Positions 1 through 64,000 of a stretch of DNA of 64,000 nt are shown one piece after another. Position numbers and translations under genes: made by a program. The notes under the pieces were generated by a model. The model was not told where the DNA came from. It did no database searches and saw nothing but the letters and a program-made list of their open reading frames with translations. Source of the stretch: a phage; the NCBI GenBank assembly GCA_022979955.1, contig GCA_022979955.1_3642.1; one strand, written 5' to 3'. The number at the start of each line of letters is the position of its first letter. Within the stretch, counting starts at the first letter, position 1.

Positions 1-120
1 CTACCTACCTTACGGAAAAAGAACTGCTGAACCAGGTAAAGATTCAATCATCAAAGTGTTCCCGTGTGCTTTCTGGCTGGAGATTTTGGTATAAGATTGC
101 AGAGGATTTGGGAGAGAATT

Positions 121-315
121 ATGAGAAACAAGAGAGAGCTTTACTCTGGCGAGTGGATCAACGATCAACAAGTCGGAGAGGTAACCTGCTTCCGGTGTTT
201 TACTCGGTACAATCTTAAAACTGCACCAAAAAGTGTTCCAAAGACTGATGGTTATTACATAAAAGAACCTCATTGCCCAAAATGTAAATGCCGATTGTAC
301 TGGAGCAATCTATAA
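121..315 (+). CDS. hypothetical small protein with two CxxC pairs (zinc-ribbon-like)
   Basis: ORF 64..315 trimmed to in-frame ATG at 121 preceded by GGGAGAG; CFRC...CPKC motif. Confidence 0.45.
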   Translation: MRNKRELYSGEWINDQQVGEVTCFRCFTRYNLKTAPKSVPKTDGYYIKEPHCPKCKCRLYWSNL

Positions 316-378
316 GAGGTTGACATCTGAAAACTGCAGTGTATAGTATACGCATAAACTAAAAGAGAGCGATGTATT

Positions 379-570
379 ATGGTAATTTTTAACCGGGATG
401 GTATCATAGTTAGACAGCACCCGTTCCTTGAATACTATCAAATTGAGCAATGGTGCTACGGAGATTGCAGTCACTCCTATGGGCAAAGTTGGGGATATCG
501 CACAGTTTTTGAATCAACAGACCTTGACAAAGTAAGACAGAAAGTTTTAGAACTTATTAACAACAAGTGA
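379..570 (+). CDS. hypothetical protein
   Basis: ORF track; same strand and spacing as neighbouring early genes; weak SD. Confidence 0.4.
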   Translation: MVIFNRDGIIVRQHPFLEYYQIEQWCYGDCSHSYGQSWGYRTVFESTDLDKVRQKVLELINNK

Positions 571-579
571 GTATGATAT

Positions 580-912
580 ATGGTAACATTAGAAAGACGT
601 AAAGCTATCGCCGCCACACTGGCAGACATCTTTTGGGATTGCAACTTAAAAGATACCAGAAATTGTGGCGCATCTGTAGATGTATTATTCCCACGGCCCA
701 CCATTGTTGCAATGGGAAACCTGTTAAACGTAGTGTACGGAGCATGGGACAAAGAAGGTGGATTCTATATCTGGCAACCTGACTACGGAGCCTGGAAAGA
801 GGTAAGGGGTGCGGTTGACTTTGGGCCTACAAGTGCTAAGATGGATGGCTGGGAAATTTATGTTGGAAACGACATGAAGCTGAAAGGCGAGATTGTTTAC
901 TGGTTGCCTTAA
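580..912 (+). CDS. hypothetical protein
   Basis: ORF track 110 aa; packed head-to-tail with neighbours. Confidence 0.45.
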   Translation: MVTLERRKAIAATLADIFWDCNLKDTRNCGASVDVLFPRPTIVAMGNLLNVVYGAWDKEGGFYIWQPDYGAWKEVRGAVDFGPTSAKMDGWEIYVGNDMKLKGEIVYWLP

Positions 913-932
913 GAACGTGCAGGAGATAAAAT

Positions 933-1178
933 ATGAGCAAAGGGTGGACATTTGTAGACGGCGTTAAAAACATGCCTCTTGGAAAGTATATCGTAGCCAT
1001 GGCTGATGAGGATGGCAATGTAGATTTCGGAGCTTGCGAGGTTGTTCTTGCAGGATCTGGTAACTATGTGGACAAAACCGGGATAATTAACGGTCAGTTC
1101 TACTTTGATCACAACCCTGTTGTAGCGTATATGGCTATGCCAGAGTTCAAGTTCCCAAAGGAGGGTGCAGATGTTTAA
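933..1178 (+). CDS. hypothetical protein
   Basis: ORF track; AGGAG SD 8 nt upstream of ATG. Confidence 0.5.
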   Translation: MSKGWTFVDGVKNMPLGKYIVAMADEDGNVDFGACEVVLAGSGNYVDKTGIINGQFYFDHNPVVAYMAMPEFKFPKEGADV

Positions 1179-1368
1179 GCTTAAATCTGCATGGAACATC
1201 GCTGTGGGGGACGAGATCCGTATCCCAGGTGGAAAGACCATTATGAAGATATCTCGTATTGAGTACGAAGGTGACCGTGTATTCCACATCTTCGCAGAAG
1301 ATGGTCGAGAAATTTATATACAGGCAGGTTCTCACATCTATATCCGTAAGAAAGGGGACGACAAATGA
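1171..1368 (+). CDS. hypothetical protein
   Basis: ORF 1165..1368 (GTG) trimmed to ATG at 1171 with AAGGAGGG SD. Confidence 0.5.
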   Translation: MFKLKSAWNIAVGDEIRIPGGKTIMKISRIEYEGDRVFHIFAEDGREIYIQAGSHIYIRKKGDDK

Positions 1369-1697
1369 CAGAGATCATCGTTTCAACTGCAGGGTATGTA
1401 TTCCTGACAATCATTGCGCTGGCTATTCTGGTGGCGGTGTATGGATTTGTTATCCTGCCTATTCTTGAGACATTTAGTTTGTGTCGGTGTTGGAGAAAAG
1501 CTTACGGACCACAACCGTGGAAAGACTGGTTCCATTTGGTGCGTATAGCGTTCTCTTATGCCTATGACCACTCTAGCAGTGCATGCGTAACCGGGTACCA
1601 TGCCTACAACTGGAACTGGGAAGGGCTGGGGAGATGGACTGTTACAAAAACTATACCCTTACGGTTGTACAAAGGAAAGAACACACTGGGAGCCTGA
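1365..1697 (+). CDS. hypothetical membrane protein
   Basis: ATG overlaps upstream stop (ATGA); hydrophobic N-terminal segment. Confidence 0.5.
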   Translation: MTEIIVSTAGYVFLTIIALAILVAVYGFVILPILETFSLCRCWRKAYGPQPWKDWFHLVRIAFSYAYDHSSSACVTGYHAYNWNWEGLGRWTVTKTIPLRLYKGKNTLGA

Positions 1698-1699
1698 TA

Positions 1700-2300
1700 T
1701 TTTAAGTTATCAGGTTGCCAGAGATCAGGAGGATTTCTAAAATGGATTTCCTCCTTTTGATATTTCACCGGGCCGGATATTTTAAAATTCTTAGAAAATC
1801 AGAAAATGGATCGAAAACTAAAATGGATTTTTCAGAGTAGGCGCGACAAGCTGAATAACTCATCCTATCGTTTGCACCATATTCCAGGCCACCATTATAG
1901 ATTTCCCACACATGCTAACCTCTCTCTACTAGAACTTCCTCCACTTACCCTTGACCTTCTATGGTAACAATCTAACCGCTATCTTGAAGTTGCGGTGCAG
2001 CTTTCCAGGTACTCGATCTACTTTTCATTTCAGGGCTTGGATTTTCTGAAAATTTTTCTCGATAAATTTCTCAGTACTCGATCTGTTTTTCGTTTTCTGA
2101 ATCGGATTTTCTGGAAATCGTTCCGGCTCTCAACCTGAAATTTTGGGGACGAAATCGATTTTTCGTTTTCAGAAATGGATTTTTAAAATTTCTATATGGG
2201 AATATTTTAGTGGATACTATTTTATAGTAAATTGTTACGGAGGGTAATTAGCGTGCTAATTAAATTTATTAAATGCGAGGAGTTCTCATTTAGAATTTTG
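1700..2300. repeat. repeat-rich non-coding region (GGATTTTCTG / CAGAAAATGGAT / GTACTCGATCT / TTTCGTTTTC direct and inverted short repeats)
   Basis: no credible ORF; multiple 9-12 bp motifs recur, e.g. 2009 and 2074, 2038 and 2104, 1801/1819/2171. Confidence 0.5.
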
Positions 2301-2331
2301 AATGATAATCATTCTCGTTTGCAGAATAATG

Positions 2332-2354
2332 GGCAGGCCCGGTGATTGTCTCCC
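2332..2354 (+). repeat. 23-bp element GGCAGGCCCGGTGATTGTCTCCC, copy A (inverted partner at 11757..11779)
   Basis: exact reverse-complement match read between the two sites; degenerate third copy near 2476. Confidence 0.55.
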
Positions 2355-2710
2355 GGCCCCTGCTGCCCCGGCTTGTTATTATAGTATCACACAGGACAAA
2401 GAAAGCAAGGATTTTTTGCATAAACTTTTAAATGATAATGATAACCGTTCTCATTTTATGCAGCGCCCATCCCCGGTGGTTGTCTCCCCCGTCACCGGTG
2501 CCTGCCGTCCTTTCGATAGGTATATTGTGCCACCTGGCGGGGCCGCTGTCAACACTTTTCAAAAAATTTTTCTAACCTGATGCGCTAACCGCTGCAACCT
2601 GGCGGGGCCAGCCTGGCAGGACCTAACTGACCAGGTAGGAGAGAATGAAGGCTTGTAAACCTGGTGGGCCTATGCTATAGGAGAGGTAACAATTGAAGAG
2701 GAGGTACAAA

Positions 2711-2836
2711 AATGGAAGGTAATATGATCCCCCTGGAAAATGTAGCTATTAATGACGCTGAGGCTATCGCCCTGGTTGAAAAGGCTATGGCGGGAGCGTT
2801 GGAATATAAAGAAGAGTACGAAAAAATGATGGTTAA
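2711..2836 (+). CDS. small ORF (41 aa), hypothetical
   Basis: strong GAGGAGG SD 7 nt upstream of ATG; below ORF-track size cut-off. Confidence 0.25.
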
Positions 2837-2973
2837 CCTGGCAGGGGCGGCGGCTGGAGAATTCCGCCCAAAAAATAATTTTAACTAATGGTTGACAGCT
2901 CGGACAGTTCTTGTTATTCTTATCCTCACAAGGTGAACAACACCACACTAATTAACAGAGAGGATAAAAAATC

Positions 2974-3171
2974 ATGAACGCCTACGGAATCAAAGTACGT
3001 CGCAGCACTCGCCAGGTGGTCACCGATCAAATGGTTTGCCAGGTGGATGTAACCATCAACAACGGGCAAGGCCTTTATAAATTTCGTCGCGGTCATAGCT
3101 ATACCCTGCAACAGCTTAATCGTTGCGCCCTGACAAAAGGCCAGATCAACCACTGGTTTAATAAAAAATAA
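2974..3171 (+). CDS. hypothetical basic protein
   Basis: ORF track; GAGAGGATAAAAAATC-ATG leader. Confidence 0.5.
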   Translation: MNAYGIKVRRSTRQVVTDQMVCQVDVTINNGQGLYKFRRGHSYTLQQLNRCALTKGQINHWFNKK

Positions 3172-3173
3172 AT

Positions 3174-3203
3174 ATTGACATATAGTCTGACACAAAATAT
3201 ACT
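3174..3203 (+). promoter_or_regulatory. sigma70-like promoter TTGACA-N18-TATACT
   Basis: near-consensus hexamers upstream of gene 3236. Confidence 0.5.
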
Positions 3204-3235
3204 GAAATCACAAAAGACACTAAGAGGATAAAATC

Positions 3236-3634
3236 ATGAAAACCACAACCTTTAATTTTGATAATGCCGACTTCTCTTTTTCTGATGTCAAGAACTGCCG
3301 CCGTGATCGTGGATTTTACAAGGCTTATAATCTGGTTGGCCTGGACGATGATAATAATTTGCACGAAGTAGCGGAGATCCGGTACTATGCCGCCGCCAGC
3401 GGTAACACTAACTATTGCGTTTTTTGGATACACGACAACAAGAACAATAAGTACGGTTATACTGGCGGCAAGGCGAGCGGTCACGGTTATGATAAAGCTA
3501 ACGCAGCACTTGAGAGCGCATTAAATGCTATGGGGATCACTGCCAACGGCTGGGTCTATGAAGAAGAGTTTTTGTCGGCACTTGCTGACCATCTAGGCTA
3601 TAAAAAGCACATTGTAACATGCGCCCACGAATAA
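3236..3634 (+). CDS. hypothetical protein
   Basis: ORF track; AAGAGGATAAAATC-ATG. Confidence 0.55.
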   Translation: MKTTTFNFDNADFSFSDVKNCRRDRGFYKAYNLVGLDDDNNLHEVAEIRYYAAASGNTNYCVFWIHDNKNNKYGYTGGKASGHGYDKANAALESALNAMGITANGWVYEEEFLSALADHLGYKKHIVTCAHE

Positions 3635-3716
3635 AAATCATTGACACGCTGCAAAATTTAAGTAAACTAGGCACAAAAGGTGGGAATGTTTCCCGCCAAC
3701 ACGAAGGAAAAAGATC

Positions 3717-4121
3717 ATGAATAAGAACATACGCCGCATCATGAACGAACTGGCAAACGATGAAAAAATTATTGACATGCATTTAGTCAACATTTGCCGC
3801 CGTTGTGTAACATATAACAACCGCGCCGCAAAAGCGCGTGAGATGAACGCAAAAGGCACCTTAAAGCCATTCCAGGTGGTGGTAAAGGCCATTAAAGATG
3901 TAACTAATACGGCAAACCAGGTACAGGGGAACACCAACGAGAGTACCAATATTGATCCGGCTTACATCATGAAACGGATCCGGACCTGCAAGAACAAAGA
4001 GCAAGTGTATAATGTCATAGACTGGTTGGATTCTATGGGCGATGTGGTTTACAATAGGTTTTCTGCAGCTATCGAGATCCAGCTTGACAGGTTGGACGGT
4101 AAAGTACTGAAAACTTACTAA
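3717..4121 (+). CDS. hypothetical protein
   Basis: ORF track; promoter TTGACA at 3646 and leader hairpin upstream. Confidence 0.55.
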   Translation: MNKNIRRIMNELANDEKIIDMHLVNICRRCVTYNNRAAKAREMNAKGTLKPFQVVVKAIKDVTNTANQVQGNTNESTNIDPAYIMKRIRTCKNKEQVYNVIDWLDSMGDVVYNRFSAAIEIQLDRLDGKVLKTY

Positions 4122-4122
4122 G

Positions 4123-4168
4123 TTTATTTTTAGATGGCCTTGACTCCAGGGTCATCAATAAAGTAAAC
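4123..4168 (+). promoter_or_regulatory. conserved about 45-bp palindromic cassette (TTTATTTTTAGATGGCC-TTGACTCCAG-GGxCATCAATAAAGTAAAC), copy 1
   Basis: near-identical copies at 4744 and 8456; inverted repeat GATGGCC/GGCCATC encloses a -35-like TTGACT; A/T tract upstream. Confidence 0.45.
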
Positions 4169-4202
4169 TAATCTCAACTAAGCGAAAAAGGGGGGCTTTA
4201 AG

Positions 4203-4322
4203 ATGAGCACTACACGCCAATACACAAAGGTAACTATTATCGTTTGCGTTGTCGGTTACATCCTGGCGCAAATGTTAATGAGTAGCGCTAACAGTTTTGC
4301 AAAATTTTTCTTAAATTTTTAA
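4203..4322 (+). CDS. small hydrophobic peptide ORF (39 aa)
   Basis: AAGGGGGG SD; single predicted TM-like stretch; below track cut-off. Confidence 0.25.
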   Translation: MSTTRQYTKVTIIVCVVGYILAQMLMSSANSFAKFFLNF

Positions 4323-4401
4323 TTGACAAACTAACTTAGATCGATATACTTAAACACGTAAACGGGAAAACTTCCCAGAGCACACAAAAGGAGAAAACAC
4401 C

Positions 4402-4743
4402 ATGACTACTATGACCGCCGCAGAAAAAGCTATGCAGATCGCCGCGCTGAAAAAACAGATCGCAGACCTTGAGAATAAGATCGATAACTTTGAAATCGAC
4501 GAGGACAAGTACGACGAAAACTATGATGAATGGTTAGACGAGATCTACGGCGAAATCATGATCGGAAACATTTCTTTTCTTCCGTCGCGTATCCTCAAGG
4601 AGCTAGATCCTATCGCTTACCGCTGCGGATTTAGCGACTACATCGACAGCCTGGATATTGAGGACGATGAAGAATACCAGGAATTACAGACAGAGCTCGA
4701 AGAAGTGAAAGAAGAGCTTGCAGAACTGGAAGAAAACGAGTAA
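4402..4743 (+). CDS. hypothetical highly acidic protein
   Basis: ORF track; AAAAGGAGAAAACACC-ATG; D/E-rich with coiled-coil-like ends. Confidence 0.55.
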   Translation: MTTMTAAEKAMQIAALKKQIADLENKIDNFEIDEDKYDENYDEWLDEIYGEIMIGNISFLPSRILKELDPIAYRCGFSDYIDSLDIEDDEEYQELQTELEEVKEELAELEENE

Positions 4744-4790
4744 ATTTATTTTTAGATGGCCTTGACTTCAGGGCCATCAATAAAGTAAAC
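4744..4790 (+). promoter_or_regulatory. conserved palindromic cassette, copy 2
   Basis: matches 4123..4168 apart from 2 substitutions. Confidence 0.45.
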
Positions 4791-4832
4791 TTTAGACTGT
4801 TAACACTTAACCAATACAGAGGAGTTAAAACC

Positions 4833-5078
4833 ATGGCCGCACTAATTACCAAATATTATGCCCCTACCAACACCAAAAGCGCCCGTATCATGGTAAAAGG
4901 CTTCGGACGTAAAAAGGTTTACACCTGGGATTATGCCTTAGACACGGAAGACAACTACACCAACGCGATGACCGATTTTATTAATGATCTGAACACGCGG
5001 ATCTTAACAAATTATAAAATTACCGACATTGCTTATATAGGTGAAGGCGGGATCTGTTTTGTAGGCATTGTGAAATAG
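4833..5078 (+). CDS. hypothetical protein
   Basis: ORF track; CAGAGGAG SD. Confidence 0.5.
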   Translation: MAALITKYYAPTNTKSARIMVKGFGRKKVYTWDYALDTEDNYTNAMTDFINDLNTRILTNYKITDIAYIGEGGICFVGIVK

Positions 5079-5152
5079 TTATTTTTTCGGTGGTCCTGGC
5101 TGCAGGGCCATCTATAAAGATAATTTATTAACACAATGAAAGGAGAAAGTAC

Positions 5153-5506
5153 ATGATCAGCGGGGCAAGTTTTATTATTGGCGCTATTGCTACGGCTTTA
5201 ATTGTAAACAAGATCCAATCTAAAAACGAAAAAGAGAGCAACGCGCTCACAGAATACCCATTTTGGGTATTCAACGACAATGAAGACTACATTATCAAGT
5301 ACAAGAATGAGAAGGGCGACCAGGTAACACCGCGACCGATCCCAGCTTACAAGATGCAAGAAACACTATACCGCCTAAAGGCTGGAGGCGCAAAAATCGT
5401 AGACTTTTGGGGATATGATTGCAAGGATCAGGAGGTTATAAAACGGCGTATCCGGGCGATTCAGGCAAATATTGAAGTTAGCAAGGGGGGAATATATGAA
5501 GATTAA
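5153..5506 (+). CDS. hypothetical protein with N-terminal TM segment
   Basis: ORF track; AAAGGAGAAAG SD; preceded by variant of the palindromic cassette at about 5085..5135. Confidence 0.5.
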   Translation: MISGASFIIGAIATALIVNKIQSKNEKESNALTEYPFWVFNDNEDYIIKYKNEKGDQVTPRPIPAYKMQETLYRLKAGGAKIVDFWGYDCKDQEVIKRRIRAIQANIEVSKGGIYED

Positions 5507-5693
5507 TTTTGAGAAGATTGTAAAGCGATCTCATGATTCCGAAGAGTTGCCGGAACGCCGCCAGCGCAACAATAAATTGAATAAGCCAAAAAGATTTGGG
5601 AAGATCTGGCGGAATCATTATGATCGTAAATTGCCGGGCCTACTTTTGGAACGTGAACGACAGGCGGAACGATACCGCCACAAAGGCAAATAA
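5496..5693 (+). CDS. hypothetical basic protein
   Basis: ORF 5472..5693 trimmed to ATG with AAGGGGGG SD; K/R-rich. Confidence 0.4.
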   Translation: MKINFEKIVKRSHDSEELPERRQRNNKLNKPKRFGKIWRNHYDRKLPGLLLERERQAERYRHKGK

Positions 5694-5699
5694 CAACCA

Positions 5700-5728
5700 A
5701 CGCCCCGCCATTGTGCGGGGCTTTTTAT
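5700..5728 (+). terminator. rho-independent terminator
   Basis: CGCCCCGCC-loop-GCGGGGC hairpin followed by TTTTTATTT. Confidence 0.55.
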
Positions 5729-5851
5729 TTCTATCATACGAATAGCGCCCCTGGTTGGCCCTGTAAGCGCCAAAAAGGCCCCCACCTATGCAATCGCCCC
5801 CTTTAACCTGAAAACATCGCCCAGGGCCGTTTTATGGCGTTAAAAATATCA

Positions 5852-5879
5852 TTGACATCGTCAACAGGTTAGCTATACT
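5852..5879 (+). promoter_or_regulatory. sigma70-like promoter TTGACA-N16-TATACT
   Basis: hexamers read directly; upstream A/T tract. Confidence 0.5.
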
Positions 5880-5911
5880 AACCACATCAAAGAGAGGAAG
5901 GAGTAAACGCC

Positions 5912-6172
5912 ATGCGTAAATTAAAAAATTTTGATAAAGTTGATGTTATCCTGAATAATTTTTACTACTGCAACAACAAGGCTATTTGGTGGCGTGATAG
6001 TTCCACCGATAAAGTCAAGGCGCGCTTTCTCCAAGGGCACTGGCAAGGCCGCCCAGTGATTAAAATCATGGGGCAATTGGTAGCGTTTAAAAATTGCCGC
6101 CGTGTTGATGACGTTGAGGAGATTTTAAACATTTTGCGCCACAATAATTTAAAAAATAGTGTTGACAAGTAA
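5912..6172 (+). CDS. hypothetical protein
   Basis: ORF track; GAGGAAGGAG SD. Confidence 0.5.
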   Translation: MRKLKNFDKVDVILNNFYYCNNKAIWWRDSSTDKVKARFLQGHWQGRPVIKIMGQLVAFKNCRRVDDVEEILNILRHNNLKNSVDK

Positions 6173-6189
6173 ATCTCAATAAGTATACT
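6162..6189 (+). promoter_or_regulatory. sigma70-like promoter TTGACA-N16-TATACT
   Basis: followed by leader hairpin GGCGGGAAAACTTCCCGCC then SD. Confidence 0.5.
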
Positions 6190-6246
6190 TAAACACACAG
6201 GCGGGAAAACTTCCCGCCACTAACAAAGAAAATAGGAGAAAATATC

Positions 6247-6870
6247 ATGACCACCGTTAACATTACCGCAGGTTACAATTTATCTTTCGACGTGCTGACC
6301 GACGAACAAAAAGAAAAAGCTATTGAAATGGTCCGCGAAAGAGAAGAACACAGTGGGGATAACTTTTTTGCAGAAAGTGTAATTGAATACTATAAAGAAT
6401 ATGTTTTTCCAGAGTACGGGCTTGAAGATACAAAAGTACATTGGTCAGGCTTTTGGTGCCAGGGTGACGGCGCGTCAATCAGTGCGGAAAACGTGGATTT
6501 AGAAAAATTCTTGCGTAAAGTCAAGTCTCTGACTAAATTCCGCTCAATTCGTCGCTTGTTCGGCACAATGCACGATGGCGAACTATCCGCAAGTGTTGAG
6601 CGTGATCCATATAGCCGCTATAGTCACGAAAACACTGTAAGCGGGTACATCGATACTACATGGCTAGACCTGACCGCCAAACAAGAAAATAAAGTGGAAG
6701 ATCTGGAAGAGCTGATCACCGAGACGGTACGGGAGCTATCCCGCAAGGTTTACGTAGACCTGGAGGAGGCCTATCTAGAACAGTTCACTACCGAAAACCT
6801 GATCGGCCTTATTGAGGCCAATGATTGGCGGTTTGATGTAGATGAATATGGAGAGATGAGTTTTTCATAA
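6247..6870 (+). CDS. hypothetical acidic protein (207 aa)
   Basis: ORF track; AATAGGAGAAAATATC-ATG. Confidence 0.6.
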   Translation: MTTVNITAGYNLSFDVLTDEQKEKAIEMVREREEHSGDNFFAESVIEYYKEYVFPEYGLEDTKVHWSGFWCQGDGASISAENVDLEKFLRKVKSLTKFRSIRRLFGTMHDGELSASVERDPYSRYSHENTVSGYIDTTWLDLTAKQENKVEDLEELITETVRELSRKVYVDLEEAYLEQFTTENLIGLIEANDWRFDVDEYGEMSFS

Positions 6871-6959
6871 ATAAAGTGTTGCAATAATCTAAAAACCTGC
6901 TATATTAAAACTCAAGGGGCAAGACGTTTGCCCCCACACAAAACAAAGAGGAAAACATC

Positions 6960-7340
6960 ATGAAAAACACTACTAAAGCTATTGACACCGTCATGTTTAA
7001 CCTAGTTACCTTTCGCGAGGATATGAAAGATCTTCCACGTGAAACAGTGTGCGATCACATTGAAAACTATCGCAAACTAATCAAAGAGTTGCCTTTAAAA
7101 CGTGATCAGTATGCGGCTAACGCCATGCTTAATGCCATGATCAAAAAGATGATCCAGTGTGATTTAACTCTGGCCTATGACTATGCGGGTGGTCGTTTTG
7201 CAGTATACAATCAGCCCGTGCCCGGTATGGGCACCACCGAAGAATTGCACGCGTTAAATCTGAAGCAAGATGTATGGGATAACATGCCCCGCGTGGTGGT
7301 GTGGGCAGAAAGCGGAAAGATTTACGGCGATAATTTTTAA
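6960..7340 (+). CDS. hypothetical protein
   Basis: ORF track; AAAGAGGAAAACATC-ATG. Confidence 0.55.
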   Translation: MKNTTKAIDTVMFNLVTFREDMKDLPRETVCDHIENYRKLIKELPLKRDQYAANAMLNAMIKKMIQCDLTLAYDYAGGRFAVYNQPVPGMGTTEELHALNLKQDVWDNMPRVVVWAESGKIYGDNF

Positions 7341-7404
7341 TCAGGTAACAGGCGGCATATTTGCCGCCTTATTGTTAAACAGAACTGCAAAAGAGGTACA
7401 TAGA

Positions 7405-7776
7405 ATGGAATTTATTATTTTGGCTGTAGTAGTTGCCTTGTTCAACGCCTGGATCGCTGGCAAGATAGGTAGATCCGCTTTTCTATGGTTTGTTATATCT
7501 ATTTTCCTGGGAGTGGTTGCAACTATTGTATTGGTTATCCTTGCAATTGTTGACAAGGGCGATAATAGAAAGGGTAAAGTGTTTTCCGACCTGTATGACG
7601 CACAAACGTTTGTCAACGCCTATTATAGTGATCTTCCAGTCTCCCTACGCTGCAGCCTGGCACAACAGGTTTTTGATGAGGCTAAAACCAGAGACCAAGC
7701 CCATGAGATATGTTTAACTGAGGCGGATCGCCTATTTGAGAGGAATAGAAAATATGTGGACCAGCCGTTTAAATAA
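7405..7776 (+). CDS. hypothetical membrane protein (2 predicted TM)
   Basis: ORF 7270..7776 trimmed to ATG at 7405 with AAGAGG SD. Confidence 0.5.
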   Translation: MEFIILAVVVALFNAWIAGKIGRSAFLWFVISIFLGVVATIVLVILAIVDKGDNRKGKVFSDLYDAQTFVNAYYSDLPVSLRCSLAQQVFDEAKTRDQAHEICLTEADRLFERNRKYVDQPFK

Positions 7777-7999
7777 CGCCACGTTAATTAATCCCTTTAG
7801 TGAAGATTTGAAGCCAGCCGCCTGGCGTGACGGATTCAATAACGAACGCTTTATTTTCAGGCCTGATCTTGAGGAATTTTATAACAATGGATCGAACAAC
7901 AGCGGAGATAATTTTTCTTGTGATGTGCGTGGTGATGGTACTCCTGGGGGCCATTGTAAACCACGTCACTACTACCAGGAGGAAAGGGGGAGACGATGA
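7754..7999 (+). CDS. hypothetical protein (uncertain; alternative overlapping micro-ORFs at about 7887 and 7996 encode TM peptides)
   Basis: ORF track trimmed to ATG with GAGAGG SD; low-complexity C-terminus. Confidence 0.25.
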   Translation: MWTSRLNNATLINPFSEDLKPAAWRDGFNNERFIFRPDLEEFYNNGSNNSGDNFSCDVRGDGTPGGHCKPRHYYQEERGRR

Positions 8000-8107
8000 C
8001 AACCAAGGATAAGCCCCGCACCGATAAGGTGCGCCAGGTTATGGTATGGCTTGAGATCATCGCCCTTGAAATATTGTTAGGGGTAGGAATGTACTTTATT
8101 GCTATAA

Positions 8108-8137
8108 GTAACTGATAACGCCCCCGATCATGGGGGC
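8108..8137 (+). terminator. rho-independent terminator
   Basis: GCCCCCGATCATGGGGGC hairpin followed by T-rich run. Confidence 0.5.
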
Positions 8138-8254
8138 TTAACTTTTTCAAAAAATTTTTCTTCCAGGGTGTTGCAATCTGGTCCGCAATATGGATAATAA
8201 CAATCAACGGGGAAACATCCCCACCAACACAAAAACCAGAAAGGAGAAACAAAA

Positions 8255-8455
8255 ATGAGCAACAATATCCGCGTTATTAACTTCAAAAAAGAAGAAAAAA
8301 TTGCCGTGCTGATTGACGGTCAAGAAATATTCAAGGGGTATTATGAAGATCATCAAACGGCGATTAGTATCACTCGCGTGATTGGTTACCATAATTTTTA
8401 CCCTCAAGGCGCTGAGGCAGCAGTAAAACGAATTAAAGAGATTGTAGGCCTGTAA
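8255..8455 (+). CDS. hypothetical protein
   Basis: ORF track; AAAGGAGAAACAAAA-ATG; promoter TTGCAA..GATAAT upstream. Confidence 0.5.
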   Translation: MSNNIRVINFKKEEKIAVLIDGQEIFKGYYEDHQTAISITRVIGYHNFYPQGAEAAVKRIKEIVGL

Positions 8456-8503
8456 AATTTATTTTTAGATGGCCTTGACTCCAGGGCCATCAATAAAGTA
8501 AAT
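8456..8503 (+). promoter_or_regulatory. conserved palindromic cassette, copy 3
   Basis: identical core to copy 2. Confidence 0.45.
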
Positions 8504-8546
8504 TTAAACCCTGTTAAAATAATCAGTGCAAAAAGGAGTAATGATC

Positions 8547-8846
8547 ATGTTTATCCAGGCTAATAATCTTTATTTCTTTGATGGTCAGATCGTAGACGGC
8601 GTGGAGGTGGAAATCACCGGGTGCCCTGGCGGTCAGGTTATGACTTTTCGGAATAATGCCTTTGATGATTCTCATATCGTTATGAGAATGGAAGTTAGTA
8701 AGCTGGATGACAAGAAAACACTTATCGACTATTCCGTCAAAGATCATCCAGACTACCACATGATCTATGGTGATTTGTGCATTGTTGACCGTGACAAGGT
8801 GAACGGCATTGTTATAGCCATTGTGAACGATGTTTTCTCTGAATAA
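8547..8846 (+). CDS. hypothetical protein
   Basis: ORF 8526..8846 (GTG) trimmed to ATG at 8547 with AAAGGAG SD. Confidence 0.5.
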   Translation: MFIQANNLYFFDGQIVDGVEVEITGCPGGQVMTFRNNAFDDSHIVMRMEVSKLDDKKTLIDYSVKDHPDYHMIYGDLCIVDRDKVNGIVIAIVNDVFSE

Positions 8847-9069
8847 TTCCGGCAAATGATGCAAAATAAGGCCCCTAGCAGGGCCTGCAGCGATATAATC
8901 ACATAAAGGCTATGCGGTTGCATGTCCTTTATTATTTTAGCGTTACAGCGGCCCCAAGGCGCTTAAAAAAATTTTTAAAGAAGTACTTGCATCAAGCCCT
9001 ACAATATGGATAATAGGACGTGTCAGGGGGAGGCCCCAATCATTAACCGGATAGATAGGAGTTAAAACC

Positions 9070-9354
9070 ATGGCTATTGTTACCGCTGGCGATGTAGTAG
9101 AAATGGAAGCAAAATACTTAAAAGCGGGTATGCATATCCTACGCAACGATCTTGAACTGGTCCTGACAATGGTTGACTATAACCCAGGGCAAGATTATCC
9201 AAGTGTTGACTACTTTTTTGAGTATGTTGATGAAGAGTTGAAAGAGGATGAGGCCTATTGCGGTGAGTTCTGCAACTTCTTTTGTCCTGATGAGGTTGTA
9301 AAGGTTATCTATCAACCTGGCGTAGCTTTCCCGCTGCACGCTATCAATAAATAA
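9070..9354 (+). CDS. hypothetical acidic protein
   Basis: ORF track; ATAGGAG SD. Confidence 0.5.
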   Translation: MAIVTAGDVVEMEAKYLKAGMHILRNDLELVLTMVDYNPGQDYPSVDYFFEYVDEELKEDEAYCGEFCNFFCPDEVVKVIYQPGVAFPLHAINK

Positions 9355-9358
9355 ACCT

Positions 9359-9382
9359 GGCGGGGCCGAAAAGGCCCCCGCC
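9359..9382 (+). terminator. terminator-like GC hairpin (GGCGGGGCC-GAAAA-GGCCCCCGCC)
   Basis: perfect stem read directly; weak U tract. Confidence 0.4.
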
Positions 9383-9416
9383 TGAAATTATGAAAAATAA
9401 AAAGAGGCAAACTATC

Positions 9417-9650
9417 ATGATGGAACAAATTAAACGCGCTGAGGCTATTAATGGCAATGTGATCTATTTTGTCAGCAAAAACGAAAAAGGCGTACCCTAT
9501 GCGGCGGTAATAGTACAGCCTGACGGCGATTATTGGTGCACTGTGTACGGCGCTTATTCTTTTGGGCGTCCAGTGCATGATAAAATTTTGAAAGTAGCGA
9601 ACCCTACCGGGAAAAATATTACAGCAGAAAAATTTTTTGAAAATAGTTGA
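9417..9650 (+). CDS. hypothetical protein
   Basis: ORF 9390..9650 trimmed to ATG at 9417 with AAGAGG SD. Confidence 0.45.
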   Translation: MMEQIKRAEAINGNVIYFVSKNEKGVPYAAVIVQPDGDYWCTVYGAYSFGRPVHDKILKVANPTGKNITAEKFFENS

Positions 9651-9725
9651 CATGACCATATAAAACTGTAGTATATAAATCAAAGGGGGCAACAAGCCCC
9701 ACCAACCACAAAGAGGATAAAAATC

Positions 9726-9905
9726 ATGGCTATTATTGCAAAGACTGAGATCGTAGGCTTAGATTCTATTCTCCTCGCATATGAGGAAGCTATAGAAATG
9801 TATGTAGTTTCCTATGGTGAGTATATCCGTGAATATAAATCTATTGATCTGGCTTTTGAATGTTATATTCGCCAGGTAAATAAAGCATATGATGATTATC
9901 GTTAA
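9726..9905 (+). CDS. hypothetical protein (59 aa)
   Basis: promoter TTGACA at about 9643, leader hairpin, AAGAGGATAAAAATC-ATG; just below track cut-off. Confidence 0.45.
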   Translation: MAIIAKTEIVGLDSILLAYEEAIEMYVVSYGEYIREYKSIDLAFECYIRQVNKAYDDYR

Positions 9906-9996
9906 AATAGTTTGACAACAATTACAAATCGGGTAGAATGTATTTCGTAGGGGAGACAAGCGCCCCATTAAACGCAACAGGAAGAGGATAAACACC

Positions 9997-10242
9997 ATGA
10001 AAAGCAATAAAGGTTATAACGGTTACAAAAACAAAACTCATTGGAATGTAAGCCTTTGGATTAATAACGATGAGTCATTGTACCGGTTGGCCCAAGGCTT
10101 TATTAACGCTAATGCTAATCGTAATGATGCGGCGCGGGATATGATGCTTTTTCTGGAGCTAACCGGACAAGATAAGACCCCGGACGGCTTCAAGTACAGC
10201 ACTACGGCGATCCGTTCCGCGATGGTTGGAATGAAACACTAA
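9997..10242 (+). CDS. hypothetical protein
   Basis: ORF track; promoter TTGACA..TAGAAT; GAAGAGGATAAACACC-ATG. Confidence 0.5.
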   Translation: MKSNKGYNGYKNKTHWNVSLWINNDESLYRLAQGFINANANRNDAARDMMLFLELTGQDKTPDGFKYSTTAIRSAMVGMKH

Positions 10243-10319
10243 AAGCACATAGCCGCCTTACCCTGGGGCTGTAGTAGCGGCCCCATGAATAAGGTTACTA
10301 ACAGAAGAGAATAAACACC

Positions 10320-10424
10320 ATGAAACAGAAATTAATCGATGCAGTGATCTTGGTTATTGCCCTTGGTATTGGCCTGATTGCAACCATGTCTAATATGATC
10401 TTGTCTTCCAACGGTATCGGGTGA
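10320..10424 (+). CDS. small hydrophobic peptide ORF (34 aa)
   Basis: AGAAGAGAATAAACACC-ATG leader as in neighbouring genes. Confidence 0.3.
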   Translation: MKQKLIDAVILVIALGIGLIATMSNMILSSNGIG

Positions 10425-10433
10425 GGTTGGCAA

Positions 10434-10649
10434 ATGATCACTAACAAAACAGGCAAAACAGAATTTTTACGCGGCTTGCAAATAGGTAAGCCTGAGATCT
10501 GGCATTGCACTAAAACACCACGCGACGAAATGAAAGACTTTACCGCCACGCTGAAGCGGGTAAAGATATCCATTACGCAGAAAAAAGCCTTGATAGTGGT
10601 GGAAGGTGAGATCCCTCAAGCCGTTGTTATAGTTGAGCGTACAGCATAG
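10434..10649 (+). CDS. hypothetical protein
   Basis: ORF track; GGTGAGG SD. Confidence 0.45.
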   Translation: MITNKTGKTEFLRGLQIGKPEIWHCTKTPRDEMKDFTATLKRVKISITQKKALIVVEGEIPQAVVIVERTA

Positions 10650-10740
10650 TTTAATTTATACCGATACCCGAAAATTAACCAACAAAGCATAAACAGGCGG
10701 TTGCCGCCGCCTTAAACGTAGCAGAAAGAGGATAGATACA

Positions 10741-11025
10741 ATGAAAAAGATGATCGCAGTGGTTGCCCTGGTTGTTGGACTTAATGCGCCTGTAATGGCC
10801 AAAGAGCTGGCAAAAGAGGTAGATCTAACTGATATCCATGCCGTCAATCAAATCGGTGTTACTTATCGCCTATGCCTTGCCGCTAAAACTTTCCAGGATG
10901 GCACGACAGAGTACTACGGATTCGAGGGCGTTCGGTGCGGTGAACTTGCTCACGACCTTAAAGAAGATCCAGACCTGGAGGATCTGCCGATAACCGTAAA
11001 CGGGAAAACTTACGTGAACCGTTAA
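10741..11025 (+). CDS. hypothetical secreted/periplasmic protein
   Basis: ORF track; signal-peptide-like N-terminus MKKMIAVVALVVGLNAPVMA; AGAAAGAGGA SD. Confidence 0.5.
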   Translation: MKKMIAVVALVVGLNAPVMAKELAKEVDLTDIHAVNQIGVTYRLCLAAKTFQDGTTEYYGFEGVRCGELAHDLKEDPDLEDLPITVNGKTYVNR

Positions 11026-11170
11026 CCATGAGAAAGATAATTATTACCATTGGGATCGTGGCGGCAATGTTGGCGATCTTTCCCTTTATGGTTAGGTATG
11101 TGCTGATTAATGTTGTCCTGGTAGTCAGTGATCTGGTGTTATATATTAACTCATTGTTTTAGGCGCGATA

Positions 11171-11362
11171 ATGACAGCGGAAGAAGTTAAAAAAGTACTG
11201 GCGGTACTGCGTTATCATAATCATTGCAAGGTGAAGAATGATCCTGATTATCTTGATTCATCCCTTGAAGAGGATACACTACAAGCCATAAGCAACATGC
11301 AAGAATTGCTTAAGCGTATGACAGAGAAAAACCGACCGGACTACATAGGGGGTAAAATATGA
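11171..11362 (+). CDS. hypothetical protein
   Basis: ORF track; weak SD. Confidence 0.4.
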   Translation: MTAEEVKKVLAVLRYHNHCKVKNDPDYLDSSLEEDTLQAISNMQELLKRMTEKNRPDYIGGKI

Positions 11363-11670
11363 TCGCTATTACGCCAACCGTTTTAGATTGGTATCGGCAA
11401 CGCATAGCGCCTCCGCTGGCTATCTTCAAAGATGCGGAAGCAAAACAACGCCGGATCTCAATACATGAGATCATCAACCTTAACGCCGGAGGCACACCAT
11501 ACCGCCCAGGACCTGGCCGTGAGATGGACAATACGTTAGCGATCCTGAAGATACGCCGTAAACGGTCCTCCCTTACTCTGGACTCATTACACACAATGCA
11601 GCCTCCGTTCCAGGTGACCGGGAAACGGATCGCCAGGTCCTGGACAAAGGCCAATGATCGGACCGTATAA
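11359..11670 (+). CDS. hypothetical protein
   Basis: ORF track; AGGGGG SD; ATGA overlap with upstream gene. Confidence 0.45.
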   Translation: MIAITPTVLDWYRQRIAPPLAIFKDAEAKQRRISIHEIINLNAGGTPYRPGPGREMDNTLAILKIRRKRSSLTLDSLHTMQPPFQVTGKRIARSWTKANDRTV

Positions 11671-11756
11671 ATAAAAGTGTTTTGGTACTGATTTTGGGGT
11701 TGACTTGTTCGGCCCCTTTTGCTATTCTTATTAAACGGGCGGCACTTGGGAACAGG

Positions 11757-11779
11757 GGGAGACAATCACCGGGCCTGCC
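11757..11779 (-). repeat. 23-bp element, inverted copy B of 2332..2354
   Basis: exact reverse complement of copy A. Confidence 0.55.
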
Positions 11780-11887
11780 TGTCATATAAGAACTATAAAA
11801 ACCGTTGACATCTGCCATGGGGTGAGGTAACATTTATCTTGAAGGGGCAAAAGTGCCCACACAACAACCAGGAGAGAGGAAAACACT

Positions 11888-12160
11888 ATGTCAAGCTGGA
11901 TTAATCAAGAAGTCGAATCACGTTTTAATGCTATTTGGGATCTCATCGAAAAAGAGGACGGAACATCAAGCCCCTATCTCAACAATTTGGAATTCCATTT
12001 TGTGGAAGCGATGAACGCAGAACATGATCACGAAGGTGGCGCGGATGAGTTCGCTAAAGGTTATGGCTTTAACAATGCCAACGAAATGATCGAGGCGGTC
12101 GTACTCCAAGCTGAGGAAGATTATCAATTAAAAACGCTTGAATTCTGCCGCCATAAGTAA
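11888..12160 (+). CDS. hypothetical acidic protein
   Basis: ORF track; promoter TTGACA..TAACAT, leader hairpin, GGAGAGAGG SD. Confidence 0.5.
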   Translation: MSSWINQEVESRFNAIWDLIEKEDGTSSPYLNNLEFHFVEAMNAEHDHEGGADEFAKGYGFNNANEMIEAVVLQAEEDYQLKTLEFCRHK

Positions 12161-12220
12161 TAAGATAATGACACGGGCCAAAAGGCCCACTAATCAGAAC
12201 CGCACAAAGAGGTAAACATC

Positions 12221-12484
12221 ATGAAACGTCTTGATCAGCTCAAATTAGTTCAATATATGGCTTATCGTGTTCTTGAAGTCCAGAAAGGTAGCAAAAAAGA
12301 GGTTTGCGAGAAAGCTTATAAGATCTTCACTCGCAAAAAAGATGACTGGATGCTACGCCAGACTAAAAAGGCTGACATCTTGGGGTACCTGGAAGAAGAG
12401 ATCCGCCTTGAAGAGCAAGAAGAGATCCGCCGTAGTGAGGCAGATTATCAGGCAGCTTGGGAAAACTGGATGAGCAACAAATAA
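12221..12484 (+). CDS. hypothetical protein
   Basis: ORF track; AAAGAGG SD. Confidence 0.5.
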   Translation: MKRLDQLKLVQYMAYRVLEVQKGSKKEVCEKAYKIFTRKKDDWMLRQTKKADILGYLEEEIRLEEQEEIRRSEADYQAAWENWMSNK

Positions 12485-12550
12485 TACAACAAGTTACATG
12501 GTCAGGGGCAATAAAGCCCCTTGATCACATAAAAATTATGCTATCCCTGG

Positions 12551-12579
12551 TTGACAGGGATCGGCAGTTTTGCTATATT
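12551..12579 (+). promoter_or_regulatory. sigma70-like promoter TTGACA-N17-TATATT
   Basis: hexamers read directly upstream of gene 12628. Confidence 0.5.
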
Positions 12580-12627
12580 CTTTTTGAAGGGAAGTTGTAA
12601 GAAAATTAACTAAGAGGTAAAAACACC

Positions 12628-13047
12628 ATGAACATTAAATCTAATAATCCGGCATATAGCTTTGATAACGCTTTTTGTCACGGTCCGGCGGCGAAAGGAT
12701 TCGAAATCGATGGTAAACTAATTATTGTCAATGTTGACGGGGAAGAGGTTGCAGTATATCCGGTGGCAGACGTAAAAAGCCGTTTACAATGCCGCATGGA
12801 TGTTACCGCCTATCAGCTTGATCCGGTCCGCATAGTTGCCCTGGTCCTGGAAGAAGAAATTAAAGCCATGCACCATAGCAACAGATTTATTGGTGACGCG
12901 CAGGATAATATGAAAGTATGCCGCCATAAAGTTAATGAAGTGCTTAAAGAGTACGGCTATAGAGATCTTATGATCAAACGTGAGGAAAAATTCCGCTACC
13001 GTAACGACCTGGCAAATCGGATTTTTGAAATATACGAATCATTATAA
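12628..13047 (+). CDS. hypothetical protein
   Basis: ORF track 139 aa; AAGAGGTAAAAACACC-ATG. Confidence 0.55.
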   Translation: MNIKSNNPAYSFDNAFCHGPAAKGFEIDGKLIIVNVDGEEVAVYPVADVKSRLQCRMDVTAYQLDPVRIVALVLEEEIKAMHHSNRFIGDAQDNMKVCRHKVNEVLKEYGYRDLMIKREEKFRYRNDLANRIFEIYESL

Positions 13048-13065
13048 TTTTTTAACTGAATTATC

Positions 13066-13092
13066 AAGGGGCTTAGGCCCCTTTCTTTTTGT
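13066..13092 (+). terminator. rho-independent terminator ending the + strand early block
   Basis: AAGGGGC-TTAG-GCCCCTT hairpin followed by TCTTTTTG. Confidence 0.55.
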
Positions 13093-13695
13093 CTGCTCTT
13101 CTCCTACCATAAACGGCCCTACCTGGCAAGTGGAATAATTGACTAGCCATCAATCCCACATACTGTACAAATATACATGGAAAATAACTATTGCATAATT
13201 TTTCATTGTGTGGTAGCAAGTCCATTTTTACCCGTTTTCTCTCCCAAAAGTGCACGTAATGCCGCTATTGCACAAATTTTAACCTGATGCACATCTCTAA
13301 TATCTTGTCAACAACTAAAAATCTTTATAAGTCATACACTTACACAGCATCGAAAGCGTGTTCTACGCGAAAAATCGAGTATAACTATAGCCGCCAGATC
13401 TCAGAATTCACGTACGCACGCCATTCTATAGCCTGCAAAGTATTTATTCCAACCACAGAATAACGGAATAGTCAATACCTGCATAAAATAATTATTCGTG
13501 TAAACTGCATAACATAAATCAGCTCAGGTGTCAACATTTTTCGTAAACAGTTCGAAATTGTCACGGTAAGTTATTATACACAGAGAAATCTTTAGTCGTC
13601 TAATGGTTACTATACATTACTAATCTGACTGGAATCATTAGATGACTAATAGAAAGATAAGAAATAATTAACAGTCTAATTATATTAACGATAAC

Positions 13696-13970
13696 AATAA
13701 CAGCGGTTAAAGTCATGGCGCGACGGAGTCGCGACATAATAACACCGAGTAACCCTCACCCCCGTGAGCGTTGCGAATGTTATTATGCCATGACTAAATC
13801 ATTTCAACACGTAACTATAGGCATAACAACATTCCCTCGGTGTTATTATGTCGCTAGTTATTATATAACTGTTAACAATAACGCCTCGGGAATAGTTCTG
13901 CCTGCACGATGTTTATAACAGCAAGTTATGATCAACATTTCACAGATTATAATAACAGCGGTTAAAGTCA
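13696..13970. repeat. 20-bp direct repeat AATAACAGCGGTTAAAGTCA (13696..13715 and 13951..13970)
   Basis: two identical copies read directly. Confidence 0.6.
13731..13854. repeat. 19-bp perfect inverted repeat GCGACATAATAACACCGAG / CTCGGTGTTATTATGTCGC separated by 86 bp
   Basis: arms at 13731..13749 and 13836..13854 are exact reverse complements. Confidence 0.6.
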
Positions 13971-14597
13971 GGCGTAGAAACAGTGGAAGTGTAAACAGTC
14001 AATCATGTAAATGATAAGTATGTGAACAGTTATCCATGTAAACTATTAGACATGTAAACAATCAGGTGTGCAAAAGTGTCAAGGGTGTCACCATTGTGTC
14101 TAAAGTGTCGTATGTCATCAGTATGTCAGACAAGTTTTTCTCCTCTTTGTCAAGTGCTGCATGAAAAATTTACAATCTTGTATGGTAGCATTTTTGCGGT
14201 CCTGTTTACATTCAGAGATGTATGTATAATCCTTGTTGTGTGGGCGTTTAGACGTCTAGACGGTCAGAAGTCTGCAGGTCAATATCTAATCTATTGGCTG
14301 CTAACTATATCCCACACAAATAGTAAGAAATATAATTGTTATATGCGTAAACAGTAACCCATGTTATCAATCCCTGTATGGATCGCCAGTGGTGCGCATA
14401 ATGGGTATTATGTTAAATTGCCCGTAATGATAATGGTTCTCACAATGATATGTATTCTCATTCCCCCACACAAAATAGATTGCAAATGTTGTGCCACTAT
14501 GTGAACGGCCTCACCTATTAATTTGCCTCACTGCCTCGATATTTGAGAATTATTATAAGAATGAGAAGTATTCCCATTTCGTCCGCCTGGCAGCGCT

Positions 14598-14900
14598 CCT
14601 GTAGGTCCTGCAAGGACTCTAGCTGAAAGCTAGACCCTTCGGGCCTCCCTGTAGGTCAGGTCAAAATCGTGGTAGAATTGGGCCTATTCAGATATTTCTG
14701 GCTGGCTCTTCAGGTCTGTGTGGGAAAAGCCAACCTCTCCGGCGGGGCAGGGGGAGGTAAATTAAAAAATTTACGGGGTATATGAAGCGCTCTTCAGGTA
14801 AGGCATGTACTATGGGATGAAACCCTCTTCAGGCAATGATATTTGTGGGTGTGATATTTGCTGGAAAGCCAGATATGACGGGACTCCCGGCGGGGCAGGG
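14598..14900. repeat. cluster of short direct repeats: CCTGTAGGTC x2, CTCTTCAGG x3 (4th at 15238), CCGGCGGGGCAGGG x2
   Basis: motifs read at 14598, 14647; 14706, 14790, 14825; 14739, 14887. Confidence 0.55.
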
Positions 14901-15596
14901 GTAGTACAGACAGGGAAAATATGAGAATGTAGTTGGGGAAATTGATCAGACAGGTAGAGTATGGAATATGTTACAAGTATGTTAAATATGGAGGTTGAAT
15001 ATCTGTAGGATTTGTGTGTAAAATCAAAGACTTAAGGGGTGTTGTGGTATTTTCTATAAATAATTCAAGTTTAATAGGCAATATTTGTCTCTATCCGCTT
15101 TGTGTGGTAAACAGATTCAGATTAGATTGGTTTACAAGTGTATACATAATATACAAATTAAAGATACAAGAAACCCCCCTCCCCCTTCGGCTACCATTCA
15201 CCTTTTCCTCTGACTGGTACTTAAACACTTATTCAGACTCTTCAGGTTATCACCCATATATCATATGGCAGTGACTGGTGTCCTCCGGCCCCTCTTTCGT
15301 CACCCGTCCGCTTCGCCATGCTAATGCCATAGCTAATGGTTCGGTTGTTCACCCTGTTCACTCAGGTGTATCTCTATACCCCTTCAAACCGAAGAGAACA
15401 GAAAACCCGAATTACTCGGTAAAAGAAAAGAGAAGAACTTAATTTTATCAGGATAGGCAAGAATGTCAAGGCATGACTGCTCACTAAACAAGCAAACAGT
15501 CATGTGTGGGAGGTAAGTGATTGTGGTGGTAGGAAATTTAGTTGAAAGATGTGTTATAGGTGCTTCCAGCACTTTAGCCTGGCAGCTAATTGTGTG

Positions 15597-15812
15597 TCAG
15601 TCCAGCGGTTCATCCTCTACTTCACTGAAATCAATGTTCATGGTCTCTTCCCAACCATCGATCTCAGCACAAGAGTGGAGTTCTTTAGGGTTTACTCCCA
15701 AAGCCTCAGCAACAGAGTCTATATTTAACACCTCTGGCAGGTATGTTTCATCGAATTCAAGGTAAATCAGGCCACGAGTGTTGTCAGCTCCACCAAATAT
15801 TTCTATCTTCAT
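15597..15812 (-). CDS. hypothetical small acidic protein (MKIEI... N-terminus)
   Basis: ORF track; last gene of - strand block. Confidence 0.45.
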   Translation of the reverse strand: MKIEIFGGADNTRGLIYLEFDETYLPEVLNIDSVAEALGVNPKELHSCAEIDGWEETMNIDFSEVEDEPLD

Positions 15813-15933
15813 GAAATCTCCTCTGGAAATGAGAGTGTGAACAGGGTTTTATACGTTCCAATGCACTGGAATTATACACGTTTGCCTCTTCAGGCCATGC
15901 TTTAGCATGAGGAGCCTGTGTGGGCTCGGTGCT

Positions 15934-16347
15934 TCATAGTCTACCACCTCTGAACTCTTCGTGCTCAGGCATAATAGAGAACCAGATATCTACGATGTCT
16001 TCCCACGTTAGGTCATCAGCCTCAGGATCTGTCTGGGACGAAGATGGAGAATCTTCAGAATCGAAGTTTTCCTCTTGCACTGGCTCAGTCAAGGGACATA
16101 TAGTCACTCCTTTGGATGTCTCTTCAGATGCATGTGTGTTTATCATGTTCCACCCGTGAGTATTCCGGCAACAGCCACTATGGACGTAATGATCATCAGG
16201 ATCACCACCAAAACCTCTGACAATGTTTTCATTGTGTATCCCATATTCTCCAAACGATGTGTGGATACTATCACTGGAGCGGCAATGTGTCAACAGAAAC
16301 GCCGCGAGGGTTTGGTTAAAATCCGAGCGTATGGTGATTTGGGTCAA
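15934..16347 (-). CDS. hypothetical acidic protein
   Basis: ORF track 137 aa. Confidence 0.4.
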   Translation of the reverse strand: MTQITIRSDFNQTLAAFLLTHCRSSDSIHTSFGEYGIHNENIVRGFGGDPDDHYVHSGCCRNTHGWNMINTHASEETSKGVTICPLTEPVQEENFDSEDSPSSSQTDPEADDLTWEDIVDIWFSIMPEHEEFRGGRL

Positions 16348-16451
16348 AACGGACGTGCGTTCTCGCTACGCTCGAAAGAGAGACTTGTTTGTAGAAAGCT
16401 CTTAAACGCTCTGTAACGAGATTATCTGTCCAAGGTATGCAATCGTGCACC

Positions 16452-16482
16452 AGATAAAGAAAAGGACGCCACAGAGCGTCCT
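16452..16482 (-). terminator. rho-independent terminator (- strand)
   Basis: GGACGC-CACAGA-GCGTCC hairpin followed by U-rich run on - strand. Confidence 0.5.
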
Positions 16483-16506
16483 AGGTGTCTTAAATTTGAT
16501 ATTTTG

Positions 16507-16818
16507 CTATACCCATGAGGGCTTATCAAGGTTGGAGTAGCTGAAAGGTGTCAAAAGGTGACTGTCAAAATCCCTCAAACTATCCAAATCTTTTTCCTCG
16601 TCCTGACACCATCTGTGCCTACATTTATTGTTGTAGTGCATAGAATGCATAGCGTTCTGCAACTTAACAGGTACAAGTGATTCAGGAGTAGATAGTATTG
16701 TTGGGTATGCCAGAATCACCTCAAACAGTGGAAACACATCGAAACTAAAGTCTACCTCTGCAGAGGTTGATGGCATATAGGAGTATTTAGCCGCCTTTGT
16801 AGACATAATCCACCTCAC
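16507..16818 (-). CDS. hypothetical protein
   Basis: ORF track. Confidence 0.4.
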   Translation of the reverse strand: MRWIMSTKAAKYSYMPSTSAEVDFSFDVFPLFEVILAYPTILSTPESLVPVKLQNAMHSMHYNNKCRHRWCQDEEKDLDSLRDFDSHLLTPFSYSNLDKPSWV

Positions 16819-17141
16819 ACAGGTTTGATAATACCTTTACCGAATAATTCTTCGTATCTAATCTTATCCGGATCCCACTCTTGGATAATTTCGAAGACAA
16901 TATCCAACCCAGGGATAATCACTTCTCCAGTGTCAAGTTTGGCAAGAACAAAACCAGAAGGCTGAATGGTTTCCCAGTTGCGCCGATTGGAATAGAAGAC
17001 CTCGAAAATATCGCCGACCTTTATCTGTTGATCAAGATGTTCAAGATTCTCTTTCATATAGACGCAGCGGATTTTTCGTGCAGGCCATAGACCACCTGCA
17101 TCACGTTCATTTAGCTCTTTTACAGTAATCGGTATACCCAT
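16815..17141 (-). CDS. hypothetical protein
   Basis: ORF track; 4-nt overlap with downstream gene. Confidence 0.5.
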   Translation of the reverse strand: MGIPITVKELNERDAGGLWPARKIRCVYMKENLEHLDQQIKVGDIFEVFYSNRRNWETIQPSGFVLAKLDTGEVIIPGLDIVFEIIQEWDPDKIRYEELFGKGIIKPV

Positions 17142-17162
17142 CTCAAATCTCCTTCATAGATA

Positions 17163-17190
17163 GTAAAAAGAGGGGCCCAAGCCCCCCTCT
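17163..17190 (-). terminator. rho-independent terminator (- strand)
   Basis: AGAGGGG-CCCAAGC-CCCCTCT hairpin followed by UUUUU on - strand. Confidence 0.5.
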
Positions 17191-17196
17191 TTGTCA

Positions 17197-17502
17197 TTAT
17201 TCTACAGAGCGTTTGAACAGAATGTCTGCCTCAGACATGTGCTCAACCTCTTCTTCGATTTTAGCGCGACGTTTTTCAGCCTCATAGCGAATATCGAACT
17301 CGGTAGCCACCAGAGATTTGATGAATTTAGGAGAATACAGGTGATCCTGCTTCTCAACGAGAATGATATCCTTAATGGCATCTTTCAGATCTTTAATCTG
17401 AAGTTGGAGTTCTACCAGTTCTTCGATTGTTTTGCGAAGGCGATCACGCTCTGCAGTGTCAGAAGGAAGAGAGGTGAACAGTTCAACTTTAGATTTAGCC
17501 AT
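17197..17502 (-). CDS. hypothetical coiled-coil protein
   Basis: ORF track; charged heptad-like sequence. Confidence 0.5.
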   Translation of the reverse strand: MAKSKVELFTSLPSDTAERDRLRKTIEELVELQLQIKDLKDAIKDIILVEKQDHLYSPKFIKSLVATEFDIRYEAEKRRAKIEEEVEHMSEADILFKRSVE

Positions 17503-17530
17503 AGTAAGAGTCTCCTTATGTTGTTTTAAA

Positions 17531-17782
17531 TTAACGTTCTACAAAAATACCGTTCAGTTCAATAACCAGGAATTTCTGGTCTTCACTATCGTCTCGTGCC
17601 AGCACCTCACAGACGTATCGGTCATCCCCATCATCATCGCAGTCAAATACAAGACTGAGGACTTTATCATGGTAAACCTTCGCCACTACCGCCTCGTAAG
17701 TATTGCCGATTGTGAATCCAAGATAATCTCCGATGCATTTGACAACAACATGGTCTCCAGCATTTAAGTCAATCTTCGTCAT
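17531..17782 (-). CDS. hypothetical acidic protein
   Basis: ORF 17531..17848 trimmed to ATG at 17782 preceded by AAGGAG. Confidence 0.45.
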   Translation of the reverse strand: MTKIDLNAGDHVVVKCIGDYLGFTIGNTYEAVVAKVYHDKVLSLVFDCDDDGDDRYVCEVLARDDSEDQKFLVIELNGIFVER

Positions 17783-17937
17783 TACTGCGCTCCTTGGGTA
17801 ATAATACTGTATGTAAAACTTTAACCAGAGATGTGAATAACGCCCCAAAACACACCGATAGCGCTAAAACAGACAAGGCCATCATTAAAGCTTCAGTAAA
17901 ATCAGTCATTCCTCACCTCTTGTTAGTCACTATACTA

Positions 17938-18201
17938 TCATTTATCCTTGTCGTCAAGAACTTTTTTAAATCTTTCAGGGATATCTCCCGTTCTTAGATA
18001 GTTCATGACCTCGCAAGGTTCCCACTTGAATTTCTTACAGAGCAGGGCGGCTGAGATTGTTTCATTGCGAAAAGAAAGGATATTAATATCCCACTCTGAG
18101 AACCCCAACTTCCGAAGGGTAGCTACAGAAATCCTCACCGCAACCCAGCAGCAAAAACATGCAACAAACGCCACTGCTACAACCCACATCAGGATGTTCA
18201 T
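17938..18201 (-). CDS. hypothetical membrane protein
   Basis: ORF track; N-terminal hydrophobic helix. Confidence 0.45.
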   Translation of the reverse strand: MNILMWVVAVAFVACFCCWVAVRISVATLRKLGFSEWDINILSFRNETISAALLCKKFKWEPCEVMNYLRTGDIPERFKKVLDDKDK

Positions 18202-18290
18202 ATAAGCACCTTACTGAAATACAAGACACAGTGTTAAGGTTACTGACCAGCAAATAATTAACAGTGCCGTTGCAACCTTGGCAAGATTTA

Positions 18291-18578
18291 TCATAGTGCC
18301 TCTAAGATTTCATATCCTTCGGGTCGGAATACAAGCCACTCTGTGGCTCCGTTTGGTCGATACGCTTTATACAGAACAACCTGGTCTCGGCACATGCACA
18401 TGGCTACATAGTTTTCATCCACACCTGCAGCCTGCATTGTATCTTCTTCTCCGGCAACTGCTTTGCTTACAACCTCCTTGGTAGGCAGGTGTGCGATCAG
18501 CTCGTCACCATCATTAATTCCAAAATGGCTGAGTTCTCCATTGGTATCTTTAATCTTAATCTTAACCAGATCTTTCAT
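18291..18578 (-). CDS. hypothetical small acidic protein
   Basis: ORF track; tiled with neighbours. Confidence 0.5.
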   Translation of the reverse strand: MKDLVKIKIKDTNGELSHFGINDGDELIAHLPTKEVVSKAVAGEEDTMQAAGVDENYVAMCMCRDQVVLYKAYRPNGATEWLVFRPEGYEILEAL

Positions 18579-18907
18579 TAGTCTTCCTCCAGGTTCAAAG
18601 GTCCTAAGATTTCATATGCCAGATTAGAAGTTACCAGAGGGTCTTCTGCATCTTTAGTATTATACCACCCGTGAATAACCAGAGTCCCACTCTGTTTCAT
18701 ATCTAACTGGAACTGTTCTGCAGTTTCCTCATCCATCTCTAAGATCTCCATAAGGTACTTGATGTTAGGAAGGTATGCAGCTGTTACAGTTCCCTCTACC
18801 AGACCTTCGGGCCAACCTACATCCGGATGACAAGTAGGAACCAGGTTGGTCAGCTTAATGGTGTACGCTTTTTCTGCACGAGCCTTCAGTAACGGGTCAA
18901 TTTTCAT
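18578..18907 (-). CDS. hypothetical small acidic protein
   Basis: ORF track; start/stop overlaps with neighbours. Confidence 0.5.
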   Translation of the reverse strand: MKIDPLLKARAEKAYTIKLTNLVPTCHPDVGWPEGLVEGTVTAAYLPNIKYLMEILEMDEETAEQFQLDMKQSGTLVIHGWYNTKDAEDPLVTSNLAYEILGPLNLEED

Positions 18908-19257
18908 TATTCGTCCTCCTCTTCGGTGCCTGCTTCCAGTAATAAGTTAAGAATATCTTCTGCACAAGGCTCATAGAACTCTTGGCCTTCATTATCGATG
19001 ATTTTGTAGTCATCTCCACGAATAATCAGGGGATCACTCTCAAAATTATCGAGACCTTTAACAACGACAACACGATCGATTGCCATCATTGTAAGAACTT
19101 TATCGACATTTTCCTCTGCTACACCATACTGCAGCAGAATGTCTTTGGTAGGAGGAACAGCATCCACAACAACACCGTTACCAAAACCTTCCGGAAGTTT
19201 AACTAAAATATCTTCCGGAACAACATTCACATCAAAACCAGTAATTTCTACTTTCAT
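18907..19257 (-). CDS. hypothetical small acidic protein (MKVEITG... N-terminus, acidic tail)
   Basis: ORF track. Confidence 0.5.
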   Translation of the reverse strand: MKVEITGFDVNVVPEDILVKLPEGFGNGVVVDAVPPTKDILLQYGVAEENVDKVLTMMAIDRVVVVKGLDNFESDPLIIRGDDYKIIDNEGQEFYEPCAEDILNLLLEAGTEEEDE

Positions 19258-19518
19258 TTACAGCACCTCTTCGTCAACTACTTCATAAAAATGGCTTGGG
19301 ATTGCAATAGCGTTCTCACCTTCACCCAAGAACACTGTCCCACTAACGATTAACATTAGAAGAACGTCTGCGATACCTTCCTCGGGGACGTTGCCAAAAC
19401 CTTTAATCAGCTCGTAGGTTGGAATATTTACCTCTAAGATGTCACCATCTTTAGAACGGAAATCAACACCGTCCTGAATCTCTGCCGTTTCAAGGTTTTT
19501 CAATTTAATCTTCATCAA
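19258..19518 (-). CDS. hypothetical small acidic protein (MKIK...YEVVDEE termini shared with paralog array)
   Basis: ORF track; own promoter upstream. Confidence 0.5.
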   Translation of the reverse strand: MMKIKLKNLETAEIQDGVDFRSKDGDILEVNIPTYELIKGFGNVPEEGIADVLLMLIVSGTVFLGEGENAIAIPSHFYEVVDEEVL

Positions 19519-19547
19519 TCGGTCTCCTATCTTGTTAAGATGAAGGT

Positions 19548-19586
19548 ATTATTTCACACAGGGTTGGCGTTGTCAACACCTGTGTG
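19548..19586 (-). promoter_or_regulatory. sigma70-like promoter (TTGACA-N17-AATAAT on - strand) overlapped by inverted repeat CACACAGG / CCTGTGTG
   Basis: hexamers and 8-bp inverted repeat arms (19555..19562, 19579..19586) read directly. Confidence 0.45.
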
Positions 19587-19594
19587 CAAGAAAA

Positions 19595-19990
19595 TTACTG
19601 AAACAGTGCGGATAAATTACCTTCTGGTGGGAACTTATCTGCCAAAAACGGTGTTAGCACAGTAGCCTTCTGAAGATCTGGGGTCCACTCGTTGTTCAGA
19701 ACATCCCAGTAGTACGCAATGTTACTGTGTGGGTGCCGCATTACGAACTTTTTCCCCTCGTAGTCATCTGAAACCTCTACAGAAGAAATAACAACAGAAT
19801 CTTCAAGGGTTTCTTCATAGAAAGATCCGCCTTCAAATTTCCAACGAGATGCAAGAGCCCCTGCCTTGAACGCTGCAGATAACGGACTGTCGGCAAGAAC
19901 ATACATTTCTTGCACTCTGTCGCTGCGATCTTTGCTTCTTACGTTGTATACAGTATCTGAGCTATACTCAACACGGTATAGGCTTACCAT
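19595..19990 (-). CDS. hypothetical protein, paralog of 21800..22198
   Basis: shared segment FV.RHP.S...YW......WTP with 21800..22198. Confidence 0.5.
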   Translation of the reverse strand: MVSLYRVEYSSDTVYNVRSKDRSDRVQEMYVLADSPLSAAFKAGALASRWKFEGGSFYEETLEDSVVISSVEVSDDYEGKKFVMRHPHSNIAYYWDVLNNEWTPDLQKATVLTPFLADKFPPEGNLSALFQ

Positions 19991-20322
19991 TACCGCACCT
20001 CCTCAATAACTTCCACATCTGAACCCACCACAAATGCAAAAGGACAGGTTTCATGAAAGACATCCGGATCGCCGCCAAGCTTGCTAACAATTTCTCCACC
20101 ACTAATAAACACAAGCTCACCGATATTCATCAGATTGCTGAAATAGTATCCATAATGATTAAAGAATGCAGCAGGGTCAGGTAGACTAGTAGCCTCAAGT
20201 TCTACATCGGTTGAGATTACTTTCTTATCATAACCTCTCGCCTTCTGAGATGCAAGATCTGCAGAATCTTCAGGCGACCGGAGATGCACAGGAATTGTTT
20301 CACCAATAAATCGTACTTTCAT
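19990..20322 (-). CDS. hypothetical small acidic protein, paralog-family A member
   Basis: ORF 19990..20349 begins at TTG; trimmed to ATG at 20322; motif LVFISGGEIVSKLGG and C-terminal VEVIEE. Confidence 0.45.
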   Translation of the reverse strand: MKVRFIGETIPVHLRSPEDSADLASQKARGYDKKVISTDVELEATSLPDPAAFFNHYGYYFSNLMNIGELVFISGGEIVSKLGGDPDVFHETCPFAFVVGSDVEVIEEVR

Positions 20323-20326
20323 ATTC

Positions 20327-20590
20327 TTACCCAACAACCATAGCTTCAAAAGGAGTCATGAACGAATAAACGGCATCATCATCTGCTTCAGGAAATGCTC
20401 CCAAAGACTTCATATCTGAGCCCTTGACAAATACAAGGTTTTGATCAAAAGCTTCTTGAGGGTCAATCCGATACATATCTCGTAGGATATCGCTTACCTC
20501 CTCATCAAGAGGTGAGTATGCTGTGCACGTTTTTCCGATCAAGCTTTGAGAATCAGGGTATCCACCTGAAGTTTTAAAATAAACAATCAT
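20327..20590 (-). CDS. hypothetical small acidic protein, paralog-family A member
   Basis: motif LIGKT...LVFVKGSDMKSLGA. Confidence 0.5.
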   Translation of the reverse strand: MIVYFKTSGGYPDSQSLIGKTCTAYSPLDEEVSDILRDMYRIDPQEAFDQNLVFVKGSDMKSLGAFPEADDDAVYSFMTPFEAMVVG

Positions 20591-20684
20591 ATAGTATCAC
20601 CTCTGGCAAGAGATGGGGATTCCTTTCCCACAAATAATTACAAACTTTTCTTTTTATTGAGGGAGTATGCTAATCAAAGCAGGA

Positions 20685-20954
20685 TTACTCTTCTACAATC
20701 TCATACACATCAGGAGTTACAATCAACTCTTCTCCGTTACCTGGTGCAACAAACACCACCAAGCCTTCAGGTGTGTGCTTTTTAGCCATCTCGATGACAT
20801 CTTCTCGCAGAGCTGGCTCCATCAGATCAAAGCCTTCACCCAGTGCATCACGAACTACCTTCATGTAGTCCACTGGTTGTGCTTCAACGATCATGCCTTC
20901 AACCAGTCCGCAGTTTTTGTCTGCCAGCTCAGTTTTGAATAATTTAATTTTCAT
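20685..20954 (-). CDS. hypothetical small acidic protein (MKIK...YEIVEE)
   Basis: ORF track; leader hairpin GGGAAAGGAATCCCC upstream. Confidence 0.5.
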   Translation of the reverse strand: MKIKLFKTELADKNCGLVEGMIVEAQPVDYMKVVRDALGEGFDLMEPALREDVIEMAKKHTPEGLVVFVAPGNGEELIVTPDVYEIVEE

Positions 20955-21091
20955 TTAGAGGTCTCCTCGATTATTTGATATTAATAGCCGTAACCTAACA
21001 CATTAACTACAACTGCGATTGCAAACATAATTTCAAAGCATGCAATCTCTACATTTGGGACTAATTTCTTAATCATACCCATTGTAGCACC

Positions 21092-21409
21092 TCAATCCCA
21101 AAAGTCAATCTTTACTTTACCTTTTCCCTTACCTTTCTTTCCACCGCATTTAGCCAACTGGCGTGCTGCAACATCCACCATACGGTCAGTTGCCTCGTAA
21201 GCATCGCTACCTTTAGCTTTGGCGATAACTTCTTTCCCAGAATTGTCAAAAATAAAAGCCATAACTTCCTGGTGATCATTTTCAACTTTTACACTCACAC
21301 GTGCATAGTTGGCAGAGGGGTGCAAGCGCTCCAGCTTGGACATTTTGTGGGAAATGAAAGACACCATACCTTCAGTGATCTCTACGTTGCCAGTGATTTC
21401 AATCTGCAT
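21092..21409 (-). CDS. hpf: ribosome hibernation promoting factor / RaiA (YfiA)-like protein
   Basis: N-terminus MQIEITGNVEITEG and C-terminal DAYEATDRMVDVAARQLAK track the E. coli HPF pattern MQLNITGNNVEITEA...DMYAAIDGLIDKLARQLTK (recalled); followed by lysine-rich tail. Confidence 0.6.
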   Translation of the reverse strand: MQIEITGNVEITEGMVSFISHKMSKLERLHPSANYARVSVKVENDHQEVMAFIFDNSGKEVIAKAKGSDAYEATDRMVDVAARQLAKCGGKKGKGKGKVKIDFWD

Positions 21410-21456
21410 AACGTGCTCCTTTTAAAGAAGAGGGAACCAAACCCTCTTTGAAAATA

Positions 21457-21485
21457 ATGATACTAAAGATCAAATGTTGTGTCAA
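21457..21485 (-). promoter_or_regulatory. sigma70-like promoter TTGACA-N17-TATCAT (- strand) for hpf-like gene
   Basis: hexamers read directly; leader hairpin AGAGGGTTTGGTTCCCTCT then AAAAGGAG SD. Confidence 0.5.
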
Positions 21486-21491
21486 CAGTTT

Positions 21492-21782
21492 TTACAGCTT
21501 GTCGTCGATAGTTTTTAAAATATCTACTGCAAGATCTGCCATTTTACGAACATACTCTGCAAACTCAACAGGATCCTTGATCAATGAGTTCACAGGGTCA
21601 TACCCTAAAGCGTTTAAAATGGCTACAGCATCCACAACCTTCTCATCATTTGCGAAGATCTCACCGTCAAACTTGTAGGTCCATTTTGAGTCAATCTTGG
21701 CATGGCAGGATTGGTCCATGCTTATTACACCATCTTTTTTAAACGATTCGGTGTTATCAGTGTCCAAAACTAAATCCATCAT
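21492..21782 (-). CDS. hypothetical acidic protein
   Basis: ORF track. Confidence 0.5.
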   Translation of the reverse strand: MMDLVLDTDNTESFKKDGVISMDQSCHAKIDSKWTYKFDGEIFANDEKVVDAVAILNALGYDPVNSLIKDPVEFAEYVRKMADLAVDILKTIDDKL

Positions 21783-21799
21783 GTAAGTACCCCACTATT

Positions 21800-22198
21800 T
21801 CAGCTTATTTTTTCTTCAACAACCCCGTAGCTCGGGGCAGAGTCAAGAGCTTTCTGGTTTAAAAGTGGTGTAGCAGAATCTGCAAACGGTGTCCAAGTTT
21901 TTGTTCTGGCATTCCAGTAATGCTTCACTCTGGAATCCGGATGCACTATAACAAAAACTTTTTCACTTGTCAACACATTAATTTCTTCTACACCCTTGCT
22001 GATAATTTCTCCGTCATAGCCCCCAGTCTGGTATCCTTCGTACCAGGTTCTTGCATAGGCATAGCCAGCCTGCCAGCATGCAGCCTCCTCCGAGGTGGAG
22101 ACTACGTAGAAGTCTTTCTCAAATTCCGGAATACGCCCTTGCTTTACGCTCCAAGCTCCGCGAATTTTCATTGTAACTTTGAACAGTTTATTTTTCAC
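21800..22198 (-). CDS. hypothetical protein, paralog of 19595..19990
   Basis: shared FVIVHPDSRVKHYWNARTKTWTP-like segment. Confidence 0.5.
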   Translation of the reverse strand: MKNKLFKVTMKIRGAWSVKQGRIPEFEKDFYVVSTSEEAACWQAGYAYARTWYEGYQTGGYDGEIISKGVEEINVLTSEKVFVIVHPDSRVKHYWNARTKTWTPFADSATPLLNQKALDSAPSYGVVEEKIS

Positions 22199-22210
22199 AA
22201 CGGTTACCCA

Positions 22211-22465
22211 TCACAGCTCTACAATATCTGCATCTGACCCTGCCCCAAAGGCATAATAGGACTCTTCCCCGAAATAATATTCAGGTGCACCAGCGGTGAT
22301 CAGGTCTGCTCCTAAGATAAACACCACGTTGTGGCCTACATAACTGTGATGTTGCCGCACAGGATCATCCCACGGCAACCCTTCGAAGTATACCGCAGGA
22401 ACGACCTTTCCATTCAGGAAGGATTGTCCCAAGTAGACGTTAGAATCAAGAATTTTAACCTTCAT
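22211..22465 (-). CDS. hypothetical small acidic protein, paralog-family A member
   Basis: MKVKILDS...NGKVV...VVFILGADLITAGA. Confidence 0.5.
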   Translation of the reverse strand: MKVKILDSNVYLGQSFLNGKVVPAVYFEGLPWDDPVRQHHSYVGHNVVFILGADLITAGAPEYYFGEESYYAFGAGSDADIVEL

Positions 22466-22682
22466 GATCGTCCTCCACTACCTCTACATCCTCACCTAGG
22501 GCAAAGTTGTAGGTCCACTGACTGTCAAAGCATTCCTGAGATGCACCAGCGGCAATAAGATCTGCTCCTTTTATTTTTAAAAGGTCATGGTAATCTTCGT
22601 TAGGGACAGCAGTAAACACTTTTCCTACTAAAGGATCCTGACCAATATAGAAGCTTGAATCTAAAACTTTAACTTTCATCAA
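22455..22682 (-). CDS. hypothetical small acidic protein, paralog-family A member
   Basis: MKVKVLDS...VGKVF...LLKIKGADLIAAGA...VEVVED. Confidence 0.5.
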   Translation of the reverse strand: MMKVKVLDSSFYIGQDPLVGKVFTAVPNEDYHDLLKIKGADLIAAGASQECFDSQWTYNFALGEDVEVVEDDHEG

Positions 22683-22963
22683 CGGTCTCCATCAGGTGGT
22701 TGTGGGACGTAAACACTGTTACGAATATCGTCCGCAGTATAGTAATAAGTGTCTCCAACCCTATCTCTGGCTGCAATGTACTCTGCTATACCAATAAGTG
22801 CCATTGATTTGGTGGCGTATCTTCCCCATTCGTTAGCTCCCCAGCAAAATCTCTGCCAAAACGGTATGAAACCGAATAGGTACACCTTCTGTTTCACTAT
22901 CCAATAAGTTCCTTTACAGATCACTTTAAACTCTGCAGCACTGTTACTGACACCATTGTTCAT
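22679..22963 (-). CDS. hypothetical protein
   Basis: ORF track; 4-nt overlaps. Confidence 0.5.
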   Translation of the reverse strand: MNNGVSNSAAEFKVICKGTYWIVKQKVYLFGFIPFWQRFCWGANEWGRYATKSMALIGIAEYIAARDRVGDTYYYTADDIRNSVYVPQPPDGDR

Positions 22964-22975
22964 TATCTTCTCCTT

Positions 22976-23296
22976 TTATTTTTCTGGGTTTGGCAGATAT
23001 TGCACATTGGCAGGAGGAACACCGGATAGCTCCCAAACAACCATAGTGCTGTACCCTGGCACACTTCTAACATTTAAAAGAGTAGGAGCACCAACACATT
23101 TAAACTTCCTTTTCCCAAATCCGTTCTCCATCATAACCCAGTATCCGGTATCCTGATCACCTGGAATTTGTGTTCCATCATCGTCCACCCAGCGGACGGT
23201 CCATTTTGATACAGCAACGGCTCGGTATTTAAACTTTTTAAACCACTCAAACAGTTTCATCTTCAGCCTCGCTTGGCAGCTCTTCCATTTTGACAT
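22976..23296 (-). CDS. hypothetical protein (true start possibly at internal ATG near 23260)
   Basis: ORF track. Confidence 0.45.
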   Translation of the reverse strand: MSKWKSCQARLKMKLFEWFKKFKYRAVAVSKWTVRWVDDDGTQIPGDQDTGYWVMMENGFGKRKFKCVGAPTLLNVRSVPGYSTMVVWELSGVPPANVQYLPNPEK

Positions 23297-23444
23297 ACCG
23301 GAAAGTGTTGCCGTAATAGTTGATCCATGACATCAGCTCGCTTTCTTGCTCTTCCTCTGGGATTGACTCTCGGATGCTGACAAGTTTTAAGAAAATCCAA
23401 TCACAATCTACACCCATCCTACCAGACAGGCAATAGTGCTTCAT
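23247..23444 (-). CDS. hypothetical protein
   Basis: ORF track. Confidence 0.4.
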   Translation of the reverse strand: MKHYCLSGRMGVDCDWIFLKLVSIRESIPEEEQESELMSWINYYGNTFRYVKMEELPSEAEDETV

Positions 23445-23462
23445 AGAACCCTCCCGACTGGT

Positions 23463-23657
23463 TTAGAATATTGCTTCTTCCATTGCACCTGAGAGCAACA
23501 AAGAGGTAATATGGCTAACATTCATCTCAGACTCTACTTCCTCCCCTTTGAAAGGTTCGCGGCAGAATAGGACTGTTTCAGGACTTTTACTTCGAACAAT
23601 ATAATACAAATCATTCAAAGTGTTGTAGTAATAAGTGTTAAAACGTAAGTTTTTCAT
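23463..23657 (-). CDS. hypothetical protein
   Basis: ORF track. Confidence 0.4.
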   Translation of the reverse strand: MKNLRFNTYYYNTLNDLYYIVRSKSPETVLFCREPFKGEEVESEMNVSHITSLLLSGAMEEAIF

Positions 23658-23941
23658 TTTCTAGTCCCCTTCTTAGATTTTTGTGCAGAAACGCTTTCTG
23701 CAATACGAGACAGGCGTTCTTCTGAAGCTTTACCTACCCCAGGTTTCTTGAGCGGGTTATCTTTATGACCGCAATCCAATTGGATGCTAGATACCTCCCC
23801 AACCTTGTAAGTCAATTCTAACAAAAGGTTGTCGTCCTTGTCAAATGTTTTTACGATAAATTTTTTATCGTCCTCCTGAACCTCATATCGGGTACCTGCA
23901 GTATACAGCATGGTGCCATCAGTATAGGATATCCAGATCAT
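23654..23941 (-). CDS. hypothetical protein
   Basis: ORF track; overlaps neighbours by 4 nt. Confidence 0.45.
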   Translation of the reverse strand: MIWISYTDGTMLYTAGTRYEVQEDDKKFIVKTFDKDDNLLLELTYKVGEVSSIQLDCGHKDNPLKKPGVGKASEERLSRIAESVSAQKSKKGTRK

Positions 23942-24285
23942 TGAGCCTCCTTCTGCTGCAACAGCATTAACTCTTTGTTAGAGATCTTTACTGCTGTTTT
24001 TATTGTTCCATCTTCACGGAACCACGACCAGAACTCTACAGTGTCACCACTATCAAGCAAAGCATGCCCATGGTAAAAATCCTTGTCCTTAGACAGTTTC
24101 TCATCTATATCTGCATCAACACATTCGTGATCCATAGCATTTTGCCTGAATGCATCGGTTATGCCAATGCATGCCTTGCTCTCAAGACTGGTATATCCGA
24201 TATCTTTTAATTCAGTTTCCCAAGTCCAGTATCCTACAAAAGCTACAACAGCTGCCCACATTAATACCGACTTAATCTTTGGCAT
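23938..24285 (-). CDS. hypothetical membrane-anchored protein
   Basis: ORF track; N-terminal TM-like helix. Confidence 0.45.
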   Translation of the reverse strand: MPKIKSVLMWAAVVAFVGYWTWETELKDIGYTSLESKACIGITDAFRQNAMDHECVDADIDEKLSKDKDFYHGHALLDSGDTVEFWSWFREDGTIKTAVKISNKELMLLQQKEAQ

Positions 24286-24345
24286 TCTCTCTACCTCTTT
24301 CTTAGTTTATTTAATCATGGCACATCCTTTGTGCCTTGTTGCACA

Positions 24346-24807
24346 CTACTTGAACAACAGTTCAAGATAGTGCAAAATTAACAGAAGTTGAATTACGCCT
24401 AGCACAACGGCGAGTATGTTAATCTTAGAATCAAAAAACTTCTTAACTTTTACCCTAAAAGGCTCTTTAATGTCCTTTACGATCCTATTTATAGATGATT
24501 TCATATCCCTGATTACCATCCTAAACATTAGAGACGGATCCTCCTTCTCTGTAACAGAATCGAAAACATACTCTCTTCGGTCATAAGGCCCTCCAGATCT
24601 GCGTATTAACCTCTCCACAGAGACCTCGTACGACACACCTGTAACGTAATCATCTATGACAAGTAGTGACGGGTCTTTATCATCCAAGGGTATCAAAGTT
24701 ATCTTTCCAGATCTTGTTAAAATTTCTCCTTTTTCAAGCAAGGTGTACCAATGCTCTCTACCAAGGTTGTTGAGGCACGTTTTTACATATTTAACAAACA
24801 TCGTCAC
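24346..24807 (-). CDS. hypothetical protein with C-terminal TM anchor
   Basis: ORF track; hydrophobic C-terminus. Confidence 0.5.
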   Translation of the reverse strand: MTMFVKYVKTCLNNLGREHWYTLLEKGEILTRSGKITLIPLDDKDPSLLVIDDYVTGVSYEVSVERLIRRSGGPYDRREYVFDSVTEKEDPSLMFRMVIRDMKSSINRIVKDIKEPFRVKVKKFFDSKINILAVVLGVIQLLLILHYLELLFK

Positions 24808-25007
24808 CCCTCATCACACGTCTGATATAACCATTCTATGAAATCTTGATACCACTCTCCCTCTGAGCGCTCCGTAGGCCAATAATCTTCCCCCTCTCTT
24901 GCATTAAAATCTGAGTATTCGACTTTCCACTCCTTTACCAGCTCGTGGAGAAGGTTTTCAGCCTGTTCTAAGGATTTATTTTTTGTCATTACTGTCCCCT
25001 TTTTCAA
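24804..25007 (-). CDS. hypothetical acidic protein
   Basis: ORF track. Confidence 0.45.
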   Translation of the reverse strand: MKKGTVMTKNKSLEQAENLLHELVKEWKVEYSDFNAREGEDYWPTERSEGEWYQDFIEWLYQTCDEG

Positions 25008-25209
25008 GATAATTATACATTAGTGCCGCACCACCCAAAATGGCTACCAGCAGTAATACTCCGGAGAGCATTTCAATAAACATGGCTTGAAACATTAGAA
25101 GGTCCCCTCTAATTTCACGCACCATTTTAAATACACACTCTTTTCCCATGAAGATACTGAACTAAGGTCTGTATAGAATGCAATCTCCCTAAGAACAGTA
25201 TAAACAGTT

Positions 25210-25446
25210 TCAGTCACTGTTACCATTCTTATCTTCCTCCTTCATTTTTCTGACGGTTTTACAGTGATCTACCAAGCACATAACAACAATGAAGAGAACG
25301 ACAGGCCAAAAAGGTGCGGCAGTGATTATAGTTATAAAGTCGTCAAACTTAATTTTTCTACAAGATATGATGCAAAGAGTTGCTAAAACAACCATTGTCA
25401 GAAAGGTCAATGCGCAATACCAAACCAACACAGTATCTATGGCCAT
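25210..25446 (-). CDS. hypothetical membrane protein
   Basis: ORF track; two hydrophobic segments. Confidence 0.4.
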   Translation of the reverse strand: MAIDTVLVWYCALTFLTMVVLATLCIISCRKIKFDDFITIITAAPFWPVVLFIVVMCLVDHCKTVRKMKEEDKNGNSD

Positions 25447-25447
25447 A

Positions 25448-25975
25448 TTACATCTCCTGGTTCAAACTGTTAAGAAAGGATACTCTGTCTTCGCTATTTT
25501 TCTCTGTGATATACCCTCCAAACATGGAAAGAATCACATGCTTCAAGTAATCTTTTTCTGGGTCGCTTAGATGATTGCGTGGCTTTATTTCCACATCATG
25601 GTAGTCATACAATCCACAATCATGATACCCCCAGTATCGACACACCTCAATACTGATCGGGAGTTTTTTGTCACACGAAACTTTCCAACGGGTTACGTTG
25701 TTACCAGGGGATAAATCCTCGCCCACCTTCACGAATGACAAATCGTAATTCATAAACTTTTCGTGCAGTTTAAGTACAAAACCCTCTACCTGTGGAGAAA
25801 CACCAGCCACTAGCTGGGCGTATCTATATTTACTTTCAATAATTTTTCGGCGCTTTGCTGTAAGGTTTATTGCAGCAATTTGACTCTCTGAGTATCTCCA
25901 AGGCTTATATATAAATGCTTTCGGGTCTTTATCGCCATAAAAATCTTTCCAATCAACCAGTAGCATACCTGTCAC
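25448..25975 (-). CDS. hypothetical protein
   Basis: ORF track 175 aa. Confidence 0.5.
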   Translation of the reverse strand: MTGMLLVDWKDFYGDKDPKAFIYKPWRYSESQIAAINLTAKRRKIIESKYRYAQLVAGVSPQVEGFVLKLHEKFMNYDLSFVKVGEDLSPGNNVTRWKVSCDKKLPISIEVCRYWGYHDCGLYDYHDVEIKPRNHLSDPEKDYLKHVILSMFGGYITEKNSEDRVSFLNSLNQEM

Positions 25976-26205
25976 TCCTCCACAACTTCAAGGCCTTTGC
26001 CGCCTCGTTCTGGTAGATTACTTAAAGACAGGTAATACGTATAGTCAGGAGAGATCCTGCCAGACTCTGCACCTGCAGATAGTAAATCTTTTCCCTTAAC
26101 CATGACAACATTATCGTTTGCAGATAGTCGTTTTGCTTCCACAATTTTACCAACGCAGTCAACCAAGGAAGGGTACCCTAAATCTGTAAGAAATTTAACT
26201 TTCAT
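25972..26205 (-). CDS. hypothetical small acidic protein, paralog-family A member
   Basis: MKVKFLTD...VGKIVEA...VVMVKGKDLLSAGAE...LEVVEE. Confidence 0.5.
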   Translation of the reverse strand: MKVKFLTDLGYPSLVDCVGKIVEAKRLSANDNVVMVKGKDLLSAGAESGRISPDYTYYLSLSNLPERGGKGLEVVEE

Positions 26206-26244
26206 GCTACCTCCTACTTCTACCGTCCCTGGTAAGATAAATTA

Positions 26245-26643
26245 TTACTGAACAGAGCGCGGAGCTGGGAAGGATAACTCTTCTAAAGAGAAGATTTCAT
26301 TCCCCACAATCCATGTTGCAGGATCATCTGGGTTGACTGGATAGATAATCATCACCTCGTCAGTGTTACATACCCGCTTTTTACCTGTGGAGTCATCAGC
26401 GACCAGCATGCGCGGTTCTTCAGAAATGCACAGGTAGCCTCCTCGGCCCACTGTTCCTTCCACAGGATCTTGTCCTTTGATCACGATGATTATCTTCTCT
26501 CCTGAGGTGATATTACCTTGCACACTCACCGTTTGACCAACTTTAGATGTGCCGAACTTGGTGGTTTCAAACATTAAATCTCGAATTACTGTTGCATAGT
26601 CTCCAGACACTTTCTTACCTTCTTTAGTGATCTCAATCTTCAT
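26245..26643 (-). CDS. hypothetical protein
   Basis: ORF track. Confidence 0.5.
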   Translation of the reverse strand: MKIEITKEGKKVSGDYATVIRDLMFETTKFGTSKVGQTVSVQGNITSGEKIIIVIKGQDPVEGTVGRGGYLCISEEPRMLVADDSTGKKRVCNTDEVMIIYPVNPDDPATWIVGNEIFSLEELSFPAPRSVQ

Positions 26644-26906
26644 ACACTGGGCTCCTTAAATGAATCTATGTAATCAATTAAATCCCAAGCATCCCTATGA
26701 CCTGTCAGAGGGTATACTTCTCCAAGAGGGATCATAGCAATAAGTCTATCAAAAACCCAATCTGGGCGCAACATTTTATGGTGATACTCCCACTCACCTT
26801 CTACAGATTTTTTCTGAGTAATCAGGATCTCTGTGTAGTGTTTCGCCTGTCTTGAGTAAATTGAAAATGACTTGTACATAAATGACCCCCTTGTTGAGAA
26901 CAACAA
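26640..26906 (-). CDS. hypothetical protein
   Basis: ORF track. Confidence 0.45.
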   Translation of the reverse strand: MLFSTRGSFMYKSFSIYSRQAKHYTEILITQKKSVEGEWEYHHKMLRPDWVFDRLIAMIPLGEVYPLTGHRDAWDLIDYIDSFKEPSV

Positions 26907-26913
26907 TACATAA

Positions 26914-27198
26914 CTACCAGGTTACTGTCAAGTAGGCAACCGTGTTATTTTTCTCTGGAGAGATGCCAACAACATCTACCTGCAGACCTCCTGCCCTCAA
27001 ATCCCCAACAATATGCGGGAAGTAATCTGAGAGATGTGAGGGTAGATTTATCGAAAATCCGCATCCCAGAAAGCCTGCTAACGCTTTATTTTGTATCTCC
27101 CCTACAATCGCATCATAAATGGAGTTAAGCTCGTCAGGGAGCGTTACAGGACGTTTTAGCGCTAACTGGTGCAACTTGTCCTTAGCACTCATTTTCAT
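26914..27198 (-). CDS. hypothetical protein
   Basis: ORF 26914..27267 trimmed to ATG at 27198 giving ATGA overlap with upstream methyltransferase. Confidence 0.45.
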   Translation of the reverse strand: MKMSAKDKLHQLALKRPVTLPDELNSIYDAIVGEIQNKALAGFLGCGFSINLPSHLSDYFPHIVGDLRAGGLQVDVVGISPEKNNTVAYLTVTW

Positions 27199-27728
27199 TT
27201 CAAATCTGCCTCTGGTGGTGCCAACCACATAAATGGCGGCAAGTTTAGACGGTTTTTCTTGTCCCATACAAAATATGCATATGCCTGCCCATCCGTTCTA
27301 CCATTGGATTGGAATGACGGGCGCTTAGATATTGTGATCACAGTGGTAGGTGCATTATCAAGCCACCATTCAAATCTGGCCTTGCTTTCCAGAAAATTAA
27401 GACGCAAAAGCATAATAACTACGTCAGCATCTTTCAACGCCTTGTCTACAAACTCACGAGCCAGGCTGTATGGTGGGTTGGTGATAATACAGTCAACATG
27501 GTTGTATTCTGTATTCAGATAGTCAACACCTTCTTGGATTTCTCCCCATGCAGATCCTAACGGCATACGGGAGTAGAACACACCTGAGGCACTATTCCTG
27601 CAAGGCTCTAAGTAGGTCCAGTCTTCTGGGAACGGAATAAGGTCATACAGCCCTTCTGCACACCACTCCGGTGTCACATACTCATCGTAGGCGTTACGTT
27701 GTTCATCAGGTTTTCTAGCACAAGTCAT
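27195..27728 (-). CDS. small DNA N6-adenine methyltransferase-like protein
   Basis: motif IV DCIITNPPYS; motif I-like LEPCRNSASG upstream. Confidence 0.55.
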   Translation of the reverse strand: MTCARKPDEQRNAYDEYVTPEWCAEGLYDLIPFPEDWTYLEPCRNSASGVFYSRMPLGSAWGEIQEGVDYLNTEYNHVDCIITNPPYSLAREFVDKALKDADVVIMLLRLNFLESKARFEWWLDNAPTTVITISKRPSFQSNGRTDGQAYAYFVWDKKNRLNLPPFMWLAPPEADLK

Positions 27729-27741
27729 GCAAATCTCCAGA

Positions 27742-27770
27742 TCATAAAAGCCCTCCGAAGAGGGCTTTAG
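27742..27770 (-). terminator. hairpin terminator (bidirectional-looking)
   Basis: AAAGCCCTC-CGAA-GAGGGCTTT flanked by A and T runs. Confidence 0.5.
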
Positions 27771-27779
27771 AATTAATGT

Positions 27780-28826
27780 TTAAGCTTCTTCGACAATTCC
27801 TGCACCCAGGATTTTTTCATTGAGCTCTTTTGCTGTTTTAATAATATTGTCCACCAGACGCTTGCGAGTCTTATCTTTCACCTTAACCTCTTCACCGCCG
27901 TTCAGAGTAGTCTTCAATTGAGACAGAATATCCTGAAGTTCAACGACAGAGAATCTCTGCAGATCTTCTGAAGTAATCTCACCTAGGGCAATTCTGACGG
28001 TCTCGCCACTTTCCATCTGCAGATTCAGGAACACAGTGTGAACATCACCTTTCGAACCAACCGCTTTCGCAGATTCAACAGCATGAACTAACTCATCTAA
28101 AGAGGTGCACTGGTGAATCTCAGGAAGACCTGCTTCACCTAACACTCCTTCATCACCTTTTGCCAGAAGCTTTTTAGGTTTTTGTCCGTTCTGGATGCGT
28201 TGTATGTTACCTTCATCCAGAATAATAGCTCCAGTGCGTGCTGCCAGCTCTTCTCCGTCCAACCACACTTCGCCACCAGCTGTGATGGATGCGATCTCAT
28301 CTTCTGTCAGCACCCCACCGTAGTATTTTTCGATCAGGCGTTCGAAACGTTTTTTCCAGTAGCTGACCTGAGTATTCATGTTCACACCGTTACCATAAGT
28401 GCCGCCTTGATAGTAGTGGAACATAAACTCTGTGTCCGGAGCCACGGTGCGTTCTTTGCAACCCAGCCATAGGATTGTTCCAGCAGAGCAGCACATCCCT
28501 TCAGCATGTGCAACAACGCTTGCCTGAGATTCGCGGAATGCCTGCAGATAAGCCATTGCAATGTGCACGCAACCCCCAGGGCTATTGATGATTACCCGAA
28601 TGCTTTCTTCCGGCTGAGCCATACGGATCGTCTGCAGACGAGACATATGATCCTGCAGGTCTTCCAAATCGTCGATATAAAGAACGTGGTCAACAACAGG
28701 TGTTGGGTAGCTGTATGTTTCCATGATACCGCCCGGCATACCAAACATTTTATTACTCATAGGTTCGAAACCGTTCTGTTTTTCTTTCATGCCGTGTACC
28801 ATGGTGCTGCGAGGTGTTAAATTCAT
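27780..28826 (-). CDS. ClpP-like (S14 family) serine protease with C-terminal coiled-coil extension
   Basis: INSPGG motif; Ser in GMCCSAG, His in FMFHYYQGG, Asp in WLDGEE; about 150-aa Ala/Glu/Lys-rich tail. Confidence 0.6.
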   Translation of the reverse strand: MNLTPRSTMVHGMKEKQNGFEPMSNKMFGMPGGIMETYSYPTPVVDHVLYIDDLEDLQDHMSRLQTIRMAQPEESIRVIINSPGGCVHIAMAYLQAFRESQASVVAHAEGMCCSAGTILWLGCKERTVAPDTEFMFHYYQGGTYGNGVNMNTQVSYWKKRFERLIEKYYGGVLTEDEIASITAGGEVWLDGEELAARTGAIILDEGNIQRIQNGQKPKKLLAKGDEGVLGEAGLPEIHQCTSLDELVHAVESAKAVGSKGDVHTVFLNLQMESGETVRIALGEITSEDLQRFSVVELQDILSQLKTTLNGGEEVKVKDKTRKRLVDNIIKTAKELNEKILGAGIVEEA

Positions 28827-28886
28827 GAGAAATCCTTAATATTGGAAGTTGAAAGCTATTTATTTAAACCTGATTCACATTTACCT

Positions 28887-29321
28887 TTATTTAGCAATCA
28901 CTATGGAATACTTACGATTGTCAGAAGCATCACAACTCAATGATTGCCAGTCTACCACATACCACGTATCATTGTCAACAATTACTTTATCGCCTGTTCT
29001 GTAGCAGGTGCTGCTTTCAATAATCCGAGACTCGATAAAGAATCTGTGTCGGCGCTCACGTAGCAACGCTAAGTTGATTATATTACCACCACTGTCCTTG
29101 ATCCACACATTCTTGGATCCTTTATTTGCCAAAATTGTCTCGCCGTTATAGACAAACAGGCAGTATATTTTATTCAGTTTCTCTTGTATTGTAGCCATAC
29201 TGTCCTCCTCCTTGTTTTGTCCGATAATAATATCTAAAGCTTGCCTATTTGTCAACAACTGTTTTAGATATTTAAGGGTGGAATAACCACCCTTCTGTAT
29301 TACTCGGAAACAGGGGTCCAA
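28887..29321 (-). CDS. hypothetical protein
   Basis: ORF track. Confidence 0.45.
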   Translation of the reverse strand: MDPCFRVIQKGGYSTLKYLKQLLTNRQALDIIIGQNKEEDSMATIQEKLNKIYCLFVYNGETILANKGSKNVWIKDSGGNIINLALLRERRHRFFIESRIIESSTCYRTGDKVIVDNDTWYVVDWQSLSCDASDNRKYSIVIAK

Positions 29322-30088
29322 ATATGATTTGCACGATCCTCAATAAGATTGAGTGCAATCTGACGACCCAACCCGGAACGAACGACATCATCTGGACTAT
29401 CAAAGCTGATCATTCCAACCTCAGGATCTGGATGACGAGTAAAGAAATCCGTCACCCATGCAAGGCCAGATTTACCAGGGATGTCACGTTGGCTATTATC
29501 GCCCATAATTACAAGGGTTGCCTGATCAGAGATCCTTGTGATAATTGACAACATTTCTTCAGGGTTAGTTTGCTGTGCCTCGTCAATCAGGACAAAGCAT
29601 CGCTCATCGAAACTACGACCACGAATGCTTTCAACTTCACAAATCTCGATACGGCTGTTCTGACCGTCTCCCAGCATTGCGGCAAAAGCACCTTTACCAA
29701 CACGACGACAAATCGTGTCCATCATGCTTCGAAGATAGGGCCACAGTTTCTGCATTGCATTTCCGGGTTTAAATCCTGAAGTCTTTCCTGTCTGGACGTA
29801 AGGACGTGCAACAATGATCTTATCAATCTCGTTCTTACGCAGAAGATCACCTGCATATGCAGATGCCATGAATGTCTTACCGGATCCAAACACACCGTTT
29901 ACAATAATAATCTTACGTGACCCTAGATAATCAAGATACTTTTGCTGCTTCTTATTCATTGGTCGGAGAGCTGGAGCGGTGTGCTCTCGTTCGTCAGCAA
30001 ATTTCTCAGCAGCCTTACGCAGGCGATCAGATTTGCGAGCCTCTCTAGCTTCATCACGCATGCGTTTTGTTTCTTTAGCTCGACCCAT
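29300..30088 (-). CDS. phoH: PhoH-like ATPase
   Basis: Walker A GVFGSGKTF; Walker B-like FVLIDEAQ; size typical of phage PhoH. Confidence 0.7.
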   Translation of the reverse strand: MGRAKETKRMRDEAREARKSDRLRKAAEKFADEREHTAPALRPMNKKQQKYLDYLGSRKIIIVNGVFGSGKTFMASAYAGDLLRKNEIDKIIVARPYVQTGKTSGFKPGNAMQKLWPYLRSMMDTICRRVGKGAFAAMLGDGQNSRIEICEVESIRGRSFDERCFVLIDEAQQTNPEEMLSIITRISDQATLVIMGDNSQRDIPGKSGLAWVTDFFTRHPDPEVGMISFDSPDDVVRSGLGRQIALNLIEDRANHIWTPVSE

Positions 30089-30126
30089 GTTGGGACTCCT
30101 TTCAGATTGAGATGTGCCAAGTACTT

Positions 30127-30477
30127 TTACTGCAACAGTTTTTCAATAGCCGCTTCCATGCTGCTTGCAACAGCCTGAACTCGGATATTCATCTCTTCTT
30201 GGTGGATCAGCTCCTTAAGCTCTTTAATGGTAAATTCTTTAGAGAAACCTTCCACCATAATCTTGTGTAAGGCTTCTTGCGTATCTACTTGCAAGAACTT
30301 TTCCAGTTTGTTGGCAGAGGCTTCTAAATCAGCCCGAATACGAGGGTCATCTGTGCGATTCAGCATTAGGCGTAAGCCATCAAGATTAGTAGAAATAGCA
30401 TCTGCATGTTGAGTAACTAACCGTGGCAAAATGAGATCTACAAACTTATTAGCCAAATCGATACGTTCTTGTGTCAC
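30127..30477 (-). CDS. hypothetical protein (GTG start)
   Basis: ORF track; first codon read as GTG. Confidence 0.4.
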   Translation of the reverse strand: MTQERIDLANKFVDLILPRLVTQHADAISTNLDGLRLMLNRTDDPRIRADLEASANKLEKFLQVDTQEALHKIMVEGFSKEFTIKELKELIHQEEMNIRVQAVASSMEAAIEKLLQ

Positions 30478-30587
30478 TGTTGCACCCCCTCTTCATCTTC
30501 ATGATGTTTCTTTTCACGCTTGTGTTTTTTCTTAAGCTCAAGCGCAATCTCTTTCTTGTACGCCTTCTTCAAGGCTTTTTTAGCCAT
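30474..30587 (-). CDS. small basic peptide ORF (37 aa)
   Basis: GGAGGTG SD upstream of ATG; K-rich; coordinates hand-counted. Confidence 0.3.
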   Translation of the reverse strand: MAKKALKKAYKKEIALELKKKHKREKKHHEDEEGVQQ

Positions 30588-30649
30588 TTGGCACCTCCTC
30601 TGCTTTCATTACGGCAATTATAACCAACTCAACAAAGCTTTGTCAACAA

Positions 30650-31123
30650 CTAGTCCACCTGAACCCAACCGCCTGATACTTTTTTAAACATTCTTTGGTT
30701 ATCACTGCCTCGGAACGGTTTCTTGGTTGGTAAATCTTTTACATACTTACCGTCAATGATGATATCAGCCAGTTTAAGAACATCACTAGAGATATGGTCA
30801 AATGTGAACCCAGTATATACAAGAATAGTTTTCTTGTCACCAAATTTTTCCTTAATTTTCTCCATCAGGCTAATAATATCTGGCTCATTATAGTATGCTA
30901 AGGGTTCTCCACCCAGTAGAGAGATACCGCACACAGACGGGTTATCTAAATCTGACAAGATTTTTTGCAAATCTTCTTCAGTGAACTCTCTCCCCTTATC
31001 CTTTGACCAAAATGCCTGATTAAAGCAACCAGGGCAAGCGTGTGGGCACCCAGATACCCACAAGGCAGTTCTAATACCTGGCCCTTCGATGTAAGATATT
31101 TCTGTATATCCGGCAATGTTCAT
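30650..31123 (-). CDS. nrdG: anaerobic ribonucleotide reductase activating protein (radical SAM)
   Basis: CPHACPGCFN radical-SAM cysteine motif; size about 157 aa; adjacent to nrdD. Confidence 0.7.
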   Translation of the reverse strand: MNIAGYTEISYIEGPGIRTALWVSGCPHACPGCFNQAFWSKDKGREFTEEDLQKILSDLDNPSVCGISLLGGEPLAYYNEPDIISLMEKIKEKFGDKKTILVYTGFTFDHISSDVLKLADIIIDGKYVKDLPTKKPFRGSDNQRMFKKVSGGWVQVD

Positions 31124-31236
31124 AGATACTCCGCATCACATTTGGGGCAATGCCAAATAAAATCGTCCAGTGCCTTGCACCAACGAAGATTGCAATGACA
31201 ACCACACTTGCAAATTTTATAAATACCTGATGACAT
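31120..31236 (-). CDS. Cys-rich micro-protein (38 aa, zinc-ribbon-like)
   Basis: AGGAGGTG SD; CKCGCHC...HCPKC; stop overlaps nrdG ATG. Confidence 0.35.
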   Translation of the reverse strand: MSSGIYKICKCGCHCNLRWCKALDDFIWHCPKCDAEYL

Positions 31237-31299
31237 ACTGCACCTCCTAGCTCGCTGTGTGTCAATAATATGCCACATCCTTGTGGCTTTTGTCAAGAA

Positions 31300-32292
31300 T
31301 CAGCAACCACAACTTCCGTAGTGCTTAACTCGCTCGATAACTTCCGCTTGCTTACCTTTATTGTAAGGACGGGAGTTAGGACTGGAAAGATATCCAGACA
31401 CTCTTCGGATCACTGAGATATATTGTTCATCGTGGCATCCACACGCAGGGCAGCAGAACCCTTTAGCTGTTGCACTGAACTCACCAGAGAAACCGCACTT
31501 AAGACATTTATCCACAGGCTGGTTAATACCAAAATACATAATGTGTTTATATCCGAAATCAACAAGAGCTTCCAAAGCATCTAAGTTGTTTTTCAGATTT
31601 GGTGTCTCTATGTACCCAATGTTGCCACCAGAGGAGATCATAGCAAAACCTTCCTCATACTTCCACTTATCAAAAGGCGAGCTATTTATCCATACTGGCT
31701 GATGGAAACTGTTGGTGAGATATTCATGCTCATGCTTCAACACTTCAGGATATTCACGATCCAGACAGGTTGCAGCTTTATAGCATAGACTCTCAGAAGG
31801 GGTGCCGTACAAGCTAAACGCTAGTCTACTTTCCTTCTTGTATCGCTCACAAGCATCTCTCATGTGCTGAAGGATTCCAAGAGCTAAAGCCTTGTCACCC
31901 TCTCTGCCCAAAATCTGACAGGTTTCATACACACCAATATACCCAATACTGATGGAAGCGTACCCGTCATAGAAGAGTTTATCAATACTCTCTTCAGGAT
32001 CCAGGCGAGCAAGAGCGCCTTCACACCACATGATAGGGTTCTGCCCTGCCTTGGTGCCTTTCAGACGGTTAACCCTTACAAGGTGAGCTTCATATGCCAA
32101 ATCCAGATACTCGTCAAGAACGGCAAAGAAATCAACACCTTCCGTCTTAGCTTTTGCCGCAATCATTGGTAGGTTAAGGCTAACAACACCCAAGTTGAAT
32201 CTGCCGAGGTATTTCTCCTCGCCTGTTACAGGGTCGCTATATTTCGATAAGAAACTTCTACACATTATGTTCAGGGTGGTTCGCAAGTCCAC
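31300..32292 (-). CDS. nrdD: anaerobic ribonucleoside-triphosphate reductase, C-terminal exon (glycyl-radical domain)
   Basis: GRFNLGVVSLNLP, Zn-site cysteines CLKCG...CPACGC, glycyl radical motif RVSGY; exon boundary upstream of 32292 not resolved. Confidence 0.7.
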   Translation of the reverse strand: MDLRTTLNIMCRSFLSKYSDPVTGEEKYLGRFNLGVVSLNLPMIAAKAKTEGVDFFAVLDEYLDLAYEAHLVRVNRLKGTKAGQNPIMWCEGALARLDPEESIDKLFYDGYASISIGYIGVYETCQILGREGDKALALGILQHMRDACERYKKESRLAFSLYGTPSESLCYKAATCLDREYPEVLKHEHEYLTNSFHQPVWINSSPFDKWKYEEGFAMISSGGNIGYIETPNLKNNLDALEALVDFGYKHIMYFGINQPVDKCLKCGFSGEFSATAKGFCCPACGCHDEQYISVIRRVSGYLSSPNSRPYNKGKQAEVIERVKHYGSCGC

Positions 32293-33015
32293 CCCCGCAC
32301 CTTTACGTGCTGCTGCATGTTCCCATGCAGATCAGACTATATCTTCACACTTAGTGTGTCTACCATTTCGAGTGTCATCGGCTTACACCCTACACCGCTA
32401 CATTCATCACGGTTAGTCGTTAGGCATTTCGTAACAGAACTCGTAATCATAGTTATTAGGCGCACCACGTTTCAGGATAGCAGATATTCTTTTTCTATCC
32501 ACTCCTAAAACATCAGCACAACATCTCAGACTTTTAAAGTGGAAAACCTCACCAGTTAATTTGTTGGTGGCTTTCACACCGTGGCATCTTGTGTAAAAAG
32601 CATAACAGTTGTTGTTGTATCCTTCTTGCGTATTGTCTGGGCAAGCTCCCCACTCAAGGTTGTATACACTGTTATCTTTCCTGTTGTCCCCTTTGTGCTT
32701 AACATAGGGTAAATTGTCTGGATTTGGTAAGAACGCTTCAGCAACAAGTCTGTGAACCCTTAGGCAAACAGTCTTTTTGTTCTTGCGTATCCTAACAAGA
32801 CGGTAACCTGTGTTTATCTCTTCCCACGAATGAATAATTCTTTCATTTTCGTAGCGGGTGCAATAAACATTGCCCATCTCGTCAATTTCATAACCTTCAA
32901 AATCACGAATTTGTTTTCTCATTTCAGGACTCCTCTTGGTCAGGAGTTCTGTTACGTTTAGCACGGGATTGTCCGTTCTGGAGTTTCCCCGTTTAGATAG
33001 ATTTTACATGAGCAG
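32293..33015 (-). mobile_element. putative group I intron in nrdD carrying an HNH homing endonuclease gene
   Basis: nrdD reading frame interrupted; free-standing HNH ORF with own start inside. Confidence 0.5.
32413..32964 (-). CDS. HNH homing endonuclease
   Basis: HRLVAEAFLPNPDNLPYVKHKGDNRKDNSVYNLEW pattern typical of phage HNH endonucleases. Confidence 0.7.
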   Translation of the reverse strand: MLNVTELLTKRSPEMRKQIRDFEGYEIDEMGNVYCTRYENERIIHSWEEINTGYRLVRIRKNKKTVCLRVHRLVAEAFLPNPDNLPYVKHKGDNRKDNSVYNLEWGACPDNTQEGYNNNCYAFYTRCHGVKATNKLTGEVFHFKSLRCCADVLGVDRKRISAILKRGAPNNYDYEFCYEMPND

Positions 33016-33270
33016 TTATAGTTTACCCATGCTCGTTACTTTACCATCTGTCGATCCTGTCACTTTACGATTTAGTGGAACAGAGACAAAGTCAGGATAA
33101 ATCCGCTCTGCAGAGCATTCCAGAGCTAATCGTTTCAAATCATAGTTAGGATCTCCAGGGTTCATGTTGACACCATCTTCTAGGAAGAACAGCACTTTAG
33201 GGAACACAGGTGTGATACGTTCTTCACCAAGACCCATTTTGTGGACTTTCAAGTAGTTTTTGGTAATCAT
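33016..33270 (-). CDS. nrdD: probable middle exon of nrdD
   Basis: segment PVFPKVLFFLEDGVNMNPGDPNYDL..CSAERIYPDF resembles class III RNR core; boundaries not resolved. Confidence 0.4.
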   Translation of the reverse strand: MITKNYLKVHKMGLGEERITPVFPKVLFFLEDGVNMNPGDPNYDLKRLALECSAERIYPDFVSVPLNRKVTGSTDGKVTSMGKL

Positions 33271-33578
33271 TCTACCAAATACTGAGGTGTCCAGACCTAA
33301 ACTTAATGTGATAAAAGGGGTTTGCGGTCCCCACCCTTATGTTTCCACAAGGCCAGACTATCTCTTGCCTGAAATCACACCGTGTGATTCTTAATCAGAC
33401 CTCTGCGTTTCGGAATCTTCCATAATCCCTACACCAAAAGGTTAGTCGTTACAACCGCCTCACTCCTTGTGAAGCTAGTCACGGGATTGGCATAGCTTGA
33501 GCCTTAGCGTTCCCCGTTAGCCAGCGATCAGCTGACCCCTCATACTGAGGTTAGCAGAGTTTTAAAACGGCCAGCTTG
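33271..33578 (-). other. putative ORF-less group I intron (or spacer) within nrdD
   Basis: about 300 nt GC-balanced, stop-rich sequence between two nrdD-like reading frames. Confidence 0.35.
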
Positions 33579-34442
33579 TTAACCGTTGACAGAAGTTAAC
33601 GTATTGATTTGATAGAGCAAAGTCTGCATGCTGTCAAATACGTCTTTATCTGTCATTTGCATTGCAACAGTCTCAGCATCTGGCAACCAATGTTCCTGGC
33701 AAAATTTAAGGTTCTTCTCATAGGTCGCTTCAGCATACTGTGCCAGATAATGATCAATATGGCTCATAGTCTGACCCCCATATTGAGCACTAGCTACTGC
33801 ACTAGAGATTTGGCTAAGGATTGTTGTTGCAACCCCTATTGACTTAGGCTTACTGACATGGGCGTTACCAATGTTGAATCCGTTTTCCAACATATCTGGA
33901 TAATTTACCAAACAACAGTTTGTTAACGGACTAATCAAGTAGTCAAGATCATGCACATGGATGAAGCCTCTATTGTGCTCTTCTGAGACACGGTCTGGCA
34001 GGATCTGTGTTGATGCAAGGTGTTTGCTAAGGATGCCTGCAAGCAGGTCACGATGAGTGTGTACATGATTGGTAGGCTTATTTGCGTTTTCTTTTGTAAA
34101 TTCATCACAAGTGCGATCCAAGAAGCCACTAATATCTGCAAGCAGTTTTCCACCTGCCTCTCTGTTATTATCTCTTGTCTGCCTATACTGGATGTATTCT
34201 CTGGCTGCACATTTTAAACCCATATCCATAAAAGCGTCTTCAACAAGGGTATGGATATTTTCTACAGAGATCGTGCACTGGTCGGTTGGTAGATTGTTAG
34301 CAACAACTTCATTAACCGCGCAGGCGATCCGGTAAGCTTCTTCTTCAGTATGTCCAGACTCAAGTAAGGCGGACTCTGCCGCCTTGATCACCTTAATCCC
34401 GTTATATACCTCTTCTCTACCGTCCCGTTTTACAACTTTCAC
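33579..34442 (-). CDS. nrdD: anaerobic ribonucleoside-triphosphate reductase, N-terminal exon (ATP-cone)
   Basis: N-terminal ATP-cone-like MKVVKRDGREEVYNGIKV; continues into class III RNR-like sequence. Confidence 0.7.
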   Translation of the reverse strand: MKVVKRDGREEVYNGIKVIKAAESALLESGHTEEEAYRIACAVNEVVANNLPTDQCTISVENIHTLVEDAFMDMGLKCAAREYIQYRQTRDNNREAGGKLLADISGFLDRTCDEFTKENANKPTNHVHTHRDLLAGILSKHLASTQILPDRVSEEHNRGFIHVHDLDYLISPLTNCCLVNYPDMLENGFNIGNAHVSKPKSIGVATTILSQISSAVASAQYGGQTMSHIDHYLAQYAEATYEKNLKFCQEHWLPDAETVAMQMTDKDVFDSMQTLLYQINTLTSVNG

Positions 34443-34717
34443 TTTTTCTCTCCAAAACCATTCTTAACAAAAGAGATGAAATCGTCGGCACCGCCTATAT
34501 GGACACTTTCAAGATTGCTTTCTAAGAAGATCTGCGGCAACGTTCTGGGTACGATTGGACTGCACTTCTCAATAAGCTCTTCTTTTGTGTAACCCTCGCC
34601 AAGTGTCTTATACACAAAAGGTATGCCTTTGCTGACTGCAAATTCTTTTGCTCTTACACAATGTGGGCAGTTATCTTTACCGTAAATAATAAAGAAAAAA
34701 GATTTTTCACAGCTCAT
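34439..34717 (-). CDS. glutaredoxin-like redoxin
   Basis: CPHC active site, TLPQIF motif; sits between nrdB and nrdD. Confidence 0.6.
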   Translation of the reverse strand: MSCEKSFFFIIYGKDNCPHCVRAKEFAVSKGIPFVYKTLGEGYTKEELIEKCSPIVPRTLPQIFLESNLESVHIGGADDFISFVKNGFGEKK

Positions 34718-34720
34718 GTA

Positions 34721-35809
34721 TTAAAACTCCCAAATTTCTTCTTCAGCGTCATTAACAGTTGTGTTGACGCGGTAGTCAGTGTTCGACATTTCTTGGTTCG
34801 CCGTCTGTTGCAATGAAGGTTTCATCCACACCTGCATAAACGGTAGCGGGTCCTTTGTTGGCGGCACAAAGTCTTTGTCGATGTCGTAGTAATCATAAAT
34901 AGGTGAGCAGTTATAGTCAACCCATTCTTTAAGCAACGGTGAGTTAAGACCTATAATCGCTCTTCCTTCGCTGAAAATATAGTCACTCCAACCGTACTCC
35001 TTGGTTCGTACTTCATCAAGAATCTCTTTTAACTCTCCTTTTATCTCAAGGAAGCTTTTCTCCCATGCTGGATCATTAAGCAAGATATCAATGATGGCAA
35101 AATCACCTTTCGAATGCAGCATTTCGTCAAGCATGATTTTTTGAACAAGCTGCGCCACCTGAACAAAAATACCCTGTTCAGCTACTGCGAAAGTGCATGC
35201 AAAACTTGCAATAAACTCAATACTTTCCAGGGCTAAAAGTGCAAAAAGCGCTCTAAGAATGCATTTCCGCACAATATCTTCTTCAACACTAGAAGGATCC
35301 AGTCGGTATTTTGCACCAATAACCTCAAGCTCTTGCATGTATTTGACAATAACGCCAGATCTGCTCAGAACGTTTTGGTTTTCCTGAATCTCTTCTATAA
35401 TCTCACGGGCATTGGGGAGGCATTGTCTAACAATCTCTGAGTAAGTTAGTGCGTGAAGAACTTCAATCTCTGACTGTTTCATCAATAGAGTGAAAAGCTC
35501 ACTATTAGTGATGAATGGTGAAAAGAGGCAGATGATCGATCTTGCCGCAACGCTATCAGCCTCCCATTGCCACATCAAGGTCTGCACCATCACATCATAA
35601 GTTGACTTGGAGCATGTTACAAAATCTGAAATAGATTGCGACAAATCCACTTCATCCTCTGCCCAGTCTTGTTCTTTTTGTTTTTTGTATAGTTCAAACA
35701 GTTGTGGATATTTTTTGTTGATAGAGTCGTACATACCCATTTGCTGTCCTAGAAACAGCGGATAGTCACCAGTTTTATGAGCGGTGTTCTCAGCATTAAA
35801 TACAGCCAT
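34721..35809 (-). CDS. nrdB: ribonucleotide reductase class Ia beta subunit
   Basis: 362 aa; ATG verified; diiron-site-like EXXH segments and C-terminal aromatic tail; adjacent to nrdA. Confidence 0.8.
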   Translation of the reverse strand: MAVFNAENTAHKTGDYPLFLGQQMGMYDSINKKYPQLFELYKKQKEQDWAEDEVDLSQSISDFVTCSKSTYDVMVQTLMWQWEADSVAARSIICLFSPFITNSELFTLLMKQSEIEVLHALTYSEIVRQCLPNAREIIEEIQENQNVLSRSGVIVKYMQELEVIGAKYRLDPSSVEEDIVRKCILRALFALLALESIEFIASFACTFAVAEQGIFVQVAQLVQKIMLDEMLHSKGDFAIIDILLNDPAWEKSFLEIKGELKEILDEVRTKEYGWSDYIFSEGRAIIGLNSPLLKEWVDYNCSPIYDYYDIDKDFVPPTKDPLPFMQVWMKPSLQQTANQEMSNTDYRVNTTVNDAEEEIWEF

Positions 35810-35848
35810 TATTCTAACCTCTAAAATGGGGCCGAAGCCCCTTTAAAA

Positions 35849-38164
35849 TTATAGTGCACAACTTTCGCAATACGGATCTTCAACTGAACTATCTGCAATC
35901 AAAGGATAGTTCTTTCTGGTTTCATCTTCAGCCTGTTTCTTGGCATGAAGTTCCTCTGCCAAGGAGTCCCCCGCACCAACCCTAGAGTTTAAATAATACC
36001 ATGTCTTCATTCCGAATTTAGTGGCACGGATAAGGTACCCTAGCTGCTCCTTCATTGAAATTTTACCATCTTTCAACTTGGTGTAGTCTATGTATAAATC
36101 CGCGCTGATTGCCTGACCTGTGAATTTTTGAATCACAGCATACATATCGATCATGTCGTTAGTATCAACGTCCCAAGCCGAAGTGTAATACTCTTTCAAC
36201 TCATCATAGTCAGGAACGATAAACAGCACCTGCCCTTGTGGCGATTTTTTAAAGATAATGTGCTCACGAACAGGATAAACCCCATTAGTGGTGTTTGTTG
36301 CCAGCGAAGAGCTTTCATTAGGCATATATGCTTCAAGAACGCTATTACGTAGCCCACCATTTTCAATGATTTCTTTACGTAACCCTTCCCAATCCTGTTT
36401 AAGAGAAGGATCTTTCACCACACTATCGACCTCTTTGTTATAGGTGTCGATTGGTAACCAACCTTCTGGATATTTTGTTTTATGCATCCACTCGCAGACA
36501 CCACGCTCTTTTGCCAACCGTAAACTTGCCTTATGCAAGCTGTAGCTGTGAAGTTCTGCAAGATCGTGAACAAGCTGTTTACTTTCAGGAGATCCGTAAG
36601 TAACCTTGTGGCTGGCAATAAAATGTGCAACATTGGTAAGGCCAACCCCGATGGATCTGCGTTTTTTAACAGTGCTCTCCATATTTTCATACGGATATGT
36701 CATGATTTCCATAACATTGTCAATCATAAGCACCGTGTAGTATGCAACATCCTCATACTCCTCTGGGGTAACCCTTCCAGCTACAAGAGATGACAGGAAG
36801 CACAATGCAACCTCACCATCATCAACATCGTACTTGAAGATATTACGCATATCTGAATAGCCTTTTGTCGGGAGGGCTATTTCTGCACACAGGTTACTTG
36901 AATAGATCACATCTTTAAAGGGTGTATGTCTATTCATCTCATCTGTCCAGTATACGTACAGCCTTCCCACCTCGGTACGCTGCGTGATCAGCTCAACAGC
37001 AAGATCTCTAGCTCGGATCCATGTTTTAGGAATACTGTCATCTTTAGCGATACGATCAACCTCTGCATCAAACTCCTCCATAGACATGGTGAAGATACCC
37101 TCATGCAGTTGAGGAGCGTGCTTATAAGAAACAAGCATCCAATCTAAATTCTTAGCCACACGGTTGATAAACGACCTATTAATACCGATGGAGTAGTCCA
37201 TGGTGTTGATTCTTTTTGAAGCAACAGTCATAGGGTTTCTCAAGCGTATTAGCTCATCAATCTGCGGGTCTAGTGCAAGGAATGATACTGTTGCAGAACC
37301 GCCACGTGATTGTTGCCTGTTCTCCTTAACCCCAGCGTCAATACCTCGATAATATGGAATCTTACCCATGTGTTTAATAGTGTTACCACGAACACCATCG
37401 CCTGCAGATCTTGATGATAGATAGTAGCCGATACCTGCTTGGTTAACCGTCATTGTGTACGCAACTTCACGTGCCACACCAATAGATTTTGCTGTATCGT
37501 CAGCTTTTATTACACAACAAGATGCATACCCTGTCTTACCTGTGCGCAGCCCGTTTAAGTATGGTGTCGGGGCATTGATCTTTAGGTCGGACAGATAGGT
37601 GTATAATTTTACAACATCGTTGATACGACGTTCTTTCGGCATATTCTTCATGACAGCCATTGCTATCCCCATAAACATCATCTGGGGAGATTCAAACAAG
37701 GTGTCTTTAAGAGTATCCTTGATCCCGTATTTGTCGCGAAACTGTTTAAGTACTGCATAGCCATAACCGAGATCTTTACTGTGGTCAATAACAGCTCCTA
37801 AAGTGTTTAGCTCGGTAAAGCTATAACCCATATCCTCCCAATACCCTTTCTCAACCATGGTATTGTAAAATGATGGTAAGGAAGGGATCTTTGTAAACCC
37901 TCCAAAAGCCTCTTTATAAATCTGACCAATAAGAACACGACCAGCCATACGGGAATGTGCTTCGTCTTTACGGCTAACACAGGAGTCTATGATAGCTTGG
38001 TTAACTTCTTTGGTTGTACATCCATCATACAGTCGTTTGTATGCATCCAGTGCAATGTGTGACCAATTGCCGTTACCGTCGTCACCGAAAATAGCTGCCT
38101 TATTTAAACGTTCTGGATCGAATGCCACTTCACATCCGTTGCTTTTAATTACCTTGGTGATCAA
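35849..38164 (-). CDS. nrdA: ribonucleotide reductase class Ia alpha subunit (TTG start)
   Basis: 771 aa; N-terminal ATP cone ITKVIKSNGCEVAFDP; start codon read as TTG preceded by GGAGGA SD. Confidence 0.85.
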   Translation of the reverse strand: MITKVIKSNGCEVAFDPERLNKAAIFGDDGNGNWSHIALDAYKRLYDGCTTKEVNQAIIDSCVSRKDEAHSRMAGRVLIGQIYKEAFGGFTKIPSLPSFYNTMVEKGYWEDMGYSFTELNTLGAVIDHSKDLGYGYAVLKQFRDKYGIKDTLKDTLFESPQMMFMGIAMAVMKNMPKERRINDVVKLYTYLSDLKINAPTPYLNGLRTGKTGYASCCVIKADDTAKSIGVAREVAYTMTVNQAGIGYYLSSRSAGDGVRGNTIKHMGKIPYYRGIDAGVKENRQQSRGGSATVSFLALDPQIDELIRLRNPMTVASKRINTMDYSIGINRSFINRVAKNLDWMLVSYKHAPQLHEGIFTMSMEEFDAEVDRIAKDDSIPKTWIRARDLAVELITQRTEVGRLYVYWTDEMNRHTPFKDVIYSSNLCAEIALPTKGYSDMRNIFKYDVDDGEVALCFLSSLVAGRVTPEEYEDVAYYTVLMIDNVMEIMTYPYENMESTVKKRRSIGVGLTNVAHFIASHKVTYGSPESKQLVHDLAELHSYSLHKASLRLAKERGVCEWMHKTKYPEGWLPIDTYNKEVDSVVKDPSLKQDWEGLRKEIIENGGLRNSVLEAYMPNESSSLATNTTNGVYPVREHIIFKKSPQGQVLFIVPDYDELKEYYTSAWDVDTNDMIDMYAVIQKFTGQAISADLYIDYTKLKDGKISMKEQLGYLIRATKFGMKTWYYLNSRVGAGDSLAEELHAKKQAEDETRKNYPLIADSSVEDPYCESCAL

Positions 38165-38469
38165 TTTGCTTCCTCCACTTCATTAACGTATTTATCAAGG
38201 CAGGTATCAGTATTTTGCTGTATAAAGGTATCCTCTTCTACAGAGATATTTATAATTTTACCTGTATACTCGTCATAATAAACATCATCATACATTTTAA
38301 TATCGTTTGTCAGACCGTTGAACCAAAGCCAACCAACATATTCTGCCCGACTTGCAAAACCAAGATCCTTCCACTTGGAGTTATGACTCATCTTCACCAC
38401 CTTAGCTTTCAATACCGAATAATTTTTCCAGGCGATGCAGATCTTCAAAATTGAAAGGTTCATCAACAA
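38161..38469 (-). CDS. hypothetical protein
   Basis: ORF track. Confidence 0.45.
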   Translation of the reverse strand: MLMNLSILKICIAWKNYSVLKAKVVKMSHNSKWKDLGFASRAEYVGWLWFNGLTNDIKMYDDVYYDEYTGKIINISVEEDTFIQQNTDTCLDKYVNEVEEAN

Positions 38470-38902
38470 TATGAATATCTTCAGCCTTTTCAGATTGTTT
38501 TGTATACTTTCTTACATTAACACGATCTTCTACAGGGATATCATACGGGAGATCTTGAACAAGCATTGCCTCACCAGGTGCTTTATCTACATCTAAAATA
38601 TCTACACCGTTATACATTTGTGGGTATCTAAAGTCTGCACGCATGACACCAGCAAATACATCTGCCTTTCGATAATGTGTTGGCTTATTTTTGCATCGAA
38701 CGTTTTTTCCACGAAGAACATCAATACTTTTTAAATCAAACCCTACGGCAAAGAGTGCAGCTCGGAGACCGTTTCGTGTGCGAACGTTAAACCCGGGGAC
38801 GGTAGATAGAAAATCTAAAGTAACTGAAATAAATGTCTTTTTAGGAATCATAACATTACTCATATCTGTCTCCATTTCTGGCTCACCAACAAAGTGAGCC
38901 AT
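38402..38902 (-). CDS. hypothetical protein
   Basis: ORF track 166 aa. Confidence 0.45.
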   Translation of the reverse strand: MAHFVGEPEMETDMSNVMIPKKTFISVTLDFLSTVPGFNVRTRNGLRAALFAVGFDLKSIDVLRGKNVRCKNKPTHYRKADVFAGVMRADFRYPQMYNGVDILDVDKAPGEAMLVQDLPYDIPVEDRVNVRKYTKQSEKAEDIHIVDEPFNFEDLHRLEKLFGIES

Positions 38903-38961
38903 TATTATAGATTATCTAATACTATTAGTCAACACAAAAGTTACCTATCGCTGTGATAGGA

Positions 38962-39945
38962 TTAACCTTTCACGAAGTGGTTATTAAGCAGTTGTCTGTG
39001 CTGAACCCACCCACAAAAGTTGGCAGACCAGAATTTACCATCACGGTCTTGATGGGTTACACCTTCCTGCCAAGTACTGATGTCTTGTGTGATTTCACAT
39101 GAAGACAGGTAGTAGTTTAAACGTTCCATTGCGTTATCGTGATCCATAGGTGTTGCCTGGTGCTCGTAAGGGCTTGCATGAATACGATCCCCACCAATCA
39201 ATTTTTTAGCCACACTATCTGCCTTTTCAAACGTGCTGTCAATATTTCGATAAGATACTTGTGCACAGCAACTAGCACTGATAGACAGAGCTTCTTTAGT
39301 ATCGAGAATGCAGAGCTTTCCTTCTGTGTCACGTACAGCGTAGTTAAACTCTCCGTCCAAATAAACGTGCTCTACATATGGGGTGTGCCATTGACCCGGT
39401 TTAAGGATTTCAGGAGTGCTATTCTCAAGAGCCTCCCACATACAATTAGCTAACATCTGAATCGTAGGATCCGCATCGTGCCAGCAACGGAGGTGGAAAA
39501 AATTATTCCACTCGGTGCTTGTTACAACTGTTTTCATGCGCTGGAACGGCTCCACTAAGCGGTTACATACTTGCTTATGGTAACCAGCAAGGGCGAACTT
39601 CTCTGCATGCCAAGCGGCGTTTTTTGCAGCTTCTTTCCAAAACTCTTCAGGAGTTAGCTCCATGTCAGTGTACTCTACACGGATCTTTTGATCGTGTTCC
39701 CCACCATCTTCCATTCCTCGCTTATTTACACCGAAGCGAACTGGCATTGCCGGATTCTCCACAATCTGTTGCAGCATCTTGCCGACAGGTACTGCACGGG
39801 AAGACATGGCGTTTCGGCTGAACACTCGGTGCGTCATAAGCTCTGAGTGAATAATTCGAGGATACTCTAGTTCAAAAGTGGTGATACGCTTACCTTTCTC
39901 GGAAATGCTGTCAGCAATAATCTTTGCAGTGCACAGTTTTAGCAT
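38962..39945 (-). CDS. thyX: flavin-dependent thymidylate synthase (ThyX)-like protein
   Basis: THRVFSRNAMSSR resembles ThyX motif RHRx7S; placed in dNTP-synthesis module; longer than typical ThyX. Confidence 0.45.
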   Translation of the reverse strand: MLKLCTAKIIADSISEKGKRITTFELEYPRIIHSELMTHRVFSRNAMSSRAVPVGKMLQQIVENPAMPVRFGVNKRGMEDGGEHDQKIRVEYTDMELTPEEFWKEAAKNAAWHAEKFALAGYHKQVCNRLVEPFQRMKTVVTSTEWNNFFHLRCWHDADPTIQMLANCMWEALENSTPEILKPGQWHTPYVEHVYLDGEFNYAVRDTEGKLCILDTKEALSISASCCAQVSYRNIDSTFEKADSVAKKLIGGDRIHASPYEHQATPMDHDNAMERLNYYLSSCEITQDISTWQEGVTHQDRDGKFWSANFCGWVQHRQLLNNHFVKG

Positions 39946-40145
39946 TATTTAGCTCTCCTTGTTTTAATTTTGGAAATTTCGTCTGGGTTTATGTTGGCCT
40001 TAAATGCAAGGTATCTGTTGAACATGTCAGAGCACATATCTTGGGTGATCCTAGAGGCATACACTAGCTTACCTCCTAGATCATACACCTCTAGCCAGTC
40101 ACCGTATCTGACTACAGGATCGCCACCTTTAGAACATCTGCCCAT
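39945..40145 (-). CDS. hypothetical protein
   Basis: ORF track. Confidence 0.4.
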   Translation of the reverse strand: MGRCSKGGDPVVRYGDWLEVYDLGGKLVYASRITQDMCSDMFNRYLAFKANINPDEISKIKTRRAK

Positions 40146-40146
40146 T

Positions 40147-40740
40147 TCAAATACCTTCTAAAAATTTTCCTATTTTATACCAGCTATTAGCGGTATAGTC
40201 AACACTGACCTTTAACTCCTCGAATTGCTCATAAGGCGTATCTTTTAGGATTTTAATAACTTCAGGTCGTGAAGCGAATTGGTTCAGGTATTCATGCCTG
40301 TCGTCAATTATAACATCTACAGCCACATTCCCTTTGAAATGTGTGGCGTAGAAGCCGTGGCCCTGGGTGTGATCGTCCAGATCCATAAAATCACTGGTCC
40401 AACGCTTTAAGAACCTTGATTTAGATGCAAGGTGACCTTTCTTGCATACCGAGATAAATGCAAGCTTGTGACCACGAGCCACCAAATCTTTCATAACCTC
40501 AATAGCCCCCTCTTCAGGCTTAAGGAAGTCGTAGAGGAACGGATCACTCCAGAAATCAAAAGGTCCTATGATGTTTTCTTTGGGACGATCAGGCCAATAC
40601 TTTGACAGATCGTAATACATTAGCCCATTAGAAGGTTTAGCTACTGTCTTACTGGCTGGACCATACAAACGCTCCAACCACTCCCACCATGCTGTTCCTG
40701 AATCTACCAGTGTCAGATCTACATCAATTCCGATTAACAT
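40147..40740 (-). CDS. HAD-superfamily phosphatase (5'-deoxynucleotidase-like)
   Basis: N-terminal IGIDVDLTLVDS (DxDxT) motif. Confidence 0.55.
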   Translation of the reverse strand: MLIGIDVDLTLVDSGTAWWEWLERLYGPASKTVAKPSNGLMYYDLSKYWPDRPKENIIGPFDFWSDPFLYDFLKPEEGAIEVMKDLVARGHKLAFISVCKKGHLASKSRFLKRWTSDFMDLDDHTQGHGFYATHFKGNVAVDVIIDDRHEYLNQFASRPEVIKILKDTPYEQFEELKVSVDYTANSWYKIGKFLEGI

Positions 40741-41348
40741 TCTTCTTGGGCCTCTTTAGCATCAATATACTTGCACACAATCTCCGATGCACACTCCCAA
40801 GGTGCACCTTCAGGGTTTACAACATCAAACTCAACCCCTTTTATTCCGTTCTTTTCCAGACTTAGATAGGTTCTGGAATCATTTCCCCAGTCATATCCTA
40901 CACGGTGAATACGGAACAACAACAGATCTCCACCTGTGCTGTATGCGTACTCGCTAAGGCATGCCAGCTCCTCTTTGAATCCCCCATCGGAGTAAACAAT
41001 AACCCCTTTACCTTCAGGGAAATCTTTCTTCAAAGATGCGACTGCGGCTTTACCGAAAGCATCTTCACCAAAGATAGGTTTAATCAGATTTTCACTACAA
41101 TGGATCATCCATTCTCGCGGAGAAACATGCTTGCCGTCTATCATTAAGAAAGGGCAAGGCTCTTCTTTGTAGTGGCGGTCATAAAGTGCATTCCAGAGTT
41201 GAGGAGTTACACCAGCTGCCTTAATTGCCACACTGAAGAGCATTTCCTTAACCTCACGGTGGTGTGAGTTAGGAATAGCTTCCAACAAGAGATCTGCAAT
41301 GTGATCCTTACCACTGCTGGGTGGGGCGTTAAGAACAATAATATCCAT
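40734..41348 (-). CDS. P-loop nucleotide kinase (dNMP kinase-like)
   Basis: N-terminal P-loop NAPPSSGKD; size about 200 aa; context. Confidence 0.45.
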   Translation of the reverse strand: MDIIVLNAPPSSGKDHIADLLLEAIPNSHHREVKEMLFSVAIKAAGVTPQLWNALYDRHYKEEPCPFLMIDGKHVSPREWMIHCSENLIKPIFGEDAFGKAAVASLKKDFPEGKGVIVYSDGGFKEELACLSEYAYSTGGDLLLFRIHRVGYDWGNDSRTYLSLEKNGIKGVEFDVVNPEGAPWECASEIVCKYIDAKEAQEEC

Positions 41349-41551
41349 TAAAAACCTCCGTGGTATTCTTCAACTGCATCAATAATACTTTTACACTTAT
41401 CTACCAGCTCGTTAGCCACTACAGCATCGTCTTCCCAAACAGCCTCCTCAATCTGATCAAGCAATGATCGCATCTTACTCATCATTTCTGGGATAAAGTT
41501 TTCTGAAAAGCTGTCTGGAATTGTTAACTCTAGTGTCATTTCGGTCTCCAA
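41348..41551 (-). CDS. hypothetical acidic protein
   Basis: ORF track. Confidence 0.4.
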   Translation of the reverse strand: METEMTLELTIPDSFSENFIPEMMSKMRSLLDQIEEAVWEDDAVVANELVDKCKSIIDAVEEYHGGF

Positions 41552-41566
41552 TCATACTATGCGTTA

Positions 41567-42025
41567 TTAGAAGTTTGTTTTTACACGTCCCTTCTCATCA
41601 ACCTCGTTGTTAGCTAAAAGCGTTACAAAGTCTGTGAAACGAACATGAAGAACCCTTTTCTTATCAAGGTATCCTAAAGCCACCCCTGAGAAATTTAGCA
41701 TCAAAGGGGCTAAAGAAGCTCTGGCACTGAAATGCTGTTGTTCTACCCTTCCAACACCCTTAGTGTAGGATGGGTTAAGATTGTAAGTTCTGAATCCCAG
41801 TTTTGTTGGAGCTTTAGAATTAAAAACGACTTTATAGCGTTTCTTACTCAACTTATGCTCCAGGATAAGCATTCCCTTATCACCTTTGATAAGTTGAAAA
41901 TCTGTAAAGTGCTCTTTTAAGACGAAAGGTAGTGCCAGTCCCATCGCCTGTCCTCTTTGTACCGCTGTCTCACCAAAAGCTTTTGCATCAGTAAGTTCTT
42001 TGGTCAAGTCTATGCTTTTGATCAT
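41567..42025 (-). CDS. hypothetical protein
   Basis: ORF track; ATG verified. Confidence 0.45.
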   Translation of the reverse strand: MIKSIDLTKELTDAKAFGETAVQRGQAMGLALPFVLKEHFTDFQLIKGDKGMLILEHKLSKKRYKVVFNSKAPTKLGFRTYNLNPSYTKGVGRVEQQHFSARASLAPLMLNFSGVALGYLDKKRVLHVRFTDFVTLLANNEVDEKGRVKTNF

Positions 42026-42836
42026 ACCTGGTCTCCAAAATGTATTGTAGTTCTTTCTTACCTATACTCTTCATTCCAGCAGTCTTACCTGCTTCTTCTT
42101 GAAAAGAAGAATAGCATTCAGCAAACACTCTGTCAACACCGTTAACTAAAGATTTTATGAAATATGTTGATTCTTCAGATTTTGGGTCATCATCCCCCAA
42201 TACTTTTCCAGCATTATACCCAACACGTCTTACACAGAAGTCGTAGTCATCTGGTGTGCTAAAAGAAAATAACTTATTCTCTCCAATCTCTACAGGATCC
42301 CTATTGCACGCCTTTTTCTCCCAAATTTGGAAAACACATGGCACGTCATAAGGTTTGCCATTAAGTAAAAACGAATTCTTAGGGCACCTTTCGCTGTAGA
42401 CAAGGTGCATCGACATGTCCAGTTTGTTTGCAAAAAATATTTTTTCAAATGTCCGTGGCAAGATGAAGGCTATAGCCCCTCCAAGCTCTAGCAATGATGC
42501 ACAATGGTTAAAGAATTTGCAAGCTAAGGATGAATTCTTGCCAAATGGTGGGTTACCTATGAAGACATCTGCCTTGGGATGCACCTCCAAGAAGTTTGCC
42601 TGAATGCACGGTGTTGGTCCTTCAAATTCAGGATCTGGTACTAAATCGTACGACAGTATCTCTGAAAATAGTTTTGAAAAAGAACCCCTTCCAGCAGAAG
42701 GCTCAACGTATGCACAATTCCCATACTTATCTTTTACTTTACCAACAAGATATTCTGCATACTCAGGGTTTGTGTAGTATTTGTCGTTGGACTCTTTCTT
42801 GCTCAAAGTGCCTCCAAAAGGAAAAGGGAGGCGCAA
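41988..42836 (-). CDS. DNA N6-adenine methyltransferase
   Basis: motif I VEPSAGRGSF and motif IV VFIGNPPFG. Confidence 0.6.
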   Translation of the reverse strand: MRLPFPFGGTLSKKESNDKYYTNPEYAEYLVGKVKDKYGNCAYVEPSAGRGSFSKLFSEILSYDLVPDPEFEGPTPCIQANFLEVHPKADVFIGNPPFGKNSSLACKFFNHCASLLELGGAIAFILPRTFEKIFFANKLDMSMHLVYSERCPKNSFLLNGKPYDVPCVFQIWEKKACNRDPVEIGENKLFSFSTPDDYDFCVRRVGYNAGKVLGDDDPKSEESTYFIKSLVNGVDRVFAECYSSFQEEAGKTAGMKSIGKKELQYILETRYDQKHRLDQRTY

Positions 42837-42851
42837 GCCTCCCTATAATTG

Positions 42852-43835
42852 TTAGATTATCTGAATCAGGGTATTTTTCATTTCTTCTCTGGTGCGGATG
42901 TTGTTACGGTCACGAACAACAGATCCACAACCTTCGCAGCGGTATGTTTTAAATGCACTCAGTTGAGTATATGCCAAAGCTTCTTCCTCGTGAAGGTGTT
43001 CTCCACCACATCGTGGGCAACGAACCTTTGGCTCCTCGTCCTGGTAGTACAATGACATGTTTGGGTGCTGCTTAGCAAACGGGCGAGCCAGCAAATACAG
43101 TCCTTCCAGAGACAGGATATCACCAACATTATACTCCCGCATCTGTTTAAATGCCTCAAGATCGCCATGGACACACTTGATCCACATTTCAAATGTGTGA
43201 TCAATCAGTTTCTGTCGGGCCAGTTGGAAGTATTTGCATGCATACTCCAAAGTGTTTGCATTCAAACGGAATGCCTTCTTGATCATTTTAAGGGTGTCAA
43301 CCTCTTTGTAGGGGCTTGTTGGAGGCAACCCGTGAAATGCAAATCGTTGGTTGGCCCACCCGCAGTCAAAACCTGAATTGTGGGCTACTGCGACATCGCA
43401 TTTATCCAGATAATACCACAAATCCTGAATCAATTCGAGATCATTGTGAATATCCTCATCCCACATTTTGTAATCGGGAAGAGCGCAGTCAACCACACTA
43501 GGGCTGTCTAACCACTTACCTGCGAAAGTTAGCATATAAGGCATAACTTCAATACCACAGGTTTGAATGTTGGTCTTATAGTGCCCAAAGAACCAGCCGT
43601 TTGTTGGGGATGTCTCTGTATCATACACCCAAACTTTAGCGCCTTTGTGCTCTTCAAGGAAGCGCTCCGTTGCTTCTCCTACAATCTCTGACATATTCTC
43701 TTGTGCACGTTTAAGCTGTAGTCGGATCCAGCTCTCACGTGACTCACGACCTAAAAATTCACGAGCAATTTGTCTATTAGTGTATCCCTGTTGCTTTAGT
43801 GTTAAAATTTGCTCAAGAGTTAACTTTGTCATCAT
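42852..43835 (-). CDS. DEDD-family 3'-5' exonuclease with N-terminal HTH and C-terminal Cys-rich ribbon
   Basis: Exo I VYDTETS, Exo II VAHNSGFDCGW, Exo III YNVGDILSLEGLY; N-terminal TNRQIAREF; C-terminal CPRCGG...CEGCG. Confidence 0.6.
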   Translation of the reverse strand: MMTKLTLEQILTLKQQGYTNRQIAREFLGRESRESWIRLQLKRAQENMSEIVGEATERFLEEHKGAKVWVYDTETSPTNGWFFGHYKTNIQTCGIEVMPYMLTFAGKWLDSPSVVDCALPDYKMWDEDIHNDLELIQDLWYYLDKCDVAVAHNSGFDCGWANQRFAFHGLPPTSPYKEVDTLKMIKKAFRLNANTLEYACKYFQLARQKLIDHTFEMWIKCVHGDLEAFKQMREYNVGDILSLEGLYLLARPFAKQHPNMSLYYQDEEPKVRCPRCGGEHLHEEEALAYTQLSAFKTYRCEGCGSVVRDRNNIRTREEMKNTLIQII

Positions 43836-43847
43836 CGTTAAGATTCC

Positions 43848-44069
43848 TTAGTAAAACTGAAGAATGTCTTTTAAAGCGAAGTCACGATATTCGCCCTTGT
43901 CTACATCGAAGGCACGCATCAACCACTGCTCTTCTTTATGATACTCTGTAGAACCAAACCATAAATTAGGCTCAGTAACGCAGCGATCTGCAACAACACC
44001 TTTCCAGTTACGGTATTTCATCCTGATCAGGACCGAGTCGCAAGGATTGAATACCTTTTTCATCCCCAT
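43848..44069 (-). CDS. hypothetical protein
   Basis: ORF track. Confidence 0.4.
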   Translation of the reverse strand: MGMKKVFNPCDSVLIRMKYRNWKGVVADRCVTEPNLWFGSTEYHKEEQWLMRAFDVDKGEYRDFALKDILQFY

Positions 44070-44613
44070 AGAAATCTCTCTCCTCAGTTTTCTTTATAAA
44101 CTCCTGCATGTAGAACTCAATAGCCTCATGCTTGGTGCACTCCGGATTAATGACAAGATTGAGATCTGATTCTGCTCGTGCAATAATCGTAGCTTTAGAG
44201 CATCTCCTCAAGAATTTTGTCATATCATCTCTGTAGTTTTTGTGGAGCGGGAAGTCGCTGTAGTCTTTCTCCAAATAGTCAGCCATCCGGCGCAACGCCT
44301 CTGATAAACTGCAATCTGTATACTCGTTACAGTATTTCATCCAGTATTTAAGCACATACCCCTCAAAGGTATTAGTGCATTGAGACAAAACACCCCTGCA
44401 ACGACCAGTCAGATGATCATGATCTAAACAAGGCTTACGAAGTGGCTCGCACAAGATCGGATCAAGACCATCCTGCTCCTCTGACAATTCTTTTCGAAAG
44501 TTGGCTATGTCCTTAGAATCTTTTAACCACCCGTTATGAACTGGGGCTTTGACAGCTTTCTTTCTTATTTTACGCTTTGCGATAATCCCTCCAGATGAGC
44601 CCTGCCTATCCAA
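44008..44613 (-). CDS. endonuclease VII-type HNH nuclease (TTG start, overlaps RuvC-like gene)
   Basis: CLDHDHLTGRCRGVLSQCTN motif; first codon read as TTG; no in-frame ATG before motif. Confidence 0.4.
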   Translation of the reverse strand: MDRQGSSGGIIAKRKIRKKAVKAPVHNGWLKDSKDIANFRKELSEEQDGLDPILCEPLRKPCLDHDHLTGRCRGVLSQCTNTFEGYVLKYWMKYCNEYTDCSLSEALRRMADYLEKDYSDFPLHKNYRDDMTKFLRRCSKATIIARAESDLNLVINPECTKHEAIEFYMQEFIKKTEERDFYGDEKGIQSLRLGPDQDEIP

Positions 44614-45194
44614 TAAGCATCTGCGAGATCGGCCTTACCTTGTACCAAATTGATCCCGTCTAGGAACCCAGGTTCAGATACTTCGCAGGCCTTAACCATC
44701 AACTTTTTATCCATTGTAACAGGTTTCTTCACAGTATGCTCTTTACCTGTCTTTTTGTCAAGCTTTTTCTTCTCCTCAAAAGCAAGTTCTTCAGGAAGAT
44801 GACTACGAGCAAACTTTTTGGCAGTTGTTGGTGTCACTGTGTGGACCTTAAACAGGCCGTCATTTTCACAATCAGCTAAGGCATCCCAAAGCATAATTTC
44901 AAGACCGTAAAACAACCCAGCCAGTTCACGTGTGGCATCCCCGCGTGATCCAAAGGAAAGCCCTTCCATAACCACGGTGTCAATGTGATGCGTGTGGATA
45001 TAATATCTGACCTGTTTGCAGATCCAGTCAATACGCTCAGCAGCTGTTGCAAAAGAAACCGTCCCTGGTTTCTTCTCTTTTGCAGATGAGCTTTGAGTTC
45101 GTAACACAACCTTGTGAACAGGCTTTCCATCGTCCCATACAACGCAAGCTGTGTGTGTCAACGACTGGTCTATGGATAATAGACGCTCTCTCAT
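44565..45194 (-). CDS. RuvC-like Holliday junction resolvase
   Basis: N-terminal LSIDQSLTHTACVVW and HIDTVVMEGLSF resemble RuvC-fold catalytic segments. Confidence 0.45.
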   Translation of the reverse strand: MRERLLSIDQSLTHTACVVWDDGKPVHKVVLRTQSSSAKEKKPGTVSFATAAERIDWICKQVRYYIHTHHIDTVVMEGLSFGSRGDATRELAGLFYGLEIMLWDALADCENDGLFKVHTVTPTTAKKFARSHLPEELAFEEKKKLDKKTGKEHTVKKPVTMDKKLMVKACEVSEPGFLDGINLVQGKADLADAYWIGRAHLEGLSQSVK

Positions 45195-45526
45195 GCTTCC
45201 TCATCCTCCTCTCCTTCATCAGGAGCATAAGCCTTATCTTTGAACAAGACGAGAGAGCAAAGCTTAACATCTGTTTCCACACTGGTGAACATGCATAACC
45301 GCTCGCCCTCAATCAACTCACAATCCTCTTTTAAAACAGCAGACCATACACGGTCATCTGCGTAATCATCTGTGTACAGGATGTATGAAATGGTGTCATC
45401 TTCATACAACCGCCACATACCTGTGGCAACAACGAATGTATTTTTTGTTTTAAGGGCCCCTGTTGTATGATCATCCTCAAAAACAGCTTCCATAATTGCA
45501 CTATCTACAGAGTTTTTAGTCATCAA
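45191..45526 (-). CDS. hypothetical acidic protein
   Basis: ORF track. Confidence 0.45.
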   Translation of the reverse strand: MMTKNSVDSAIMEAVFEDDHTTGALKTKNTFVVATGMWRLYEDDTISYILYTDDYADDRVWSAVLKEDCELIEGERLCMFTSVETDVKLCSLVLFKDKAYAPDEGEEDEEA

Positions 45527-46662
45527 ATTGCTCCAACATTTCTAAGAACGTTAACAAGTTTTGTTTGATCATTGAATGTCCGCTTCATATACAAACAGTC
45601 AAAAATTATACTCATCCACTGACCTACGGAAATTCTACGATCAATACCATTGAAATCAGTATACTTAACAACACCTTTCGGGAACCACTTCTTGTACTGA
45701 TCAATAATAGCCACCCACATCTCCTTTGGAGTGCTGCACTGAGACAGCAGGTAGAATGCTGAGGCATCCCCGAACTTACCCTTACCGATAAGTCCTTGAT
45801 ACGGCTTGATGTTGTCGGCAGAGTCACCACACAGCATTTGGTATCCGAAGAACAGCATTCCGTAACCACCAACCTCTCCATTAGGCTTCATGAAGATGTT
45901 ACCCATACCGTTATCGATCAGCATAGGGGTTTCCCTTACAAAATCTCCCTTATCGTTTCGCATGGGATCGAACACAAGCCCCGGTAGTGTTCTTTGGTCC
46001 TTATCAATAGAGATAATAAACTTGTTGAACTTACCTGTTTTTTGGTAGTGGTTCCAACCTTCAAATTGCTGGATAGCTAACCAGTCATCAGCCTCGATAC
46101 CGTTGATCACTTGAGCATTATACTGCTTTTGGAGATACTGTCTTGCATCTCCAAGCAGCAGTGGTCGAAGAGTATTGTTACGGTTGGCTTTATATCTTTC
46201 CGGCATGGGAAGATCTAGTCTGAAATTACCTGTGCCTCCAAGTACCCCCACGCACCGATCTTCCGGAATACCGAGATAATTAAGGACTGCATTAGCTTTA
46301 CACTTAATTGTGTGCAAGCAGTTCTCTACAGGATCAGGGGTTTGGATATCCAAGACATCGAAATCTTCCCGTGTCCACGGAATAAACTCCTTGCCAGCCT
46401 TTTTACATGCAGCTTCACGGTTGGTATTCTCAGCTTTTAACCAACCACCAACGGTGTTCTTCTGCCGCCCCCAGAACTCTGTTCGTGTTTTAAACATCTT
46501 CTTACGTCCGGAGGCTTTGTGTGTTACCTCAATTGTCCTTTTTTCACAACTTGCTGCAGCTTGATATGCAACCTGATCGAAGTCATAATAAACTATAGCG
46601 TCAGGTTCAAGAAGATCAGCCAGACAATCTATGGACTCAATAAGTGGATATTCTCTACTCAA
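45523..46662 (-). CDS. 5'-3' exonuclease / flap endonuclease (RNase H-like, FEN family)
   Basis: GIEADDW and CGDSADNI motifs. Confidence 0.55.
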   Translation of the reverse strand: MSREYPLIESIDCLADLLEPDAIVYYDFDQVAYQAAASCEKRTIEVTHKASGRKKMFKTRTEFWGRQKNTVGGWLKAENTNREAACKKAGKEFIPWTREDFDVLDIQTPDPVENCLHTIKCKANAVLNYLGIPEDRCVGVLGGTGNFRLDLPMPERYKANRNNTLRPLLLGDARQYLQKQYNAQVINGIEADDWLAIQQFEGWNHYQKTGKFNKFIISIDKDQRTLPGLVFDPMRNDKGDFVRETPMLIDNGMGNIFMKPNGEVGGYGMLFFGYQMLCGDSADNIKPYQGLIGKGKFGDASAFYLLSQCSTPKEMWVAIIDQYKKWFPKGVVKYTDFNGIDRRISVGQWMSIIFDCLYMKRTFNDQTKLVNVLRNVGAI

Positions 46663-46963
46663 AGACCCTCCTGTTAGTTATTCTGCAAGATGGTTGGATG
46701 CTGTAATGGAATGCATCATCACTTTCTGCAATAAGTGACTCAACATCCCAATACTTTTCAAAAAGGAACGGATTAGAACCCCAGTGATGAGTTATTTTCA
46801 TCAAGGAGTCTGGTATCAGATAACCAGAGATCTTAACTACATCGCCAGGTTGAATTGTGTTTTCATGAAGGTTGCTTGCCTTCTTCAGGATCATACCTTT
46901 ATGATTCTCGTTTGCATACAACTGGACAATATCTTTATCTTCAACAATAAAAATTTTAAGCAT
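46655..46963 (-). CDS. hypothetical protein
   Basis: ORF track. Confidence 0.45.
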   Translation of the reverse strand: MLKIFIVEDKDIVQLYANENHKGMILKKASNLHENTIQPGDVVKISGYLIPDSLMKITHHWGSNPFLFEKYWDVESLIAESDDAFHYSIQPSCRITNRRVFE

Positions 46964-47022
46964 ATCTAGTTCTCCTGGTTTATAAATATCTGAACGATAA
47001 TATCAGATTAATAACACTTTTG

Positions 47023-47316
47023 TCAAGACTTTTTAGTCTTTCTTGGAGAGCTTTTTGTTGATCTTTTCCTTTTGTGGTAGATTCCAAGTGCAGCGTTTTC
47101 TTGGGCGCACGTTTTAACAGTTCTCAGACAAGAACTTTCAGCTTTAGGCAGGTTTAACTCCCACCAACCAAGCCAGTAAAGTTCTGATTCAGACAACTGC
47201 TCAGATTCAGCCTTCCGATACAAGGCTTGCATACCTCTGATGATATCGTCCAGAGGTGTATCGAATACAAAAGCTGTCTTATCGAATTTCTCTTTTACAG
47301 GTTTCTTAGCCATCAA
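47023..47316 (-). CDS. hypothetical basic protein
   Basis: ORF track. Confidence 0.4.
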   Translation of the reverse strand: MMAKKPVKEKFDKTAFVFDTPLDDIIRGMQALYRKAESEQLSESELYWLGWWELNLPKAESSCLRTVKTCAQENAALGIYHKRKRSTKSSPRKTKKS

Positions 47317-47770
47317 GGTAACCCTCTATCCACGAAAAGTCAGTCTTCCATTCTGGAACTTTACTAAGCTCACGCCACTCTGCAAAGCAGTCTCGGTAAT
47401 AGGCCTCTGCCATACCCTTGGTGATCTTATTCACCTTAGCTAACTGACTAACTGCCTGAGCATACTTTCCACGGATACTTGCTAACCCAGGATGCACCGA
47501 TGTGTGACAATCTGGGCACAACGCTATCAGTCCGACAAGCCGGATCACTCCCTCTTCGAAAGTGTAAAGTTCATGACACTCCACTGGGTGTTTGCTGCCT
47601 TTACCGCCGCACACCTCACAGGTGTAGTTGGCTTCTCTATAGCACTTCTTGCGGATCTTATCCCACTCACTCTTCTTCACAGCGTTTCGGAGGTTATTAT
47701 ACCAAGCTGTTTCTGGGATCAGTTGCACAATAAGCCTGCGTTCAGACTTCATTAAACGTCCGTCTTCCAC
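47306..47770 (-). CDS. zinc-finger / HNH-like protein
   Basis: CEVCGG...H....CPDCH cysteine/histidine pattern. Confidence 0.4.
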   Translation of the reverse strand: MEDGRLMKSERRLIVQLIPETAWYNNLRNAVKKSEWDKIRKKCYREANYTCEVCGGKGSKHPVECHELYTFEEGVIRLVGLIALCPDCHTSVHPGLASIRGKYAQAVSQLAKVNKITKGMAEAYYRDCFAEWRELSKVPEWKTDFSWIEGYLDG

Positions 47771-47779
47771 GTATTCTCC

Positions 47780-47986
47780 TCACTCAAAGAAATGGGTGCG
47801 AGGACAAGATCCAGCCTCGCCTTGTTTCACAAGCTCGTAGAGCTCACCTTGACTTGTCTCATAAAGGCAAATACGTTTACCATTGTCCCGATATACATCG
47901 ACAAGATACGCTGTTTCACCTGCAAACACGACACCACAGGCCAGACATGCTGCCATGAACAAAATTGCCAACAGAAAGTCTTTCAT
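47780..47986 (-). CDS. putative small lipoprotein
   Basis: hydrophobic N-terminus with lipobox-like FMAAC. Confidence 0.4.
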   Translation of the reverse strand: MKDFLLAILFMAACLACGVVFAGETAYLVDVYRDNGKRICLYETSQGELYELVKQGEAGSCPRTHFFE

Positions 47987-48049
47987 GGTTAAACCCTCCT
48001 AAACATTTTATGAGGTAACAATACCACGTCCGTGTGGTTATGTCAATGA

Positions 48050-48520
48050 TCAATCAAGGACAACACCGCCTGCCTTTTTAAACACCTCGATCAACTTCTC
48101 AATCTTCTGTTCATGCTGACCATATCCAGCACCAGGCAACGAAGCCCAGCGGGAACGGCATTTATGGATAGCCTCGTGGATACGCCCTTCGTCAATGTCG
48201 GCGAGAGCCTTGCACTCACGGATCAGTTGCAACGCAATCTTGTCCTGACTGGCAGGGCCAAAATCTGGCAATCCTAACTGTTCCATGTAGTGTTTAGCAA
48301 ACTTCTCCAAAACCTGGTAACGCCCAGCAGCGGAGGAGGTAAGTTTAGCATTTAGCTTAACGTAAACACCGGGATGCTTGCTGTAATCGCTGAACAGCTT
48401 GCCTCCGACTATGACATCGTATCCCCGATCCTTGGTAGGTTGTCTACCATTATCTGTGCCTTCCGAATATGCGATCATATCCAAGAAAGCCTTTCGTTGA
48501 ACATTTTTATCAAGTTTCAT
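48050..48520 (-). CDS. endolysin, lambda R-type lytic transglycosylase
   Basis: NVQRKAFLDMIAYSEGTDNGRQ...YDVIVGG...SAAGRYQ...WASLPGAGYGQ closely tracks lambda R (recalled). Confidence 0.85.
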   Translation of the reverse strand: MKLDKNVQRKAFLDMIAYSEGTDNGRQPTKDRGYDVIVGGKLFSDYSKHPGVYVKLNAKLTSSAAGRYQVLEKFAKHYMEQLGLPDFGPASQDKIALQLIRECKALADIDEGRIHEAIHKCRSRWASLPGAGYGQHEQKIEKLIEVFKKAGGVVLD

Positions 48521-48662
48521 TTTTCATACTCTCCAGTTCACTCATAACGAGCCCCGATCAGCACCACTGTGTGGTGTGGCTAGGTTGCACAGTTCATACA
48601 TCAGGGCATATGTAGGTGCAAATTGAAAACACTTATTCAATTGGCTACTAAACATACCTAAA

Positions 48663-49946
48663 TTATTCCAGCACCTCCCAAGTGTCTGGGTTAACATTTC
48701 GGACGCAGATACCGACAGGGAATTGGTAGTTGTTGTCTTCTGTCCTTGCTTGATATTTGAAGGTGACAAACTTGCCGATCATTTCCTGCATTCTGTCATA
48801 GCTACGCTCCTCGTGCGTACCTTTCATCTTCATTTTAACAACAATACCTTCCTTGTCAACACAGATAAGAACACCTTCATCATTCTTATCTTTCTCAACG
48901 TCAATAACTTTCACCTCTGCGTCGTTGAACTTTTTCCATTTCAATGCTTCAGATGTTCGCTGACCGTACTCATATTTACCACAGAAGTTACGCATAATGG
49001 TACCTTCATATCCTTCGGACATGAATATACCAACAGATTCTTCGCAATGATCAACTGTGTACGCAAGCTCTGCGTCAACAACCTTGATATGGTCAAGCAT
49101 CAGAGTGGTAACGGTATCCTCTGCATCCATAAGATCCTTGCAGCGTCCAGACTCTGTTTCGGGATCCCACCACACCTTGTCGCTAGGAATATCAAAAATG
49201 TGATACTCCAGATCGTAGCTACAGTACCCACCGTAACGCAAATCATCACGAACAGGCTCAACATCGACAGGAATATCTACCTTGTTGAAGTTTTTGTATG
49301 TTGATAAGCCGGACTTAATTGCGGCATGACGGCGTTTTTTATCTGCCTCATAGTCTTTATCGATCTCGGCCTGAATCTCTTCCTGTGTGCGCCACCGTTT
49401 AGCAAGAGACACTATTTTCTGCAAAGGAAGACCATGAATGTATAGTTCCCCATCAAGTTGTTTAATCCCAGTGGTAGAATGGAAAGAACGAAGTTGCTCT
49501 AAAAGCTTTCCTTGAATAGGGTAGGACTTATTACCACGGGAAATAAATTTAGGCTCACCATTTTGGAAAACAACAAGCAGACGAAGGCCATCTAACTTAC
49601 GCAAGATCCAGCAAGGTAGTTTAAGTGCCTTGCCACGCTTCAGGTAGTCATGCACCAGCATGGGTAAAAGATCAACACCCTGCTCGCAATCTTCCATGTT
49701 TTCAACATACCCAAGACGGACTTGTTTTTCCCACTTGCTGATAGCCTCAAGCTCGGCCTGTTGCTCAGCTGTAGTCTCATTGGCACGACCTACGTTCTTA
49801 GGTGTGCATACCGTCTCTTTGTACTGCAATTTACCGTCAAGCTTGCCAAACTCTACGATAACCTTTTCGCCATCAGTGAATACTTTCCACTGTTGGTAGC
49901 TGCCATCTTTGTTCAGTGCGTACAGTGTTGTTTTGATTTGATGCAT
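48663..49946 (-). CDS. ATP-dependent DNA ligase
   Basis: motif I KLDGLR, motif III GELYIHG, motif IV EGTIMRN, motif V KWKKF. Confidence 0.65.
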   Translation of the reverse strand: MHQIKTTLYALNKDGSYQQWKVFTDGEKVIVEFGKLDGKLQYKETVCTPKNVGRANETTAEQQAELEAISKWEKQVRLGYVENMEDCEQGVDLLPMLVHDYLKRGKALKLPCWILRKLDGLRLLVVFQNGEPKFISRGNKSYPIQGKLLEQLRSFHSTTGIKQLDGELYIHGLPLQKIVSLAKRWRTQEEIQAEIDKDYEADKKRRHAAIKSGLSTYKNFNKVDIPVDVEPVRDDLRYGGYCSYDLEYHIFDIPSDKVWWDPETESGRCKDLMDAEDTVTTLMLDHIKVVDAELAYTVDHCEESVGIFMSEGYEGTIMRNFCGKYEYGQRTSEALKWKKFNDAEVKVIDVEKDKNDEGVLICVDKEGIVVKMKMKGTHEERSYDRMQEMIGKFVTFKYQARTEDNNYQFPVGICVRNVNPDTWEVLE

Positions 49947-50215
49947 TACTCGGCCTCTTCCTTAAAAATTTTAAACATCTCTTCTTTACTCATTACCAAC
50001 CAGTCTCCCATAAAGTCAACTAGCCAATCTCCCTGGTACAAGACAAGGTTACCAAAAGGCTCGACAAGCTCACACATGCGACGAAGATCTCTGGTCCGAA
50101 CAGGTGACGATGTAAACACACCTGTATCAATCCACCGTTGCAGATCAGATACTGATGAAGAGCTTCCGTCAAACTGGTGGGCTTCTACAGGTTTAGCAAG
50201 ATTAAATAACGGCAT
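49946..50215 (-). CDS. hypothetical protein
   Basis: ORF track. Confidence 0.4.
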   Translation of the reverse strand: MPLFNLAKPVEAHQFDGSSSSVSDLQRWIDTGVFTSSPVRTRDLRRMCELVEPFGNLVLYQGDWLVDFMGDWLVMSKEEMFKIFKEEAE

Positions 50216-50540
50216 TGCAGTCCTCCTTATCTAATAGATCTTTTATTGGGTAAACAAGCAGGTGTGGATCGTAATAATTTATAGTTTTATTCTGCCACAC
50301 TATGAACTTAATTACAACTAAATTTACCACATCTTTATCTCCATGTAGTCCAACACACAGATTTGTCCATATTTTGTGGTTGAATACTTTGCTGTCGATG
50401 TAGATCTTAGTGTCAAACTTATCCTCTATCCTGCCTATAAGTTTAACCAACTCTTTCATCTGATCCCCAAACACAGCATCGTTTTCAAGATCTCTAGAGT
50501 GCTTGTACATAACTATCTGCCTCACTTGCATACTTTCCAC
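50202..50540 (-). CDS. hypothetical protein
   Basis: ORF track. Confidence 0.4.
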   Translation of the reverse strand: MESMQVRQIVMYKHSRDLENDAVFGDQMKELVKLIGRIEDKFDTKIYIDSKVFNHKIWTNLCVGLHGDKDVVNLVVIKFIVWQNKTINYYDPHLLVYPIKDLLDKEDCNAVI

Positions 50541-50573
50541 AACAAGTAAAGCCGGGTAATCCCGGCCATGTTG

Positions 50574-51287
50574 TTAAATATACTCTGCTACATCCTTGAA
50601 GCTCGAAGGCTTCATGATCTTACCTTTACTGTCAAGGAATATGATAACTTTATTACCGTTGTAGAATTCTTCCTTAGCAACAAAACCTTCATATCGACCA
50701 TCAAAGCGTCGCTCAAGATCTTTAATCTCCAACTCTATGAGTTGTTCAGCAGGCATATCTGCACTGGCACCGTGTGAATACCGTAGATGGTTGACCCGTG
50801 CAAACTTGCTGTCATTCGATTTGAGAACCTTACGCATCATCCCGCACACATCGCCGCGAAGCTGGAACAGCAAAGCTGTTGACAACTCCGCTAAACGGTA
50901 AGCTGACGCTCTTTGCTTGGATGTGTTTTTCGCAGCGATCAGTGTGTCATAGAACTCACCGATCTTGAACTTAAGACCTCGTGGATTATCAAACAGGTTT
51001 GACCACTTTTCGTGATTGTCATTAACAAGATAAGCTGCATAACTTGTGACAACGTGAAGATCGCAGGCCTCCTTTAGCAGGTGATCTCCACCATCACCTT
51101 TCTCCAGCTCTTCCAAAACTTCATTGAACTCTTCCTCAATGAAGCTAAGCTGTAATTCGAATGGTGTGTATGATTTTTTCACTTTAGCTGCCACACGGTT
51201 CCAGTTTTCCACCCAGTTGGCAGACCAAAGGTAGTTTTCAGGTTGGGATAGTTTTTCCAGGTTGTCAATTAATTTAGTATTCAGCAT
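50574..51287 (-). CDS. MazG-like all-alpha NTP pyrophosphohydrolase domain protein
   Basis: SFIEEEFNEVLEELEKGD...KEACDL resembles EExxE/ExxD metal-binding helices of MazG/HisE. Confidence 0.4.
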   Translation of the reverse strand: MLNTKLIDNLEKLSQPENYLWSANWVENWNRVAAKVKKSYTPFELQLSFIEEEFNEVLEELEKGDGGDHLLKEACDLHVVTSYAAYLVNDNHEKWSNLFDNPRGLKFKIGEFYDTLIAAKNTSKQRASAYRLAELSTALLFQLRGDVCGMMRKVLKSNDSKFARVNHLRYSHGASADMPAEQLIELEIKDLERRFDGRYEGFVAKEEFYNGNKVIIFLDSKGKIMKPSSFKDVAEYI

Positions 51288-51300
51288 TAAAGGTCTCCTT

Positions 51301-52062
51301 TTAAAGTTCCATAAAGTTTTCTACAGTCTCAATGAATGTTTTATCAGAGAAGGCATCAACCGCACCGTTAAACCAAACTGGGATGCCACGATCCTCATAC
51401 TGGTAAATATCACTACGTGAAATGCCATTCTCCTCTAGATGCTGTGAGTCGTATTTATTAACGATCAGTAGTTTGGTTCCCTTATTGCAGGCAGGGAATA
51501 GCTCCCAGTTAAAATTGATAACTGTGTTGGAGCACCCTACAAGGATAACCATATCATTGCTCGTAAGAGAAGTCAACAGGTCATACATGTCTGTATACTT
51601 CGGAGCTACTTCTCCGAAGAACACCACATTAGGCTTAACCCAGGTATACTTTCCTGCGTCTACCTCAGAGTATCCAATGTCCTTAATGACGTCACTTCCT
51701 TCATCGTCCTCATAGACTATTTCTGGCAAATACCCGTGGACATGTAAAATATCTTCATGTTTTACACCAGCACGCTCCAGCAAATCATCTACATTGGTGG
51801 TAAGGTTGATCACACGACCAGACCAGCGGGAATACCACTCAGCGATCCGAAGATGTGCAAGGTTAGGCTCAACACTGCCTAAAGCTACACGACGTGCATT
51901 GTAAAAGTCATGCACCTTATAGTAGTTCTTGGCAAAGGTGTGGATGTTGCACACCTCATCGATGCTGAAATTCTCCCACATTGCAGTGCTACCAGATCGG
52001 AAAGTGGGAATACCAGATTCAGCGCTCAAACCAGCACCGGAGATAATAATCAGTCGTCGCAT
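51301..52062 (-). CDS. Sir2-family (sirtuin-like) NAD-dependent protein, apparently lacking Zn-ribbon
   Basis: GAGLSAESGIPTFR, TTNVDDLLERAG, VHGYL, VVFFGE motifs; no CxxC pairs between them. Confidence 0.7.
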   Translation of the reverse strand: MRRLIIISGAGLSAESGIPTFRSGSTAMWENFSIDEVCNIHTFAKNYYKVHDFYNARRVALGSVEPNLAHLRIAEWYSRWSGRVINLTTNVDDLLERAGVKHEDILHVHGYLPEIVYEDDEGSDVIKDIGYSEVDAGKYTWVKPNVVFFGEVAPKYTDMYDLLTSLTSNDMVILVGCSNTVINFNWELFPACNKGTKLLIVNKYDSQHLEENGISRSDIYQYEDRGIPVWFNGAVDAFSDKTFIETVENFMEL

Positions 52063-52070
52063 AAGTGTCC

Positions 52071-52421
52071 TCAGTAGATGTTTTGTTTAATCTCTATTCC
52101 AAACTTTTTAAACGAGTCAGCTGCAAGCATGAATTTACGAGCCGCTGATGGGTTAGAAGTATGCACGAAAATCTTCACGTTGTCAACTACAGGAGGCTTA
52201 CCAAATACAAATTTTTCCTCCAACATAGATAGGCAATCGTACCCTTCGAATACCTCTCCAAGGTCGTTGTCCATATGCCACTCAGAAACGCGTCTGTAGA
52301 GCTTTCTATTATCGTTAATAAAATCTATAAACTCGGAGGAATTCTTTAGCCAAACAGCGTCTTGGAGCCCGTACTTTGACGGATCTCTCAAGTCATCCAG
52401 CCACACAATCAACTTCTTCAT
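52071..52421 (-). CDS. hypothetical protein (possible CheY-like receiver fold)
   Basis: ORF 52071..52451 trimmed to MKKLIV start at 52421 abutting RNA ligase stop; DD...D...T pattern IVWLDD / HMDNDLGE / VHTSNP. Confidence 0.4.
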   Translation of the reverse strand: MKKLIVWLDDLRDPSKYGLQDAVWLKNSSEFIDFINDNRKLYRRVSEWHMDNDLGEVFEGYDCLSMLEEKFVFGKPPVVDNVKIFVHTSNPSAARKFMLAADSFKKFGIEIKQNIY

Positions 52422-53353
52422 TGCATATAGTCCTCGTTGTGAAAATAGCAATCAAGTATCTCACGGCGTTCCTGCTCCAGGAGGCAGTTCCACACATCTT
52501 CTGTGTAATTGCTACGAATGAAGTTTACCATGCCGTAAAACTCTTCGTCAATACGTTTAAAGATATCATCATCCCAAATCTTCCAAGCTTTACCCCTCAT
52601 TACGGCCTTCCGTGCCAAATAGTATGGAGACTTGATCTTCAGCTGCAGGTCATAAGGGTAGTAAGGCTTACGGATCATATACCCTTCGCCCCTTGTTTCT
52701 GCAGCTAATTCTTTTGCATAGCTGAACGGGATTTCACGCACAGTGTGAGGACGTTTTGCACCAAGGTATTTGGCAATCCCATCTAAAGCTGCTTCTGGTA
52801 GCATTATTCCAGAATCATTATATCTGCAACCTATCAAATATGCGCCATGGTCTTCTTGAACAATATGCGGATCTGAAGGGTGACAAATTTCAAACATGAA
52901 TGTCATGTTTTCATTGCCCATAACCTTCTTGATAAGATCTAAATTACCACATTGCTCTTGGATGGTTTCCTTTGCAAGGTTACAATATGGAGAATCAAGA
53001 GACCCGGTTGTTGAGAACAATAGGTCACCTTTATGAGATGATACCACACCAAGGAATCCGTTCTTTTTCTCTACCGCAGTCACAAGCTTATTGTCAGGCA
53101 GGTTGGTGGAGTTTTCTCCCAAGTTAAACACTTTTGTGAAGGGCCATGCCACAACATTTCCTTCATTACCTACAACAATGCCTCGGCACTCCAGTAAACG
53201 AGGGGACAAATGCCATAAATTGTTGTAAAATACTTTTCTAGCATATTTATAGATCTTTAACCCGAGATCTGGGTAATACCTACTGGTTACAAGACCTTTG
53301 TCAACTAGGTCGTCTGCATTAAAATACTTCATCATACGTTCCTCATTTGTCAT
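52418..53353 (-). CDS. Rnl1-family RNA ligase
   Basis: LLECRGIVVGNEG...TKVFNLGEN...TAVEKKNGFLGVV tracks T4 Rnl1 segment ALECRGIMF...KFFNLNEN...TKEDGSLVS (recalled), incl. motif I lysine. Confidence 0.65.
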   Translation of the reverse strand: MTNEERMMKYFNADDLVDKGLVTSRYYPDLGLKIYKYARKVFYNNLWHLSPRLLECRGIVVGNEGNVVAWPFTKVFNLGENSTNLPDNKLVTAVEKKNGFLGVVSSHKGDLLFSTTGSLDSPYCNLAKETIQEQCGNLDLIKKVMGNENMTFMFEICHPSDPHIVQEDHGAYLIGCRYNDSGIMLPEAALDGIAKYLGAKRPHTVREIPFSYAKELAAETRGEGYMIRKPYYPYDLQLKIKSPYYLARKAVMRGKAWKIWDDDIFKRIDEEFYGMVNFIRSNYTEDVWNCLLEQERREILDCYFHNEDYMQ

Positions 53354-53396
53354 TTTGTCAGTCTATCCTGCCACACAAATAACCTGGTGTCAACAC

Positions 53397-53425
53397 TTGA
53401 AATTAACAAAACAGTTAGGTATACT
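53397..53425 (+). promoter_or_regulatory. sigma70-like promoter TTGAAA-N17-TATACT
   Basis: divergent intergenic region; hexamers read directly. Confidence 0.45.
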
Positions 53426-53453
53426 ATCGTTGAAATTAAAACGGAGGGTCACT

Positions 53454-53864
53454 ATGTCTAAAATGCTATATATCGTGCGTGGTCTGCCAGGGTCTGGCAA
53501 ATCAACACTGGCAAATGCGCTATCTTTAGAGGGTCTGTATCCACATTTTGAGAACGACATGTTCTGGTATGACGATGACGGCAATTACAACTGGGATGCA
53601 AGTAAAGTAACACTCGCAGCGAAATGGTGCAAAGATAACGTAGAAGATATGATGCGTATGGGATACGACCGTATCGTGGTAAGTAATACGTTTACAAAAG
53701 AAAAACATGTGCAGGAATATGTTGACATGGCAATCAGTCATGGGTATAGTTATACCGTGATCGTGGTTGAAAACCGCCACGGTAATAAAAGCATTCATGA
53801 TGTTCCAGACAAGGTTGTGGATCGTATGGAACGCCAGCTTAAAAACTGCATTAAACTTAAATGA
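53454..53864 (+). CDS. polynucleotide kinase-like P-loop kinase
   Basis: ORF 53298..53864 trimmed to ATG with GGAGGG SD; P-loop GLPGSGKST as in T4 Pnk kinase domain. Confidence 0.55.
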   Translation: MSKMLYIVRGLPGSGKSTLANALSLEGLYPHFENDMFWYDDDGNYNWDASKVTLAAKWCKDNVEDMMRMGYDRIVVSNTFTKEKHVQEYVDMAISHGYSYTVIVVENRHGNKSIHDVPDKVVDRMERQLKNCIKLK

Positions 53865-53871
53865 GGAATGT

Positions 53872-54426
53872 ATGAAATACTTTGTAACAAGCGACACACA
53901 CTTTCTCCACCAGCGGGTCATGGAGTTCGATTCATGTCAAAAACACAGATCTCAGTATGATCACAATCTTGACAGTATGAATGCGGGAATCATCACCAAG
54001 TGGAACTCTGTTGTGTCACCTGCAGACACTGTGTTTCACTTGGGAGATATTGCGTGCACTAATGATAAGAATATCAACAAATTGCTCCCAGATGTTCTAA
54101 ATATGTTGAACGGACATATTATTCTTGTTCGTGGTAACCATGACACAAGGACGACTGTCAGAATTATGAAAGAGTTCGGTCATGAGGTTGTAGATTATTA
54201 CGAGCTTCGCCACAACAAGAATTTGATCTGTATGAGCCATTACCAGTTTGCAAAGTGGAACAGAAAGCCTCACGGATCAGTCCAACTGTTCGGTCATGCT
54301 CACGGAACCACACAGCAGTTGTTTGGCAGGCAGTTTGATGTCGGTTGGGATGTGTGGGGGAGACTCTTACCATTAGAAGAGGCATACCGTATTGCAATGA
54401 GTCTTGCTATTGACAGCGGGGAGTAA
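53872..54426 (+). CDS. metallophosphoesterase (calcineurin-like phosphatase)
   Basis: ORF 53767..54426 trimmed to ATG with GAGGA SD; VTSDTHF, HLGDI, VRGNHD motifs. Confidence 0.6.
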   Translation: MKYFVTSDTHFLHQRVMEFDSCQKHRSQYDHNLDSMNAGIITKWNSVVSPADTVFHLGDIACTNDKNINKLLPDVLNMLNGHIILVRGNHDTRTTVRIMKEFGHEVVDYYELRHNKNLICMSHYQFAKWNRKPHGSVQLFGHAHGTTQQLFGRQFDVGWDVWGRLLPLEEAYRIAMSLAIDSGE

Positions 54427-54473
54427 TCCCTGCTATTTTAAAGAAAATTGCCACACAAGGAGAATCAGGAGAT

Positions 54474-54824
54474 ATGAAAGATGGGGATAAGCTGCTATAT
54501 CTTAAAGTCCCCCTTGAAATACTGTCTATGTCAAAAGTTTTGAATGACACAACTGGGGAGGTTGTTGTTCTTGACTTATATGACAAGATCGTATACTGCT
54601 ACCTGCACAACTGGTATAAGCTTGGAGGAAATTCACGCTTCACACCCAGCACAAGGAAAATTGCAGCAGATGTTGGGATAAAGAAAACAAAAGCAGCAGC
54701 GTGCGTTAAAACTTTAGAATGTGCAGGAGTGGTTGAAATATCCACACAAGGGAGAGGTAAAAGATGTACATTTTCCAAAGTTTTGCCACCAGAAGAGGTT
54801 ATTCGAATGTCAACAACTGGTTAG
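54474..54824 (+). CDS. winged-helix/HTH DNA-binding protein (candidate origin-binding or regulatory protein)
   Basis: TRKIAADVGIKKTKAAACVKTLECAGVV HTH-like segment; GAATCAGGAGA SD; iterons immediately downstream. Confidence 0.45.
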   Translation: MKDGDKLLYLKVPLEILSMSKVLNDTTGEVVVLDLYDKIVYCYLHNWYKLGGNSRFTPSTRKIAADVGIKKTKAAACVKTLECAGVVEISTQGRGKRCTFSKVLPPEEVIRMSTTG

Positions 54825-54895
54825 ACCAGTAAAAACTTAAATATCTGTACTATAAGGATTCGTATGTTTTATGTTCGCTCTGGAACAGAGGTCAG

Positions 54896-54981
54896 TAACT
54901 GTCCGTGATACGGACACTACTGTCCGTCACGCGGACACATCTGCCCGTAATACGGACACTAACTGTCCGTGATACGGACAC
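54896..54981. repeat. four tandem 21-22 bp iterons, each with core GTCCGT-N3/4-ACGGACAC
   Basis: 54896..54917, 54918..54938, 54939..54959, 54960..54981 read directly; copies 1 and 4 identical. Confidence 0.7.
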
Positions 54982-55125
54982 ATAAAGAATATAACTAAAA
55001 TAACTAAATAATAAAAATAAAAGATCTAGTACTTATGGTACTAAGTACATATACTTAACTTATGTAGAATATACTAGATCCTAAGTACCATGTTTTAAAA
55101 TTATTACTTACTATAGGTAGTGTCG
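54982..55125. other. AT-rich tract with short palindromes next to the iterons (candidate DNA-unwinding element)
   Basis: ATAACTAAA x2, AGTAC...GTACT palindromes; no ORF. Confidence 0.45.
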
Positions 55126-55400
55126 GCCCTTCATTGGCACTCGCCTACGAGGGGCGAGATGCCGGGCCTCCTTGGTGCACACAATAACAGAAGTGCATAC
55201 ATGCAGGTCTGTTAACATGTGTGGGAGCGAAGCGATAGCGCAGGCCAAAGGCCGAGCACTGATGTGGACCACCGACGAAAGCTTGCCAGCGCCGTAAGGA
55301 GTCGGTTGAGAGTCTCCCGCGCGAGCTTGGATGAAGTTTATGTGTGGAAACTGACAAGAAGGCCCCTAAATCGCTCCACAGCTATATAAACTATACCAGG
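55126..55400. ncRNA. candidate structured non-coding RNA (GC-rich, nested hairpins)
   Basis: no SD-associated ORF; nested stem GGCCC..GGCA/CTCGCC-TACGAG-GGCGAG/TGCC..GGGCC and further hairpins. Confidence 0.35.
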
Positions 55401-55483
55401 TAATGCAATCGCACCAGTTTGATAGAAAAGCTCGTTACAAAGTGATACAGTGAGTTTTTCTATAACTTGAAGAGGAGGCAGCT

Positions 55484-56062
55484 ATGGGTTCACGCAAAGA
55501 TGACCGTGAAAAGATTGCAAAACGTTATCAGAATGAAGAACAGATGGAGAAAACTTTCAAGTGGAAGCCTGGTTTCCAGCGTAATCATTCTAACGCTCGT
55601 GATCGTAAGCATCCGGATAAGTGGCTAACACCGCCAAATGATGGCATGCAGGTTGGTGATGAGAAGGAGATGTCACCTGGAAAAGATGGCAACTACATTC
55701 GCACTAAGGAAGCTGGTCCAAAGGATGACAGCTATCTTGTAGATAAGGTTCTTAATGGTATTGATGTAGATGTTGACACTGCACGAAACCTTTTTCTTGG
55801 TTGGTATCGTACAGGGTTTTTCGACATCAAGGCTATTCGTCGTGTTTGCGATATTAAAAAGTCTGCCTATGATGATGACTCCCTACATCGCACTCTGAGA
55901 CAATACTCAGAGAGATACGGTCATCCAGTTATCACTCTTGACGATATTAACGAAGTGATGTATCATGCAGAGGTTGTTGCAGGTAGATTCGGTGATGCAT
56001 ATCTAGATATCCTTTCTGCAAAGGATGAGGTAATGTTAAATAAGATTTACTATGAACGCTGA
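55484..56062 (+). CDS. hypothetical protein
   Basis: ORF track; GAGGAGG SD. Confidence 0.5.
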   Translation: MGSRKDDREKIAKRYQNEEQMEKTFKWKPGFQRNHSNARDRKHPDKWLTPPNDGMQVGDEKEMSPGKDGNYIRTKEAGPKDDSYLVDKVLNGIDVDVDTARNLFLGWYRTGFFDIKAIRRVCDIKKSAYDDDSLHRTLRQYSERYGHPVITLDDINEVMYHAEVVAGRFGDAYLDILSAKDEVMLNKIYYER

Positions 56063-56072
56063 GGGGTGCTTA

Positions 56073-56261
56073 ATGAACAATCCGGTAGCAAAGAACTGTA
56101 CTAAGTTTAACAAGTCTGCGATTCACACTGACAGGAAAAAGGGCTGGTCTCCTGACATTGACGAGGAGCTTGAGAGTTACTTTGAAGACCTGGTCACTAA
56201 TGCAGATGAGGTTGCGATTAAAGAATACGCAGACAGGAAGGATAAGGCCGGAATCTGTTGA
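56073..56261 (+). CDS. hypothetical acidic protein
   Basis: ORF 56052..56261 trimmed to ATG with GAGGGG SD. Confidence 0.35.
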   Translation: MNNPVAKNCTKFNKSAIHTDRKKGWSPDIDEELESYFEDLVTNADEVAIKEYADRKDKAGIC

Positions 56262-56337
56262 CAAAAATAGTGTTACCTGATAAGATCTGCAATATGATGT
56301 GATGCAATTTTAACTTACGAGGTCTACAGGTAATGCT

Positions 56338-56580
56338 ATGTTTAAGGTTAAGCTCGTTTTTCGTTCCATGAATGAGGATTATTTAGAAGATGAAGGTGAA
56401 TTTCGTGCACTGGATGATGCAATAGATTTTGCCAACGACTTAGCTTGTATGAATACAGGTTATGGGCTATGTTGTTGGGATGGTGGTGTTCAGATCGGTG
56501 ATAGCAAGATCTTCTACTTCTACCCTGAGCCTGATAACAAACAAATTAAGTATGTTTTATTTATTTGTGCTTTACAATGA
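56338..56580 (+). CDS. hypothetical protein
   Basis: ORF track; promoter-like TTGACA at about 56270. Confidence 0.35.
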   Translation: MFKVKLVFRSMNEDYLEDEGEFRALDDAIDFANDLACMNTGYGLCCWDGGVQIGDSKIFYFYPEPDNKQIKYVLFICALQ

Positions 56581-56589
56581 GGTTGTTTT

Positions 56590-56900
56590 CGTGTATCATG
56601 ATGAATATCCAATTTAAAGATGAATTTGATGGCTTTATCTCCGGATGCTTTGAAACAGGGTTCGGAGAAGACTGAGTTCCCCTCAGAGGGCTTGATAGTG
56701 CACCACACTTAAAATGGTAGGGGCAGCCAGCACATGACGATGTGACCCCAGCCAACCTGTAACAAGGTCGAGCCGAAGCGCGGGTAATAGGCCTCTGGTA
56801 ACCCACTTGTTGGGTCTTGCTGGTCCAGGACGCTGGACAAGTCGCAGGGAATACCACCCTGCGGCGAACTTGACAATCAGTATTTGCTATGATAAAATCC
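56590..56900. ncRNA. candidate structured non-coding region (several GC hairpins)
   Basis: hairpins CACATGACGATGTG, GTCCAGG-ACG-CTGGAC, CGCAGGG-AATACCA-CCCTGCG; ORF 56807 start lacks SD. Confidence 0.3.
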
Positions 56901-56926
56901 ACCTATCACGTGATAATGGAGGAAAC

Positions 56927-57265
56927 ATGGCGGATACAACTAAAAAGCGTCGCCGTAGAGGCAGACCTCTGAAAGAGGAGTCCAACGCCATTCAGCTAGA
57001 GAAGAACATCCTTGATATGAAGGAATCTTTTATAGCGATGGTTCCAGAAGCTCACAAAGTTTTAAGAGAGCTGATGTTGGACCCGAAAACCAAACAAAAC
57101 ATTCGTCAAAGCATTGCAGAGTATGTTCTTGATAAGGCAGACCGAATGCAGGAAGAATATGATGAGATGTTTGGTGAAGAGGAAGAGGTGGTAGTAGAAG
57201 AGGCTGAAAAACCAGCACCTTTTATGCCATTTACTACAGAAATACAGCCTGTTAGCAATAGCTAA
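56927..57265 (+). CDS. hypothetical protein (basic N-terminus, acidic C-terminus)
   Basis: ORF 56807..57265 trimmed to ATG with GGAGGAAAC SD; promoter TTGACA..TAAAAT upstream. Confidence 0.5.
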   Translation: MADTTKKRRRRGRPLKEESNAIQLEKNILDMKESFIAMVPEAHKVLRELMLDPKTKQNIRQSIAEYVLDKADRMQEEYDEMFGEEEEVVVEEAEKPAPFMPFTTEIQPVSNS

Positions 57266-57274
57266 AATATTTTC

Positions 57275-57303
57275 TTGACAAACTTTGCTTAACAGTGTAA
57301 TAT
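57275..57303 (+). promoter_or_regulatory. sigma70-like promoter TTGACA-N17-TAATAT upstream of tRNA cluster
   Basis: hexamers read directly. Confidence 0.45.
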
Positions 57304-57361
57304 TGTAAACATGGTCTCCCACCTTTTCTGGCGGCTAAGGTGTAAAAGAAAGCCACCCAGT

Positions 57362-57436
57362 GCCCTGTTAGCTTAGTGGATAAAGCAGCGGCCTTCTAAG
57401 CCGTTGACACTGGTTCGAGTCCAGTACGGGGTGCCA
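57362..57436 (+). tRNA. tRNA-Arg (anticodon UCU)
   Basis: hand-folded cloverleaf: acceptor GCCCTGT/ACGGGGT, anticodon loop CTTCTAA, T-loop TTCGAGT, 3' CCA encoded. Confidence 0.7.
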
Positions 57437-57440
57437 AATT

Positions 57441-57527
57441 GGGGAGTTATCCCGTAGAGGTAGCGGTGTAGACTGTAAATCTATTGTCATTGCGACTCGG
57501 GTGGTTCGACTCCACCACTCCCCACCA
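57441..57527 (+). tRNA. tRNA-Tyr (anticodon GUA), type II long variable arm
   Basis: acceptor GGGGAGT/ACTCCCC, anticodon loop CTGTAAA, T-arm GGTGG-TTCGACT-CCACC, CCA encoded. Confidence 0.7.
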
Positions 57528-57641
57528 AATTTATATTTTTAGATGCGTAAATAATACAGATAATGGCATTGATATTTATCGTCGTTTATACTAGTCACTA
57601 ACTGCTCGAAAATCAGTGTCATTATCAGTATAATTTATAAA

Positions 57642-57732
57642 GGAGGGTAGGGAGCAATGGTGCTCAAGCGGTCTTGAAAACCGTCCCATTGAGGATGACT
57701 CGATGATGGTTCGATTCCATTACTCTCCGCCA
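57642..57732 (+). tRNA. tRNA-Ser (anticodon UGA), type II
   Basis: acceptor GGAGGGT/ACTCTCC, anticodon loop CTTGAAA, long variable arm, T-loop TTCGATT, CCA encoded. Confidence 0.65.
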
Positions 57733-57830
57733 CATTGTTGACCTTGTAATTAAGCGAAAGCCGGAAGCAGAACCGGATTATCAAATGTTACAGTCGTCAT
57801 CGCCGACTAGCAACATGGTCAACATACTGA

Positions 57831-57927
57831 GCTAGGTAAGCCCTTTGGCAAGGGCGAGGATTTTTAATCCTGAAAATAGACGAGGTAGTCGTTGAATACA
57901 TAGGTGGTTCGATTCCACCGCCTAGCA
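57831..57927 (+). tRNA. atypical tRNA-like gene (anticodon loop TTTTTAA, nominal Lys-UUU) with about 30-nt extra arm
   Basis: acceptor GCTAGGT/GCCTAGC, D-arm GCCC-TTTGGCAA-GGGC, T-arm GGTGG-TTCGATT-CCACC; 4-bp anticodon stem; no encoded CCA. Confidence 0.35.
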
Positions 57928-57933
57928 CCTTTT

Positions 57934-58009
57934 GCTGATGTAGCACAATTGGCAGTGCAATTGATTTGTAATCAATAGGTTGCAGGTTCAAGTCCTGCCA
58001 TCAGCACCA
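57934..58009 (+). tRNA. tRNA-Thr (anticodon UGU)
   Basis: acceptor GCTGATG/CATCAGC, anticodon stem ATTGA/TCAAT with loop TTTGTAA, T-arm GCAGG-TTCAAGT-CCTGC, CCA encoded. Confidence 0.75.
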
Positions 58010-58010
58010 T

Positions 58011-58085
58011 GGCCCTGTAGCTGGAAGGTTCAAGCAAGCGACTCATAATCGCCAGATGGTGGTTCAATTCCACCCAGGGCCACCA
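58011..58085 (+). tRNA. tRNA with CAU anticodon (Met, or Ile if lysidine-modified)
   Basis: acceptor GGCCCTG/CAGGGCC, anticodon loop CTCATAA, T-arm GGTGG-TTCAATT-CCACC, CCA encoded. Confidence 0.65.
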
Positions 58086-58096
58086 AATTATAAATA

Positions 58097-58163
58097 CTCC
58101 GCGTAGCTCAGCTTGGTAGAGCGCCTGATTTGGGATCAGGAGGTCGAGTGTTCGAATCACTCC
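58097..58163 (+). tRNA. tRNA-Pro (anticodon UGG)
   Basis: acceptor CTCCGCG/CGTGGAG, anticodon stem CCTGA/TCAGG with loop TTTGGGA, T-loop TTCGAAT, CCA encoded. Confidence 0.7.
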
Positions 58164-58219
58164 GTGGAGACCACCTTTAGTTATACTTTAAACATATACA
58201 AACGAAAGGAACCTTTAAA

Positions 58220-58489
58220 ATGTATACACTTAAAATTGTAGAGCGTGTAAATCCAACAAATACTGTAGATTTTCGTGACGATTTCAATCCTCTGGCTGTA
58301 AATCTTCGAGAGTCATATCATGAACTCAGCTGCGATGCAGTGGTGGTCTTTTTTGAAGACAACTCTGAAGGGGCGGTAGCTTGTGTTGTTGATAGTGAGC
58401 AGAAGTTTTATATTTACAGAGATGTAGATGCATACTTGATGAATGAAAATGCAGTTACTGTTAGAATCATCCACAGAGTGCCTCGATAA
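58220..58489 (+). CDS. hypothetical protein
   Basis: ORF track; AAAGGAACC SD-like. Confidence 0.45.
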   Translation: MYTLKIVERVNPTNTVDFRDDFNPLAVNLRESYHELSCDAVVVFFEDNSEGAVACVVDSEQKFYIYRDVDAYLMNENAVTVRIIHRVPR

Positions 58490-58544
58490 GTATTAGTCTC
58501 CTTTTAGTTAGTTTCGATCTATTTAGGTTACTCAATTTTAACCC

Positions 58545-58575
58545 GCCCCGTTAGCTGTATAGCTGCGGGGTTTTT
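58545..58575 (+). terminator. rho-independent terminator
   Basis: GC hairpin CCCCG...CGGGG followed by TTTTTTCGTTT. Confidence 0.5.
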
Positions 58576-58594
58576 TCGTTTCTGGAGCCTTAAA

Positions 58595-58993
58595 ATGATT
58601 TCAGGTTTAACATGGCTGAGTAGGTATAGAGGGATCATAAAAGGTTTAGTTTTTGCAGCGGCTATAGGTGCAGCTTATCTTGGGGCCGTGTATTGGTTTA
58701 ACTCTAAGCTTAATGATGCCTACCAAGAGGGTGTGTCAGCAACAGAGTTAAAGTGGGAACGGATCCTTGATCAGCAACAAAAGCAGGCCGACAAAATTAA
58801 AATGGGCCACGCAGAGGAGGTTAAAAACCTTGAAAAATCTCTTTCTGATTTGCAGGATAAATTAAATATAGCTGAGAGGGCAGGTAGAGAAAAGCAGATT
58901 ATCTACCTCCAATCACCTGAAGGTAAGAAGTCAACACTTCCTGATCAGCTTATAGATATTTATAATGAGAGTATCAATCAGGAGGATCGATGA
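58595..58993 (+). CDS. putative i-spanin (Rz-like)
   Basis: N-terminal TM helix then charged coiled-coil-like periplasmic domain; followed by overlapping lipoprotein gene. Confidence 0.5.
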   Translation: MISGLTWLSRYRGIIKGLVFAAAIGAAYLGAVYWFNSKLNDAYQEGVSATELKWERILDQQQKQADKIKMGHAEEVKNLEKSLSDLQDKLNIAERAGREKQIIYLQSPEGKKSTLPDQLIDIYNESINQEDR

Positions 58994-59277
58994 GAGTTGC
59001 TACACTGTTTATTGCGTGCTTGTTATTATGTGGGTGTGCAACCAGTGTTGAGAAAGAATACAAGATTGACCCTCCAGATGTAGGAAGGTTGATTGTTAAA
59101 CCCCCAGAAGGTGCCATGAAACCACCTGCTAAAGCTATGCCTTTGAAGAAAGGTGCGCCAGATGCAGTGAACTCTGGCATTATGAGGGATAATAATCTGT
59201 CTTGTAGCAATGATAGAGCTAAATTGATCATTTTGCAAGACTATATTAGAACACTGTTTCCAAAGGAGAGAGGTTAA
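58990..59277 (+). CDS. putative o-spanin (Rz1-like lipoprotein)
   Basis: signal peptide with lipobox LLCGC; Pro-rich mature region; ATGA overlap with upstream gene. Confidence 0.5.
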   Translation: MRVATLFIACLLLCGCATSVEKEYKIDPPDVGRLIVKPPEGAMKPPAKAMPLKKGAPDAVNSGIMRDNNLSCSNDRAKLIILQDYIRTLFPKERG

Positions 59278-59705
59278 TGTCTAAGATTTACGGACCGTGT
59301 TCTGAAAAGCAGAAGATGATCCTAGAAAACGATGCAGATATTTTGGTAATCGGCGGTGCCGCAGGGTCTGGCAAGTCGTTCCTCTTGCAGTTGATGCCAC
59401 TTAAAATTATTGATGACCCCCACAGCTCTGTGGTTATGTTCCGAAGAACAACCCCACAGTTGGAAGGTGAGGGTGGACTATGGCCTAAAGCAGTAGCTAT
59501 TTATAGTGATCTGCCTGAAAACATTAAGCCAAAGTTCAGAGAGAAGGATCATAAGTTCATTTTTCCACGGTTTGATCCGAACACTGGCAAGTGGGATAGG
59601 AGCAAAAAGGGAGCTGTTGTAAAATACTGCCACATGGAGTATGTACAAGATAAGCTTAACCATCAAGGGCTTGAGTACACCATGGTTTGCTTCGATGAGG
59701 GTTAA
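59277..59705 (+). CDS. terL: terminase large subunit, N-terminal exon (ATPase Walker A/B)
   Basis: Walker A VIGGAAGSGKS, Walker B-like MVCFDEG immediately before stop; C-terminal part resumes at about 60619. Confidence 0.6.
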   Translation: MSKIYGPCSEKQKMILENDADILVIGGAAGSGKSFLLQLMPLKIIDDPHSSVVMFRRTTPQLEGEGGLWPKAVAIYSDLPENIKPKFREKDHKFIFPRFDPNTGKWDRSKKGAVVKYCHMEYVQDKLNHQGLEYTMVCFDEG

Positions 59706-60640
59706 TTTGTAGCTCTCGTAAAACCTCCCTAATTGCGGGGAAATCTTTATTATTGACACCACCAACCTGTTATGGTAACATAATAGAGGCTTCGAAGAGA
59801 GATCGAAGGTATGGTAATAGTGTGTTAATTTAGATAATCCGCAGCGAAGCATCCGAGAGGATGAACGTTCAACGACTAGTCGAAAGACGTAGAATCAAGC
59901 GATTCGAAACGGGAGGGTGAATGTGTAATACTAAAAAATGTATGGATTGTCAAAGAGTTCTACCTATTGATGATTTCTTTTTATCATCTAAGAGCAAGGA
60001 TGGATACTCAGGTACATGCAAGGAATGCTATATGTACTACAGGAAGGGTGGATCTCGTAAAAACAAAAATATGGTTAAGAGAGATGACGCAGCATTGTTT
60101 ATTCAAGACTTGCTGAAGAAAGGTGAACTTTTTGAATGCAAATCTTGTCATGAAAGTATGCTCGCTGATAGTTTTTACACAAAACGTGACTATGGTAAAG
60201 TATACCTGGTTACGAACAGGTGTAAGATGTGTGAAAAGTTTTATCAGATTGAGAAAAAATTTCACATAACAAAAGATGAATACTATCGTCTACTCTCAGA
60301 TCAAGATCATAAGTGTGCCATTTGTAGAATATCTCTTGATGAGTATAGGACGCAAGGGTACAGAGATTTCTTTTGTGTTGATCATGACCATAAAACTGGC
60401 GCTGTAAGAGGGTTGCTTTGTGATAAATGCAACAGAGCTTTAGGTTTCTTCCAAGAGGATGAGGAAACTATTCTTAGAGCGGCAGAGTATTTGCACATTC
60501 ATAAGATATAGTCTGGTCTGCATGGAGACATGCAGCTGCCTGAAAATGGCGGGGCAAGACTAGCGACCTTGCCCGAACATAAACGACACAATTCGAATGG
60601 GAGCAGATAGACTACCTGATGTCTCGTTTGCGATCTCAGT
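59706..60640 (+). mobile_element. putative group I intron in terL carrying an HNH homing endonuclease gene
   Basis: terL frame interrupted right after Walker B; structured-looking flanks; free-standing HNH ORF with own SD; boundaries approximate. Confidence 0.5.
59921..60511 (+). CDS. HNH homing endonuclease (endonuclease VII-type motif)
   Basis: CVDHDHKTGAVRGLLCDKCNRALG motif plus N-terminal Cys-rich region; GGGAGGGTGA SD. Confidence 0.7.
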   Translation: MCNTKKCMDCQRVLPIDDFFLSSKSKDGYSGTCKECYMYYRKGGSRKNKNMVKRDDAALFIQDLLKKGELFECKSCHESMLADSFYTKRDYGKVYLVTNRCKMCEKFYQIEKKFHITKDEYYRLLSDQDHKCAICRISLDEYRTQGYRDFFCVDHDHKTGAVRGLLCDKCNRALGFFQEDEETILRAAEYLHIHKI

Positions 60641-61707
60641 CAAAGTATCCATCAAGGATGGTTATCAGCTGTAACCCTGATTCAGAACACATGCTTGCCA
60701 AACTGGTTAGATGGTGGTTGGACGATGAAGGGTATCCAGATCCGGAGAAATGTGGTAAGAAAAGATATTTTATCCGACGCGACGGTGAATTTATTTGGGG
60801 AGACTCTAAGGAAGAGTTGATAGAGAAATACACCACGGTTAACGGACTGGGTGTAGAGATCAAGCCAAGACCGTTGTCATTCTCGTTCATAGGCGCAACA
60901 ATATTTGATAATCCTGTCTGTTTGAGAGACAACCCAGAATACCTTGCTTTCCTCGAAGGTCTGCCAGAGCTGGAAAAAGCTCAGCTTCTCCATGGTAACT
61001 GGTTTGCAAAGCCTGAGGGTGCAAACTATTTTCAAAGATCTTTCCTTCGTGATGCCGATAGAGTACCCCTTGGATCAGTATCTTGCAGGGCATGGGATAA
61101 GGCAGGAACCGAGAGAACTTCTGGCAATAAATTTCCTGACTTTACTGCCAGTATTAAGGTAAGTAAAGATAGCGACGGCTTTTATTACCTGTCAGGGGAT
61201 TATTGTCCTGAAAACGTGGATGACGGGAGGTATTCCACAGGTCTGGAAGGCAAGTTCTGTAAAAAGGCTGGTGAACGAGATGTGATCATCAGGAAACAGG
61301 CGCAGTTTGATGGTGATGATTGCATAATCGTATTCTCTGTGGACCCTGGTCAGGCAGGTAAGAGTGAGTTCTTAACCTCATCCAGATCCTTGCTCGCCGA
61401 AGGGTTCAGGGTTGAAGAAGACCCAATGCCTTCCAACAAATCTAAACTGACAAGGTTCTCACCTTTTGCCAATCTTGCACAACAAGGGATGGTGAGGATT
61501 GTAAAATCCAGTTTCCATCCTGATACTCTGGAAGCATTTCTGACTGAACTTGAAAAATTCAACGGGGAAAGATCAACATTTAACAGAAAAGACGACTGGG
61601 CAGACTGTGTAGCTTCTGCGATTAATTTCCTGGAGAAAGAGGAGGTAGCACTTCCTTGTGTGATTCCATCAATCTCATCACCTTCTATGTTCAAGCGTTT
61701 TATCTAA
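60619..61707 (+). CDS. terL: terminase large subunit, C-terminal exon (nuclease domain); true exon start unresolved
   Basis: continues terminase after the intron (ISCNPD segment near start); size and position before portal. Confidence 0.55.
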   Translation: MSRLRSQSKYPSRMVISCNPDSEHMLAKLVRWWLDDEGYPDPEKCGKKRYFIRRDGEFIWGDSKEELIEKYTTVNGLGVEIKPRPLSFSFIGATIFDNPVCLRDNPEYLAFLEGLPELEKAQLLHGNWFAKPEGANYFQRSFLRDADRVPLGSVSCRAWDKAGTERTSGNKFPDFTASIKVSKDSDGFYYLSGDYCPENVDDGRYSTGLEGKFCKKAGERDVIIRKQAQFDGDDCIIVFSVDPGQAGKSEFLTSSRSLLAEGFRVEEDPMPSNKSKLTRFSPFANLAQQGMVRIVKSSFHPDTLEAFLTELEKFNGERSTFNRKDDWADCVASAINFLEKEEVALPCVIPSISSPSMFKRFI

Positions 61708-61809
61708 GTGTTGCCAATCTTAATTAGATGTGGTAGAATAGAGTAATCGGAGATACTAGCCCTCTAACACGAGGGCTATTTTGTTATACTGTTTTGAGGG
61801 GTAAAGCTT

Positions 61810-63366
61810 GTGTCCAAAAAGAACCGCAGGAAACACAACGCCACAGCCAAAACTGTGAATAAATCTGGGAACGCAGGCGCACCAACTCATAATGTTCGTA
61901 TGAGTGAGATCGGTTCTGGCGCACTTTCCCAAATTATGGCAGAATCGCAATCTATGATGGTTGAGGAATTGCGTTGGCCTCAGCTGATTGCCACAGTGGA
62001 GACTATGAAATGTGATTCCACAGTTGCTACTGCCTTAGATACAAAATATGTTTTCATCACGAAAGCATTCAATGATTTTAAGATCCTTTATAATGTTAAA
62101 AGTGAAGACTCTAAGAAAGCTGCTGAGCTTATAGAGTATTCTTTGCGTAATTTGGCAAACCAACAAACTCTTCGAGATATTGCAAGAAGCGCAGCTACCT
62201 TTAACGAGTATGGTTTTTCACTGTTTGAGAAAGTATACCGCAGAGAGAAAGAAGGTAAATATGCCGGGATGCTTCTTATTGATAAAATTGCATTCCGACC
62301 TCAGGCCAGTTTGTCCAGATCAGAGCCGTTTGTCTTTGACAAGAATAGTAGAACACTGACAGGTATTTATCAGTCACCTAATGCATTTCTAAACACTCAG
62401 AATGCACGCTGGGCTGGACCTCTTGCTGCAATGCCTTCAAAAGGCTTTAATGAGCCTGAAATTTTCATCCCTGCTAAAAAGCTTATGCTCATGACCCTGT
62501 CAGGAACAGAATCTAACCCTGCAGGTGTGTCACCGATGATAGGTTGCTACAGATCTTTCCGTGAGAAAGTTCTGATTGAAAACCTTGAGGTTGTTGGCTG
62601 TTCCAAAGACCTTGGTGGTGTGCTTGAGCTGAAAATTCCTTCCAATATTTTGAACAAGGCCAGCATTGACCCGAATTCAATGGAAGGGAGAATGGTTGCA
62701 GACCTTATGCTTGACGCAGCAAACGCCCATAGTGGTGAGCAAAGTTTCTTTATACTTCCGTCTGATAGAGATAAGTCTGGTAAAGAGCTTTACTCCATGA
62801 CCCTGAAGGGGGTTGACGGTATGGGTAAGCAATATTCCACTAAAGATTTGATCGATGCCCGTAAGAAGGCGATTCTTGACCGTTTCGGTGCTGGCTTTAT
62901 TAACCTCGGTAACGATAACGTTGGATCCTTCTCTCTGTCTGAGTCAAAACAGTCTATCCATGGTCATTTTGTTCAGCGTGATATAGATATTATCACTGAA
63001 GCCTTCAATAAGGATCTTATTCCACAGCTTCTGGCATTGAATGGTATCATCCTTGAAGATGATGATATGCCTAAACTGAAACCTGGTCTGATTGAAGAGG
63101 TGGACATGGAGAGCTTCTCCAAGTTTGTCCAGAGGATCGGTGCTGTAGGTTACTTGCCAAAAACTCCTGCAGTAATTAATAAGATTCTTGAAGTAGGCGG
63201 GTTTGATGAAAGATTTGACGAGGACATGGATCAGGAAGAGCTGATGAAGCTCTTGGGCCAGGACATCAGTAGGGCTGGTGATGGAATGGCTGCAGGATCC
63301 ACTGGTAACGGCACTTCTAAGATGTCATCAACCAGAGATAATTCCATATCCAACATGGAAAATTAA
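61810..63366 (+). CDS. putative portal protein (GTG start)
   Basis: 518 aa directly downstream of terL; GAGGGG SD before GTG; call by position and size only. Confidence 0.45.
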   Translation: MSKKNRRKHNATAKTVNKSGNAGAPTHNVRMSEIGSGALSQIMAESQSMMVEELRWPQLIATVETMKCDSTVATALDTKYVFITKAFNDFKILYNVKSEDSKKAAELIEYSLRNLANQQTLRDIARSAATFNEYGFSLFEKVYRREKEGKYAGMLLIDKIAFRPQASLSRSEPFVFDKNSRTLTGIYQSPNAFLNTQNARWAGPLAAMPSKGFNEPEIFIPAKKLMLMTLSGTESNPAGVSPMIGCYRSFREKVLIENLEVVGCSKDLGGVLELKIPSNILNKASIDPNSMEGRMVADLMLDAANAHSGEQSFFILPSDRDKSGKELYSMTLKGVDGMGKQYSTKDLIDARKKAILDRFGAGFINLGNDNVGSFSLSESKQSIHGHFVQRDIDIITEAFNKDLIPQLLALNGIILEDDDMPKLKPGLIEEVDMESFSKFVQRIGAVGYLPKTPAVINKILEVGGFDERFDEDMDQEELMKLLGQDISRAGDGMAAGSTGNGTSKMSSTRDNSISNMEN

Positions 63367-63433
63367 AAATTATCAACACAGGGGGTTGCAAAACCTCCTT
63401 TGGCGTGATAAAATAATCCACATGGGGAATAAT

Positions 63434-63853
63434 ATGCCACAGGAAGAAATGATTTCCTACGAAATCATCTACGAGCCTGACACTAAAGATGCTCACGGTG
63501 AGTGGATGAGTAAAGACACCATCAAAAAGGCTAAAGATAACTGGGACGCAGCATACGCCGCAGGCCTAGTTTCTGAGAACCTTTTCCACTTGACCTCTAC
63601 AGATGCTTTCACCATTGAAAAAACGTGGATTCAAGAAGAGTTTGATGTTGTAGTAATTGGCACTGAGCAGGTCATCAAGGCTGGCTCTTGGGTTGCTAAA
63701 GTTAAATACAATAATCCTGAACTATGGGAAGCTAAGAAGGCTGGCATTGTTGGTGGCCTAAGCATTCAGGCAACAGGTAATGTTGATGAAGAAACTGGTG
63801 AAATTACCAACGTAAACTTCGGGATCAGTGTTGTAGAAGAGGGCAATGAATAA
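63434..63853 (+). CDS. hypothetical head-module protein
   Basis: ORF 63278..63853 trimmed to ATG with GGGG SD; follows portal gene. Confidence 0.4.
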   Translation: MPQEEMISYEIIYEPDTKDAHGEWMSKDTIKKAKDNWDAAYAAGLVSENLFHLTSTDAFTIEKTWIQEEFDVVVIGTEQVIKAGSWVAKVKYNNPELWEAKKAGIVGGLSIQATGNVDEETGEITNVNFGISVVEEGNE

Positions 63854-64000
63854 TGTCTGAAAAAACGATTACTATTAAAGAGAAGGGGATTGCCCTGTGC
63901 CACAAGGCGCAAGGCTATAGCGCTAACAATAGACCTGTATCTCTTTTGATGAAGAGTGATCTTAAGCCTGAGCAGTTAACAGACGATATTGTTAAGGCAC
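63853..64000 (+). CDS. hypothetical protein, 5' partial (runs off window)
   Basis: ATG overlaps upstream stop (TAATG); open to window end. Confidence 0.3.
   Translation, partial: MSEKTITIKEKGIALCHKAQGYSANNRPVSLLMKSDLKPEQLTDDIVKA

Follow-up and report, generated by a model that had tools for sequence, protein, structure and literature searches.

Within a 64,000-nucleotide window of phage DNA, three genes, all intact, occupy the interval 52418-54426. The minus strand encodes an Rnl1-type ATP-dependent RNA ligase (52418..53353), and the plus strand a stand-alone P-loop polynucleotide 5'-kinase of 136 aa (53454..53864) followed by a stand-alone binuclear metallophosphoesterase (MPE) of 184 aa (53872..54426). 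All three open reading frames lie where an initial annotation, made from the letters of the DNA, had placed them. The phage is an rV5-like coliphage (Vequintavirus); published Vequintavirus genomes match the window at 98-99% identity and already name the ligase, the kinase and the MPE, as do more than 100 near-identical GenBank genomes. The RNA heal-and-seal cluster is therefore already known, both from these annotations and from Iyer et al. 2022 (PMC9503650), in which the neighbourhood of phage V5 is predicted to serve RNA repair. Literature searches for a biochemical or genetic test of the ligase, kinase or MPE found none. With the genes already recognised, the present analysis adds little as a discovery.

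The ligase was assigned from its Pfam and PHROG matches and its motifs. It scores 55.3 bits against Pfam PF09511 (RNA_lig_T4_1; cut-off 28.3), with residues 55-245 spanning all 227 profile positions, and the PHROG E-values of the ligase, kinase and MPE are 7e-66, 3e-58 and 5e-51 (phrog_547 for the MPE), respectively; judged by these comparisons, the Pfam and PHROG family matches of all three proteins are far above chance. The true start of the ligase is probably Met7 at 53335, which gives a protein of 305 aa; we favour it because a GAGGAA ribosome-binding site lies upstream, relatives are annotated at 918 nt and residues 1-7 have a pLDDT below 50. The segments that had been read as shared with T4 Rnl1 are indeed there (LLECRGIVV, TKVFNLGEN and EKKNGF), and the motif I lysine is retained together with motifs III, IV and V, these being K96-K-N-G99 (I), F154-E155 (III), E223-G224 (IV) and K239-I-K241 (V). 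Among 26 family members K96-K-N-G99, E155, E223-G224 and K239/K241 are invariant. In the alignment, T4 Rnl1 residues R54, K75, F77, K99 and G102 fall in the columns of ligase R57, K74, F76, K96 and G99, and E159, E227, G228, K240 and K242 in those of E155, E223, G224, K239 and K241, all invariant in the family; the invariant set thus includes the N-terminal R57, K74 and F76, for which the role of the matching T4 residues is described in PMC6379707.

The helical C-terminal module of the ligase is short, at about 65 aa, and so has roughly half the length of the tRNA-specificity domain of T4 Rnl1, which is all-helical, about 120 aa long and confers specificity for the tRNA anticodon loop; appended domains define RNA ligase clades (PMC6379707). 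Against the T4-RnlA equivalog of NCBIfam, TIGR02308, the protein reaches 38.7 bits, far under the cut-off of 242.25. Thr116 occupies the position of T4 Rnl1 Lys119, a residue that is invariant in T4-like Rnl1 and reportedly important in the T4 enzyme, and a literature search on the role of Lys119 turned up nothing relevant. Directly after motif V, K249 and R253 are invariant in the ligase family. Single-sequence phmmer searches of the PDB gave no meaningful match for either ligase or kinase, and family profiles were needed to obtain PDB matches for both.

The kinase (MSKMLYIVRGLPGSGKST) was assigned from its AAA_33 match, its motifs and its fold. The real start of its gene is 53454, preceded by GGAGGG, and not 53298, where the mechanical open reading frame (53298-53864) begins with TTG and overlaps the ligase. 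It scores 42.4 bits against Pfam AAA_33 (PF13671; cut-off 27), which is a broad kinase family, and NCBIfam gave no informative match for it or for the cREC and MazG-like proteins described below. The alignment to T4 Pnkp covers residues 2-141 of the T4 protein only. The P-loop, G10-LPGSGKST, reads G10-x-x-G13-x-G15-K16-S17; the position of T4 Pnk Asp35, the catalytic general base after strand 2, is taken by an invariant D35, and the invariant segment E106-N-R108-H-G110, with R108 as the presumed lid arginine, aligns with the T4 R122-R126 region. Motif, Asp35 equivalent and fold agree with the likeness to the T4 Pnk kinase domain proposed from the GLPGSGKST motif. The fold is nearer to polynucleotide and RNA kinases than to nucleotide (dNMP, TMP and adenylate) kinases. 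A dNMP-kinase identity, which the initial annotation had named as a refuting outcome, was considered and rejected, the structure being closest to T4 Pnk and to the Pnkp of Clostridium thermocellum (CthPnkp). The other refuting outcome it had named, a ligase without the motif I lysine or other nucleotidyltransferase motifs, is likewise contradicted by the motifs listed above. The evidence supports a predicted activity as a polynucleotide 5'-kinase of the T4 Pnk/CthPnkp clade.

The MPE gene begins 7 nt past the kinase stop codon, which its GAGGAA ribosome-binding site overlaps; in one unrelated contig of 283 kb the two genes overlap, start codon with stop codon. The protein clears the cut-offs of Metallophos_2 (PF12850; 28.5 bits against 27) and Metallophos (PF00149; 27.8 against 21.5), and contains the segments SDTHF, LGD and GNHD, a conserved H123 and GHAHG. 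Its motifs D8-x-H10, G58-D59, G88-N89-H90-D91, H123 and G141-H142-x-H144 are invariant in 30 homologues, so that all five metal-binding motifs expected of the proposed calcineurin-like phosphoesterase are present. The phosphatase is moreover an MPE in a gene of its own and not a HAD domain, as had been suggested, with no HAD domain found by Pfam or PHROG in the nine neighbouring proteins scanned. Its closest solved relative is aq_1665 (PDB 1xm7), to which it aligns over its full length with an E-value of 7e-11 as a single sequence and 1.1e-27 as a family profile; the profile also matches GpdQ, YfcE, Rv0805, MJ0936 and ApaH, and the lambda and CthPnkp phosphatases are absent from its PDB matches up to an E-value of 0.1. 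These matches place it in the aq_1665 clade. A match to TIGR04123 (PdeM, ligase-associated DNA damage response endonuclease) has an E-value of 2.4e-4 and 20.6 bits, with a cut-off of 150. Relatives of the MPE also occur without kinase or ligase, for instance beside an HNH gene in a bacterial prophage-like region (P0282). MPEs are known to show 2',3'-cyclic phosphodiesterase activity (PMC2190708), and we infer that this one would act as a 2',3'-cyclic phosphodiesterase and 3'-phosphatase, healing the 3' end.

While the ligase, kinase and MPE genes named in the initial annotation are real, the set was incomplete, since three further leftward genes had been missed. On the same strand as the ligase there follow, in order, a cREC (cyclic-phosphate-processing receiver-like) domain protein of 116 aa (52071..52421; PF20274, 5.8e-15; phrog_1479), annotated as 351 nt in relatives; a Sir2-family protein of 253 aa (51301..52062; PF02146, 3e-27; phrog_2162, 9e-110) with the motifs GAGLSAESGIP, TTNVDD and HVHG; and a MazG-like nucleotide pyrophosphohydrolase of 237 aa (50574..51287; phrog_671, 5e-22), which has no Pfam match and closes the leftward unit. 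The Sir2 protein is predicted to strip RNA 2'-phosphate with NAD+, and a MazG-superfamily protein is listed in the phage V5 neighbourhood (PMC9503650). The start codon of cREC and the stop codon of the ligase share bases (ATGA), and this overlap suggests that the two genes are translationally coupled. A terminator-like, G+C-rich hairpin on the minus strand right after the MazG-like gene (50550..50567, a consensus match) probably ends a ligase-cREC-Sir2-MazG transcription unit. In the 100-bp intergenic region ahead of the kinase-MPE operon, a plus-strand pattern match to a sigma-70-like promoter, TTGAAA-17-TATACT (53397..53425), agrees at 10 of 12 positions. For the leftward operon headed by the ligase, the promoter scan passed no sigma-70 candidate; by eye, a weak candidate on the minus strand at 53365..53393 combines a perfect TTGACA and a 17-nt spacer with a weak -10 element, CAGGAT, after TG. 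Outside the operon, seven tRNA genes were found by ARAGORN and Rfam on the plus strand at 57362..58173, downstream of the kinase and MPE and on their strand; the tRNA cluster, described earlier as lying beside the repair genes, is better called near, as it starts 2.9 kb past the end of the MPE gene, separated from it by about nine small open reading frames. An ATP-dependent DNA ligase gene lies at 48663-49946, 2.5 kb from the RNA ligase.

To ask how far these genes travel together, we used 80 viral loci with a ligase relative (35-89% identity) and a distance of 6 kb. A kinase lies within this distance in 71 of the 80 loci, an MPE in 61 and a DNA ligase in 31. Clustering of the ligases at 80% identity yields 50 distinct phage lineages; kinase and MPE are each within 6 kb in 43 of them and both in 38, in the gene orders MPE-Rnl-Kin, Kin-Rnl-MPE and Rnl-MPE-Kin, and one group (L035) carries a single 421-aa kinase-ligase fusion. 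Linkage that persists across gene orders, together with the fusion, argues that the trio is a conserved functional unit, which bears out the earlier proposal of a single kit. Sir2, cREC and MazG are confined to 8-9 of the 50 lineages: ligase, cREC, Sir2 and the MazG-like gene co-occur in Vequintavirinae-like loci, and about 40 of the 50 lineages keep ligase, kinase and MPE without Sir2, cREC or MazG within 6 kb. When 185,579 prokaryotic genomes were scanned, one ligase relative was recovered, on a 3.4-kb MAG contig; the family thus seems specific to phages, or almost exclusively phage-borne.

Fitness data come from the supplement of the HIDEN-SEQ preprint, for Vequintavirus Bas54 grown on E. 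coli K-12, where ligase, kinase, MPE, Sir2 and the MazG-like gene are classed 'Non-essential' and cREC 'Intermediate'. All six genes are thus dispensable or nearly so on this host, the behaviour one would predict for accessory genes of counter-defence. In the Bas54 ligase, 56 of 60 sites accept insertions; the catalytic domain of T4 rnlA, according to the same study, is intolerant of them. A role of the ligase in tail-fibre attachment was also considered and is unlikely given this tolerance, which argues against an essential function in virion assembly. The identities of the enzymes, their intact active-site motifs, the conserved linkage of their genes and their dispensability on a laboratory host are established.

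Ligase, kinase and MPE together can most likely mend cut RNA, the likeliest substrate being tRNA cut by host defences. With a probability of about 70%, we read the locus as a three-enzyme RNA heal-and-seal pathway of an rV5-like coliphage, a reading that the initial annotation had put forward and that is supported here, each of its testable elements having been borne out. The MPE would open the cyclic phosphate and then remove the phosphate to leave a 3'-OH, the small kinase would move a phosphate from an NTP onto the 5'-OH, and the ligase would adenylylate itself on Lys96, pass the AMP to the 5'-phosphate and seal the break. A pathway of this kind would be functionally equal to T4 Pnkp plus Rnl1, with the healing enzyme split into two small genes, and its 3'-healing chemistry would resemble that of bacterial CthPnkp in relying on an MPE where T4 uses a HAD phosphatase. 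There is a precedent for such a combination, as tRNA ends healed by CthPnkp (kinase and MPE) are then joined by T4 Rnl1 (PMC1920235). The tRNA substrate, the order of the reactions, the counter-defence role and the PrrC-type adversary are the predicted parts of this scheme. The tRNA cluster downstream speaks for it; the half-size C-terminal module of the ligase, its Thr116 and its score under the TIGR02308 cut-off, the distance of the MPE from the lambda and CthPnkp phosphatases and the MPE relatives that occur apart from kinase and ligase speak against it. In vequintaviruses, cREC, Sir2 and the MazG-like protein would probably provide or reinforce a route that passes through a 2'-phosphate, and the presence of cREC and Sir2 suggests that the chemistry here may differ from the simple T4 route.

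A rival to the T4-like pathway is a route like that of fungi and plants, which was proposed for phage V5 in PMC9503650 (Iyer et al. 2022) and which we consider unlikely as the main chemistry: cREC or the MPE would generate a 2'-phosphate and 3'-OH, kinase and ligase would seal to leave a junction 2'-phosphate, Sir2, as an analogue of Tpt1/KptA, would remove it with NAD+, and MazG and/or the MPE would clear the ADP-ribose cyclic phosphate. The single leftward unit of ligase, cREC, Sir2 and MazG-like genes, with its ATGA overlap and terminal hairpin, and the co-occurrence of the four genes in Vequintavirinae-like loci fit this proposal, and the invariant K249 and R253 recall the RxxR of Trl1-LIG, itself a proposed 2'-phosphate site (PMC6379707). 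These two residues are, however, equally invariant in lineages without Sir2, and since the trio is common without Sir2, cREC and MazG, the ligase family as a whole cannot depend on Sir2 for 2'-phosphate removal. PMC9503650 itself calls the activity of cREC experimentally uncharacterized and the RNA role of the sirtuin a proposal, and the MPE retains the DxH histidine that in CthPnkp goes with complete phosphate removal to a 2'-OH (PMC1920235), though this analogy is with a distant clade.

Far less probable is that kinase and MPE act with the DNA ligase on DNA or general nucleic-acid ends in replication or repair. DNA ends, too, are substrates of T4 Pnkp in vitro, and the proximity of the DNA ligase gene, here and in the 31 related loci, together with the weak PdeM match of the MPE, would suit such a role; yet that match is far under its cut-off, and it is the RNA ligase, not the DNA ligase, that is fused and that stays linked through rearrangement. 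Scarcely credible, finally, is the view of unrelated neighbours (a nucleotide kinase, an MPE that degrades a cyclic-nucleotide signal or acts as a protein phosphatase, and a tail-fibre attachment ligase, cf. T4 gp63), to which the T4 label 'RNA ligase and tail fiber attachment' copied in many database records, the other genomic contexts of MPE relatives and the breadth of AAA_33 lend some colour, but which is opposed by co-retention of the trio across gene orders, the fusion, the polynucleotide-kinase-like fold and the contrast between Bas54 ligase and T4 rnlA in insertion tolerance.

A more specific proposal joins the preferred heal-and-seal pathway to the 2'-phosphate chemistry, and we offer it tentatively, as a minority bet. 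The ligases of about 305 aa, with their half-size C-terminal module, Thr for Lys119 and K249/R253, might form a separate, phage-only Rnl1-like clade that works with a split Pnkp (a minimal kinase plus an aq_1665-type MPE), with cREC-Sir2-MazG of Vequintavirus as a second, NAD+-dependent 2'-phosphate route. If so, a single phage could mend the RNA ends that host ribonucleases of different classes produce. Defences that cleave tRNA are a growing theme in the conflict between phages and their hosts, and RNA repair kits carried by phages are the matching counter-measure; the present kit is widespread, with 1683 ligase clusters matched in a metagenome protein search, would assign a function to the aq_1665 clade of MPEs, so far uncharacterised, and consists of compact enzymes that could be used as reagents.

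Among known systems, the nearest is the anti-PrrC tRNA repair of T4 by Pnkp (pseT) and Rnl1 (rnlA), from which the same three activities, 5'-kinase, 3'-healing and sealing, would be expected here. The ligase shares with T4 Rnl1 the adenylyltransferase domain, the N-terminal R/K/F sub-module and motifs I, III, IV and V, the kinase shares with T4 Pnk its fold, P-loop and Asp35 equivalent, and pseT and rnlA likewise lie about 1.4 kb apart. Unlike T4 Pnkp, the phage has a minimal kinase of 136 aa and, in place of a HAD/DxDxT phosphatase, a binuclear MPE encoded separately; unlike T4 Rnl1 (374 aa), the ligase has 305-311 aa, the half-size C-terminal module and Thr for Lys119, and falls below the TIGR02308 cut-off. 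CthPnkp joins kinase, MPE and ligase in one polypeptide and works with Hen1, whereas three separate genes are present here, with no match to a methyltransferase/Hen1 family by Pfam or PHROG in the nine neighbouring proteins scanned, and the MPE belongs to the aq_1665 clade, unlike the CthPnkp phosphatase. Fungal and plant Trl1 (Rnl6 clade) acts with Tpt1; the phage locus is without Tpt1 and without a 2H cyclic phosphodiesterase domain, and the C-terminal module of its ligase differs from that of Trl1. Aquifex aeolicus aq_1665, the closest solved relative of the MPE, is a structural genomics entry whose depositors named no function, and is therefore uninformative on substrate choice. The locus itself corresponds to the sirtuin-centred neighbourhood type 2, 'prototyped by Escherichia phage V5' (PMC9503650), in the same phage group, its sirtuin, T4-like tRNA ligase, cREC, nucleotide kinase, MazG and calcineurin-like phosphoesterase all falling within 50574-54426. 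That work starts from the sirtuin and describes the phosphoesterase as 'occasional', whereas from the viewpoint of the ligase a kinase and an MPE are the usual company (43/50 each).

The three genes that the initial annotation had read as an RNA repair kit are present in the window, and Pfam and PHROG matches back each of them. The Rnl1-type RNA ligase (ORF 52418-53353, minus strand) scores 55.3 bits against PF09511 (cut-off 28.3) and matches phrog_562 (7e-66); its true start is probably Met7 at 53335, given the GAGGAA upstream, the 918-nt annotation in relatives and the low pLDDT (below 50) of residues 1-7. The 136-aa polynucleotide kinase (plus strand) matches AAA_33 (42.4 bits), phrog_2071 (3e-58) and phrog_505 ('polynucleotide kinase'); its listed ORF opens at a TTG at 53298, and the real gene spans 53454-53864, with GGAGGG upstream of the start. 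The 184-aa metallophosphoesterase (MPE; 53872-54426, plus strand) matches Metallophos_2 and Metallophos above their cut-offs and phrog_547 (5e-51). Its start lies 7 nt beyond the kinase stop codon, which its ribosome-binding site overlaps.

When a profile of the ligase family (26 members) was searched against the PDB, it recovered only T4 Rnl1 (2c5u, 3.3e-14, and 9do4; T4 residues 49-249), and profile-profile comparison with six T4-like Rnl1 sequences gave 98.4% probability (E 1e-14), the alignment running over residues 30-285 of the window ligase and 30-302 of T4 Rnl1. With residue numbers verified on the T4 genome, T4 Rnl1 R54, K75, F77, K99, G102, E159, E227/G228 and K240/K242 correspond to R57, K74, F76, K96, G99, E155, E223/G224 and K239/K241 of the window ligase, all invariant in its family. 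The motif I lysine (K96, in KKNG) and the other nucleotidyltransferase motifs checked are thus all kept; in T4, R54 and K75 are essential and touch the ATP gamma-phosphate (PMC6379707). Where T4-like Rnl1 has an invariant Lys119, however, the window ligase has Thr116, which is nearly invariant across its 26-member family. RNA ligase clades are defined by appended C-terminal domains, and T4 Rnl1 owes its tRNA anticodon-loop specificity to its C-domain (PMC6379707); about 65 residues follow motif V in the window ligase, compared with about 120 in T4. This short C-terminal part, together with a score of 38.7 bits against the TIGR02308 equivalog (cut-off 242), argues against orthology with T4 RnlA, and the T4 tRNA specificity is not transferable, while on the alignments 'Rnl1-type' holds in the broad sense. 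The family is essentially phage-borne: when one genome of each prokaryotic species was scanned, a single relative turned up, on a 3.4-kb MAG contig.

The kinase belongs to a very large family (at least 7989 clusters) whose members are stand-alone proteins about 130 aa long and in which D35, the P-loop and the segments VSNTFT and ENRHG, among others, are invariant. The alternative of a dNMP kinase was checked by homology, and the PDB entries that the family profile matches best over the full length are kinases of RNA or polynucleotides (Mucorales RNA 5'-OH kinase, Pnkp1, PSTK, T4 Pnk and the CthPnkp kinase); hhalign against T4 Pnkp gave 95.4% probability (E 1.8e-8; T4 residues 2-141), placing D35 on D35. 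All five MPE motifs are invariant among 30 homologues. Among solved structures, the closest to it is aq_1665, which is uncharacterised (1xm7; 7e-11 from the single sequence, 1.1e-27 from the profile), and neither PDB search reached lambda phosphatase or the CthPnkp phosphatase. In published work, T4 Rnl1 sealed tRNA ends that had been healed by CthPnkp, an enzyme combining a kinase with an MPE, and hydrolysis of 2',3'-cyclic phosphates is a documented activity of MPEs (PMC1920235, PMC2190708); from this precedent and the gene linkage we infer a role for the window MPE in 3'-end healing.

That linkage was assessed in 80 viral-contig loci encoding ligase relatives (35-89% identity). By tblastn with the window proteins, 71 of these loci have the kinase within 6 kb of the ligase and 61 have the MPE, raw counts that are inflated by shared ancestry. 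When the loci were grouped by ligase at 80% identity, 43 of the 50 resulting clusters had the kinase, 43 had the MPE and 38 had both, against about 10% by our own estimate of chance co-location for genes placed at random in 90-150 kb genomes. Where present, kinase and MPE nearly always share the ligase strand, and gene order varies (MPE-ligase-kinase in 17, and in more with add-on genes; kinase-ligase-MPE in 12; ligase-MPE-kinase in 1). Since linkage has been retained through these rearrangements, it argues for selection on the trio. Kinase and ligase are also fused, as a single 421-aa protein at L035:5560-6825 and in L036, L040-L042, L045 and L049-L054, a group with no MPE within 6 kb; L035 carries a second ligase-like ORF (8509-9588) with an EKLDGSS motif. 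On an unrelated metagenomic contig of 283 kb, which is probably from a jumbo phage, kinase (46% identity) and MPE (28%) homologues overlap stop to start (L088:4001-5055). No Rnl1-type ligase was detectable within 4 kb of them, so the pair may also partner other ligases.

The divergent arrangement that the initial annotation described is seen in the window and, among the 50 clusters, only in its own lineage. The 100-bp ligase/kinase spacer, with a promoter-like TTGAAA-17-TATACT ahead of the kinase, is also where the coding strand switches for the window as a whole: between about 19.6 and 53.35 kb almost every long ORF lies on the minus strand, past that point almost every one lies on the plus strand, and GC skew changes sign and reaches its cumulative minimum at 53000-53500. 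The layout thus follows from the main point of divergence in the genome and not from a bidirectional promoter of the trio's own; the region may act as a replication origin, or as a major site of divergent early promoters. The gene immediately downstream of the MPE (54474-54824, plus strand) encodes a small HTH protein (DUF6945/HTH_36), which is labelled 'replication initiation protein' by PHROG 12838 and a transcriptional regulator in BASEL records; its counterpart in the Vequintavirus Bas54 is of 'Intermediate' fitness class (HIDEN-SEQ preprint). An ATP-dependent DNA ligase gene (48663-49946, minus strand) and the RNA ligase are 2.5 kb apart, and the two co-occur within 6 kb in 31 of the 80 loci; this is probably inherited gene order, a functional link being possible.

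The trio is not, as had been proposed, beside the tRNA cluster: the seven tRNAs, which share the MPE strand, start 2.9 kb past the MPE gene. An odd 99-nt member (57831-57929, plus strand), of undetermined type with a four-base anticodon according to ARAGORN, scores 31 bits in Rfam, just over the 29-bit threshold, and its predicted fold is a cloverleaf carrying one additional hairpin (z = -3.8). Read by eye, its loop UUUUUAA gives the anticodon UUU (Lys), and relatives annotate it as tRNA-Lys. PrrC targets tRNA-Lys(UUU), which makes it suggestive that a phage version of unusual structure is encoded close to a repair kit. The tRNA at 58011-58085 (plus strand; anticodon CAT) is Met according to ARAGORN and tRNA-Ile reading ATA in BASEL relatives, an annotation that would imply lysidine modification; tRNA-Ser (57642-57732) is unannotated in Bas51, the BASEL relative compared.

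The gene set had also been drawn incompletely. The ligase stop overlaps the start (ATGA) of a cREC gene (PF20274, 5.8e-15), followed by Sir2 (PF02146, 3e-27), a MazG-like gene (phrog_671, 5e-22) and a terminator-like hairpin (50550-50567). In translation, Sir2 (51301-52062, minus strand) has NAD-binding and catalytic His motifs and no CxxC pairs between that His and VVFFGE, which suggests that the zinc-binding module typical of sirtuins is missing. For this neighbourhood in phage V5, Iyer, Burroughs, Anantharaman and Aravind (2022; PMC9503650) predicted that RNA ends bearing a 2',3'-cyclic phosphate are cleaned up, with a KptA-like sirtuin. The main rival to a T4-like pathway is a Trl1/Tpt1-like route via a 2'-phosphate using cREC and Sir2, which we consider unlikely; the two could operate side by side in Vequintaviruses, but the rival route cannot be the ligase family's general mode, since most lineages lack cREC and Sir2 (no more than 8-9 of the 50 clusters have Sir2, cREC and MazG beside the trio).

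On E. coli K-12, bas54_0206 (MazG-like), 0207 (Sir2), 0209 (RNA ligase; insertions at 56/60 sites), 0210 (kinase) and 0211 (phosphoesterase) are Non-essential and cREC (0208) is Intermediate, and the T4 rnlA catalytic domain is insertion-intolerant (HIDEN-SEQ preprint). The Bas54 pattern fits an accessory counter-defence module and argues against an essential role of the ligase in tail-fibre attachment.

More than 100 Vequintavirus (rV5-like) coliphage genomes match the 5.5 kb around the trio over its full length (97.5-98.6% identity), with records such as Bas51 already labelling 'RNA ligase', 'polynucleotide kinase', 'phosphoesterase' and 'Sir2-like protein'; literature searches found no biochemical study of the trio or add-on proteins. 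The repair-kit interpretation is supported, and neither of the two outcomes that the initial annotation had named as refuting it was seen; it is, however, incomplete and already known.

Heal-and-seal RNA repair is the most likely explanation of the trio (probability about 0.7): the MPE would remove the 2',3'-cyclic phosphate, the kinase would phosphorylate the 5'-OH and the ligase would seal the break. Such a pathway would work much as T4 Pnkp and Rnl1 do, with the metal-dependent 3' healing of CthPnkp, here split into small genes.

Follow-up and report, generated by a model that had tools for sequence, protein, structure and literature searches.

A winged-helix protein gene, four palindromic repeats and an AT-rich tract, which follow one another in a 64-kb stretch of phage DNA (hereafter, the window), probably make up an iteron-type replication origin of an rV5-like phage, complete with a cognate origin-binding protein; we give this reading a probability of about 0.6. 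It had been put forward in a first-pass annotation of the same DNA, and it now draws support from the RepA_N-type fold of the protein, from semi-palindromic repeats that are unique in the genome, from the meltable DNA adjoining them, from analogous cassettes in related phages and from the lack of any predicted promoter or terminator at the repeats. Judged from its sequence, the locus is the best candidate yet for the origin of this phage. As the protein consists of nothing more than a DNA-binding domain and the basis of the analysis is computational, we infer the origin function; that a DNA-binding domain should stand alone is in itself an unusual feature of the origin reading.

Genomic setting of the locus

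The window belongs to a Vequintavirus (an rV5-like coliphage), and its positions 54400–55500 are identical to the corresponding region of the closely related phage D1, whose genome comprises 137,167 bp. An early-type operon contains the winged-helix gene, which has a kinase and a phosphoesterase gene as neighbors. Just before it, a motif scan identified a sigma-70-like promoter on the + strand (54410–54439; TTGACA, an 18-nt spacer and TATTTT, with TG upstream), and a search for the repeat motif found no copy at this site. Between 54825 and 55480, neither the scan nor the tables of the rV5 paper (Table S4 included) gave a sigma-70-like promoter or a terminator; phage-specific promoters are outside the coverage of both the promoter scan and the rV5 promoter tables. 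The large terminase gene is located about 3.5–4 kb downstream, on the same strand.

The rV5 genome paper (2013) stated that the origin could not be defined from skew. In D1, the cumulative GC skew reaches its global minimum at 65437, which corresponds to window position ~53412 and lies about 1.5 kb from the repeats; this minimum carries little weight as origin evidence because it coincides with a switch in the direction of transcription. According to the rV5 paper, the phage encodes its own primase-helicase and polymerase, and the closest homologues listed there for the DNA polymerase of rV5 include ICP1. Vequintaviruses package by a headful mechanism and are circularly permuted. Our literature searches found no origin description later than the 2013 paper, no origin mapping or replication profiling for any Vequintavirus, no located pac site for these phages and no essentiality data covering the whole genome of an rV5-like phage, the CRISPRi-ART study of the rV5-like phage EdH4 not being genome-wide.

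The winged-helix protein

The gene extends from 54474 to 54824 on the + strand and encodes a putative origin-binding protein of 116 aa, which corresponds to a stand-alone RepA_N-like DNA-binding domain. When compared with the PHROG families, the protein matched PHROG 12838, "replication initiation protein", at 2.5e-80 and, more weakly, the N-termini of the larger initiators 8102, 428 and 270. Two Pfam families scored just below their cut-offs, DUF6945, the curated model for the PLE-like branch (27.1 bits versus 28), and HTH_36 (24.5 versus 25). Pfam PF06970 (RepA_N) did not match the protein, Phage_rep_O (PF04492) did not match it at E <0.1, and no terminase family matched it in Pfam, PHROG or Foldseek comparisons. 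The best PDB sequence match obtained by profile was 4RO3, the N-terminal domain of PLE RepA (E 1.8e-6).

An AF2 model computed from an alignment of 18 sequences shows a winged helix with the RepA_N/DnaD-N fold (pLDDT 81); the alignment of five near-identical sequences had yielded an unusable model (pLDDT 47). The top Foldseek matches of the model in the PDB are 4RO3 (TM 0.67), 4PQL, 4PT7 and 5KBJ, a Rep–DNA complex, and all of them are N-terminal domains of RepA_N initiators. Weaker Pfam and fold matches lead to generic winged helix-turn-helix regulators such as CodY, LexA and MarR, and many GenBank records name the gene "putative transcriptional regulator". The profile matches, the model and the Foldseek results thus confirm that an HTH or winged-helix product is encoded upstream of the repeats, as the first-pass annotation had proposed; its hedge that this product could be either the initiator or a repressor stays a fair one.

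The protein ends about 20 residues past the wing and has no counterpart of the C-terminal domain with which RepA proteins of plasmids and PLE recruit the replisome. Homologue searches show a family restricted to Vequintavirus at at least 86% identity. Beyond the family, an exhaustive HMMER search retrieved only weak DUF6945/HTH_36 relatives; one metagenomic relative, P0013, combines a GIY-YIG domain with DUF6945.

The repeat array

Tandem Repeats Finder (TRF) delimits four iteron-like repeats at 54898–54981 (period 21, 4.0 copies, score 110), this being the top-scoring array of 21-nt period in the whole window. Its palindromes start 75 bp past the stop codon of the winged-helix gene, outside the ORF. 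Each copy contains a 17-bp palindrome, TGTCCGT-N3-ACGGACA, at 54900–54916, 54921–54937, 54942–54958 and 54964–54980, with 0, 1, 1 and 0 mismatches to the consensus, respectively. Successive palindromes are spaced by 21, 21 and 22 bp, which is about two helical turns, and the centers of their half-sites are 10 bp apart. The four head-to-tail repeats of 21–22 bp described previously are therefore borne out; the dyad had been given a spacer of 3 or 4 nt, and whereas the dyad itself holds, the longer spacer does not, as its arms are separated by 3 nt in all four copies.

The motif is specific to this site. Elsewhere in the window there is no site with fewer than two mismatches to the palindrome consensus, none of 100 dinucleotide shuffles reached the observed motif count, and in the complete D1 genome (137,167 bp) the motif is found in this array only. 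In at least eight divergent Vequintavirus sequences the array carries few substitutions and no indels, while the 25 nt just upstream vary. The AT-rich tract that follows is nearly invariant and free of indels across divergent Vequintavirus genomes as well. By these comparisons, the arrangement of gene, array and AT-rich tract is under strong purifying selection in the genus.

The array is probably transcribed, since no terminator is present between the winged-helix gene and the repeats. Folded as RNA, the segment 54885–55000 reaches −44.6 kcal/mol (z-score −6.8), and with such a stability a role in the transcript is possible. Substitutions at the array act on the pairing in both directions: in phage Aya, a T to C change in repeat 2 restores a Watson–Crick pair, whereas substitutions in repeat 4 of SYGMH1 and FV3 break pairing and repeat 3 has a standing mismatch.

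The AT-rich tract

Position 54982, the base directly after the last repeat, opens a core of AT-rich DNA (54982–55022) that we consider a putative DNA-unwinding element. The least stable 40-bp and 80-bp duplexes of the window start at 54982–54983, at 4.2 and 4.6 sd from the mean, and TRF detects ATAACTAAA-like 9-mers at 54991–55020. GC content is 0.22–0.28 across 54950–55100. When the whole D1 genome is considered, its AT-richest windows of 40, 100 and 150 nt all begin at the corresponding position, the 40-nt window being 92.5% AT. The remainder of the tract (55023–55124) includes two GATC sites (55023 and 55077) and short inverted repeats, namely GATCTAGTA/TACTAGATC at 55023–31 and 55072–80, and ATGGTACTAAG/CTAAGTACCAT at 55035–45 and 55081–91. 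GC content, duplex stability and inverted repeats hence agree with the previous description of AT-rich DNA with short palindromes following the repeats.

Within the tract, GATCTTTTATTTT (55014–55026, − strand) is the sole exact match in the window to GATCTnTTnTTTT, the consensus of the E. coli oriC 13-mer. When one mismatch was allowed, the 13-mer pattern was not enriched in the window. No DnaA boxes occur near the locus, and their count over the window is at chance level.

Cassettes in related phages

Comparable loci exist in other genera of the Vequintavirinae and in the Pseudomonas phage phiPMW, where dyad-containing repeats of 23–26 bp are found: ATTCCC-N4-GGGWAT in PVP-SE1 and Hena1, TGCTCAATTTGAGCA in KpS11 and pEp_SNUABM_01, and GGACAAAATGTCC, present three times, in phiPMW. 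The small winged-helix protein beside each set of repeats is a different one, all of them belonging to the same superfamily of initiator-like proteins, and each motif is missing from the other loci. Protein type and repeat type change together, as cassettes, across related phages. Hena1 and pEp_SNUABM_01 belong to one genus and carry different cassettes in the same syntenic slot, a swap that matches the modular exchange of RepA_N domains and origins shown for PLEs (PMC8263062). The relatives from phiPMW, KpS11 and pEp_SNUABM_01 score above the DUF6945 cut-off, and these three protein types give weak matches to PHROGs annotated "replication initiation O-like".

The repeats of the four Vequintavirinae loci border directly on the DNA that is least stable within the locus concerned; in phiPMW this holds for the 40-bp window only and by a small margin. 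GATC occurs 11 times in the Vequintavirinae tracts versus 2.3 expected, a figure that is only indicative, the tracts having been picked after inspection and the loci being related. The tracts of PVP-SE1, KpS11 and pEp_SNUABM_01 contain 13-mers of the oriC type with one mismatch, all oriented alike with respect to the repeats.

In the other genera the cassette is situated exactly at the divergent-transcription junction, among genes of NAD and nucleotide metabolism, and the repeats lie upstream of the gene, in the intergenic spacer. In Vequintavirus the gene has moved off the divergent junction, and the repeats and the AT-rich tract stayed with the gene and not with the promoters. A homologue was found in the Aeromonas Plateaulakevirus, with no dyad repeats nearby. 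In PVP-SE1, as read by eye from the sequence, the repeats immediately precede a −35-like hexamer that belongs to the winged-helix gene; at that locus they fit an autoregulatory operator equally well, an observation that runs against the origin reading.

Comparison with known origins

The lambda origin contains four ~19-bp repeats with a dyad, which are bound by N-terminal winged-helix dimers of the O protein and are followed by an AT-rich region and then a palindrome. It lies inside gene O, and the C-terminal domain of O recruits P–DnaB. The locus described here shares with it the four dyad repeats, the adjoining AT-rich, putative unwinding region with a palindrome after it, and a probable transcription through or near the origin. 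It differs in that the protein has no Phage_rep_O match, the repeats are outside the ORF, and the phage has its own primase-helicase and polymerase.

The unwinding element of E. coli oriC is built of AT-rich 13-mers that begin with GATC, in three copies. Likeness to it consists of the exact GATCTnTTnTTTT match at 55014–55026, the one-mismatch copies in three cassettes and the clustering of GATC; in contrast to oriC, there are no DnaA boxes near the locus and there is one 13-mer instead of three. A 13-mer match in any AT-rich tract could be due to chance.

The closest resemblance in fold is to RepA_N replicons, represented by PLE RepA and by the staphylococcal RepA proteins of pSK41 and pTZ2162, whose DNA-binding domains (4RO3, 4PQL, 4PT7 and 5KBJ) are the best matches. 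4RO3 is the DNA-binding domain of RepA of the Vibrio cholerae satellite PLE, an initiator, as demonstrated by experiment, that binds semi-palindromic iterons; PLE is described as the first characterized Gram-negative example of a family otherwise characterized mainly in Gram-positive plasmids, and its RepA supports PLE replication only when ICP1 infects the cell, with an apparent need for components encoded by ICP1 (PMC7145576). In these replicons the initiator binds to direct repeats that enclose inverted sub-repeats, as in the four Rep boxes of pSK41 and the three ~30-bp iterons of PLE. The repeats in the window are semi-palindromic direct repeats like the RepA_N iterons, which fits the origin reading (PMC7145576). 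Further points in common are that the DNA-binding domain changes in step with the origin, the two forming exchangeable modules, and that ICP1, on which PLE depends, has a polymerase among the closest homologues of that of rV5.

The differences concern both partners. The phage protein consists of the N-terminal domain only (116 aa), without the linker and the C-terminal domain, which in pSK41 Rep is essential and interacts with DnaG (PMC5703833) and in PLE RepA is conserved and thought to recruit the replisome (PMC8263062). It does not match PF06970, and DUF6945 is just below threshold. The phage repeats are located downstream of the gene, whereas those of pSK41 are inside the gene and those of PLE in a separate non-coding region; their arms are 7 bp long and 3 bp apart, and a central poly-A tract is lacking. 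In the present case, a 137-kb lytic myovirus is the host element. ICP1 Odn provides another parallel, as it joins a RepA_N-like domain to a GIY-YIG-type nuclease and so recognizes origin iterons outside a full initiator (PMC8263062); the window protein, on the other hand, has no nuclease domain and its putative target repeats are in its own genome.

Proposed mechanism

If the locus is an origin, dimers of the protein would occupy the four palindromes. As the half-site centers are 10 bp apart and the sites two turns apart, all dimers would be aligned along the same side of the helix. The nucleoprotein complex so formed would bend the DNA and destabilize the AT-rich tract at 54982–55022 and beyond, after which the phage T7 gp4-like primase-helicase and the Pol A-type polymerase would begin bidirectional replication there. 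As at the lambda origin, opening may be aided by transcription, here reading through from the early operon. Since the protein does not have the C-terminal, replisome-recruiting domain, entry of the helicase would depend on self-loading or on another factor.

A broader scheme can be put forward tentatively, and we regard it as somewhat doubtful. The Vequintavirinae, phiPMW and possibly Plateaulakevirus would share an initiator made of a DNA-binding domain only (a RepA_N-like winged helix of ~105–160 aa), two to four palindromic iterons, an AT-rich tract containing GATC and a self-loading primase-helicase of the T7/ICP1 type, with no recruiting domain, and phages would swap these cassettes with one another as modules of specificity.

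Alternative readings of the locus

The repeats could instead be an operator array through which the 116-aa protein, as a winged-helix transcription factor, represses or activates transcription, with no direct role of the repeats in replication. Variants of this proposal are that the array keeps early-operon transcription from running on into the downstream genes, the tRNA cluster and the late region, or that it controls a non-sigma-70 promoter in the AT-rich tract; an operator role could also coexist with origin function, as is the case for plasmid Rep proteins. The regulator name in many GenBank records, the weaker matches to CodY, LexA and MarR, and a DNA-binding domain without an effector domain, which is typical of repressors, all agree with an operator, as do the ordinary occurrence of AT-rich DNA in promoter regions and the position of the PVP-SE1 repeats just 5′ of the −35-like hexamer, inside a divergent promoter region. 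We nevertheless consider it unlikely that the array is an operator alone. The promoter-like site of the gene itself (54410) is free of repeats and the array lies downstream of the gene, in a segment (54825–55480) where no promoter or terminator is predicted; the top matches in fold and sequence are all replication initiators and not regulators; when the gene left the junction, repeats and AT-rich tract followed it and not the promoters; and the tract, the most extreme of the 137-kb genome, goes beyond what a promoter needs.

Two other readings are far less probable. The early transcript could carry tandem hairpins in its 3′ UTR that serve as a processing site, a stabilizer or a terminator without a U-tract, and the strong predicted fold, the probable transcription of the array and the pair restored in Aya are in line with this; however, no U-tract follows the hairpins, the other substitutions break pairing, the repeats of the other genera are upstream of the gene in an intergenic spacer, and both the phasing by two helical turns and the adjoining AT-rich tract would be left unexplained, so that a role at the RNA level is very unlikely. 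The least probable is that the array represents the pac site for headful packaging and that the protein resembles a small terminase such as lambda Nu1, a winged helix-turn-helix protein that binds repeated R sites. The large terminase gene lies about 3.5–4 kb downstream on the same strand, and no located pac site was found in the literature for these headful, circularly permuted phages, but the protein matches RepA_N initiators best and terminase families not at all, the cassettes of the other genera are at the early divergent junction and not by annotated packaging genes, and the gene itself, like the kinase and the phosphoesterase next to it, belongs to an early-type operon.

Significance

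rV5-like phages are among the most often isolated and therapeutically used E. coli myoviruses. The locus offers a precise candidate for their origin, 230 bp of DNA plus one protein of 116 aa, and it ties RepA_N initiators to DNA replication in a large lytic phage. Should the origin reading be true, it would define a minimal type of initiator, the DNA-binding domain alone, and would account for the swappable protein-plus-repeat cassettes across the Vequintavirinae. It would also provide an engineering handle, for instance for origin-dependent amplification or for replication-defective therapeutic phages. Under the broader scheme, cassette exchange could set replication incompatibility, as well as the susceptibility of these phages to satellites or origin-directed nucleases of the PLE/Odn type.

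Sequences downstream of the AT-rich tract

A 192-aa ORF at 55484–56062 was considered as the missing C-terminal domain of a "split RepA". It has no Pfam or PDB similarity and the idea found no support; a homologue of 50% identity follows a DNA ligase gene, at a locus where no tandem repeats were detected.

Rfam searches, at both gathering and E-value thresholds, gave no family for the array, the AT-rich tract or the element that follows it; the only match nearby was rli43, at chance level. This last element (55125–55410, + strand) adjoins the AT-rich tract, is GC-rich (55–59%), ORF-less and conserved, and is present only in Vequintavirus records. Its RNA fold has a z-score of −3.2, with one compensatory base pair only and an 18-nt deletion in two phages. 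Whether it is part of the origin module is uncertain, and it could instead be a structured RNA or a leader.

A candidate origin: four phased palindromes beside the most meltable DNA of the genome

We consider that the locus is a candidate iteron-type replication origin together with its cognate origin-binding protein, and we give this reading a probability of roughly 0.6. Computational analysis shows that an initiator-type DNA-binding domain is encoded beside four unique, phased palindromes which adjoin the most meltable DNA of the genome. It also shows that the arrangement of protein, repeats and AT tract is conserved and occurs as modular cassettes.

The first-pass annotation had described four repeats and an adjoining AT-rich tract with short palindromes, and these elements were all recovered. 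Tandem Repeats Finder reports an array at 54898-54981 (period 21, 4.0 copies, score 110), each unit of which contains the 17-bp palindrome TGTCCGT-N3-ACGGACA. The palindromes start at 54900, 54921, 54942 and 54964, with spacings of 21, 21 and 22 bp; the spacer of the dyad, formerly given as 3 or 4 nt, is 3 nt in every copy. With 10 bp between half-site centres and two helical turns from site to site, dimers on all four sites would share one face of the helix. Elsewhere in the window, no site matches the motif with fewer than two mismatches, and none of 100 shuffles reached the observed palindrome count. In the 137,167-bp genome of the closely related phage D1 the motif is confined to the array.

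The AT tract (54982-55124), the core of which is a putative DNA-unwinding element, starts at the base directly after the array. Both the least stable 40-bp segment of the whole window (-36.4 vs. a mean of -51.7 kcal/mol, sd 3.6) and the least stable 80-bp segment (-79.9 vs. -104.6 kcal/mol, sd 5.4) start at 54982-54983. The D1 genome, scanned as a whole with windows of 40, 100 and 150 nt, is most AT-rich from the corresponding position onwards (92.5, 81 and 77% AT). The segment 55023-55091 contains inverted repeats and two GATC sites. The oriC 13-mer has the consensus GATCTnTTnTTTT, and its only exact match in the window is GATCTTTTATTTT, on the bottom strand at 55014-55026. No DnaA box was found close to the locus, and across the window such boxes are no more frequent than chance predicts. 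An imperfect inverted repeat with arms of 18 nt that are 83% complementary (54834-54851 and 55044-55061) flanks the array together with the core of the AT tract; it may be due to chance.

The adjacent gene encodes an initiator-like DNA-binding domain

The gene upstream of the array (54474-54824) had been proposed to encode an HTH/winged-helix-like protein, and the AF2 model of its 116-aa product bears this out, being a confident winged helix (pLDDT 81, pTM 0.77, obtained with a deeper alignment). Its Pfam scores fall narrowly short of the cut-offs, with 27.1 against 28 bits for DUF6945 and 24.5 against 25 bits for HTH_36. In PHROGs the protein belongs to phrog_12838, "replication initiation protein", with weaker matches to N-terminal parts of larger initiator families; RefSeq already gives the gene the same name, apparently derived from the PHROG annotation. 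The family profile matches PDB 4RO3 (E 1.8e-6), the N-terminal DNA-binding domain of RepA from the V. cholerae satellite PLE. This RepA_N-family initiator binds semi-palindromic iterons at the PLE origin, as established by EMSA and genetics (PMC7145576). The top PDB matches of the model in Foldseek are all N-terminal domains of RepA_N initiators, namely 4RO3 (TM 0.67, E 1e-5), 4PQL, 4PT7 and 5KBJ, a Rep-iteron DNA complex, and generic wHTH regulators rank after them.

The window protein corresponds to the DNA-binding domain alone, without a C-terminal recruiting domain. The Rep protein of pSK41 requires a C-terminal domain that contacts the DnaG primase (reviewed in PMC5703833), and replisome recruitment is assigned to the RepA C-terminal domain in the PLE work (PMC8263062).

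Among the distant relatives, a 228-aa metagenomic protein (P0013) has a GIY-YIG nuclease domain fused to the DUF6945 domain, the same architecture as Odn, the origin-directed nuclease of phage ICP1 that cuts PLE iterons. Longer DUF6945 relatives (P0009, P0016, P0017, P0022, P0023 and P0032; 146-217 aa) carry an acidic tail ending in ...[DE]xPF or ...NPPF, which we take to resemble the C-terminal tip of SSB and the tails of T7 gp2.5 and gp4; by this analogy, the tails hint at contacts with the replisome. No such tail is present in the window protein or in its Vequintavirinae counterparts.

Conservation, and related cassettes in other genera

The window protein is confined to Vequintavirus (119 phage records, at least 88.8% identity), metagenomic clusters extending down to 86% identity. 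The array is free of insertions and deletions in the eight divergent genomes and three metagenomic contigs compared, and its few substitutions affect mainly the spacer or the innermost position of the arms. The AT tract shows hardly any variation save for the length of one A-run, and about 25 nt directly upstream of the array vary freely. The pattern is that expected of a protein-binding array under selection.

Directly after the AT tract, a GC-rich (55-59%), ORF-less and highly conserved element (55125-55410) is present only in the 119 Vequintavirus records, with an 18-nt deletion in Murica and typing phage 5. Its plus strand has an unusually stable predicted RNA fold (z-score -3.2), RNAalifold gives only one compensatory pair, and no Rfam family was found for it, nor for the array or the AT tract. 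The element may belong to the origin, or it may be a leader or a structured RNA.

In the other Vequintavirinae the window protein is absent by BLAST. At their major divergent junction, beside the genes for PRPP synthetase and NAMPT, these phages encode another small protein that belongs to the same superfamily. PVP-SE1 (gene 99) and Hena1 (gp088) have a member of phrog_8453 that weakly matches DnaD-like and initiator PHROGs, and KpS11 (KpS11_100) and pEp_SNUABM_01 (gp227) one of phrog_8102, "replication initiation protein", both above the DUF6945 threshold. Beside each of these genes lie two or three direct repeats, 23-26 bp apart and each with an internal dyad, the motif being ATTCCC-N4-GGGWAT in the former pair and TGCTCAATTTGAGCA in the latter; in all four phages the A-rich tract after the repeats is the least stable DNA of its locus. 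In the Pseudomonas phage phiPMW, of an unrelated genus, the DUF6945 protein PMW_115 is encoded at a divergent junction with three copies of GGACAAAATGTCC upstream; the adjoining tract is the least stable at 40 bp by a narrow margin, and not at 80 bp.

At the compared loci, each repeat motif is present only beside its own protein type. Hena1 (L010 2183-2298) and pEp_SNUABM_01 (L016 2864-2909) belong to one genus, Henunavirus, and carry different winged-helix-plus-repeat cassettes in a shared syntenic slot between the PRPP-synthetase gene and a phosphoesterase operon, which implies cassette replacement by recombination. This covariation of protein and repeats parallels the swapping of RepA_N domains and origins as modules, demonstrated experimentally in PLEs (PMC8263062). 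GATC occurs 11 times in the Vequintavirinae AT tracts, 2.3 being expected, an enrichment which is only indicative since the segments were picked after inspection and the loci are related. Of the four related tracts, three contain a 13-mer-like element with one mismatch, oriented alike with respect to the repeats.

Position of the locus in the genome

Over 54400-55500 the window shares 98-100% identity with more than 100 rV5-like phages of the genus Vequintavirus, and 100% with MG065646, a record named "Campylobacter phage D1" and flagged UNVERIFIED. Upstream of the array, genes for Sir2, a receiver-like protein and an Rnl1-type RNA ligase are on the minus strand. Beyond a divergent junction at about 53353-53448, the plus strand encodes an AAA_33 kinase, a metallophosphoesterase and the 116-aa protein, followed by a 660-bp ORF-less stretch, small ORFs, a tRNA cluster and the large terminase. 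The promoter-like site of the 116-aa gene (54410-54439) contains no repeat copies, and neither our own scan nor Table S4 of the rV5 paper gave a promoter or terminator between this gene and the next ORF.

The cumulative GC skew of D1 has its global minimum at 65437 (window position ~53412), within the divergent junction and at a distance of 1.5 kb from the array. The rV5 paper reports the same switch at 66675-66725 (rV5 coordinates), ascribes it to transcription orientation and states that the origin could not be defined. A rearrangement in Vequintavirus has shifted the winged-helix gene about 1 kb off the junction. The repeats and the AT tract moved along with the gene and were not left at the promoters, which links them with the protein and not with promoter function.

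Comparison with known origins and alternative explanations

By analogy, the candidate origin resembles RepA_N-type iteron origins (pSK41, PLE) and the lambda type, but it is a canonical member of neither: the protein lacks the C-terminal domain and falls just short of the curated Pfam thresholds, and the repeats are located on the downstream side of the gene. Binding of protein dimers to all four sites would bend the DNA and melt the AT tract, upon which the gp4-like primase-helicase and the Pol A polymerase of the phage would set up forks; the helicase would have to be brought in without a recruiting domain. Transcription assists the lambda origin, and read-through from the early operon could likewise assist here. 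No origin is annotated in the records inspected, two GenBank records marking a bare "repeat_region". In the literature searched we found no description of an origin at this locus, nothing on iterons in Vequintavirinae, and no origin mapping, essentiality or pac-site data.

An operator array for a transcription factor would fit a protein that is a DNA-binding domain only, and the repeats are promoter-proximal in other genera. We nevertheless regard it as rather unlikely, because no promoter was found at the array, the fold matches are initiator-specific and the AT tract is extreme. A dual function as operator and origin, as in plasmid Rep proteins, would be possible. A second alternative is that the repeats act as RNA-level hairpins. 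The array would fold strongly as RNA (z-score -6.8), but the lack of a U-tract, substitutions that are not consistently compensatory and the location of the repeats upstream of the gene in other genera make this very improbable. A pac site would accord with the headful packaging of Vequintaviruses and with a terminase gene some 4 kb from the locus; we find it likewise very improbable, given that the window protein matches no terminase family and that the cassettes of other genera sit among early genes.

Other features of the neighborhood

Eighteen GenBank records (MG0656xx; D1, C15, A12a and others) name Campylobacter jejuni as the phage host and share 98-100% identity with E. coli rV5-like phages at the locus; this host label is doubtful. 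The 192-aa ORF that follows the non-coding stretch (55484-56062) is present in the same Vequintavirus genome set as the module. It has no Pfam or PDB match, and the idea that it supplies the missing C-terminal domain found no support in these searches. Its sole distant homologue (P0039, 50% identity; L023 4001-4564) is encoded on another phage contig, behind a DNA ligase gene, and no tandem repeats were detected at that locus. A GC-rich (53-59%) stretch without a convincing ORF (56650-56860) lies directly upstream of a sigma-70 promoter, P074 in the rV5 paper (TTGACA...TAAAAT, about 56870-56900), ahead of a 113-aa gene at 56924.

The Sir2, receiver-like, RNA ligase, kinase and metallophosphoesterase genes form an RNA-repair-like cluster across the divergent junction (51301-54426), and the KpS11 counterpart of the receiver-like protein is annotated as a cyclic-phosphate-processing receiver domain. 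phiPMW has the same neighborhood, with polynucleotide kinase and RNA ligase genes, then the winged-helix gene, then tRNAs. A few kb downstream of the cluster, seven tRNA genes (57362-58173) include an odd "tRNA-???" of 99 nt (57831-57929), the anticodon call of which has four bases.

Follow-up and report, generated by a model that had tools for sequence, protein, structure and literature searches.

Organization of the locus

The DNA analysed here is a stretch of 64,000 nucleotides from a phage (contig GCA_022979955.1_3642.1), referred to below as the window. The region under study matches records of rV5-like E. coli myoviruses (Vequintavirus) with 100% identity, some of these records being labelled "Campylobacter phage", and its features are listed in Table 1. 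A sigma-70-like promoter precedes the gene for an initiator-like protein, and in the rV5 record a sigma-70 promoter, "P76", is annotated at the same place. The protein also matches Pfam HTH_36 and DUF6945, both slightly under the cut-off, and is named "replication initiation protein" or "transcriptional regulator", depending on the record. The gene is followed by four iterons, where the record of phage pangalan carries an annotated repeat_region, and by an AT-rich tract. Together, the iterons, the AT-rich tract and the neighbouring initiator gene constitute a putative iteron-type origin, which is adjoined on its right by a GC-rich, non-coding element.

Table 1. Features of the putative origin and of the adjoining GC-rich element, with positions in the window.
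Feature	Position	Strand	Evidence or remark
Sigma-70-like promoter, TTGACA-18-TATTTT with preceding TG	54410..54439	+	Consensus scan, 10/12 matches
Initiator-like winged-helix protein, 116 aa	54474..54824	+	PHROG 12838 "replication initiation protein", E = 2.5e-80
Four direct repeats (iterons), 21-22 bp spacing, core ACTGTCCGTGATACGGACAC	54890..54981	.	Repeat finding
AT-rich tract, putative DNA-unwinding region	54982..55115	.	GC 0.345-0.365 (54900-55199)
P1 hairpin, GC-rich, 15 bp, three segments, loop UACGAGG	55125..55168	+	Invariant in 16 Vequintavirus-type sequences
P2 variable hairpin, outer CACACA/UGUGUG, inner UAACAGA/UCUGUUA	55178..55223	+	Pairing kept in L003
Core domain, possible G.U-rich closing helix	55218..55323	+	90% identical in L003
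Branched core hairpin, stem ACCGAC/GUCGGU around invariant GAAAGCUUGCCAGCGCC	55271..55306	+	Double changes in plasmids
Weakly conserved tail, motif GCCCCUAAAUCGC at 55362-55374	55324..55400	+	61% identical in L003
Strongly conserved block with Shine-Dalgarno of 192-aa gene	55410..55483	+	Nearly invariant, 16 sequences including L003

The conserved block in front of the next gene occurs once in the window, lies outside the GC-rich element and contains no sigma-70 consensus match. The gene itself (55484-56062) has no consensus promoter in front of it, and its 192-aa product matches no Pfam family and a PHROG family of unknown function; its AlphaFold model (mean pLDDT 48.7) was too poor for a fold search. 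The neighbourhood also includes RNA-repair genes and tRNA genes. ARAGORN located seven tRNA genes, all within 57362-58173 and none in 55100-55400, and detected no tRNA or tmRNA fold within the element.

As for transcription signals, terminator-like sites are absent from both strands of 54800-55600, and the only one in 53300-55600 is a weak site within a gene at 54013. The scan of 54800-55600 revealed no promoter-like site directly 5' of the element and none on the - strand, and in the rV5 record promoters are annotated only before ORF79 and after ORF76. Given the upstream promoter, the lack of terminators and the lack of a promoter before the 192-aa gene, the element probably lies within an early transcription unit that crosses the origin.

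Composition, extent and folding of the element

An earlier note, made from the letters of this DNA, had marked 55126-55400 as a GC-rich, highly structured intergenic region that could be a candidate non-coding RNA. The composition was borne out, since the GC content of 55122-55400 is 0.54-0.55, against 0.345-0.445 in the neighbouring 200-nt intervals (0.55 for 55100-55299 and 0.535 for 55200-55399), and the nested perfect stems named there, including GGCCC/GGGCC, GGCA/TGCC and CTCGCC/GGCGAG, are indeed present. The conserved unit begins a few bases ahead of 55126, at 55113-55122. Its strongly constrained portion stops near 55329, and 55330-55400 evolves at about the rate of silent sites.

Folded as RNA, the + strand reaches -106.9 kcal/mol (z = -3.1), and none of 200 dinucleotide shuffles was equally stable; the - strand reaches -101.7 kcal/mol (z = -2.5). 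With DNA parameters, the z-score of the + strand is -2.4, and folding does not separate RNA (z = -3.1) from single-stranded DNA. A second GC-rich patch at 56630-56900 was discarded, as it folds no better than its shuffles (z = -1.8 and -1.4), and an nhmmer profile detected no second or distant copy of the element elsewhere in the window or in L018.

Domains and helices

The element can be divided into P1, P2, the core domain and a tail (Table 1). In P1, the outer stem pairs GGCCC (55125-55129) with GGGCC (55164-55168), the middle stem GGCA (55136-55139) with TGCC (55160-55163), and the inner stem CTCGCC (55140-55145) with GGCGAG (55153-55158). An intrinsic terminator would be a GC-rich hairpin with a U-tract; P1 is followed by CCUCCUUGG, and this assignment was rejected.

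P2 is the variable hairpin. In the metagenomic contig L003 (see below), one A-U pair is changed to C-G on both sides and two A-U pairs are changed to G.U, and the hairpin is still paired. In rV5, Murica and A6-1, an 18-nt deletion leaves a shorter perfect hairpin of 8 bp, CACACAUG/CAUGUGUG. The sequence GGTGCACACAA in P2 was considered as a XerC half-site and rejected, since neither the partner arm nor the spacing fits, and the window has a perfect dif-like site at another position.

The core domain encloses an irregular hairpin (55237-55270), with GGCC-AAA-GGCC at 55243-55253, as well as the branched hairpin. The latter includes a CC-GUAA-GG tetraloop hairpin at 55292-55299, in whose loop the second base alone varies (GUAA or GGAA, GNRA-like), and in two phages one A-U pair of its six-pair stem is changed to G.U. 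An RNAalifold consensus built from the phages only, which pairs GCC with GGU in the core, was abandoned, since it is broken by the plasmid sequence described below, which supports ACCGAC/GUCGGU.

The core domain is plausibly closed by a predicted helix of ten pairs, three of them G.U, between UGUGUGGGAG (55218-55227) and CUCCCGCGCG (55314-55323). The helix can form on the + strand in 11 of 11 family types (-10 to -18 kcal/mol); on the - strand it is weaker in all 11, nearly equal in one. Its sequence does not vary within the phages, and its UGUGUG has an alternative local partner in the CACACA of P2. One strand of it, TGTGTGGG, occurs 12 times in the window against 2.0 expected, mostly in non-coding DNA, and its orientation reverses at the plasmid origin. 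Given this excess in non-coding DNA outside the element, TGTGTGGG may be a DNA motif instead of a pairing partner. Elsewhere in the phage, similar three-hairpin modules are found at 14600-14660. Besides 54.9-55.1 kb, the non-coding region at 14.2-15.9 kb is a candidate for an origin.

Relatives in phages and in small plasmids

We searched 50,697 phage records with blastn (word size 11), a search whose sensitivity floor is about 65-70% identity. The stretch 55100-55420 was found in 119 records, each with at least 89% identity and each from Vequintavirus. A more distant relative is the IMG/VR contig UViG_3300010279_000001 (L003), which encodes a downstream protein 83% identical to that of the window and an initiator-like protein with 27% aa identity. 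Its homology to the window starts exactly at the first base of the element, 55122, and the repeats upstream differ. Identity between the two is 96% in P1, 90% in the core, 67% in P2 and 61% in the tail, and 70% at the third codon positions of the adjacent downstream gene.

Further scans added little. In IMG/VR, the conserved-word scan returned the L003 contig only, plus one chance match in a terminase gene, and the gapped-pattern scan returned no match. The conserved-word scan of metagenomes gave four close copies and eight chance matches, and all 95 matches among the GTDB species representatives were due to chance. At the matching site in Seunavirus and Mydovirus phages, where the genes are tightly packed, the nhmmer profile found the element to be absent. 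At the homologue P0006 of the downstream gene (50% identical), the preceding gene ends at a distance of 60 nt and the element is missing; consequently, a riboswitch or leader of the 192-aa gene was rejected.

In complete E. coli genomes and PLSDB, blastn yielded partial matches with about 85% identity in circular plasmids of 13.2-13.7 kb. The matches come from the branched core segment (E = 2e-9 to 5e-10 in 28 Gb), one 39.6-kb plasmid record consists of three tandem units, and 7 of 5,426 complete E. coli genomes contain such a plasmid. Among the plasmid-encoded proteins are a tape-measure protein, a major capsid protein, a Dit-like protein of the tail (baseplate) and an initiator that is weakly O-like; the presence of the element in small capsid- and tail-encoding plasmids was unexpected. 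Their non-coding region of about 2.3 kb contains iterons, AT-rich DNA and a dif-like site, followed by a run of hairpin modules. In nine 13-kb plasmids, which between them have five or more types of iteron, the element is located 100-300 nt past the repeats. At the element, the NCBI annotation of the plasmids calls no gene, and our literature search found nothing relevant on the 13-kb plasmids.

The hairpin run differs among the plasmids, and the type of module is independent of the type of iteron. In NZ_CP020521.1 (L031), the run opens with a copy of P1 and closes with a copy of the core. In four other plasmids a different hairpin replaces P1, and in four further ones the branched core hairpin is replaced, with the flanking AUGUGGA and (G)GAGUCUCCCGCGCG kept. 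One to several other hairpin modules stand in place of P2, C-UUCG-G loops are present in sister modules, and CCYCUAAAU-like motifs, which resemble the motif of the phage tail, are found 3' of the core. The element lies downstream of a terminator-like hairpin and upstream of strong promoters; because of the position of these promoters, it is doubtful whether the element is transcribed there. Taken together, the element is linked to iteron-type origins in three unrelated Rep/iteron contexts, which fits the suggestion of the earlier note that it could be part of the origin.

Selection on structure and the favoured strand

Covariation was assessed on an alignment of P1 and the core from nine distinct phage-type sequences (including L003) and plasmid L031, with 26 pairs tested. 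All 26 pairs are kept in every sequence, with standard pairs in 260 of 260 cells, and five pairs are changed on both sides. Two of these are in P1, where GGCA/UGCC becomes GUCA/UGAC and CUCGCC/GGCGAG becomes CUCUCC/GGAGAG in L031, and three are in the six-pair core stem, which reads GCUGCC/GGCAGC in the plasmids. None of 500 column shuffles reaches the observed value, and six slid controls contain no double change. Within the tested helices, the substitutions between the phages and L031 are all compensated, and the sequence between the helices is unchanged. It should be noted that the five double changes stem from a single phage-plasmid lineage split and hence count as one comparison, with few independent lineages. 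Among the phages only, covariation is not significant because the variation is too low (98.6% paired, with one double change, in P2). The compensatory changes that the earlier note had proposed to look for in related phages are thus seen, in the comparison with the plasmid.

In P1 and the core, identities of 96% and 90%, against 70% at third codon positions, indicate that purifying selection acts on the nucleotide sequence. Of 14 family members, 13 have the more stable fold on the + strand, with a margin over the complement that reaches 16 kcal/mol in the plasmids. Where a tested helix is substituted on one side only, the + strand reads G.U at six pairs and A.C at two. The more stable folds, the one-sided changes of G.U type and the stronger closing helix all favour the + strand, which the flanking genes share as their sense strand.

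A coding function was considered as well. The earlier note had stated that the region lacks any ORF with a Shine-Dalgarno sequence. There are in fact short ORFs, three on the + strand (31, 41 and 56 aa) and two on the - strand (53 and 70 aa), one or two of which are annotated in the records of rV5, ECML-10 and phages of the BASEL collection, but none is conserved as coding sequence. In the frame of "ORF 78", the 53 variable columns are distributed 16:19:18 over the three codon positions, with no bias, and stop codons occur at codon 3 in B9-1 and prematurely in L003. The first small ORF is disrupted by a +1 insertion in ECML-10 and by one in L003, and the stem changes relative to the plasmids would be radical as amino acids (H-R-R to R-C-R, S-R-L to R-Q-Q). 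A decaying gene, the refutation foreseen in the earlier note, would not stay 90-96% conserved with silent sites at 70%. It is therefore hardly credible that the element is a small protein gene (55219-55389, "ORF 78", or 55120-55215) or the remnant of one.

From these comparisons, the structure, the selection on it, the strand preference and the non-coding status are established, as is the repeated linkage to differing origins, and we firmly regard the element as a conserved, non-coding folded unit in which the + strand is favoured.

Possible functions of the element

The explanation that we prefer, tentatively and with somewhat less than even confidence, is a cis-encoded structured RNA, produced by early read-through from the initiator promoter and forming the conserved arm of an exchangeable origin cassette. 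Early transcription from 54410-54439, meeting no terminator, would pass through the initiator gene and then the iterons and AT-rich tract before it copied the element, whose transcript would fold into the stable 5' hairpin P1, the variable P2 and the compact core domain, that is, the branched hairpin with its GNRA loop, possibly closed by the G.U-rich helix. Our guess is that this RNA would act in cis with origin firing. Its co-transcriptional folding could confine an RNA-DNA hybrid, or the opening, to the AT-rich tract, and/or the element could bind a factor, from the host or of replication, that all carriers have in common. We infer transcription of the element, action as RNA over single-stranded DNA and this role; in favour of RNA are the RNA-like loops (CC-GNAA-GG varying at N only, and C-UUCG-G in sister modules), the G.U-rich helix, the long plasmid arrays and the likely read-through transcription.

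The absence of a promoter directly upstream and of a terminator counts against a discrete RNA. In this respect, the alternatives raised by the earlier note (a stable sRNA, a riboregulator or part of the origin) fared differently: a structured, non-coding and origin-linked element is what we found, but a discrete sRNA has neither a promoter nor a terminator nor an Rfam match in its favour. A riboregulator of the downstream gene is also unlikely, since the genes that follow the element in the plasmids are unrelated and the strong promoters there lie on its downstream side. The Rfam search that the earlier note had recommended matched no family. At the gathering threshold, Rfam 15 gave five tRNA matches only in the whole window; in 54800-55600, matches with E up to 10 were at chance level (the best being rli43, with 20.7 bits against a cut-off of 100); and two whole plasmids gave no match with E up to 0.1.

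The main competitor, which we consider possible but less probable, is a single-stranded-DNA priming signal (ssi). The + strand would be the lagging-strand template of a rightward fork, on which the hairpins would stay free of SSB and recruit primase or the primosome, and the primer would be extended leftward as the first leading strand. Such a signal would account for a strand-specific hairpin cluster that borders directly on the AT-rich tract of an iteron origin, lies on just this template and tracks origins and no particular gene. The folding with DNA parameters, which beats the shuffles, is in line with it, and so are GCGAAGC at 55228-55234 and several C-GAA-G loops in the plasmids, a type of loop that is unusually stable in DNA. 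Just 5' of P1 there is also GTGTC (in the window and L031) or GGGTC (in L003), which we take to resemble T7-type primase sites. However, the plasmid arrays, with many hairpin modules over several hundred nt, go far beyond the known needs of an ssi, C-UUCG-G loops and a GNRA loop whose second base is free to vary are characteristic of RNA, and as DNA the G.U-rich closing helix would have little strength. In addition, blastn against the 50,697 phage records, within its sensitivity, matched neither G4-like phages nor any other sequence beyond the family.

It is unlikely that the element is a structured RNA with a job other than replication, merely travelling with the origin cassette, for example a trans-acting sponge or decoy that captures a protein of the host or of a defence system, an element for transcript processing or stability, or a new self-cleaving ribozyme. 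The conserved junction nucleotides, variable peripheral stems and GNRA loop do have the look of a compact tertiary fold, the modules are shuffled among the plasmids regardless of iteron type, and the RNA-repair and tRNA genes nearby, as well as the modules at 14600-14660, would suit an RNA of this kind. Yet no Rfam ribozyme, riboswitch or sRNA family was matched, even with E up to 10, no promoter or terminator delimits a discrete RNA, and the constant position beside origins would be left unexplained.

More speculatively, and with still low probability, the element may be a structured RNA of a new class, serving as the mark of an exchangeable module close to the origin. The plasmids would then be satellites or relatives that copy the RNA of their helper in order to be replicated, sensed or packaged, and the core would be a binding site or catalytic fold for a shared factor.

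Very unlikely, finally, is a feature of double-stranded DNA at the origin, for instance a barrier of GC-rich DNA against further unwinding, or several clustered protein sites, e.g. TGTGTGGG boxes or the weakly DnaA-box-like TGTGGA. It would suit the position next to the AT-rich tract as well as the excess of TGTGTGGG, mostly in non-coding DNA, and its flip of orientation at the plasmid origin. But five pairing-preserving double changes are not expected of duplex binding sites, and the strand asymmetry of folding would have no explanation. As the core of a DnaA box, TGTGGA matches 6-7 of 9 positions, and ATGTGGA is not enriched.

Comparison with known systems and significance

Structured elements beside origins are already known. 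The present one has an architecture of its own and no detectable relatives beyond a narrow group, and our literature search found nothing specific on the origin, iterons, transcriptomes or non-coding RNA of rV5-like phages. The ssi signals adjoin plasmid and phage origins, such as the G4 complementary-strand origin, the G-site of R1/R100 oriR, and those of F, R6K and ColE2. Like them, the element is a strand-specific cluster of stable hairpins that is non-coding, adjoins the unwinding region and is independent of initiator specificity; unlike them, it is longer and modular, has loops typical of RNA and, in the blastn search, showed no sequence similarity.

Transcripts at origins prime or activate replication in ColE1 (RNA II), T7 and T4 (origin promoters) and lambda (transcriptional activation of ori). 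The likeness is a structured transcript, here a presumed one, that is coupled to an origin, with transcription through or near the AT-rich region being important. ColE1 has neither iterons nor its own initiator, and its RNA II is transcribed toward the origin, where its 3' end becomes the primer. In contrast, iterons and an own initiator are present here, and the favoured strand of the element runs outward, away from the iterons and the AT-rich tract. A primer RNA of the ColE1 type was rejected on this ground and for want of a - strand promoter in the scan of 54800-55600.

In the minimal oriV of RK2, a short GC-rich segment lies beside the AT-rich region, and we know of no dependence of this segment on secondary structure. 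The order of iterons, AT-rich region and GC-rich stretch is the same, but the pairing of our element is maintained by compensatory changes. The CI RNA of P4 and the c4 RNA of P1/P7 are processed regulatory RNAs of phage-plasmids and satellites; they too are structured elements in non-coding control regions, with specificity modules exchangeable between relatives. The present element differs in that it matched neither c4 nor any other Rfam family, that no target repeats were found for it and that, in the plasmids, it is located upstream of strong promoters and not in a leader. The tRNA cluster of T4 includes two stable orphan RNAs, and here likewise a GC-rich, folded non-coding stretch is found in an AT-rich phage genome with a tRNA cluster nearby. 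Unlike these, the element is about 2 kb and four genes away from the tRNA cluster, lacks a tRNA-like fold and is linked to an origin.

The analysis defines a candidate origin cassette for the rV5-like phages, which are widely isolated and used in E. coli phage cocktails. Its parts are the initiator gene and the iterons, which are swapped, the AT-rich tract, and the structured arm, which is the conserved part. The stems with compensatory changes are direct targets for mutagenesis, by which a need for RNA or single-stranded-DNA structure in origin firing could be probed. That the arm is common to Vequintavirus, a lytic genus, and to rare 13-kb E. coli plasmids points to gene flow or to a helper-satellite relationship between them.

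Non-coding region at 14.2-15.9 kb

About 1.7 kb of the window (14200-15930) contains no credible ORF, and this region is kept throughout the Vequintaviruses. It carries a perfect dif-like XerC/XerD site, recurring CTCTTCAGG(T/C) motifs together with one C-rich run, and a three-hairpin module whose architecture is like that of the modules in a family of 13-kb circular E. coli plasmids, which bear diverged copies of parts of the GC-rich folded non-coding unit (the element, 55122-55400). In addition, several genome records begin or end near this region. It could serve as a second origin of replication, or it could have a role in maintenance or in packaging.

The 8-mer TGTGTGGG/CCCACACA occurs at 12 sites in the window, while 2.0 would be expected, and a count of 12 was reached by none of 100 shuffles. 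Eight of these sites lie outside any ORF of at least 80 aa, and two others lie only within a doubtful ORF of 81 aa. The sites are mostly on the minus strand to the left of approximately 14.5 kb and mostly on the plus strand to the right of it; on the plasmid NZ_CP020521.1, the point at which the orientation of the 8-mer flips is the iteron region.

Features of the window outside and within the element, with their positions
Feature	Window position	Strand	Remarks
dif-like XerC/XerD site	14391-14418		perfect; GGTGCGCATAA-TGGGTA-TTATGTTAAAT
Three-hairpin module	14600-14660		C-UUCG-G loop
8-mer TGTGTGGG/CCCACACA	1905, 6933, 11856, 14237, 14311, 14465, 14717, 15503, 15917, 19726, 54351, 55218		
ORF holding the 57-nt patch	15934-16347	-	137 aa
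GAGC copies around hairpin 55237-55270	55225-55228 and 55254-55257		
tRNA-like gene	57831-57929		ARAGORN; 99 nt, four-base anticodon (atcc); lies within the tRNA cluster

The element and its flanks

Directly 5' of P1, the hairpin at 55125-55168 of the element, stands the pentamer GTGTC (55120-55124), which is also found in the plasmid NZ_CP020521.1, while GGGTC takes its place in the metagenomic relative UViG_3300010279_000001 (2134-2138). Both are canonical recognition pentamers of T7-type primases, and their presence at this position may be a coincidence. Within the core domain of the element, phage B9-1 has UAGC in place of both GAGC copies that flank the hairpin at 55237-55270 (alignment A2). 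Both differences are G-to-T changes, separated by 29 nt within a single lineage, and none of the proposed pairs of the element accounts for them.

The block at 55410-55483, just upstream of the 192-aa gene that follows the element, is near-invariant, even against the metagenomic relative, which is 82% diverged. It is present as a single copy in the window, and no sigma-70 consensus was found in it; the block may act as a phage-specific promoter or as a binding site for a protein. The next gene after the 192-aa gene in the metagenomic relative (3069-3932) encodes a Bro-N/ANT (KilAC) antirepressor-like protein, and is absent from the corresponding position of the window.

A second GC-rich stretch (0.50-0.535), for which relatives annotate no gene, is located at 56630-56900, and a near-perfect promoter, TTGACA-17-TAAAAT, was read by eye at its 3' end (approximately 56870-56898). 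Its folding is not better than that of shuffled sequences (z = -1.8 on the plus strand and -1.4 on the minus strand), and Rfam gave no match for it. The tRNA-like gene listed in the table is named 'tRNA-OTHER' or 'tRNA-Lys' in other records, and is not reported by the Rfam tRNA model at the gathering score.

Records with doubtful labels

The PLSDB record CP057073.1 (137,565 bp) is a complete genome of Vequintavirus size, whose element is 99.3% identical. It was obtained by culture from cattle faeces and submitted as an E. coli 'plasmid'; a carrier state could explain this record, as could a contaminating phage. A further eighteen records bear the label of Campylobacter jejuni phages (MG0656xx; 'Campylobacter phage D1', 'C15', 'A12a' and others). 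Across the element region their identity with E. coli Vequintaviruses is 99-100%, and they probably reflect wrong host labels or mixed lysates.

Capsid- and tail-encoding 13-kb plasmids

The circular plasmids have sizes of 13.2-13.7 kb and were found in 7 of 5,426 complete E. coli genomes; the members are L031/L033 (NZ_CP020521.1), L132 (NZ_CP043822.1), L133-L136 and L034-L036. No description of the family was found in the searchable literature. Besides the element, the sole similarity between the window and the plasmids is a 57-nt patch (16071-16127) that matches their O-like initiator gene (79% at the nucleotide level, 68% over 22 aa), and the ORF that holds it has no match in Pfam.

In addition to the O-like initiator, the plasmids encode a major capsid protein, a Dit-like tail protein and a tape-measure protein, and they carry a dif-like site and a hairpin-rich non-coding region of 2.3 kb. 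The iteron sets vary among the members, and one record contains three tandem units. The phage matches of the capsid protein are only to myoviruses of approximately 140-150 kb, with identities of approximately 22-25%. These plasmids may be satellites or miniature phage-plasmids.
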